DNA from: a virus
Lineage: Duplodnaviria > Caudoviricetes
Reading direction: 5' to 3' (one strand)
Length of the DNA: 25,833 nt
Virus record (IMG/VR): IMGVR_UViG_3300027756_000050
Location: 1-25,833 of that record
The notes beneath the pieces were generated by a model that saw only the letters and a program-made list of their open reading frames with translations, did not search any database and was not told the DNA's origin. Shown piece after piece: positions 1 to 25,833 of the stretch; within the stretch, counting starts at the first letter, position 1, and each line of letters begins with the position of its first letter. Position numbers and translations under genes: made by a program.

Positions 1-34
1 TACTATAAATCTACTGACTAAAACACTATATTTA

Positions 35-373
35 CTATATTTCTATCCAAGTGACTAATTCAATATTTTCGACTATATCACCGTACTCGGTTTCTGAATT
101 TTCGTCACATACACTGTATTCAGACTCTTCTTCTAGAATCCCGCACCAGCCCCTAGTTATTTGACAATTCTCAATTAACTTAAAACTATCTCCTAAAGAG
201 TCAGCAACTCCATCCCTTTGAATAGCAGATGCTAGTGCTCTAGAAACAAGTTCGTTATCCACATCTACCTCACCTAAGGTGTAGTAGACGATTCCTTCTG
301 AGTTGTTTTTACTGTAGCCAGAACCAGCCCACTCACACCAAAGCTCTTCCCCAGGTCTTGTGTCTTTTTTCAT
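35..373 (-). CDS. Hypothetical acidic protein (112 aa)
   Basis: Co-oriented ORF with AAGGA RBS just upstream of ATG; no recognisable motif. Confidence 0.8.
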   Translation of the reverse strand: MKKDTRPGEELWCEWAGSGYSKNNSEGIVYYTLGEVDVDNELVSRALASAIQRDGVADSLGDSFKLIENCQITRGWCGILEEESEYSVCDENSETEYGDIVENIELVTWIEI

Positions 374-388
374 TAGTCCTTCTAGGCT

Positions 389-682
389 CTACTCATCTTC
401 TGTAGAGTAAAAATTAAACTCAAAATCTTTTGAAAACTCGTCATCGGTAAAATATACCTCTTCTTGATTTTTTAACTCGTATATTCCAGCAATAGTTACC
501 GACCCGCACATACAGCAGACCTCTACAGAGCCAGTGTTCACTATCTCTGGCATATCTACACCGACAAGTTTTACAAGGATGTTTCCATCCTCGTTCACAC
601 TCTGAGGCTCCCATTTAGAGTGCTCTTCCATCCAGCACAGTTCGCAAAGAGCCATAGGGCTAAGCATTGAACTGTCTTCCAT
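389..682 (-). CDS. Hypothetical zinc-finger protein (two CxxC pairs, acidic C-terminus)
   Basis: CELC and CCMC motifs. Start preferred at ATG 682 (GAGAAAGG just upstream); ORF-track start 736 has no RBS. Confidence 0.75.
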   Translation of the reverse strand: MEDSSMLSPMALCELCWMEEHSKWEPQSVNEDGNILVKLVGVDMPEIVNTGSVEVCCMCGSVTIAGIYELKNQEEVYFTDDEFSKDFEFNFYSTEDE

Positions 683-743
683 ATATAGCCTTTCTCTAGG
701 CATATCTAGTAGGACAATTCTAGTTGTATTTTCCATTCTAGAT

Positions 744-1016
744 TTATTTTAAATCTGTGTTTATAGAAAGTCTTTTACGTTTCCTTATATCGGTTCTCTC
801 CTTGGGGGTTAGTCCTCCCCAAAAACCAAATAATTCGTTTTTGATGGCCCACTCGGCGCACTCACCGATGTGAATACATTTTCTACATATGGAGCCTGCC
901 ATAGCGTATGTACTCATCGAGTCAACTCTCATATCATCTTTATCATCAGTGTAGAACATCTCTACACCTACTTCTGAACATAACGGTTCTTCAAATTCCC
1001 ATGGGCTACGAGACAC
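744..1016 (-). CDS. whiB: WhiB-family Fe-S transcription factor
   Basis: Four Cys (C...CRKC-x5-C), FGFWGGLTPKER signature, basic C-terminal tail; GTG start with AAGGAGAG RBS. Confidence 0.93.
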   Translation of the reverse strand: MSRSPWEFEEPLCSEVGVEMFYTDDKDDMRVDSMSTYAMAGSICRKCIHIGECAEWAIKNELFGFWGGLTPKERTDIRKRKRLSINTDLK

Positions 1017-1058
1017 TTGGCTCTCCTTTTAAAGTTTGGTTATCTGGTTATTGACGTA

Positions 1059-1391
1059 CTAATTAGTTTTCTTACTCTCCAAACTTCCTACTTCATAACC
1101 ACATGCAGCATAACCAGCAATATCAACCCAAGTGTCAGGTTGGAATCCAGACTTAGAGGCATACCTAGCCACCTTGAGCCCCACCATCATCATTGCAACA
1201 TCTTCGTTGGTAATTTCAATACCTAGAGTTACAGACCAAATTTTTGCTGTTCGTTCAAAATTATCCTCAGGTTTTCCGTATTGCTTATCTCTTTCCCCCG
1301 AAATAATTCTGGCAGCCTCGCGTAGTGCTTCAACACGTAAGGTAGAAGTTTCACTAGTTGTCGTTGTTTCTTCTTGATTATCTGATGTCAT
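1059..1391 (-). CDS. DUF6378-like all-helical protein (possible nucleotide pyrophosphohydrolase / nucleotide-modification-associated domain)
   Basis: R-x3-YG-x-P-x2-NF-x3-A-x2-W, MMVGLKVAR and DTWVDIAGYAAC motifs. Confidence 0.75.
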   Translation of the reverse strand: MTSDNQEETTTTSETSTLRVEALREAARIISGERDKQYGKPEDNFERTAKIWSVTLGIEITNEDVAMMMVGLKVARYASKSGFQPDTWVDIAGYAACGYEVGSLESKKTN

Positions 1392-1596
1392 CTTTTATCC
1401 TCGCTATAACTAGAGCATTGTATTTTTGGGGAAGATTTTTATCAGCAGTGTTATCAACACTTACTTCGTAATTAACGTATTTTAGTGGGTCATCAGAATT
1501 TATGGCAAGGTAGGAAGATATTTCTTCTTTGATGTTGTCAATAATTTCTTGATGATTGTCCCCACCTACAGAGAACTTATATGTAACCGTTTTCAA
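1378..1596 (-). CDS. Hypothetical protein (72 aa)
   Basis: Fills the gap exactly between neighbours: TTG start 1 nt after upstream stop, 14-nt overlap with downstream gene. Confidence 0.7.
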   Translation of the reverse strand: MKTVTYKFSVGGDNHQEIIDNIKEEISSYLAINSDDPLKYVNYEVSVDNTADKNLPQKYNALVIARIKDDIR

Positions 1597-1597
1597 G

Positions 1598-2029
1598 TTA
1601 CAAGCGCTTTTCTAGTTGGTCTGGTCTCAAATGAACTCCGTCTAGAAGAGGAGTTTTATTATCATCGCTTTTGAGAATAATATCTCCATAGCGAATTCCT
1701 ACAACGCGACCCGTTCTTCCATTAAAGTCTTTACCACTCTTGTCATCAAAAGCATCAGACTTTATTCGCACATAATCTGCTAAAACAATAGATCCAGGAG
1801 TGACTTGAACCCAGGTGGCTCCCTTTTCTTCCTTTACAAGGGCGTGACCTAATGACAACTTAGCAAAGATAGCAATAATATCTTTAGAGTAGTCAACTTT
1901 GTGTTCCTTGTTCTTTTCTTTTATTTCCTCCCAAGACTTCAGAAGGGTCAGAACAGAGTCACCAACAATTCTTCTGGTCTTGTTTTTTGTCAGTTGCTCT
2001 TTTACCCAGGCAATATCTACATCAGCCAT
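1598..2029 (-). CDS. Hypothetical protein; helical N-terminus and SH3/KOW-like C-terminal beta domain
   Basis: GAAAGGAA RBS; DYVRIK...NGRTGRVVGIRYGDIILK...LRPDQLEK pattern resembles SH3-fold barrels. Confidence 0.7.
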   Translation of the reverse strand: MADVDIAWVKEQLTKNKTRRIVGDSVLTLLKSWEEIKEKNKEHKVDYSKDIIAIFAKLSLGHALVKEEKGATWVQVTPGSIVLADYVRIKSDAFDDKSGKDFNGRTGRVVGIRYGDIILKSDDNKTPLLDGVHLRPDQLEKRL

Positions 2030-2059
2030 TTTTTATTCCTTTCCTAGTTAGTTTGTTTA

Positions 2060-3070
2060 CTACTTTTGTAACAGTATGTTTCCTATATTTTCTTTTACAC
2101 TCTCCCACGAGGGTATATTTTGAATATAAGATTCCTTTTGCTTTTTAGACAGTTCAACTCTTTCTATAGGGCTCATCTCCTCTATAGCGTGCGGCAGTGT
2201 CGACCACTCTGGGCCCATACTTGTAGTCAATCTCCAGTCAGTAACTGCAGGAACCCCCACATACAGCGCCTGTGACAGGGTTGGGAACCACCAAGGGTTT
2301 CCAGATTTATAGACTGAAACTAGTGCGCCCATAGAACTATTTAATCTAGTTAATATGTCTTTGTTACCTTCCCATTTAGTTGCTCTGTAGTTGACCTGAG
2401 GGTTAGATAGAGACACAGATACTTTACGATACCAATCAGTTTTAGGGTTGTCGATACACCAATAACTTCCATCAGCATAGTTTTGAATCGGGTTATTAAT
2501 TTCTAAAAGGGCAGCGTCTGGTGAGATTAAAAATAATTTTGTTCTATCTACATTAGGTATGTACTTAGTGACTATTTCTTCCTTAGACCAAGGGTAGGAG
2601 GGGATAATTGTTTTAGGCCAAGCGTTTCCATAAAGTTTTTTAGCACCTTCTATGACGTTTTCATAGTTCTTAGGTTCTTGAGCCAACTTATACTCTCTTT
2701 TTTTAGAGTGAAAACTTCCAAAGAAGGAGTCAGGTTTTCTGTATATATCTCCCAAACTAAAATAAAGTTTGTGGGGGTCAATAGTATCCATAAACAGAGA
2801 TAGAGTTCCTAAATCACTAGCGTGATTAATTACAGACAAAGCCCCATATACCCTGTGGGATGCAATACCTGTTGGCTTAGAGACGCCCACCAAAATAGAG
2901 TCATACTGAGACAAATAATCTTTATTCATAGTTACTGAAGGGTCTTGCCAAGTAACATCAAAACCTAATTCAGTCAGAGCAATATTAATAATTCCAGCAA
3001 ATGAAGGGTTCTTTTCGTTTGTATTTTTGGACGCATGAGACGCGGTGCACCCTGTAATCAATACCTTCAT
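2060..3070 (-). CDS. Putative GT-B glycosyltransferase resembling T4 DNA beta-glucosyltransferase
   Basis: MKVLITG start strand, LTELGFDV, LSQYDSILVG, LFMD, SMGALV...LSQALYVGVPAVTD and a terminal helix, all colinear with T4 BGT as recalled; 336 aa; AGAGG RBS. Confidence 0.6.
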   Translation of the reverse strand: MKVLITGCTASHASKNTNEKNPSFAGIINIALTELGFDVTWQDPSVTMNKDYLSQYDSILVGVSKPTGIASHRVYGALSVINHASDLGTLSLFMDTIDPHKLYFSLGDIYRKPDSFFGSFHSKKREYKLAQEPKNYENVIEGAKKLYGNAWPKTIIPSYPWSKEEIVTKYIPNVDRTKLFLISPDAALLEINNPIQNYADGSYWCIDNPKTDWYRKVSVSLSNPQVNYRATKWEGNKDILTRLNSSMGALVSVYKSGNPWWFPTLSQALYVGVPAVTDWRLTTSMGPEWSTLPHAIEEMSPIERVELSKKQKESYIQNIPSWESVKENIGNILLQK

Positions 3071-3094
3071 AGAAACCTCTTATATCTAAGATGA

Positions 3095-3143
3095 TTACTA
3101 GATGTTGTTGTACATTCCCCTGAACAACAACAACACCTAGTAA
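3095..3143 (-). terminator. Long stem-loop downstream of the SSB gene (terminator without U-tract, or processing site)
   Basis: Minus strand TTACTAGGTGTTGTTGT ... ACAACAACATCTAGTAA forms a 17-bp stem with one G-U; no poly-T follows. Confidence 0.6.
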
Positions 3144-3156
3144 ACTCTATCTTTGT

Positions 3157-3669
3157 TTAGAAAGGAGCAGCGGGTGCTGCAGATGGTGCTGGTGCAGGAG
3201 CAGGTGCTGGTGCAGGAGCAGGTGCGGCAGCAGTTACTGGTGCTCCAGTAGCAGGTGCAGTGTTTGGGTAGTAGTTCTTAATTTCATTCTTCTTAGAACC
3301 ATTCCAAGTACGTGTTCCAACTTGAGCACGAAAACGCTTACCATTAATTACTTGCTCAATTTGAGCATTGGTTGGCGCTGGTTGTTGTAGGAAGTAATCA
3401 CGAGGAACACCAAGAGCATGCATCTTCTTGAAAAAGATACCAAGAGCAGCAGGACTATCTGGAGAAACAACTAAGTTATCCCAAACAAGACGCTTGTTGT
3501 GAGCGCCACCCTCAACCTGTGCTTTTACAGAGAACATTGTTTTGCCACTCTGTGTCATTTTGTGTGTGGCTTCTACAACTACAACATCGTAATCGCCATC
3601 TGGAAGCGGATCATAGTTTCCTGATTCGCCTGCTTCTTTGATGAGGTCACCCCAGTTTAGAGTACTCAT
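3157..3669 (-). CDS. DUF669-family single-stranded DNA-binding protein
   Basis: YDPLPDGDYDVVV...SGKTM...RLVWDNL...GKRFRAQV...NEIK pattern; low-complexity tail ending PF; adjacent to AAA_24 ATPase. Confidence 0.8.
   Translation of the reverse strand: MSTLNWGDLIKEAGESGNYDPLPDGDYDVVVVEATHKMTQSGKTMFSVKAQVEGGAHNKRLVWDNLVVSPDSPAALGIFFKKMHALGVPRDYFLQQPAPTNAQIEQVINGKRFRAQVGTRTWNGSKKNEIKNYYPNTAPATGAPVTAAAPAPAPAPAPAPAPSAAPAAPF
3185..3225. repeat. 18-bp coding tandem repeat (GGTGCTGGTGCAGGAGCA x2.3) encoding the Pro-Ala tail
   Basis: Exact copies at 3185-3202 and 3203-3220, partial copy 3221-3225. Confidence 0.9.
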
Positions 3670-3672
3670 GTG

Positions 3673-4452
3673 TTATACCTCTTTCTTTTCTTTAGTGGTT
3701 TTTTCTTCAGCAGTTTGCTTAACTCCAAAAATAGTATTAAGCATTACTTCAATTGATAACTTATCTTGCTCAACGATAGAACCTAGACGACCTTGTACTC
3801 GCTCGCCAGCCTCGTACTCGTTTGTTCTCTCCACATACATACGCCTTACTTTGTAAGGTGCTTGCAGCGGGTCTGGGTTTGGCATTTGCTCTACTGTCAA
3901 CGCACCAAGAATGTCGTAAAAATATGGTGCTTGAATTGCTAGTTGACCTTGCAGATATGGGCGGTGTCTTGCATCCTGACTTGTTCTTGACATAGCAGTC
4001 AATACAACTGCCTCAAGAGGATTTGTAGCGTGCATAGTTAAATCGCGAAGGTCACGAAGAAGACCGCCCATGTGGCGAAGTAGTTCTCCCCATTGTTGCA
4101 TCTTCATTTGCTCTGTGCCAGCGATACTATCCATACACTTCACTTGTAGTTCAGAGATTGAGTCAATAATCAAACTCTTGAAGTGATGCTTTCCAAGTTG
4201 TAACCACTGATAGACCTTAATAACAGTGTCGTAGTCACGAACAGTAACTACAACAGTGTCCCAAGTGCCATCAGCGATTGGTGGTTCCTCGCGAAGAGGA
4301 TCCCAATACTTAACAACGATAGGTAGGAATCGGTGCCCACCCTCAACGTCAAGCATGAGTCGTGGGTATGGAGCAGTTACAGCAAAGGTAGATTTACCTA
4401 CCTTACTTTCACCATACACCATAACCGTAAGAGAGCGTTGGATATCACTCAT
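3673..4452 (-). CDS. AAA_24 / Sak4-like RecA-fold ATPase (single-strand annealing recombinase)
   Basis: Walker A YGESKVGKST, LDVEGG, Walker B LIIDSISE, QQWG; lies between exonuclease and SSB. Confidence 0.85.
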   Translation of the reverse strand: MSDIQRSLTVMVYGESKVGKSTFAVTAPYPRLMLDVEGGHRFLPIVVKYWDPLREEPPIADGTWDTVVVTVRDYDTVIKVYQWLQLGKHHFKSLIIDSISELQVKCMDSIAGTEQMKMQQWGELLRHMGGLLRDLRDLTMHATNPLEAVVLTAMSRTSQDARHRPYLQGQLAIQAPYFYDILGALTVEQMPNPDPLQAPYKVRRMYVERTNEYEAGERVQGRLGSIVEQDKLSIEVMLNTIFGVKQTAEEKTTKEKKEV

Positions 4453-4455
4453 ACG

Positions 4456-5382
4456 TCACTCGCCTCCTTTAGTTTGTGTTTCGTAGTATGCATAAGGATC
4501 AGTCTCCTCATACATTTCACTAAGTGCTTGTTCAGCGGCGCTTCCGTCGTCAAACATTGGGCAGATAGCAAAAAATTGGCATTTCCATTTACAGTCACGA
4601 CTTGGTTTCGGGTAAGCATTGAATGCATGACTCTCACCAGAATCTAAAGCATGTCTTACTCTCATTAGGTCTGTGATTGTTCCGTGAATTCTATTCCAAA
4701 AAGAACGCATAGTAAAGATGTTATGACGAATTTCTATTTGGTCATAGAAGGGAGGCTTAGCGGCCGCGGTTCGGCGAACCTTTTTAAGAAGAGTAAATAT
4801 TCCACCTTCGCTTCTTTCTGCTTCATCTCTTTTAGTAGATTCTAAAAGCATGTATGTCATAACCTGCTCATTCATGTGAGCCATATTTGAAAACTCAGAT
4901 AGAGAGCCTCCTACAGTTTTAAAGTCTCTAAACATTCTTACGCCATCAGCCTTACGACGAACGCGCATATCAAGTTTTCCTTGAAGTTCTACTTCACCAT
5001 TAAACAAGGGTGCAATAATTGTTTCTTCGGTAGATATCATCTCTAGTTCGGCGTCAATTCCGTTTTCTTCTACCCACTGCTCATAACCTTCGAGCATGAT
5101 TCGACCTAACTCGCCTTCTGTTTCAAGGTTAGATACGTCTCTAAAATCTTGCAGTAAAAGTTGTTTGTCTTGCTCAATTAATTCAGCGTGTGCAGTAAGC
5201 AGAGGAACACCCTGAGCATAGTGAGCATCTAAAGCGGCGTGGATTCTACTTCCCATAGCAAGTGGGCCAGTCATGTCTTGATTTTTAGGCTTTAGTCTAC
5301 GATAGTAAGTCAGCCACCACCTACGCCGACAATCTTTAAACGTTTGTAGTTCTGAGTTAGATAGTCTTATAACTCCACTCAT
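4456..5382 (-). CDS. Cas4/RecB-like PD-(D/E)XK exonuclease with Fe-S cysteines
   Basis: LSNSELQTFKDC, GSRIH, GKLD, DFKT, QVMTY, C-terminal CKWKCQFFAIC; ATGA overlap with helicase stop. Confidence 0.88.
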   Translation of the reverse strand: MSGVIRLSNSELQTFKDCRRRWWLTYYRRLKPKNQDMTGPLAMGSRIHAALDAHYAQGVPLLTAHAELIEQDKQLLLQDFRDVSNLETEGELGRIMLEGYEQWVEENGIDAELEMISTEETIIAPLFNGEVELQGKLDMRVRRKADGVRMFRDFKTVGGSLSEFSNMAHMNEQVMTYMLLESTKRDEAERSEGGIFTLLKKVRRTAAAKPPFYDQIEIRHNIFTMRSFWNRIHGTITDLMRVRHALDSGESHAFNAYPKPSRDCKWKCQFFAICPMFDDGSAAEQALSEMYEETDPYAYYETQTKGGE

Positions 5383-7178
5383 AGGTTTCCTGTCTTATCA
5401 TCTTGTAGTAGTTTTAGAAGTTGGTCTTTGTCTTTAACAATTTGTTCAAAATTATCGGCTTTAGTTTCTAAAACTTGGATAACTCTTTCCTCTATAGTTC
5501 CTTCCGTAACATAGTCGGTAATTACTATAGAGTCATGTATTTCGCTTCCGATTCTATGTACGCGGTCTAGTACCTGCTTGTAATCAACTAAAGACCAAGG
5601 TCTTTGAAGCATTATCAGGCGACGAGCAGCGGTAAGTGTGATTCCAACCCCTCCCGCTTGTGCTGTGAACAGAATCCATTTTATGGCTCCAGATTGGAAA
5701 TCGTCAATAGCCTTTTGACGTTCATCTTCATCTTGGTCCCCTGTGATTAATCCATGTGGAATTTTTTTCTTTGTCAACTCTGCGCTGAGCAGATTAATAA
5801 GTTGTTTAGAGACGGCACTTACCGCTACAGAGTCATCTCCAAAGTCCCCGTTTTCAATGTCATCCATCAAAGCATCAATTTTGCAAGAAGGAGAATCTAA
5901 TACTGCCTTAGGCTCACCAGTTACTTCGTTAACAACAATCGTTGCATAAGAACTAGCAAACTGAAGAAGTCTTATCGTCTGAGTTAGAACGCTAGGTGCT
6001 GCAAGAGTGTCTCCAGACTCAAGTTCAGATATCATCAAATCTCTCATCTGTTGATAAGCTTTTTTCTGTTTAGTTGACATCTCTACATCTCTGCGCTCTT
6101 TTAGAACTGGAGGTAGATTAGGTAGTACAACTTTTTTAAGCATGCGTCTCATATATGGATTGATGCTGCTATAAAACTCATCTTGCATCTGAGGCTTAAC
6201 GCCTATGACCATCATTCCGCCAAAAGCGTTAAGCATTACATCAACCATTCGGTCAATCCATTTTGTCTTGCTAGGCCAGTCCTTAGGAGAAATCCAGTGA
6301 AGTATTGACCAAAGATCTACAACATTATTAGCAATAGGTGTTCCAGTTAGTGCAAAGCGAATCTCGGCGCTACCAGAGGCAGACCAAAGAGCACGAGACT
6401 GCTTTGATTTAGGGTCTTTACTTCTATGAATCTCGTCTGCAACTACTGCTTTAAATTTAAAACTGTTTAACTCTCTTAGATGGACTTCGCAACGGTTCTC
6501 GCTAATTTTTTCATCTTGACCCCCGCAAGCCTTGCACCTTGTTAAAGAGATAGAGCCGTAAGGGGAAAGTCTTGAGTGAGAGCGTAAGGACTCCCAATTG
6601 ATGATAAAGATTTCTGCTGGTTCTTCAAACTGCTTTTTGCGTTGAAGAGCAGAGCCTTTGATAACTTGTGTATCTACATCTGGCCACCATGTAGCAAACT
6701 CTCTTGCCCAGTTACTTTTTAGAGTATTAGGGCAGACAATTAAGATAGGGAAAACATCTTCTCCTCTATCGTGTAGTTCTTTTAGGGCTCTAATAGCCTG
6801 AGCAGTCTTACCTAAGCCAGGTTCATCGGCTAGGAGGGCTCTTTTAGCAGTTGCTAGAAAGGCAACCCCTGCTCTTTGATGAGGGAACAGCACCTCATCG
6901 CCTTCATAGGTCTCTAACTCTCTCAAAGCGTTAGCAGGAGCAATTCTTGTCTCTAATTGATTGGCAGCCCAAGCGCCTAAAGTAGGCTTTATCTCTAAAT
7001 CACTACGAAACGTTGAGCGTAGGGCTAAGCAGGTTGTCCAGCTTAAGGGGACTCTCCAAACCTGCTCAGAAGCGCTCCAGGAGGCCCCTGGAAGGCTTTT
7101 ACAGAGCTCTTTGTAGCGCCAGTCAGCACTTATGAGGATGTGCTCCCCTTGAGCGTCTATATCTACAGATACTGCCAC
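5379..7178 (-). CDS. SNF2-family (superfamily 2) helicase/translocase
   Basis: LFPHQ, LLADEPGLGKT, DEIH, LTGTP, GGVGITL, QVLDRVHRIG motifs; GTG start with AAGGAG RBS. Confidence 0.92.
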   Translation of the reverse strand: MAVSVDIDAQGEHILISADWRYKELCKSLPGASWSASEQVWRVPLSWTTCLALRSTFRSDLEIKPTLGAWAANQLETRIAPANALRELETYEGDEVLFPHQRAGVAFLATAKRALLADEPGLGKTAQAIRALKELHDRGEDVFPILIVCPNTLKSNWAREFATWWPDVDTQVIKGSALQRKKQFEEPAEIFIINWESLRSHSRLSPYGSISLTRCKACGGQDEKISENRCEVHLRELNSFKFKAVVADEIHRSKDPKSKQSRALWSASGSAEIRFALTGTPIANNVVDLWSILHWISPKDWPSKTKWIDRMVDVMLNAFGGMMVIGVKPQMQDEFYSSINPYMRRMLKKVVLPNLPPVLKERRDVEMSTKQKKAYQQMRDLMISELESGDTLAAPSVLTQTIRLLQFASSYATIVVNEVTGEPKAVLDSPSCKIDALMDDIENGDFGDDSVAVSAVSKQLINLLSAELTKKKIPHGLITGDQDEDERQKAIDDFQSGAIKWILFTAQAGGVGITLTAARRLIMLQRPWSLVDYKQVLDRVHRIGSEIHDSIVITDYVTEGTIEERVIQVLETKADNFEQIVKDKDQLLKLLQDDKTGNL

Positions 7179-7195
7179 GCTGACTCCTTACCTAT

Positions 7196-7239
7196 ATATG
7201 GACTGAAATATTTTTTAGATTATTTTTTTCTGTCCATAT
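7196..7239. promoter_or_regulatory. Inverted repeat upstream of the helicase gene (operator or hairpin)
   Basis: ATATGGACtGAAA (7196-7208) and TTTCtGTCCATAT (7227-7239): 12 of 13 complementary around an 18-nt AT-rich spacer. Confidence 0.5.
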
Positions 7240-7719
7240 CTATTTTAGCAGAACTACTGGCTTCCAACCGCTTTTAACCAACTTTAAAAGGGCGTGTCGT
7301 ATGGCATCGTTTGCGTGCCCTTCCCCGCCTTTATGCCAAGTACCTAGCTTTTTTAGAGCCTCGTTGGGGAACATAGTTTTAGCATCAACAGGGGATTGAA
7401 AAACAATTTTTTCAGGGTCATATTCCTTAGTTCGACACATATGCTTTAAAACCCCTATCTGTTCAAGGCTAAAGGGTGCCTGTGAGTTTCTTACTGTTTG
7501 AGCAGTAATAACAAATCGTTCACAGACCACCACAACATTATCGTAGGACTGGGTAGAAGAAAAAGCAATAGACATAGCAGTCTCTATCCAAGAAGCAAAT
7601 GTCTCTGGGTCAACCTCTGCTGACATTTTTACTACGGGAGTCTCTTCTGGCAAGCCAGACCACTCAACTAAACAAACCCCTGTTGCCTTGCCAGGATCTA
7701 CAGACACTATGTATTTCAT
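7240..7719 (-). CDS. RuvC-like Holliday junction resolvase
   Basis: IVSVDPGKATG, VVVCERF and HANDAIRH acidic catalytic motifs of the RNase H/RuvC fold. Confidence 0.8.
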   Translation of the reverse strand: MKYIVSVDPGKATGVCLVEWSGLPEETPVVKMSAEVDPETFASWIETAMSIAFSSTQSYDNVVVVCERFVITAQTVRNSQAPFSLEQIGVLKHMCRTKEYDPEKIVFQSPVDAKTMFPNEALKKLGTWHKGGEGHANDAIRHALLKLVKSGWKPVVLLK

Positions 7720-9540
7720 TTAATACTTTTCTCCCCAATTCTCTAGTGGACCATCTATTCCAGCAGTTAGCGGAACATCCCAGCCTTCAGTAGTTGTCAT
7801 ACACTCCTGAACTATTTTCTTAAACTCTTCTGCTTTCTCTCTAGGTGCCTGTAAAACAATTTCATCGTGGACAGGGACAATAAGGTATTCGGTTAAATCT
7901 GCTTGGTCAAGTTTTATTAAATTACTTTTAAATATCTCAGCGGCACCGCCCTGAATCAAGTAATTAATTAGAGTGTAGACACGTCCTTCGTCGCAAGGGA
8001 TTTTACGACCAGTCCAAGTGTAAACGTAACCTTGACCTTCATCCCTCTCCCTGCGAACACCAAGATTTTCAATATCTTTTTGAAACTTAATCATTCCTGG
8101 ATAACGCTTATCAAAAGCATCTGATACAGATTTCATCTGAGACTCTAGAACTCCAGCGGTGATGGCCTGCTTAGCCACTCCAGCGCCGTAGAGACGACCA
8201 TAAACCATTCCCTTAATTAAGTTACGTCTTTTATCTGAACGAACCATCTCTGGTTCTTGATAAACCTCTCGACCAATTTCAGTAAATGGGTCTGAGCCAG
8301 TGGCGTCAGCGCGATTAAAAAGATTAATTAAATTAGGGTCTCTAGATAAAGAAGCAAACATACGAAACTCGACCTGGTCTAAGTCAGAGGTAATAATTAC
8401 GTGGTCTTTATCTTTAGGTATAAAGGCTCTACGAACAGTGTCATCTCCCTTTGGCAGGGTCTGCAATGCTGGGTCAGTAATAGACATACGAGAGGTACGA
8501 GCACCTAATGTTTTTACAGAAGGGTGAACAATGCCATCAATTGATTTGTTTAAGAAGTTAAGGAAGTAGGTATTTGCCAGTTTATCTGCTTTACGCTGTT
8601 TTAAAATTGTTTCGGCAAGGTTTTTAACTTCATCATTGCCTTGAATAGTTAGTAAGTGAAGTTGGTCTTTACTTGCAGATTTTTGACCAGAAGGGGTGGT
8701 TTCAGTTATCTCTGCGCCAAGTTTTTCAAATAATCTTACTAGTTGAATATTGCTGGTAATACTAGTTCCAGCATAGGTTTTAGCAGCCCACTCTTTTACC
8801 GACTCCGTGTAGTTAATAAGTTCTTCGTATTTACGTTTCGAGTACTCTAAATCAACTCTTGCACCGTTTATCTCCATACGAGTAACTATTTTTCTAGCGG
8901 CCATCTCGATTTCATAGGCTTTGTGATAAGGCTGACCAGGACCACATTTTTCATAAAACTTTTCCCACAGGCGCATTGTTAAAATAGTATCGAGTGCGCC
9001 ATAAGACCAGTAAGGCTCAAAGTTTGTGGGAACAGTTCCCCAAGTCCAACCATTTTTTGCTAGGTCGGTATCTAACTTATCTTGAAGATGAGCAGCGTGA
9101 CCATCTACAAGTCTTGCTGATAGAGGTTTTAATCCACCAGGGCCAAGCGGGTCGATAAGGTGAGCCATAATCATCGTGTCATGTGCACGATGCCAAGGCA
9201 TTTCCCAGTTAGATTTAATTGCAAACCATCGTGCTTCAAATGCAATGTTGTGACACACAATAGGGCCATCAAATTTATTCATTGCTTCATAAAAGACACC
9301 AGACCACTCTAACCAAGGAATAGACCAGCCATGCATACCATCGCCAACTTGAACTAAACGAATGTCCCCATGCCAAGGAGATAAAGCGTGGTCTCTAGGA
9401 AAGCCTGGTTTTTCTCCAGTTTCGATGTCTACAGCAATTGCACTGTGCGGCCGCCTTTGAGATAACCAAGAGATAAATTCATTTGCCTTTTCTACAGAGT
9501 CAACAAGGCTTACTTGAATTCCATCTAGTCCGTTTGTCAT
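7720..9540 (-). CDS. polA: Phage DNA polymerase I (family A; 3'-5' exonuclease plus polymerase, no 5'-3' exonuclease)
   Basis: ExoI DIET, ExoII HNIAFE, ExoIII YGALD; motif A DLDQVEFR, motif B RNLIKGMVYGRLYG, motif C VHDE. Confidence 0.96.
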   Translation of the reverse strand: MTNGLDGIQVSLVDSVEKANEFISWLSQRRPHSAIAVDIETGEKPGFPRDHALSPWHGDIRLVQVGDGMHGWSIPWLEWSGVFYEAMNKFDGPIVCHNIAFEARWFAIKSNWEMPWHRAHDTMIMAHLIDPLGPGGLKPLSARLVDGHAAHLQDKLDTDLAKNGWTWGTVPTNFEPYWSYGALDTILTMRLWEKFYEKCGPGQPYHKAYEIEMAARKIVTRMEINGARVDLEYSKRKYEELINYTESVKEWAAKTYAGTSITSNIQLVRLFEKLGAEITETTPSGQKSASKDQLHLLTIQGNDEVKNLAETILKQRKADKLANTYFLNFLNKSIDGIVHPSVKTLGARTSRMSITDPALQTLPKGDDTVRRAFIPKDKDHVIITSDLDQVEFRMFASLSRDPNLINLFNRADATGSDPFTEIGREVYQEPEMVRSDKRRNLIKGMVYGRLYGAGVAKQAITAGVLESQMKSVSDAFDKRYPGMIKFQKDIENLGVRRERDEGQGYVYTWTGRKIPCDEGRVYTLINYLIQGGAAEIFKSNLIKLDQADLTEYLIVPVHDEIVLQAPREKAEEFKKIVQECMTTTEGWDVPLTAGIDGPLENWGEKY

Positions 9541-9576
9541 TTATCCTTCTGTCTTTTTCTCTAGTTTAATTCTTTT

Positions 9577-10047
9577 TTATAGAATTGTCTCTATCCTATA
9601 GATAGTGTCTATGTTTTCATCATTCTTAGAAGCAGCCTCTAAGAGTTCGCGAGCAACATAGGTAAGGTATCTTGCCCCACTTTCGTTATATTTGTAAAGC
9701 GCATCTAGTACAGGCTGAGGATTATCGCTTACCTGAGCCCAGTAGCGATACCTTTCTGGAAAAATAATAGGCAACGACCTATTAGGGGAGCACTCTTCAC
9801 AGGGAATAGCGTCTTTTTCAAGATTTTCGGTATACTCGTCAATTAAATTATATCGTTCTACTTTTTCACAGGTTGCCCCGTGATAAATTAAAGAGACGCC
9901 TATACGAGAAAGTACGTAAGAACCGTTCTCAGTCTTGTAAAGGGCAAACTCAATCCAGCGCACCGAACCCTTACGCCACGAAGAGGATTTACTCAGCAGT
10001 TTCCCATTAAACTGTAAAGTCCTAGAACTATCTTTTACTTCAAACAT
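9577..10047 (-). CDS. Hypothetical protein with putative metal-binding H-x3-C...C-x2-C motif
   Basis: RWIEFALYKTENGSYV strand pair; YHGATC...PCEECSP. Confidence 0.75.
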   Translation of the reverse strand: MFEVKDSSRTLQFNGKLLSKSSSWRKGSVRWIEFALYKTENGSYVLSRIGVSLIYHGATCEKVERYNLIDEYTENLEKDAIPCEECSPNRSLPIIFPERYRYWAQVSDNPQPVLDALYKYNESGARYLTYVARELLEAASKNDENIDTIYRIETIL

Positions 10048-10052
10048 AGTCT

Positions 10053-10211
10053 CTATTTATCTTGATTTTCAACAATTTTTGCTACATCCATTAATTGAGT
10101 CAGATCGGCTCGAAGAGAGGCAATCTGACCTTCATAATTTGCAGTAATTTCGCCAATACGTTGCTGTAGGACGATAATCATTAGCTCGTTCTTTGTCTTT
10201 GGTGTGTCCAT
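10053..10211 (-). CDS. Small coiled-coil protein (52 aa), absent from the ORF track
   Basis: Hand translation MDTPKTKNELMIIVLQQRIGEITANYEGQIASLRADLTQLMDVAKIVENQDK*; AAGGA RBS; fills the gap between neighbours. Confidence 0.85.
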   Translation of the reverse strand: MDTPKTKNELMIIVLQQRIGEITANYEGQIASLRADLTQLMDVAKIVENQDK

Positions 10212-10492
10212 TAAGTAAACGTCCTTGTTGTAGGTTAGTTATTAGGAAAGAGCTGTAATCCGTGCTTCTAGCGCTTCAATTTGTGCGTCGGCTTCGTCAA
10301 TTTGATCGTTAGCGTCTGCGATTTTAGTAGTTGAAGGCGTTGATGTAGCGTTTTCCTCGATAATAACTAGCTCTGCGTTGAACTTGTTATAGTTGATGTT
10401 CTTAATGTGCGAGTTGATAACCGCAATTTTATCTGCCGCGGTTAAGTCGTAATCTGCCATTGTGTCTCCTTGTGTCCATTTAACGTCCTTGT
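10203..10492. repeat. Bipartite direct repeat flanking the 72-aa gene
   Basis: TGTGTCCATT-aagta-AACGTCCTTGT at 10203-10228 and TGTGTCCATT-t-AACGTCCTTGT at 10471-10492. Confidence 0.8.
10242..10460 (-). CDS. Small helical-hairpin protein, probable paralogue of 10544-10789
   Basis: AAGGAG RBS; heptad pattern; shared Y-x(1,2)-[LI]T-x2-DK-x8-KN pattern. Confidence 0.82.
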   Translation of the reverse strand: MADYDLTAADKIAVINSHIKNINYNKFNAELVIIEENATSTPSTTKIADANDQIDEADAQIEALEARITALS

Positions 10493-10543
10493 AACGCTAA
10501 ATTGTATAACAAAAACTCATCTCTATGTATTGATTTTATAGTC

Positions 10544-10789
10544 TTAGTATTGACTAAATATGTCAACTCCATTGTTCAAATCACTCAATACGCCATTTAA
10601 AACTGTCATATTAGAGTTTGCTCTTTCTATTCCTTCATGTATCTGGCTTATTTCTTCCTCTGTTGCTCCATTAGTATTAGATTCCAATAAGGCAAGTGTT
10701 AGATGGTATATTGCATTTTCATTATTCTTCATTCTTTCACCTACTAGACGTTTTTTATCGTCTATCGTGATATTTGTATAATTGCTCAT
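10544..10789 (-). CDS. Small helical-hairpin protein downstream of tail fibre
   Basis: GGAGAG RBS; heptad pattern; similarity to 10242-10460. Confidence 0.8.
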   Translation of the reverse strand: MSNYTNITIDDKKRLVGERMKNNENAIYHLTLALLESNTNGATEEEISQIHEGIERANSNMTVLNGVLSDLNNGVDIFSQY

Positions 10790-10816
10790 ATACTCTCCAT
10801 TGTATTCTTATTAGTA

Positions 10817-13771
10817 TTATACACTAGCGTCACCAAACGGCGTCGGTGATGGGTTAGTAGTTGTTGTGCTCGTTGCAGTGTTTCTTTTCCATGAGCTAGC
10901 TATCTGAGTTCCAGCCGTACCAGTTCGGCTTGCTCCAGTATATGGAATAACTCTTATTCTGTACCAAGCGTTAGATCCAGCGGGGGCAGCAGTCGTAGTG
11001 GAGTTAACAGTGCCAGACCCGCCACTTAGGGTAAGAAGGGTGCTAGTTCCTGCAGTATAGCTACTTGTAGGTGGTGTTGGTGATGAAGCTGCTCTATCAA
11101 CACGTACATCGCAAGAGAGAGCATTAGCACATGTTATTGCGAAACTCATAAAAATAGGTCCTGCATTTGTATTTGTTGATTGAATTTGAGTTACTGAAGG
11201 TATAACTGGTGCCGCTGCCGTTGTAAATGAAACTGAGCCAGCAGTTGAAGTTCCTACAGCATTTATAGCTCTTACAAAATATGTATATGAAGTTGAAGCA
11301 GTAAGTCCACTTAAACTTTGAGTTAAAACGTTTCCTATATTTGAATAGCCACTTGACCCAAGTTGTGCTTCATAACTAGTTATAGCTGAGCCACCATTTG
11401 AGGGAGCGGACCAACTTATTGTAACTGTAGTCTGTGTTGGTCCAGATGTTACAGAAGGAGATGGTGCACTAGGTGCAGTCGGTAAAGTATAATAAATTGC
11501 ATATAAAGTTGCTGATGATGTAAATGGATAACTTGCTTGGTTTGCATAGACAACAGATCCGCCAGCTGAGGTTGACCATCCAGAGAAAGCCTGTCCTGCA
11601 GGTGGCGTAAACCCAAACGCAGTTAAATTTGTGGCAGTATTTGCTGTTTGGCTAGCCATGCTTCCAGTTCCACCATTTGCATTAAACGTCACAGTAAATG
11701 ATTGAGCTGGAGTTGAAAACGATGCGCCAGTTGTTGTTGCAGTGTCTCCAGTTGCTGATGTAATTACTAATGTTGGCGTGTACGAACTACTTGCAGATAA
11801 TGAGACAGATTGAGATGTCTGAGACGACCCGCTATAAGAGCCAACACCTGACAATGACCATGAACTTTGGTTTGTAGATGTCCATGAAATAGTTGCGCTG
11901 GAAGATGTAACGGATGAGGAGGTTGGCCCGCTGTTAATGGTTGGTATTGTAAATGAGCCAGTGCTAGCCGCTGTTCCAGTTAGAGACGACCCTACTGCCC
12001 TAACTTGAAAAACATTGCTTCCGCTTAATCCAGTAAGAGAGACAGATGTTGATAAGCCATTATTTATCCAGCCTAGGCTATTTAATTGATACTCATAAGA
12101 TACAACTGTGCCACCAGATGATGGTGCAGACCAACTAAATGTTTTTGAGCCAGCATTTCCAGTTGTTCTTGTTAAACTTGTTGGCACCCCTGGCGCATTT
12201 GGTAGTGTTATTGAAGTTGTTTTTAAAGAACCGTACGTATCTTCCCCATTTATAGGATACACATTAACTGTGTATGTAAGTCCAGCTGTGAGCCCAGAAA
12301 TGTTGATAGGGCTTGTAGATGATGTGATTATGGTTGGATAACCTGTGTGAGAAGCCCCTGCCCTTACAACATCTATACTATAAGATGTCATATAAGAATG
12401 AGTAAATGGTATCTGTGCTTGTGTTCCAGATGGATATGTTGGTGTCCCCAAAGTAATTACTGGAACCCCGTATACAAGTTTATAGTTACTATATTCAGAT
12501 GGAGAAGGTGTCGCTAGATTATATGCCTTAACTCCAAAATATAATGCTTTGTCTATCATATTTAACTGACTTCTATAATCAGTTGTTGGAACAGTTAAAG
12601 ATATAGAAGTTGATGAGCTAACTGTCCCTTCATAATAATTAGGCGCAGTTGTTGTTCCAGAAGTAGCAGTATTTGAAAAAGATTGCAGTGTCCACTGTGA
12701 CCCGCCTGGAGCGTATGAACCTAAATTGTTCCACCATATAACATCTGTAACTGGATGATTAGTGTTGGAGTTTAAATTAGACTGATATCTATTATTTCCA
12801 GAATAAACTATTGCTCCAGTTGAATAGGTGGTAACAGAAGAATAGACTGAGACCGAAGATATTGTAGACGCTGCAACATAAGCATTTCCAGATAAAGAAA
12901 CAAATGTTCCAGAAGAATATGCTGTTCCAGCATTTGCCCATGCAGTTGGAGTGTCTACTGTATAAGTTATAGTGTTGCTTGTAACAGAACTAATTGTTGC
13001 ATTTGATTTGTTAAATAAAGAATCCATTGATGTCACTATAAGCGTATCCGAGGCTTTATACCCATGATCTGCAGATGTTGTAAGTACTGCTATAAATCCA
13101 GATAAGGTCTTATTTGATACAGTCCTTGCTTGAGAAAATGTAAGTGGGTAACTCGTAGCACCACTCATAAAAAACCATCTATAGTCATATGATGTTGGAC
13201 TATATGACCACGTTCCTATATTTCCATACGCCGTGTTTCCTACAGTTGTGCTTCCAGTAATTGATGGGAATGTTGAATCTGGAGTAGGTGTTCCATAATA
13301 CACAATTACAGACGAGCTCTGAGAAGTTGCACTTGTTGAATAAGTTGAGTTTACCGCAGTTACAACAAAGCGGAAGTAGGAGGCAAATGCGGGAAAGTCT
13401 GAAACTGTAAGCGCGTAGGTAACAGTGTTTGAAGAGCCAGAAGAAGGGTTGGCAATAGATGTTGCAGAGCCTATGTTGGACCAAGATGAGTTATCAGATG
13501 ACTTTTGAAAGACATACGTTAGAGACGTAGAGTTTGTCCAATAAAAGTTAGTGCCTGTAAGAGTTGAAGGATAGGCTGAGTTATTGCGGGAGATTGTTAC
13601 TGTAGACGCGATTGTAGGAGTTATCGTGGCTGTAAAAAAATCTGACCAAACGCTGGCTGCTGTTTTTACTCTTCCTCTTATTACATCAGACCATGTGCTT
13701 AGCCCTGTCTTAACTCTTAGTTCGCTAACATTAGACCAGGTTGAGGCTCCAGTTTTAACTCTTATTGCCAT
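10817..13771 (-). CDS. Tail fibre / adhesin with Ig-like, fibronectin type III, CBM5/12-like and InlB B-repeat-like domains
   Basis: Ser/Thr-rich 984 aa; FN3 motifs (FSWSAPSSGG..YEY..FQVRAV; ISWSAPSNGGSAITSY..GLTASTSYTYFVRAIN); FTVTFNANGG..FSGW..TLYA B-repeat; three N-terminal RVKT-x4-WS repeats. Confidence 0.82.
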   Translation of the reverse strand: MAIRVKTGASTWSNVSELRVKTGLSTWSDVIRGRVKTAASVWSDFFTATITPTIASTVTISRNNSAYPSTLTGTNFYWTNSTSLTYVFQKSSDNSSWSNIGSATSIANPSSGSSNTVTYALTVSDFPAFASYFRFVVTAVNSTYSTSATSQSSSVIVYYGTPTPDSTFPSITGSTTVGNTAYGNIGTWSYSPTSYDYRWFFMSGATSYPLTFSQARTVSNKTLSGFIAVLTTSADHGYKASDTLIVTSMDSLFNKSNATISSVTSNTITYTVDTPTAWANAGTAYSSGTFVSLSGNAYVAASTISSVSVYSSVTTYSTGAIVYSGNNRYQSNLNSNTNHPVTDVIWWNNLGSYAPGGSQWTLQSFSNTATSGTTTAPNYYEGTVSSSTSISLTVPTTDYRSQLNMIDKALYFGVKAYNLATPSPSEYSNYKLVYGVPVITLGTPTYPSGTQAQIPFTHSYMTSYSIDVVRAGASHTGYPTIITSSTSPINISGLTAGLTYTVNVYPINGEDTYGSLKTTSITLPNAPGVPTSLTRTTGNAGSKTFSWSAPSSGGTVVSYEYQLNSLGWINNGLSTSVSLTGLSGSNVFQVRAVGSSLTGTAASTGSFTIPTINSGPTSSSVTSSSATISWTSTNQSSWSLSGVGSYSGSSQTSQSVSLSASSSYTPTLVITSATGDTATTTGASFSTPAQSFTVTFNANGGTGSMASQTANTATNLTAFGFTPPAGQAFSGWSTSAGGSVVYANQASYPFTSSATLYAIYYTLPTAPSAPSPSVTSGPTQTTVTISWSAPSNGGSAITSYEAQLGSSGYSNIGNVLTQSLSGLTASTSYTYFVRAINAVGTSTAGSVSFTTAAAPVIPSVTQIQSTNTNAGPIFMSFAITCANALSCDVRVDRAASSPTPPTSSYTAGTSTLLTLSGGSGTVNSTTTAAPAGSNAWYRIRVIPYTGASRTGTAGTQIASSWKRNTATSTTTTNPSPTPFGDASV

Positions 13772-13780
13772 TTTATAATC

Positions 13781-15154
13781 CTAAGCATATTGCAACCAAA
13801 TATCTCCTATGTTGCCATCTGAAGATGACGTTGATATCAGTGTAGTTCTTATGTACACATTTCTAATATTTCTTGCTGATGTGCCGCCAACAGCAGTGTC
13901 CACATTAATAGTATTATCAAAACCGTAGAAAGTTGTGCTTCCAGACATTTTAATTGCTCCAAGTATTTCTGTCTCTATGCCTGCGCTCAGTGTAATATAG
14001 TCTGTGTCTAAATTAATAACTCCATCTGATAAAGCGGTTGTAGTTGATAAACTAACTACTTTACCTGCAGAGATAGCACCTCCAGTAATGGTTAAAGCAT
14101 TACCAGTGAAAGCGCCAACATTTCCAGTTGTTACAAATGATCCACCAGTAATAGTTGCGGTAGAAGATATACTCCCTGAAAATGTTCCAGCGCTTATCTC
14201 GCCAGTCACAACTAATCCACCAGCCGATGAGTATGACATTGATTCACTGCCATCACCAACTTTAAAGGAACCAGTGTCGTACCAATAATTATTTGCATCA
14301 ATCCATATACCGTCATTTGTACTATCTACGTTTGCACCAAAGCGTGCCGTGCCTCCAGTAACGTATCCCGTAAATGTTCCACCTGTCGCGTTAATATCTC
14401 CAGTTACAACTAACCCGCCAGCAGACGAGTACGACATTGACTCGGTGCCATCACCAACTTTAAAGGCTCCAGTGTCATACCAATAATTATTTGCGTTAAT
14501 CCATATACCATCATCTGTACTGTCTACGTTTGCACCAAATCTTGCAGTTCCTGCAGTAACGTATCCCGTAAAGGTTCCACCAGTTGCGTTTACGGTGCCA
14601 GAAAATATAGCGTCACCAGTTGAGGCACTTATTGAAAACGTAGCGCCATTTCCTGCACCAGTGCTACTAGAGTTAAATCCAGCAAGACCTGCAGAGTTCA
14701 TAACTATGCGTGCGCCTGTTGTTGGAGAACTGCCAGAGTAGACAGTGATTCCGTTAGTGTTTACAGCAGTTATTTGATTACTTGCATTGACAATTGTGTT
14801 TGCGCTCGGTTGAAGTGATGCTAATGCCGCGGCCTGTGCAGTAGGGTCAGTAACATCTACATAATCTCCCTGAGCTTCAGAGTAGACAGAAGCACTATTT
14901 GTAGTAGGATTTACAACCAGTAATCCTTCTTTTGGAGTATCAATTACATCTGCAGGATTATCACTAGTTACTACAGCAGTACCAAAACTAACCTCTTCGG
15001 CTGTAATGGTGCTAGGGGCTATAGCAGAACCCTTAATAACTCTATTTTGAAGCCTAGTTCGTATAGGCTTTCGTTCCATACGTCGTATACGTCTTTGTAT
15101 GTCAGATATGCTATTTCCTAGATTCTTTCTACTATTACGTCTTCTACTAGACAT
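13781..15154 (-). CDS. Minor tail / tail fibre protein with internal 66-aa duplication
   Basis: N-terminal coiled coil (ISDIQRRIRRMER), Gly/Thr-rich beta repeats, C-terminal GNIGDIWLQY. Start placed at ATG 15154 (GGAGG RBS, overlaps upstream stop) rather than 15184. Confidence 0.78.
   Translation of the reverse strand: MSSRRRNSRKNLGNSISDIQRRIRRMERKPIRTRLQNRVIKGSAIAPSTITAEEVSFGTAVVTSDNPADVIDTPKEGLLVVNPTTNSASVYSEAQGDYVDVTDPTAQAAALASLQPSANTIVNASNQITAVNTNGITVYSGSSPTTGARIVMNSAGLAGFNSSSTGAGNGATFSISASTGDAIFSGTVNATGGTFTGYVTAGTARFGANVDSTDDGIWINANNYWYDTGAFKVGDGTESMSYSSAGGLVVTGDINATGGTFTGYVTGGTARFGANVDSTNDGIWIDANNYWYDTGSFKVGDGSESMSYSSAGGLVVTGEISAGTFSGSISSTATITGGSFVTTGNVGAFTGNALTITGGAISAGKVVSLSTTTALSDGVINLDTDYITLSAGIETEILGAIKMSGSTTFYGFDNTINVDTAVGGTSARNIRNVYIRTTLISTSSSDGNIGDIWLQYA
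14202..14590. repeat. 198-bp-period tandem duplication inside tail fibre gene
   Basis: Copies at 14202-14392 and 14400-14590; about 5 amino-acid differences, most nucleotide differences at third codon positions. Confidence 0.92.
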
Positions 15155-17801
15155 TCTTTCTATCCTCCTTCCACTCAGTTTCAAGATTTAGTGTTACTTT
15201 TTCTGGAAAAGAAGGACTCTCTGGTACACCAACCGTGTACCCAACAATTTTACGAACAATTACATCACCTCTAGGCTCTAAATCAGTTGCTAAACGCATT
15301 CTAACAAACTCATCATCAAGAATTATTGAGCACCAGTCTCCTGGGTAGTAAGAGCCAACAACAGGATCAAGAGATCCATTAACATCTATAGTAAAAGTTG
15401 CCTCTGGAGGCCTAGACTCTCCTAAAAAGTCTAAAGCATAGTCATATAAAGCCTCTTTACCAGCAGCAACAGTATTTACATCATTTTTTTCTTCCATCTC
15501 ATCTAAGAGCGGCCAACCTTGACTCAATAAATCTTTTGCAGCTGCTGCAGCATAAGGTTGGCTAGCAGTTCCATCTAATCCATCAGCAGAACCACCTACC
15601 CACATTCTAGTGGCAGATTTTTCTGCGTTTTCATTTAAAGTAAATTGAAAAATGTTCCCTGGATACTCAAAAACATATCGGTCAGCGCCTAAAACACTTA
15701 ATGGATGAACTACTCCTATATACCCCGTGGATGCAGTGGAGGGAACGTTGTTATTATAAGAGTAGAAGGTAAAAGTAGTTGCAGTAGGAGCGCTGACAAC
15801 AGCAAATGTTCCGTCAAATGATGAGCCAACATTTGTAACAACAGTCTCATCTCCTGCAACTAATCCATGGGCAGTGCTTGTAGTTATTGTTGCAATATTA
15901 GATGTTAGTTGTTTAAATGTTACAGCTATTCTTACAGGTGGGTCAGCAAAAGGAACAAAAGTAAATGTTCTAGTAAAACTATCATTTTCAAAATCACAAT
16001 CGATTCTGTACTCAAAGCCTTCGAGTTCTTGAGTAAACTCTTCTAATATATTTCCAAAAGACTCTAAATCAGAGCCTCTAAATACTTTATTACTTGACCC
16101 TAAATACTTCCCACTTAAATCTTCAGTAGAGTCTATGCCTACATCAGAGTTAGAAGAATAAGAGCCATAAGTTCCAGCAACTAATCTACCGCCCCAAGAA
16201 ACAGTTCCTCCAGAAACTGCTGTAGTAGCATAATTTAAACTAGAAAAAACTGTATATTTTAAAGTTTTAACATCTGGAGCCGATGCTACTACAAAATTAC
16301 CATCGTAGTCACTTCCTATATTTTCAACAACAATACTTTTACCTGCCACTATTCCGTGATTACTTGATGTAGTTAAGGTAACGCTTTTATAGGAAGCCTC
16401 ACCTGTATCGGCAGCAACAGCGGTACTACCAACATCAGAACTATCTACTGGTATTGTGAAAGTGGTACTGGTTGGTACCGATAAAACATTAGTAGTGCCA
16501 TTTAATACAGATTGAATTGTAAAACTCACAGTTTCAGAAGATATAGCAAATAAAGTTGGTTTGTTGAGAGTAACAGTAGTTCCAACTATTTTCTCAACAA
16601 TAGTATTAGCGCTAAGTTTTCCAACTATAGAAACTAACATTCCTGCTACTAAATTAGTAGCACTTGTAACTGTAAGGGTGGTAACTCCACTAGATGCAGA
16701 GGCTGTTTTACTATAAGAAACGCTGTTATCTAATTTTGATATGCTCACATAATCGCCTACTGCAAGCCCATGAGCAGAGCCTGTTGTAATAGTTGCAACA
16801 TTAGAGGAGACTGCTTTAAATGTTATAGGTAGAGTGGTAGTAGATATGCTTTTTGAAGTTACATCATAACTCGTGTATGCAGTTACGGCAGCAGTTGAGA
16901 TATTTACAGAACCAGTAACGCTATATTGAATAGTGGTACTAGTTGGGACTGCTGTAATAGTGCGATAGCCATCTAGTAAATCATCTACAGCTGCAATTTC
17001 AACAAGTTGACCTGGTATTAGGTCATGAGGTCTATCTAGGGTCAAAGTAGCAGTGCTTGAAACACAAAGCTTATTTGTTACTGTGTACTCTTCGTCCGTG
17101 GCTGGAAAATTTATACGCTCATCGCCATAAGCCTCGTCATGTAAAAAGTTATTTGTAACAAAATCTTCATTTAACCAGCCTAAAATATCCCTAGCAACAT
17201 CATAAGAATCAACAACAGTTCTAGCCTGACCTATATCCGATGGGCTTAAAGAGAGCGTCGCAGCGGAGACAAAAGAAAAACTTGAAGCAGATGGAATCGC
17301 TGTTATTACATGAGTACCATTTAAAGCATTATTTAGCGCATAAACCTTTACAACATCTCCTACTAAAAATTCATGGTCTGTACTAGTGTAGATAGTTGCT
17401 GTACCAGAGGCTGCTTGGTATTTGCTACAGTAATAAGGCTCACTTCCATAATAAAGAGTTTGCCATACCATTCTATGATACAAATAACTTATAAACTCCG
17501 CGCCATCAACAGTTAACTTTTTATCAAGAGGAGAGTAGCTTCTACTCCATATAATTCCGCCCCAGACGCATACGCCATTTCTAAGAATATATATTGCTGT
17601 TTTTCCTGGCATAGTGTTCTCATATAGATTTAAATGAGCGTTTGCTTCAACTACAGGAATTGACCCAGAAAATGAACCTGCTTTACTCAGAGCCCTTCCG
17701 TAGGTGACATCTACAAATGGTATCTCTGACAACACGGTGTTTGTAAGTAAATCTACAGCGTAGTATCGATAATCAGCTGAGGTAATTTCATTAGTTGTCA
17801 T
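15147..17801 (-). CDS. Minor tail hub protein (ReqiPepy6 Gp37-like/Tal position) with five inserted 'T-x3-HG' beta domains
   Basis: Follows distal tail gene; YRYYAVDLLT..AGSFSG..RNGVCVWGGIIW..FISYLYHR, GFEYRID, FEYPGNI, GWPLLD, YYPGDWC core motifs interrupted by repeats. Confidence 0.8.
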   Translation of the reverse strand: MTTNEITSADYRYYAVDLLTNTVLSEIPFVDVTYGRALSKAGSFSGSIPVVEANAHLNLYENTMPGKTAIYILRNGVCVWGGIIWSRSYSPLDKKLTVDGAEFISYLYHRMVWQTLYYGSEPYYCSKYQAASGTATIYTSTDHEFLVGDVVKVYALNNALNGTHVITAIPSASSFSFVSAATLSLSPSDIGQARTVVDSYDVARDILGWLNEDFVTNNFLHDEAYGDERINFPATDEEYTVTNKLCVSSTATLTLDRPHDLIPGQLVEIAAVDDLLDGYRTITAVPTSTTIQYSVTGSVNISTAAVTAYTSYDVTSKSISTTTLPITFKAVSSNVATITTGSAHGLAVGDYVSISKLDNSVSYSKTASASSGVTTLTVTSATNLVAGMLVSIVGKLSANTIVEKIVGTTVTLNKPTLFAISSETVSFTIQSVLNGTTNVLSVPTSTTFTIPVDSSDVGSTAVAADTGEASYKSVTLTTSSNHGIVAGKSIVVENIGSDYDGNFVVASAPDVKTLKYTVFSSLNYATTAVSGGTVSWGGRLVAGTYGSYSSNSDVGIDSTEDLSGKYLGSSNKVFRGSDLESFGNILEEFTQELEGFEYRIDCDFENDSFTRTFTFVPFADPPVRIAVTFKQLTSNIATITTSTAHGLVAGDETVVTNVGSSFDGTFAVVSAPTATTFTFYSYNNNVPSTASTGYIGVVHPLSVLGADRYVFEYPGNIFQFTLNENAEKSATRMWVGGSADGLDGTASQPYAAAAAKDLLSQGWPLLDEMEEKNDVNTVAAGKEALYDYALDFLGESRPPEATFTIDVNGSLDPVVGSYYPGDWCSIILDDEFVRMRLATDLEPRGDVIVRKIVGYTVGVPESPSFPEKVTLNLETEWKEDRKNV

Positions 17802-17825
17802 TTTATTTCCTTAAGTTTTTTAAGT

Positions 17826-19472
17826 TTAAGCAAGCCATCCAGAGCGATAGTCTACAGATAAAGTAGCCGTTGAACTGACAGTACTGCCTGCGTCATAAAA
17901 ACTAATTGTATTATTACCTGGATACAAATTAATCCAATCATTGTACACTTCTAATTTTGCTCTTGCTCCCAAATACTCTCCATTTAAGAATACAGACCTG
18001 TCGTAGGTGTTGATTTCTAAAGTATCTGGGCCATAAGTAAGAGTTCCACTTCCAGCTCCATAAGCCACATTAGAGCCAGTTGCCCCATATGTAAATGTAG
18101 TAGTTGTAGGGACACTAAGTACTACAACTTCCCCACTATAGGGAGAGCCAAGACCAGAAATGGTCACAACATCGCCAACAACTAATCCGTGAGTGGCAGT
18201 AGTTGAGAGGGTCACTAAATTATCAGTTAAGCCTCTATTATTAATTGTCTTAGTAGTGACATCTCTTAAAGTCCCTGTAATAGTAATGAGTTCTTCAGCA
18301 GTGTCGTTAGATATCACCGTTGGACCAACTAGTGGACCAGTAATAGTCAGATATACGCTAACAGGATAGTTACCTTCGTTTTCTATAATCTCGGTGCCAT
18401 CAGCTGCTGGAGACGATGCTTCACATGGTATTAATACGTTTTCATACCCGTAGATGGAGTCTTCTGTATTCCACTTATACTTTATAGGATCTGCTGCTCT
18501 GAGTCCGATAGAGAACTCGGTGCGCCCGCGAGCATTTACTGTCTGTATTTCTGGGTCTCCGCTTAACCTTACATAAGATGCTTTAGTGTAAGAGCCTTCA
18601 TCTGTTTTAAGCCATGCACCTGTATAAACTAGATTTGTAGCGGCAACAAATCTATCTCTAGCAGCAGCAAGTAAATCAGGGTCTGGGGTCAAAATGACAC
18701 CTTCAAAAGTTATATTTCTTGCGTTGTATTTACCTTTAACATCGTATGAACCATCTCCCCAGCCTCTAGATACCTCAGGTATTGTAGGAGAAGGATGTTG
18801 CCACCAACCACCAATATCGGTAACTACCCAAACAACTCCATACTCATCAACTGTATTAAAAGTAAAATCATTTAAAGATATATCTGCCTGTAACTTCATT
18901 CCCGTTAAATGAGGCTGTGGGAGTGGAGTAAGAGCAAGATCAACGGACTTGTTTTCAGCCGCCTGCGTTATGTCGTCAAAATATTCTCCGACATAGGAGG
19001 CAGCCTCAAACAAAAATGCATCTGCATAAAATTTCTTACTGACCGTACCAGCTAAGGGTTGAACAACTGAGACTAACGCTCCAAGGGCTAATGCAGGTGC
19101 AGTCATTACGCCGACTAGTCTTACCCAATCGTTGCCTGGGAGGCTCTCTAAACCTGTTGTAGAGGTTGTGGAGATAAGGCTGCCGCCTGTCAGAGCGGTA
19201 TACCAGCTAACGTTAATTTGTAGGGTGCCTGTCTCTTGCCCTTCAGGAACCTTTACATATACAGAAACGGCATAGGAGTTAGCAGCGCTCACAGAGATAC
19301 GAGATGCAATTACTGCCCCCGAGTTTGTAGTTGCGGCCTTTGTAATCTCAAGACAGGAAGAGCCAGAAAATGAGTCTGTGGTGATACGGGCAATCGTTGA
19401 AGACCCTGTTGCAGACCAGCCAGTCGTATTTGTCTTAAACGAAGGGTTGACGATTAAGTTATCTCTTGCCAT
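17826..19472 (-). CDS. Distal tail protein (Dit-like) with N-terminal CBM4/9-like domain and one inserted 'HG' domain
   Basis: Directly after tape measure gene; NLIVNPSF..GW..FYADAFLFE domain; ARNITFEG, LRAADPIKY, NEGNYPV, LYPGNNTISF, YRSGW Dit motifs. Start placed at ATG 19472, 1 nt after TMP stop. Confidence 0.82.
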   Translation of the reverse strand: MARDNLIVNPSFKTNTTGWSATGSSTIARITTDSFSGSSCLEITKAATTNSGAVIASRISVSAANSYAVSVYVKVPEGQETGTLQINVSWYTALTGGSLISTTSTTGLESLPGNDWVRLVGVMTAPALALGALVSVVQPLAGTVSKKFYADAFLFEAASYVGEYFDDITQAAENKSVDLALTPLPQPHLTGMKLQADISLNDFTFNTVDEYGVVWVVTDIGGWWQHPSPTIPEVSRGWGDGSYDVKGKYNARNITFEGVILTPDPDLLAAARDRFVAATNLVYTGAWLKTDEGSYTKASYVRLSGDPEIQTVNARGRTEFSIGLRAADPIKYKWNTEDSIYGYENVLIPCEASSPAADGTEIIENEGNYPVSVYLTITGPLVGPTVISNDTAEELITITGTLRDVTTKTINNRGLTDNLVTLSTTATHGLVVGDVVTISGLGSPYSGEVVVLSVPTTTTFTYGATGSNVAYGAGSGTLTYGPDTLEINTYDRSVFLNGEYLGARAKLEVYNDWINLYPGNNTISFYDAGSTVSSTATLSVDYRSGWLA

Positions 19473-19473
19473 C

Positions 19474-22400
19474 TTATGCAGCTCCCTTACGAAGTTGGAA
19501 AGCAATCTGACGAGAGACAATAGAGGCAAGTTCTCTTTCGTCCATACCAGCAGAAGGATTTACTGTTACGTTTACAGTTGTTCCCTGTCCAGATATACGA
19601 TCAATAATTGCTCTATCGCGAACAGATAGACCAGTAGGGTCTAAAGGTTCAATACGCTCTGGGCGACCTGCCTCTGCTACACGAGCAATAACTCCACCTT
19701 CTCGTGGAGCAACAATTCCTCCCTCTGCAAAACTTGCTAGATTAATACGAGGAAGGTTAGGAACCTTAAACGTGTTTCCACCAATAATTGGAACCCACTT
19801 AGGGACAGTAAAACTAAACTTTCCAACCGAGTTATTCCATGCATCTGAAATAGCGTTTATAACTGCAACAAAAGGAGCAAGAATTGATTTAATTGTATTC
19901 TTAATAGCGCTAAATGCCGCTGAGAAAGACTTTTTCATAGAGTCAGCAGCACCTTCGGTGTTGCCTGTAAGAAGTTGGAAGATTCCCTTTACAAAATACC
20001 ACACGGCCTTGAAGGCTTCAATAATTCCACCAATGACATAGATAACTTTTTGAATTGCTCCAGAAAGAACACCAATGGCTCTAACAAGAATAAAACTTAA
20101 AATAGGAACAAGGGTTACTGCTAAGAAGTTTCCAACGCTCTCAAAAAGAGAGCCAACACTTTTAATTGATGGCATTATGCTCTCAATTGCTCCCATAATA
20201 TCTTTGAATGCTCCTTTAAGAGCACCAAGAGCGCCGTCCACCAAAAGCATAAATGCTTCCCTAAGTTTTTCACTTTTTATAAATAAAAGTGCAATAACAG
20301 CAACTACCGCAGCGATAACGGCAGCAATAGCAATAAGAGGCCCTAAAGCAATTCCAGTGGCAGTAGATATCGCACCAAATGCAGTACCAATAAATTGCAA
20401 TGGTTTTAGTATTTGAGCAAAAGCGCCGATAAGAACTTTAGCAAAAAATCCGCCAACTTTAGCAAGGAGACCAAAGGCAGCAAGAAGAGGAAGAATCTGA
20501 GCAGAAAGTTCAAGAATACGCTGACCTAGTTCTGAACGTAAAAAATTATTTAAAAATACAAAAGCAGTTTTTAATGTCTCAAAGAAGATTGTTACAGAGC
20601 CAGCCTCTGTAACTAGTTCTATAAATTTAGCAAACTCTATTAGGAAGCCACCAAATGCTGGAAGCGATGCGTCTAAGTTTTCTCCAACTCGTTGGAATAT
20701 GTCCGTCACAACGTTTAGTTGATCTAGGAAAATGCCAAGGCCTTTATTATCGGCTAAAGTAATAAATCCGCCAATTATATTGCCAAGAAGAGTTAAAAGT
20801 TTTGTTCCATTTTCAGCGGCATCGGCAAAGAAGTCTTTTAGAGGACGTCCATCAATTTCGGTTATGTTCTTAAATCTTCCAGTTACTTCTTTTAGATAAT
20901 CTAAAAATATCTGTCCACCACTACCTGGACCAACGTTGGCAGAGATAATTTTTCCTAAGCCACCAAATACGTTTCCAAAAATCTTACCTAAATCTTTTAG
21001 GATTCCTTTAGCAATTTGAAACTTATCGTTGAGTTTCTCTACACCTTCTTTAGTGTTAAGAGTCTCTTTATATGCTCCAGTTACAGTAGCAATCCACTTA
21101 GAAAACTCTTCTGTAAGAGGGCGAGCAGTGTCAAGAAGGATTAAAAAAATCTCGTAAAGGTTAGTTGCGGCATCACCAAAGTTGGTCAATACTTTATCGT
21201 TAGATTTCCAAATTCTTTCCAGTCTTTCTAAATTTTCCCCTTTAGTGACTGCTTCGGAAAACTTTACAGCAATTCTTCCAATTACATCGCCAGTCTCTTT
21301 AAGAAGTGGGATTAGTCTTGGAAATAGTTTAGTTCTAAGATTTTCTAAAGCAGTTTCCAACTGTGGAAATAGCTTTTCACCCGCTGCTGCTTTTAAGTCT
21401 TTAAGTGCTGGTATAAAAGTGTTAACCATGTATTCAGCAAAGGCTCTTGCCTCTTTTGATAACTCTGCTAAGGCGTCAGCATAAGCATCTGTTGCGTCTT
21501 TGTTGTTTTTTATATCATTGACGGCTTCTGCTGCCTCATCACGTGCTTCAGTGGCACTGAGAATTGAACGCTCATTGTCTTTTATTGTTTCGTTATAGCC
21601 ATTAGTAGCATCTTTTACTGCCTCTAAAGCACTAACAACATTTTCTTGACCATCAACAAGAGCTTGCGGACCCTTTTTAGCAAGTTCAGCATTTTTGGCT
21701 TCTGTCTTTTTTAAGTCATTATTAGCATCAATTGCTTTTCTATAATTTAAATCCGCCTGAGCAAAAGCAAGTTCTGCTTCTTTACGAGCACGAGAGTTTG
21801 GTGGAAGGTCTGATACGCGAGCCAAAGACTCACGTGCTTTTTCTAACTCAAGTGCAGCCTTTTGTTCTGCAATAGCAGCATCTTCTGATTCAAAACCAAT
21901 TTGCTGTAACTGTTCAATTGCTTGTTCACGAGCATCAAATAATTCTTTTTCAGCATCAATAATCTGTTTCTTTGCTTTTTTCTCTCTAGTTGCAGCATCT
22001 TCATAAGCATCTGCTAGCGCCCTCTGTGCTTTAGTGAGCCTATCTTCTGCTTTTTCAAGTGCTTTTGATTTATCTGCCCCAGCTTTTTTGGCTTTAGTTC
22101 CAAGTCCAATTGCCTTGCCAACTCCAGAGAAGGCTAATTTAAGAGTGATAGCCGCCTGAGCAACAGCGGTAAAGCTTTGCCCAAGAACCGCCAAAGCCGG
22201 TAAAGTCGCAGCCGAAATAACTGAACCGAGAGAAAGTAAAGATGTTCCAAGTAATCCAATAATGCCACCAAGGGCGGCTAAAATTGGTTGAAGAGCAAAA
22301 CCTTTTCGTGTTAGAGATGAAAACGCTTCTTTAGCTGCAACGCTTTGCTTAATAAGGTTGCCAAACATATTTCCACTATTATTGCGTCTAAATCCTTTTT

Positions 22401-22533
22401 GAAAAGACCTACCAACATCATTTCCTGCTTGGTCACCAATACGATCAGTTCCCTTAAAAGCATTTTTAATGTCTTTTTCAACGCCAGTAGTGATGGCCCG
22501 AACAACTATAAATGCATCACCTACAACTGCCAC
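19474..22533 (-). CDS. Tape measure protein
   Basis: 1019 aa helical Ala/Leu/Gly-rich protein with coiled-coil and hydrophobic segments, C-terminal FAEGGIV..VAEAGRPE motif; follows chaperone pair; GGAGGTG RBS before GTG. Confidence 0.93.
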   Translation of the reverse strand: MAVVGDAFIVVRAITTGVEKDIKNAFKGTDRIGDQAGNDVGRSFQKGFRRNNSGNMFGNLIKQSVAAKEAFSSLTRKGFALQPILAALGGIIGLLGTSLLSLGSVISAATLPALAVLGQSFTAVAQAAITLKLAFSGVGKAIGLGTKAKKAGADKSKALEKAEDRLTKAQRALADAYEDAATREKKAKKQIIDAEKELFDAREQAIEQLQQIGFESEDAAIAEQKAALELEKARESLARVSDLPPNSRARKEAELAFAQADLNYRKAIDANNDLKKTEAKNAELAKKGPQALVDGQENVVSALEAVKDATNGYNETIKDNERSILSATEARDEAAEAVNDIKNNKDATDAYADALAELSKEARAFAEYMVNTFIPALKDLKAAAGEKLFPQLETALENLRTKLFPRLIPLLKETGDVIGRIAVKFSEAVTKGENLERLERIWKSNDKVLTNFGDAATNLYEIFLILLDTARPLTEEFSKWIATVTGAYKETLNTKEGVEKLNDKFQIAKGILKDLGKIFGNVFGGLGKIISANVGPGSGGQIFLDYLKEVTGRFKNITEIDGRPLKDFFADAAENGTKLLTLLGNIIGGFITLADNKGLGIFLDQLNVVTDIFQRVGENLDASLPAFGGFLIEFAKFIELVTEAGSVTIFFETLKTAFVFLNNFLRSELGQRILELSAQILPLLAAFGLLAKVGGFFAKVLIGAFAQILKPLQFIGTAFGAISTATGIALGPLIAIAAVIAAVVAVIALLFIKSEKLREAFMLLVDGALGALKGAFKDIMGAIESIMPSIKSVGSLFESVGNFLAVTLVPILSFILVRAIGVLSGAIQKVIYVIGGIIEAFKAVWYFVKGIFQLLTGNTEGAADSMKKSFSAAFSAIKNTIKSILAPFVAVINAISDAWNNSVGKFSFTVPKWVPIIGGNTFKVPNLPRINLASFAEGGIVAPREGGVIARVAEAGRPERIEPLDPTGLSVRDRAIIDRISGQGTTVNVTVNPSAGMDERELASIVSRQIAFQLRKGAA

Positions 22534-22555
22534 GTGCCATCACCTCCCGACATTC

Positions 22556-22897
22556 TTAGCCCAACGGGCCGTCTAGTAACTTTCCAAATGGTTTTGGAGA
22601 GTTTTCATTAATCTCTGTAGCAGGAACAAATGGTTTTACTGGTGCCTTCTTCGGGTCAAACGGAGTTATATCGCTATAATCCATTGGAGCGTTTTCAAAG
22701 TCACCAGATTGCTCATTTGAACTTCCACCATATGTATAAGTTTTGTCATAAAACTCTCTATACATAATCTTTCTAATCTTGTTCTTTGCGTCAATTTGTT
22801 CTCCACTAACAGCGTTAGTAAAATCTTCTTCAAATAAGACGTGTATAACGTCTAACATTTCAGAAGAAGACAACTCAGAAAGCTGTAGGCCGCTCAT
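22556..22897 (-). CDS. Tail assembly chaperone, downstream (gpT-like) part, probably expressed as a -1 frameshift fusion with 22930-23283
   Basis: In the -1 frame relative to the upstream gene and open across its 3' end with protein-like sequence ARGLLEWAVDLWPYVNGKALMSG; immediately precedes TMP. Confidence 0.75.
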   Translation of the reverse strand: MSGLQLSELSSSEMLDVIHVLFEEDFTNAVSGEQIDAKNKIRKIMYREFYDKTYTYGGSSNEQSGDFENAPMDYSDITPFDPKKAPVKPFVPATEINENSPKPFGKLLDGPLG

Positions 22898-22919
22898 TAG
22901 TGCTTTTCCATTGACATAA

Positions 22920-22971
22920 GGCCAAAGGTCTACTGCCCACTCAAGGAGTCCTCTGGCCCCGGCGTAGGGCG
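22920..22971 (-). promoter_or_regulatory. Candidate programmed -1 frameshift signal (CGC CCT ACG plus downstream stem-loop)
   Basis: C-CCT-AC at 22964-22969 followed 5 nt later by a GGCCAGAGG/CCTTTGGCC 9-bp stem (22958-22950 with 22928-22920) enclosing an ACTC-CTT-GAGT hairpin. Confidence 0.6.
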
Positions 22972-23283
22972 GCTTGAATATTGCTCCACTAACCAGGAAG
23001 TAAGTTCTCCTAACGTTTCTACAGTTACGATTTTTTCTGAATCTTCTAGCAGAGCATTAAAACGAACAAGGCTTTCTTCAATTAACGCTTTTGAAAAAAA
23101 AGTTTCAATCAAATTGTTTGCAATTGCGCTTTCATTGCCTGACTGAGCAGTAGCAACCATGTCCAAAAGAACTTTTCCTTGGAGTGCTGGTTTGCAGTGA
23201 AATTCCTCCCCATGGAGTTTGAAAGAAAGGGGTTCTGAAACTTTGTCACCAGCACCAAAATCCCTAAATCTTGTATTTGTCAT
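22930..23283 (-). CDS. Tail assembly chaperone (gpG-like)
   Basis: 117 aa, two ORFs upstream of TMP; FKLHGEEFHC and WLVEQYSSRPT; GAGGA RBS. Confidence 0.82.
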   Translation of the reverse strand: MTNTRFRDFGAGDKVSEPLSFKLHGEEFHCKPALQGKVLLDMVATAQSGNESAIANNLIETFFSKALIEESLVRFNALLEDSEKIVTVETLGELTSWLVEQYSSRPTPGPEDSLSGQ

Positions 23284-23342
23284 CTTTGTTTTTCCTCGTT
23301 TCTCGTGTGTCTTTATCTACTATTGACATAGTAAACTGCTAA

Positions 23343-23726
23343 CTATTTTACCAACTTTAAGTTGTCAGTAAGATAGCGATTTGCCTTTGTTCCAGGGTGC
23401 ATAACTGCGTGGGCATAAACCACACGGCCCCTGCTAACAAACCTAAGTACCGTTGCCCTATCGGGAACGATGATATGAGGCTTAGTTCCCTCATGATGAA
23501 GTAGTGCATAGTTCAAAGATGAGCCAATTTTTACAAATTGACCTCTAGAATCACGCAAGTGGCGCATATGAATAGAAGAACGAAGTGCTCCAGTTCTAAC
23601 TCCAACTTGAGCCTTAGCAGCAGCCTGAACTATTCTTCCCTTCTTCGCTAGATATTTTCCGACATCTCCCGAAGGGTTATTGAGCATAAAATCTAACTCT
23701 GTTTTTCTAATAACTACTGTTGCCAT
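23343..23726 (-). CDS. HK97 gp10-like tail/neck component
   Basis: Basic protein with GVRTGALRSSI, YALLHHEGT and HPGTKANRYL motifs. Confidence 0.8.
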   Translation of the reverse strand: MATVVIRKTELDFMLNNPSGDVGKYLAKKGRIVQAAAKAQVGVRTGALRSSIHMRHLRDSRGQFVKIGSSLNYALLHHEGTKPHIIVPDRATVLRFVSRGRVVYAHAVMHPGTKANRYLTDNLKLVK

Positions 23727-23727
23727 T

Positions 23728-24234
23728 TTACGGAACCGCCGCAGTCAGGGTCAAAGTTACAGTTTGAAAACCACCTTCAGGGGCAGCAACTTCAACAGTT
23801 GCGATAACTCCAAGGCCAAAGCCAGAGGCCTCCCAAGTATCTAACTGAGAAGCGCTATCTAGTAAAATCCATGCATCATAGGCAGTAATTTCTGAAGAAC
23901 TTTCTATTGTTTCAGCAGAAGGTGGTCTACCGTTTTGACCAACTACTGGCACTGCCCTTGATACGGAAACATTAATTGTCGCACTCCGTGGGTCGCTACA
24001 TCTACGAGGCTGAGTCGCTTCATCACCTGGAGCACCAACATACATCTGCACAAAAGAAACAACTACTTGTTCGCAATCAACTACAGGTTGACCTAGTGTG
24101 TAGTATCTACGCAGAGGAAGTGGCATAGTGTAGGAAGCGTAAGAAGTGACAACTTGAGTAAGAACTGCGTCTAAAAATACAGCAAGATTTTTGGCACTGC
24201 TACTAACAGTTGCCTTATTTATTGCTGTCGACAT
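23728..24234 (-). CDS. Putative tail terminator / head-tail connector protein
   Basis: Position between adaptor and gp10-like gene; DCEQVVV, VSVSRAVP, PEGG motifs; AGGAG RBS. Confidence 0.6.
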   Translation of the reverse strand: MSTAINKATVSSSAKNLAVFLDAVLTQVVTSYASYTMPLPLRRYYTLGQPVVDCEQVVVSFVQMYVGAPGDEATQPRRCSDPRSATINVSVSRAVPVVGQNGRPPSAETIESSSEITAYDAWILLDSASQLDTWEASGFGLGVIATVEVAAPEGGFQTVTLTLTAAVP

Positions 24235-24241
24235 TTGTCTC

Positions 24242-24283
24242 TCCTACTTGTTGTATATATCCTACTTGTTGTATATATCCTAC
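24242..24283. repeat. Intergenic 18-bp perfect tandem repeat (TCCTACTTGTTGTATATA x2.3)
   Basis: Copies at 24242-24259 and 24260-24277, partial 24278-24283; includes upstream stop codon and downstream RBS. Confidence 0.92.
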
Positions 24284-25422
24284 AGTGTATAAATTGGCTC
24301 TACTCTTGTGTAAAGTTCAAATGATACGTTTGCTGTAAGTAGGTTAATTACTTCATCAACAGCAGGATTTCCCAAACTAGGTCGAGTGCAGTAGATGTCA
24401 TAAACACCAGGCTCTCTTGGACCAATAATATCTAATATTTGACTATAAGTTGGAGAAATAGTTATGATTCCATTAACACGGCTGAGACTAATAGAGTTTT
24501 CTAAATCCTCTGACTTTGTGTAAGAGTGATCAGATACAGTCAAAGACACTTCCCATGACGCGTCGTCTTCTAAGAATTCTCCATTTATTTCATTTAAATA
24601 AAGAACTAGCGATGCACCAGAAGTAAGAACTTTCAGGTCATAAGGAGTCTCTGTTAGCTGATATGGCTTAGGAATAGGACGACGTGCTCTAGGAGTGTCA
24701 GGGCTAAATACCTTTGCTTTTGCTCTTGCTCGGTCTGGATTAGTTGTTTTTAAAAATAGGTCTACAGCATATAGACCAGTTCTAAGTTCATCAATAAAAT
24801 CTTGATTATCTAAAATTGTATACGAAACACCTTGGCGAGCAACAGAGGTTACACGTTGAGGTAGGGCGCAGGTATCATCATTTTCATACAACTTAACAAG
24901 TTCAATGGCAAGTAGTCGAGCAGCAGCTTTTCCTGCTATCGGTGGTGGTGTTCCATATGAATAAGTAACTTCAATATTAGAAGATGTCCAGCTAGCCCCA
25001 GGGGTAGCAAGAATTGTTGAGTGCTCTACTAGATAGTAATCTCTTGGGTCTATTACAAGACCATCTCTATCTCTTAGCGTGTGAACTCTTATTACTTTAC
25101 GACCACGAAGGCGTACACGAGTGCTTGCAGACGTTCCATCGCCTGAAAAGTCATCTTGTTGGTAAGGTCCTGAACCATTTAGTCTGATATTTTCAACATT
25201 TCCCCTGACTAAAGTAGGGGAGTATGTAAGCATAGAGGCGCCTGTGCGGATGTAAGGGTCATAGGAAGAGACATATCGCTCGGTAACAGTTGTTACGCCA
25301 GAGTATTTTCTCCCAGACATGCCCCAGAGCAGGTACGAGGCTGTTTTTACAGCATCATATGCATACTGAGACTCTGCGTAAGTAGAGCCAAGTTCGTTAA
25401 CATCTACCCAAAGATTACCCAT
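24280..25422 (-). CDS. Head-to-tail adaptor with C-terminal extra beta domain
   Basis: ASYLLWGMSGRKY, EVTYSYGTPPP, CALPQRVTSVARQGVSY and TGLYAVDLF motifs recalled from actinophage adaptors. Confidence 0.75.
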   Translation of the reverse strand: MGNLWVDVNELGSTYAESQYAYDAVKTASYLLWGMSGRKYSGVTTVTERYVSSYDPYIRTGASMLTYSPTLVRGNVENIRLNGSGPYQQDDFSGDGTSASTRVRLRGRKVIRVHTLRDRDGLVIDPRDYYLVEHSTILATPGASWTSSNIEVTYSYGTPPPIAGKAAARLLAIELVKLYENDDTCALPQRVTSVARQGVSYTILDNQDFIDELRTGLYAVDLFLKTTNPDRARAKAKVFSPDTPRARRPIPKPYQLTETPYDLKVLTSGASLVLYLNEINGEFLEDDASWEVSLTVSDHSYTKSEDLENSISLSRVNGIITISPTYSQILDIIGPREPGVYDIYCTRPSLGNPAVDEVINLLTANVSFELYTRVEPIYTL

Positions 25423-25438
25423 TGTCTATACCAATCCT

Positions 25439-25501
25439 AAAAAGTAAGGGCGAACAACGGCTAGTTGTATCAATGATACGACCGACACGTCGTCCGCCCT
25501 T
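25439..25501 (-). terminator. Intrinsic terminator with unusually long hairpin
   Basis: AAGGGCGGACGACG/CGTTGTTCGCCCTT 14-bp stem (2 G-U), apical GTATC-ATT-GATAC hairpin, followed by ACTTTTT. Confidence 0.8.
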
Positions 25502-25514
25502 CTTCTTATTTATA

Positions 25515-25833
25515 TTAAGAGGTTGGATCCTCTGATGAAGCAATAATGAAGTCAACATCGTTGTCAGCATTATATGAACTGCTACCAGGTACGTTATACG
25601 CAGTAGTAGATCCTTCAGAGGCGAAGTCTGTAACTGCGTAGTAACCATAATCAAGAAATGCAGTACCAGCATCACCAGCAGAGGCAATAGTTCCGCTTGT
25701 TGTAGTGGTAAATGTAAAGGTTGTTGTTGTTGGAACTGCAGTAATTGTTCTAACACCGTTAAGTGCTGTTGCATTTGTAACACTAATTGTTACAACATCT
25801 CCTACACGGAATCCGTGAGCAGTAGATGTTCCA
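25515..25833 (-). CDS. 3' part of a virion structural gene (probable major tail protein) carrying an 'HG' domain; truncated by the window edge
   Basis: Hand translation ..GTSTAHGFRVGDVVTISVTNATALNGVRTITAVPTTTTFTF..DVDFIIASSEDPTS*; TAA at 25515-25517; followed by terminator. Major-tail identity inferred from gene order only. Confidence 0.75.
   Translation of the reverse strand, partial: GTSTAHGFRVGDVVTISVTNATALNGVRTITAVPTTTTFTFTTTTSGTIASAGDAGTAFLDYGYYAVTDFASEGSTTAYNVPGSSSYNADNDVDFIIASSEDPTS

Follow-up and report, generated by a model that had tools for sequence, protein, structure and literature searches.

A T4 β-glucosyltransferase-like protein in the replication operon of a likely actinobacterial phage, probably retained from a lost hydroxymethylcytosine cassette

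The β-glucosyltransferase (BGT) of phage T4 (b-gt, NP_049658; PF09198; CAZy family GT63; PDB 1j39, 1nzd and 1qkj) is the nearest solved structure to the protein discussed here. In the passages available from two reports, D100 is named as its catalytic residue (10.1101/2023.12.21.572611), and R191, R195 and R269 as the residues that neutralise the diphosphate of UDP (10.1101/434092). The accessible part of the former report, by Pyle and co-workers, leaves unexplained why about 65% of the mined glycosyltransferase contigs have no modification neighbour (10.1101/2023.12.21.572611); orphan glycosyltransferases as such are therefore already known. A clade-wide orphan state that is maintained under selection, as found here for the protein GT2, is undescribed in the searchable literature.

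The window, by which we mean the whole stretch of DNA that was analysed, is a contig of 25,833 bases and part of a phage genome. Judged by its genes, the phage likely infects actinobacteria; the WhiB-family regulator is the pointer to such a host, on a passage in PMC10611076. Related loci occur in three states within one phage group, with a full cassette of DNA modification genes, with GT2 only (orphan) or with neither (GT-less), which amounts to a natural experiment. The features of the window are the following.

744–1016, minus strand: WhiB-family regulator, pointing to an actinobacterial host
1059–1391, minus strand: DUF6378 protein, followed in cassette phages by C5-methyltransferase-like and pyrimidine-dimer glycosylase genes, both missing in the window
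1598–2029, minus strand: conserved 143-residue hypothetical protein, retained in all three states, GT-less relatives too
2030–2059: empty slot, occupied in cassette phages by a MazG/dUTPase_2 gene (likely a dCTPase)
2060–3070, minus strand: GT2, a 336-residue protein of predicted GT-B fold, nearest to T4 BGT; D95 kept, R269 equivalent replaced by T264, loop glycine by D207
3096–3142, minus strand: long hairpin in the interval from the SSB stop to the GT start, z −5.4
3157–3669, minus strand: SSB (DUF669), single-strand DNA-binding protein, with a Pro-Phe end in 109 of 109 loci
3673–4452, minus strand: Sak4-like single-strand DNA annealing ATPase, the family marker
4456–5382, minus strand: PD-(D/E)XK exonuclease
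5379–7178, minus strand: SNF2-type helicase
7240–7719, minus strand: RuvC-like resolvase, 48% to the DSL-LC01 gene so annotated
7720–9540, minus strand: family A DNA polymerase (PolA) with 3'-5' exonuclease
9541–9576: empty slot; cassette phages carry a kinase, a dCMP hydroxymethylase and a dCMP deaminase between the 156-residue gene and PolA
9577–10047: 156-residue gene, flanking the empty slot before PolA

The GT2 reading frame starts with ATG, has AGAGG five bases upstream, and comes after the PolA, RuvC-like, SNF2 helicase, exonuclease, Sak4 and SSB genes on the same strand. It had been described as lying beside the replication module, and it does form part of the replication operon. Searches of PHROGs, NCBIfam and PDB sequences with GT2 gave no usable match, and the single match in Pfam was sub-threshold and of no use. 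A word search found 103 relatives and a profile search 571 representatives (E 0.001). The frame is open over its full length in 57 unique orphan sequences, down to 33% pairwise identity. Contigs from all four metatranscriptome runs (4/4) overlap parts of the gene, contigs of this kind being no proof of transcription. The hairpin after SSB was considered as part of the GT system and rejected; it is common to all gene-order states, with z below −2 in 109 of 109 unique loci. In cassette phages, the same interval is the site of the variable GT1 and sugar genes.

A preliminary description of this DNA had aligned a series of short peptide blocks of GT2 with T4 BGT. All of them are present, both in the GT2 translation and in the BGT taken from NC_000866. 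With single sequences, hhalign gave probabilities of 1.4% and 3.9% for GT2 against BGT, neither of them significant, BLASTP returned one short segment that was out of register, and a comparison with T4 AGT was likewise not significant; the HMM of the GT2 family scored BGT at E 0.09. When 133 members of the GT2 family were compared as a profile with 42 members of the BGT family, residues 231–333 aligned locally with 235–349 (E 3.3e-5, probability 72%), and globally the two profiles aligned colinearly from end to end (E 2.7e-5, probability 49%). The global alignment reproduces the proposed pairing of D95 with D100, T264 with R269 and Q267 with E272, the D95 and D100 columns being of low confidence. 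These equivalences come from sequence profiles and not from superposition, and the register of the loop glycine holds to within 1–2 residues in either direction.

An AlphaFold model of GT2, based on a 100-sequence alignment (pLDDT 93.0, pTM 0.90), predicts a GT-B fold. The check by structure prediction and Foldseek that had been suggested against T4 BGT returned BGT as the top match (1j39, E 4.3e-6, TM 0.58), with TM scores of 0.55–0.59 for the BGT entries and 0.31–0.55 for the remaining listed GT-B matches. Re-alignment of 997 chains to the model, a second pass over the Foldseek matches and no independent search, also placed BGT first (1nzd, Z 18.5, rmsd 3.5, 296 residues aligned), followed by SenB (Z 16.7) and T4 AGT (Z 16.5), with MshA at Z 15.9. 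In the ESM Atlas, a PF09198 cluster appears as a language-model look-alike of GT2 (score 0.95), while none of the 133 family members matches PF09198 at E 0.05. As modelled, GT2 is a real T4-BGT-like protein with a predicted GT-B fold.

The residues G188, R191, R269, E272 and D100 are invariant across the 42 BGT-family proteins. At the R269 column, Arg is found in 0 of 57 orphan GT2, 23 of 31 cassette GT2 and 20 of 20 GT1 sequences, GT1 being the GT2 paralog of the cassette phages. The loop glycine occurs in 0/57, 1/31 and 20/20 of the same groups; at its position orphan GT2 has Asp or Glu (53/57), and at the E272 column it has Gln (54/57) and never Glu (0/57). In GT1, a glycine closes the first strand of the C-domain (20/20), and the Arg of the R269 column lies inside a near-invariant YPHAGSGWWRxR block. 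The preliminary reading of Thr and Gln in place of the donor-binding R269 and E272 is borne out by the profile alignment (T264 and Q267), and the GGSFRSGQR loop, reported as not evident, has lost its glycine in every orphan. D95 is kept in all 57 orphans and in all 108 sequences compared, a retention that fits an enzyme and a structural role alike. Although T4-BGT-shaped as modelled, GT2 fails the donor-site tests of the BGT family, and we do not file it as a BGT.

Matches to GT2 in the annotated phage collection comprise 14 records, one from phage DSL-LC01 (32%) and 13 from eight Gordonia phages (22–27%). DSL-LC01 (OQ999401), a metagenome-assembled Actinomycetia phage according to an excerpt of PMC10611076, encodes the GT2 ortholog WJZ48542, which is 32% identical to the GT2 of the window. 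Replication gene order and flanking genes are the same as in the window. Unlike the window, DSL-LC01 adds a kinase, a thymidylate-synthase homolog and a dCMP deaminase ahead of PolA; after SSB it has a GT1 paralog, a UDP-galactopyranose mutase, GT2, and MazG/dUTPase, C5-methyltransferase-like and pyrimidine-dimer glycosylase genes. The same excerpt interprets the mutase as a cell-wall auxiliary gene (PMC10611076). Forza, Phendrix and GMA2 carry the kinase, the synthase, both GT1 and GT2 paralogs, MazG/dUTPase and the methyltransferase-like gene; compared with the Gordonia cassette phages, the window is short of the kinase, dCMP hydroxymethylase, GT1, MazG/dUTPase and C5-methyltransferase-like genes. 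The searchable literature, subscription papers being outside its scope, holds no paper on the GT2 family or on modified DNA in cassette-bearing Gordonia phages.

The cassette synthases have L143D and N177D and keep D169, in 4 of 4 compared and in 44 of 44 reading frames that match the motif pattern. In the part of PMC13326640 that is available, this signature denotes a dCMP hydroxymethylase and not a 5-hydroxy-dCMP synthase. The signature places GT2 in a predicted 5-hydroxymethylcytosine (5hmC)-sugar cassette; for DSL-LC01 and the Gordonia phages, 5hmC glycosylation is a prediction from sequence. The idea of a BGT-type ancestry in DNA glycosylation holds in this form, with GT2 descending, by gene order and synthase signature, from the predicted cassette. 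Across cassette phages, GT2 is constant while the slot before it swaps its content: it holds one of two kinds of BGT-like GT1, in some cases together with UDP-galactopyranose mutase, or an unrelated 415-residue protein, which may or may not be accompanied by kinase, HAD and nucleotidyltransferase genes. A constant GT2 next to a swapping block suggests that sugar specificity resides in the variable protein. GT1 would then be the sugar-specific catalyst and GT2 a helper with an eroded donor site, which may tie the modification made by GT1 to newly made DNA.

We collected 80 loci with the GT alignment and a further 163 by way of two anchors, the locus marker Sak4 and the synthase. The GT2 of DSL-LC01, when used to look for loci, gave no pattern match. 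After cut loci were dropped, 183 were complete downstream and 104 of these also upstream, in a sample biased toward the queries. The available flanks of the 80 GT-alignment loci contain no kinase, synthase, deaminase, GT1, mutase, MazG or methyltransferase-like gene. With both flanks at hand (104 loci), the synthase is present in 36/36 cassette loci, in 0/63 GT2-only loci including the window, and in 0/5 GT-less loci. Made non-redundant by PolA, the set comprises 26 cassette, 44 GT2-only and 3 GT-less loci, with the hydroxymethylase in all 26 cassette loci and in 0 of 44 orphan loci.

When the helicase, exonuclease and Sak4 of 92 unique loci are placed in one tree, with the cassette-bearing GMA2 as root, the clade that has the cassette and the orphan clade come out as sisters (SH-aLRT 98.8 and 99), and four GT-less loci are nested within the orphan clade. 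The PolA tree is partly at odds with this, so recombination has occurred. Since the gene order is shared with Gordonia phages, loss of the cassette in the orphan clade is the simpler reading, and GT2 is likely the sole surviving gene of an ancestral hydroxymethylcytosine-sugar cassette. The ancestor would have carried a kinase, a dCMP hydroxymethylase and a deaminase before PolA, and GT1, GT2, a dCTPase and a C5-methyltransferase-like gene after SSB; the clade of the window would subsequently have lost every cassette gene except GT2.

The window represents 25.8 kb of a larger genome, and it is conceivable that a hydroxymethylase or TET gene elsewhere in this phage supports T4-style glycosylation of 5hmC. 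The BGT fold, D95 and the origin in a 5hmC cassette agree with this. Two long relatives bear on the question: G001 (133 kb, CheckV 100%), with a GT that is 89% identical and 88% nucleotide identity to the window over 10 kb, and G005 (127 kb, 95% complete). G001 has a split Dcm-type C5-methyltransferase, a further point in favour, but G005 has no C5-methyltransferase, and relatives whose GT is 89–95% identical are without synthase, TET gene or dCTPase. The only return of a tblastn search of both genomes with the cassette enzymes was a match of 49 residues to an ordinary methyltransferase of the Dcm type, and the dNMP kinase had no match in either. The thymidylate synthase family (PF00303) is found in 0 of 5 orphan records, one of them 100% and one 95% complete, and in four of the five records of a second set, those four being the cassette phages (4/4). 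TET/JBP matches were absent from 5 of 5 orphan records in a search whose positive controls were silent; PF12851 (5-methylpyrimidine dioxygenase) was absent from 4 of 4 in a search that recovered phage Nigel at E 4e-8 and that a very divergent dioxygenase could escape. dUTPase_2 (PF08761) is found in 0/4 orphan records versus 1/1 cassette record.

Pfam scans of 148 of the 151 called reading frames in G001 and 147 of the 155 in G005 found no synthase, ThyX or dioxygenase; the frames left out are fragments at stretch borders and, in G005, also core genes that had already been identified. PHROGs and NCBIfam, searched with 79 and 65 selected frames from the two genomes, added none of these three, about half of the frames in both genomes being without annotation. 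The preliminary description had seen no hydroxymethylase or TET gene in the window, and none is recognised there. As far as can be tested, the same applies to the two long relatives, which have no synthase-family, TET/JBP or dCTPase-type gene; to that extent, the lack of a base-hydroxylating gene, which the preliminary description had named as telling against its own proposal, is what we see. We therefore regard T4-style glycosylated 5hmC as very improbable, a judgement to which the depletion of cytosine-containing palindromes in the window also contributes.

Phages under type II restriction lose palindromic sites of this kind. In Markov-corrected counts of 4-base palindromes, those containing C stand at 0.60 of the expected number in the window, compared with 0.95 for A/T-only palindromes and 1.03 for non-palindromic controls; CCGG is reduced to 0.10, GATC to 0.29 and AGCT to 0.32. 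The C-containing palindromes reach 0.61 in G001 and 0.44 in G005, and GATC and AGCT stand at 0.00 across the 127 kb of G005. Among 35 orphan loci the median is 0.64, against 0.94 among 29 cassette loci (p 2e-11, the loci being related and so not independent); at matched GC, six orphans span 0.61–0.71 and 25 cassette loci 0.83–1.02. The tested stretches of DSL-LC01 and Forza, unlike the window, show no avoidance of C-palindromes, and DSL-LC01 has the pattern opposite to the window, with 0.92 for C-containing and 0.33 for A/T-only palindromes. For Pumpernickel, where the corresponding locus shows no cassette, the value is 0.91; absence of avoidance is therefore no proof of modification. The avoidance may also stem from host range, as hosts may differ. 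We infer that the DNA of the window's clade carries ordinary, unprotected cytosine, and very probably this phage has no global cytosine glycosylation. The DNA hypermodification system that had been proposed for it is not supported: G001 and G005 lack hydroxymethylase, TET and dCTPase genes, and C-palindromes are avoided. Probably there is no new modified base in this phage.

A rival reading is that of a sparse modification. GT2 might glycosylate DNA here and there, at a base supplied by an unannotated hydroxylase, at the product of a Mom-like enzyme, or at the 5hmC of a co-infecting cassette phage. The closest structure is indeed a DNA transferase, and a Mom-family gene is present in four of the seven orphan records but in none of the five others, the three orphans without it being 67–78% complete. 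However, the Mom gene of G001 lies about 56 kb from GT2, and no GT was found in four further Mom-bearing records (0/4; two partial, two unrelated, in a search run without a positive control), which leaves the link between GT2 and Mom weak. In the accessible text of PMC13219725, Mom of phage Mu takes glycine from Gly-tRNA; on our reading of this chemistry, the product has no hydroxyl. The complete loss of GATC and AGCT in G005 suggests little protection at A or C, and the donor-site residues are gone. We consider a sparse DNA glycosyltransferase distinctly unlikely.

Loss of the pathway partners and of the donor residues would also be expected of a decaying pseudogene left behind by the cassette, and GT2 has been lost in one nested clade and in one further locus (L240). 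Against this stand the intact frame in the 57 unique orphans, despite identities down to 33%, and a dN/dS relative to G001 of 0.059, similar to SSB (0.055) and PolA (0.044), which largely refutes decay. Over 162 orphan pairs, the median for GT2 is 0.063. With dN/dS of about 0.06, like SSB and PolA, GT2 is not decaying, and a pseudogene can hardly be credited. The preliminary description had allowed that the enzyme may be degenerate; this is apt for the donor-site residues, which are lost, but not for the gene, which is under strong purifying selection.

Selection of this strength would equally suit a GT-B enzyme that is active through a rebuilt donor site on an acceptor other than DNA, be it a small molecule or a protein of the phage or its host. 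Its gene would sit in the operon only by virtue of a duplication there. D95 is invariant, the clade has its own conserved polar residues, and the motifs found only in orphan GT2, S252-x-Y254-K255, R229 and C205, could form another donor site. Such an enzyme could also account for the fast long-range divergence of GT2 (mean distance 0.75 vs 0.20 for PolA), and the small-molecule transferases SenB and MshA are the next fold neighbours, at the Z scores given above. The GT2 proteins of Gordonia phages are strongly acidic (net charge −8 to −19), unlike a DNA binder. As a criterion, net charge fails to tell GT2, GT1 and the BGT family apart. Nevertheless, the phosphate-binding Arg and the loop glycine are lost, no donor-synthesis gene accompanies GT2, and beside its fibre genes G001 is already equipped with two GT-A genes and an epimerase. 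This reading appears unlikely to us.

The explanation to which we lean, with slightly less than even confidence, is that GT2 is a retained pseudo-glycosyltransferase, acting as a non-catalytic accessory of the replication module with a putative partner. Orphan GT2 would keep contact with replication or recombination proteins without transferring sugar. Support for a link to replication is thin and consists of the operon position and of one GT-less clade with divergent PolA and SSB. In this clade, PolA (55% to the window) and SSB (42%) are specifically divergent, with Sak4 at 89%; the co-change of PolA represents a single event. When other genes are controlled for, the distances of GT2 and PolA show no sign of coupling (partial r −0.06, 44 loci), and the partial r of GT2 over the same loci is 0.46 with SNF2 and 0.28 with SSB. 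At the L240 locus, GT2 is lost and SSB is ordinary, and Microbacterium phages have the same replication module without GT2; both indicate that GT2 is not essential.

More broadly, it is possible, though somewhat unlikely, that a large and abundant clade of freshwater actinophages has repurposed a T4-BGT-type protein. The protein would serve either as a pseudoenzyme subunit in the replisome of a family A polymerase or, after its donor site was rebuilt, as a transferase acting on a novel substrate, for instance an adenine adduct of the Mom type or the DNA of competing sister phages with its hydroxymethylcytosine. A DNA-modifying fold that is selected after loss of its pathway implies a second function of BGT-like proteins, undescribed in the searchable papers. 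To find a BGT-like fold next to replication genes is not enough to conclude that the DNA is modified; here the context, the donor residues and the palindromes point the opposite way. As the GT2 ortholog occurs in cultured Gordonia phages, the chemistry of the cassette can be studied at the bench, and so can the part played by GT2.

Among known systems, the 5-hydroxycytosine pathways of RB69, DLP3 and Rhizobium phage RL38J1, as far as covered by the text available from PMC13326640, resemble the sister clade in having several DNA glycosyltransferases together with donor-making genes. The latter include a UDP-galactopyranose mutase, or a phosphotransferase with a nucleotidyltransferase, as in the variable slot of the sister clade (PMC13326640). 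These pathways need a D169N synthase according to the same text, whereas the sister clade keeps D169 and the clade of the window has no synthase (PMC13326640). GT53, GT66 and GT94, the TET/5mYOX-linked phage GT-B enzymes in the accessible part of 10.1101/2023.12.21.572611, are similar to GT2 in their BGT-like models (Foldseek E 1e-5 to 1e-7). One of them uses a HAD/APH kinase and a cytidylyltransferase, reminiscent of the 415-residue block in the sister clade; the three adjoin C5-methyltransferase and dioxygenase genes, neither of which is near GT2 (10.1101/2023.12.21.572611). As a hydroxylating gene is missing as far as tested, the window falls outside the T4, RB69/RL38J1 and TET-linked pathways.

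With T4 BGT itself, GT2 shares the full-length GT-B fold, as predicted, a similar size, an Asp at the D100 position and a gene placed among replication genes. It differs in having about 10% identity, Thr and Gln for R269 and E272, and no GGSFRSGQR loop, and the clade of the window has neither the gene-42 partner nor a dCTPase. Streptococcal GtfB is a non-catalytic GT-B partner that needs its catalytic partner. While the clade of the window has no GT1 paralog to fill that place, GtfB offers by analogy a parallel to GT2 as read here: a GT-B fold that serves as a helper after loss of its donor-binding residues.

Indirect support for modified cytosine in the cassette phages, the relatives with a predicted gene set for sugar-modified 5hmC, comes from their palindrome usage. 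A/T-only 4-mer palindromes occur at 0.33 of the Markov-corrected expectation in 41 kb of the cassette phage DSL-LC01 (L001), and ATTAAT and TTTAAA reach 0.34 and 0.43 of expectation in the pooled cassette loci. C-containing palindromes remain at approximately 1 of the expected count, so that the avoidance is the mirror image of that in the orphan phages.

The interval between SSB and GT2, the T4 BGT-like protein, is a variable slot in the cassette clade. Examples are found at:

L119:11508-14762, SSB-GT2 slot
L107:11451-12656, SSB-GT2 slot
L134:11404-13537, SSB-GT2 slot
L133:11457-12707, SSB-GT2 slot

The slot holds interchangeable blocks: a BGT-like GT1 (a GT2 paralog) of 345 aa, with or without UDP-galactopyranose mutase; a GT1 of 400 aa; or a 415-aa protein, with or without an APH-type kinase, HAD and nucleotidyltransferase. 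The 415-aa protein appears alpha-glucosyltransferase-like on inspection by eye alone, and its Pfam search returned no match. This exchange of blocks suggests that 5hmC carries several different sugars within one phage group.

Two further genes of DSL-LC01 belong to this setting:

L001:22953-24197, C5-methyltransferase-like gene (PF00145, E 1e-23)
L001:8960-9955, cassette kinase with a C-terminal extension

The methyltransferase-like gene has altered motifs; it accompanies the hydroxymethylase cassette and disappears along with it. By eye, the kinase extension resembles a uracil-DNA-glycosylase fold; Pfam gave no match for this extension.

Every one of the 109 loci has an SSB with a terminal Pro-Phe and, after the SSB stop codon, a strong hairpin that is probably a terminator or processing site (3096-3142 in the window). 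Four loci that lack GT2 (L213, L214, L215, L221) nest inside the orphan clade, which retains GT2 without the cassette, by helicase, exonuclease and Sak4. Their PolA branches outside the group and their SSB is long-branched; the polymerase has likely been replaced. In G005, a near-complete orphan relative, the pre-PolA slot, which houses kinase, synthase and deaminase in cassette phages, is occupied by a phrog_1574 gene, with further copies elsewhere in G005 and in G001, a second such relative:

L092:18675-19505, phrog_1574 gene, function unassigned
L090:13984-14646, phrog_1574 gene, function unassigned
L096:12650-13300, phrog_1574 gene, function unassigned

Palindrome depletion is extreme in G005 (L091-L097, 127 kb), where GATC and AGCT both stand at 0.00 of expectation. 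Further genes of the orphan relatives are:

L089:18427-19944, Dcm-type C5-methyltransferase (G001)
L094:4457-12361, 2635-aa protein (head region of G005)
L090:6943-7572, Mom-family adenine-modifying gene (PF25680)
L097:2615-3250, Mom-family adenine-modifying gene (PF25680)

The methyltransferase is split over two overlapping frames, with an additional 93-aa C-terminal-like piece upstream. The 2635-aa protein, which combines exonuclease, ArdC-like N-terminal and zincin metallopeptidase domains, is possibly an injected anti-restriction protein. The Mom-family gene, present in four of seven GT2-only records compared with none of five others, may have taken over protection from the cytosine cassette.
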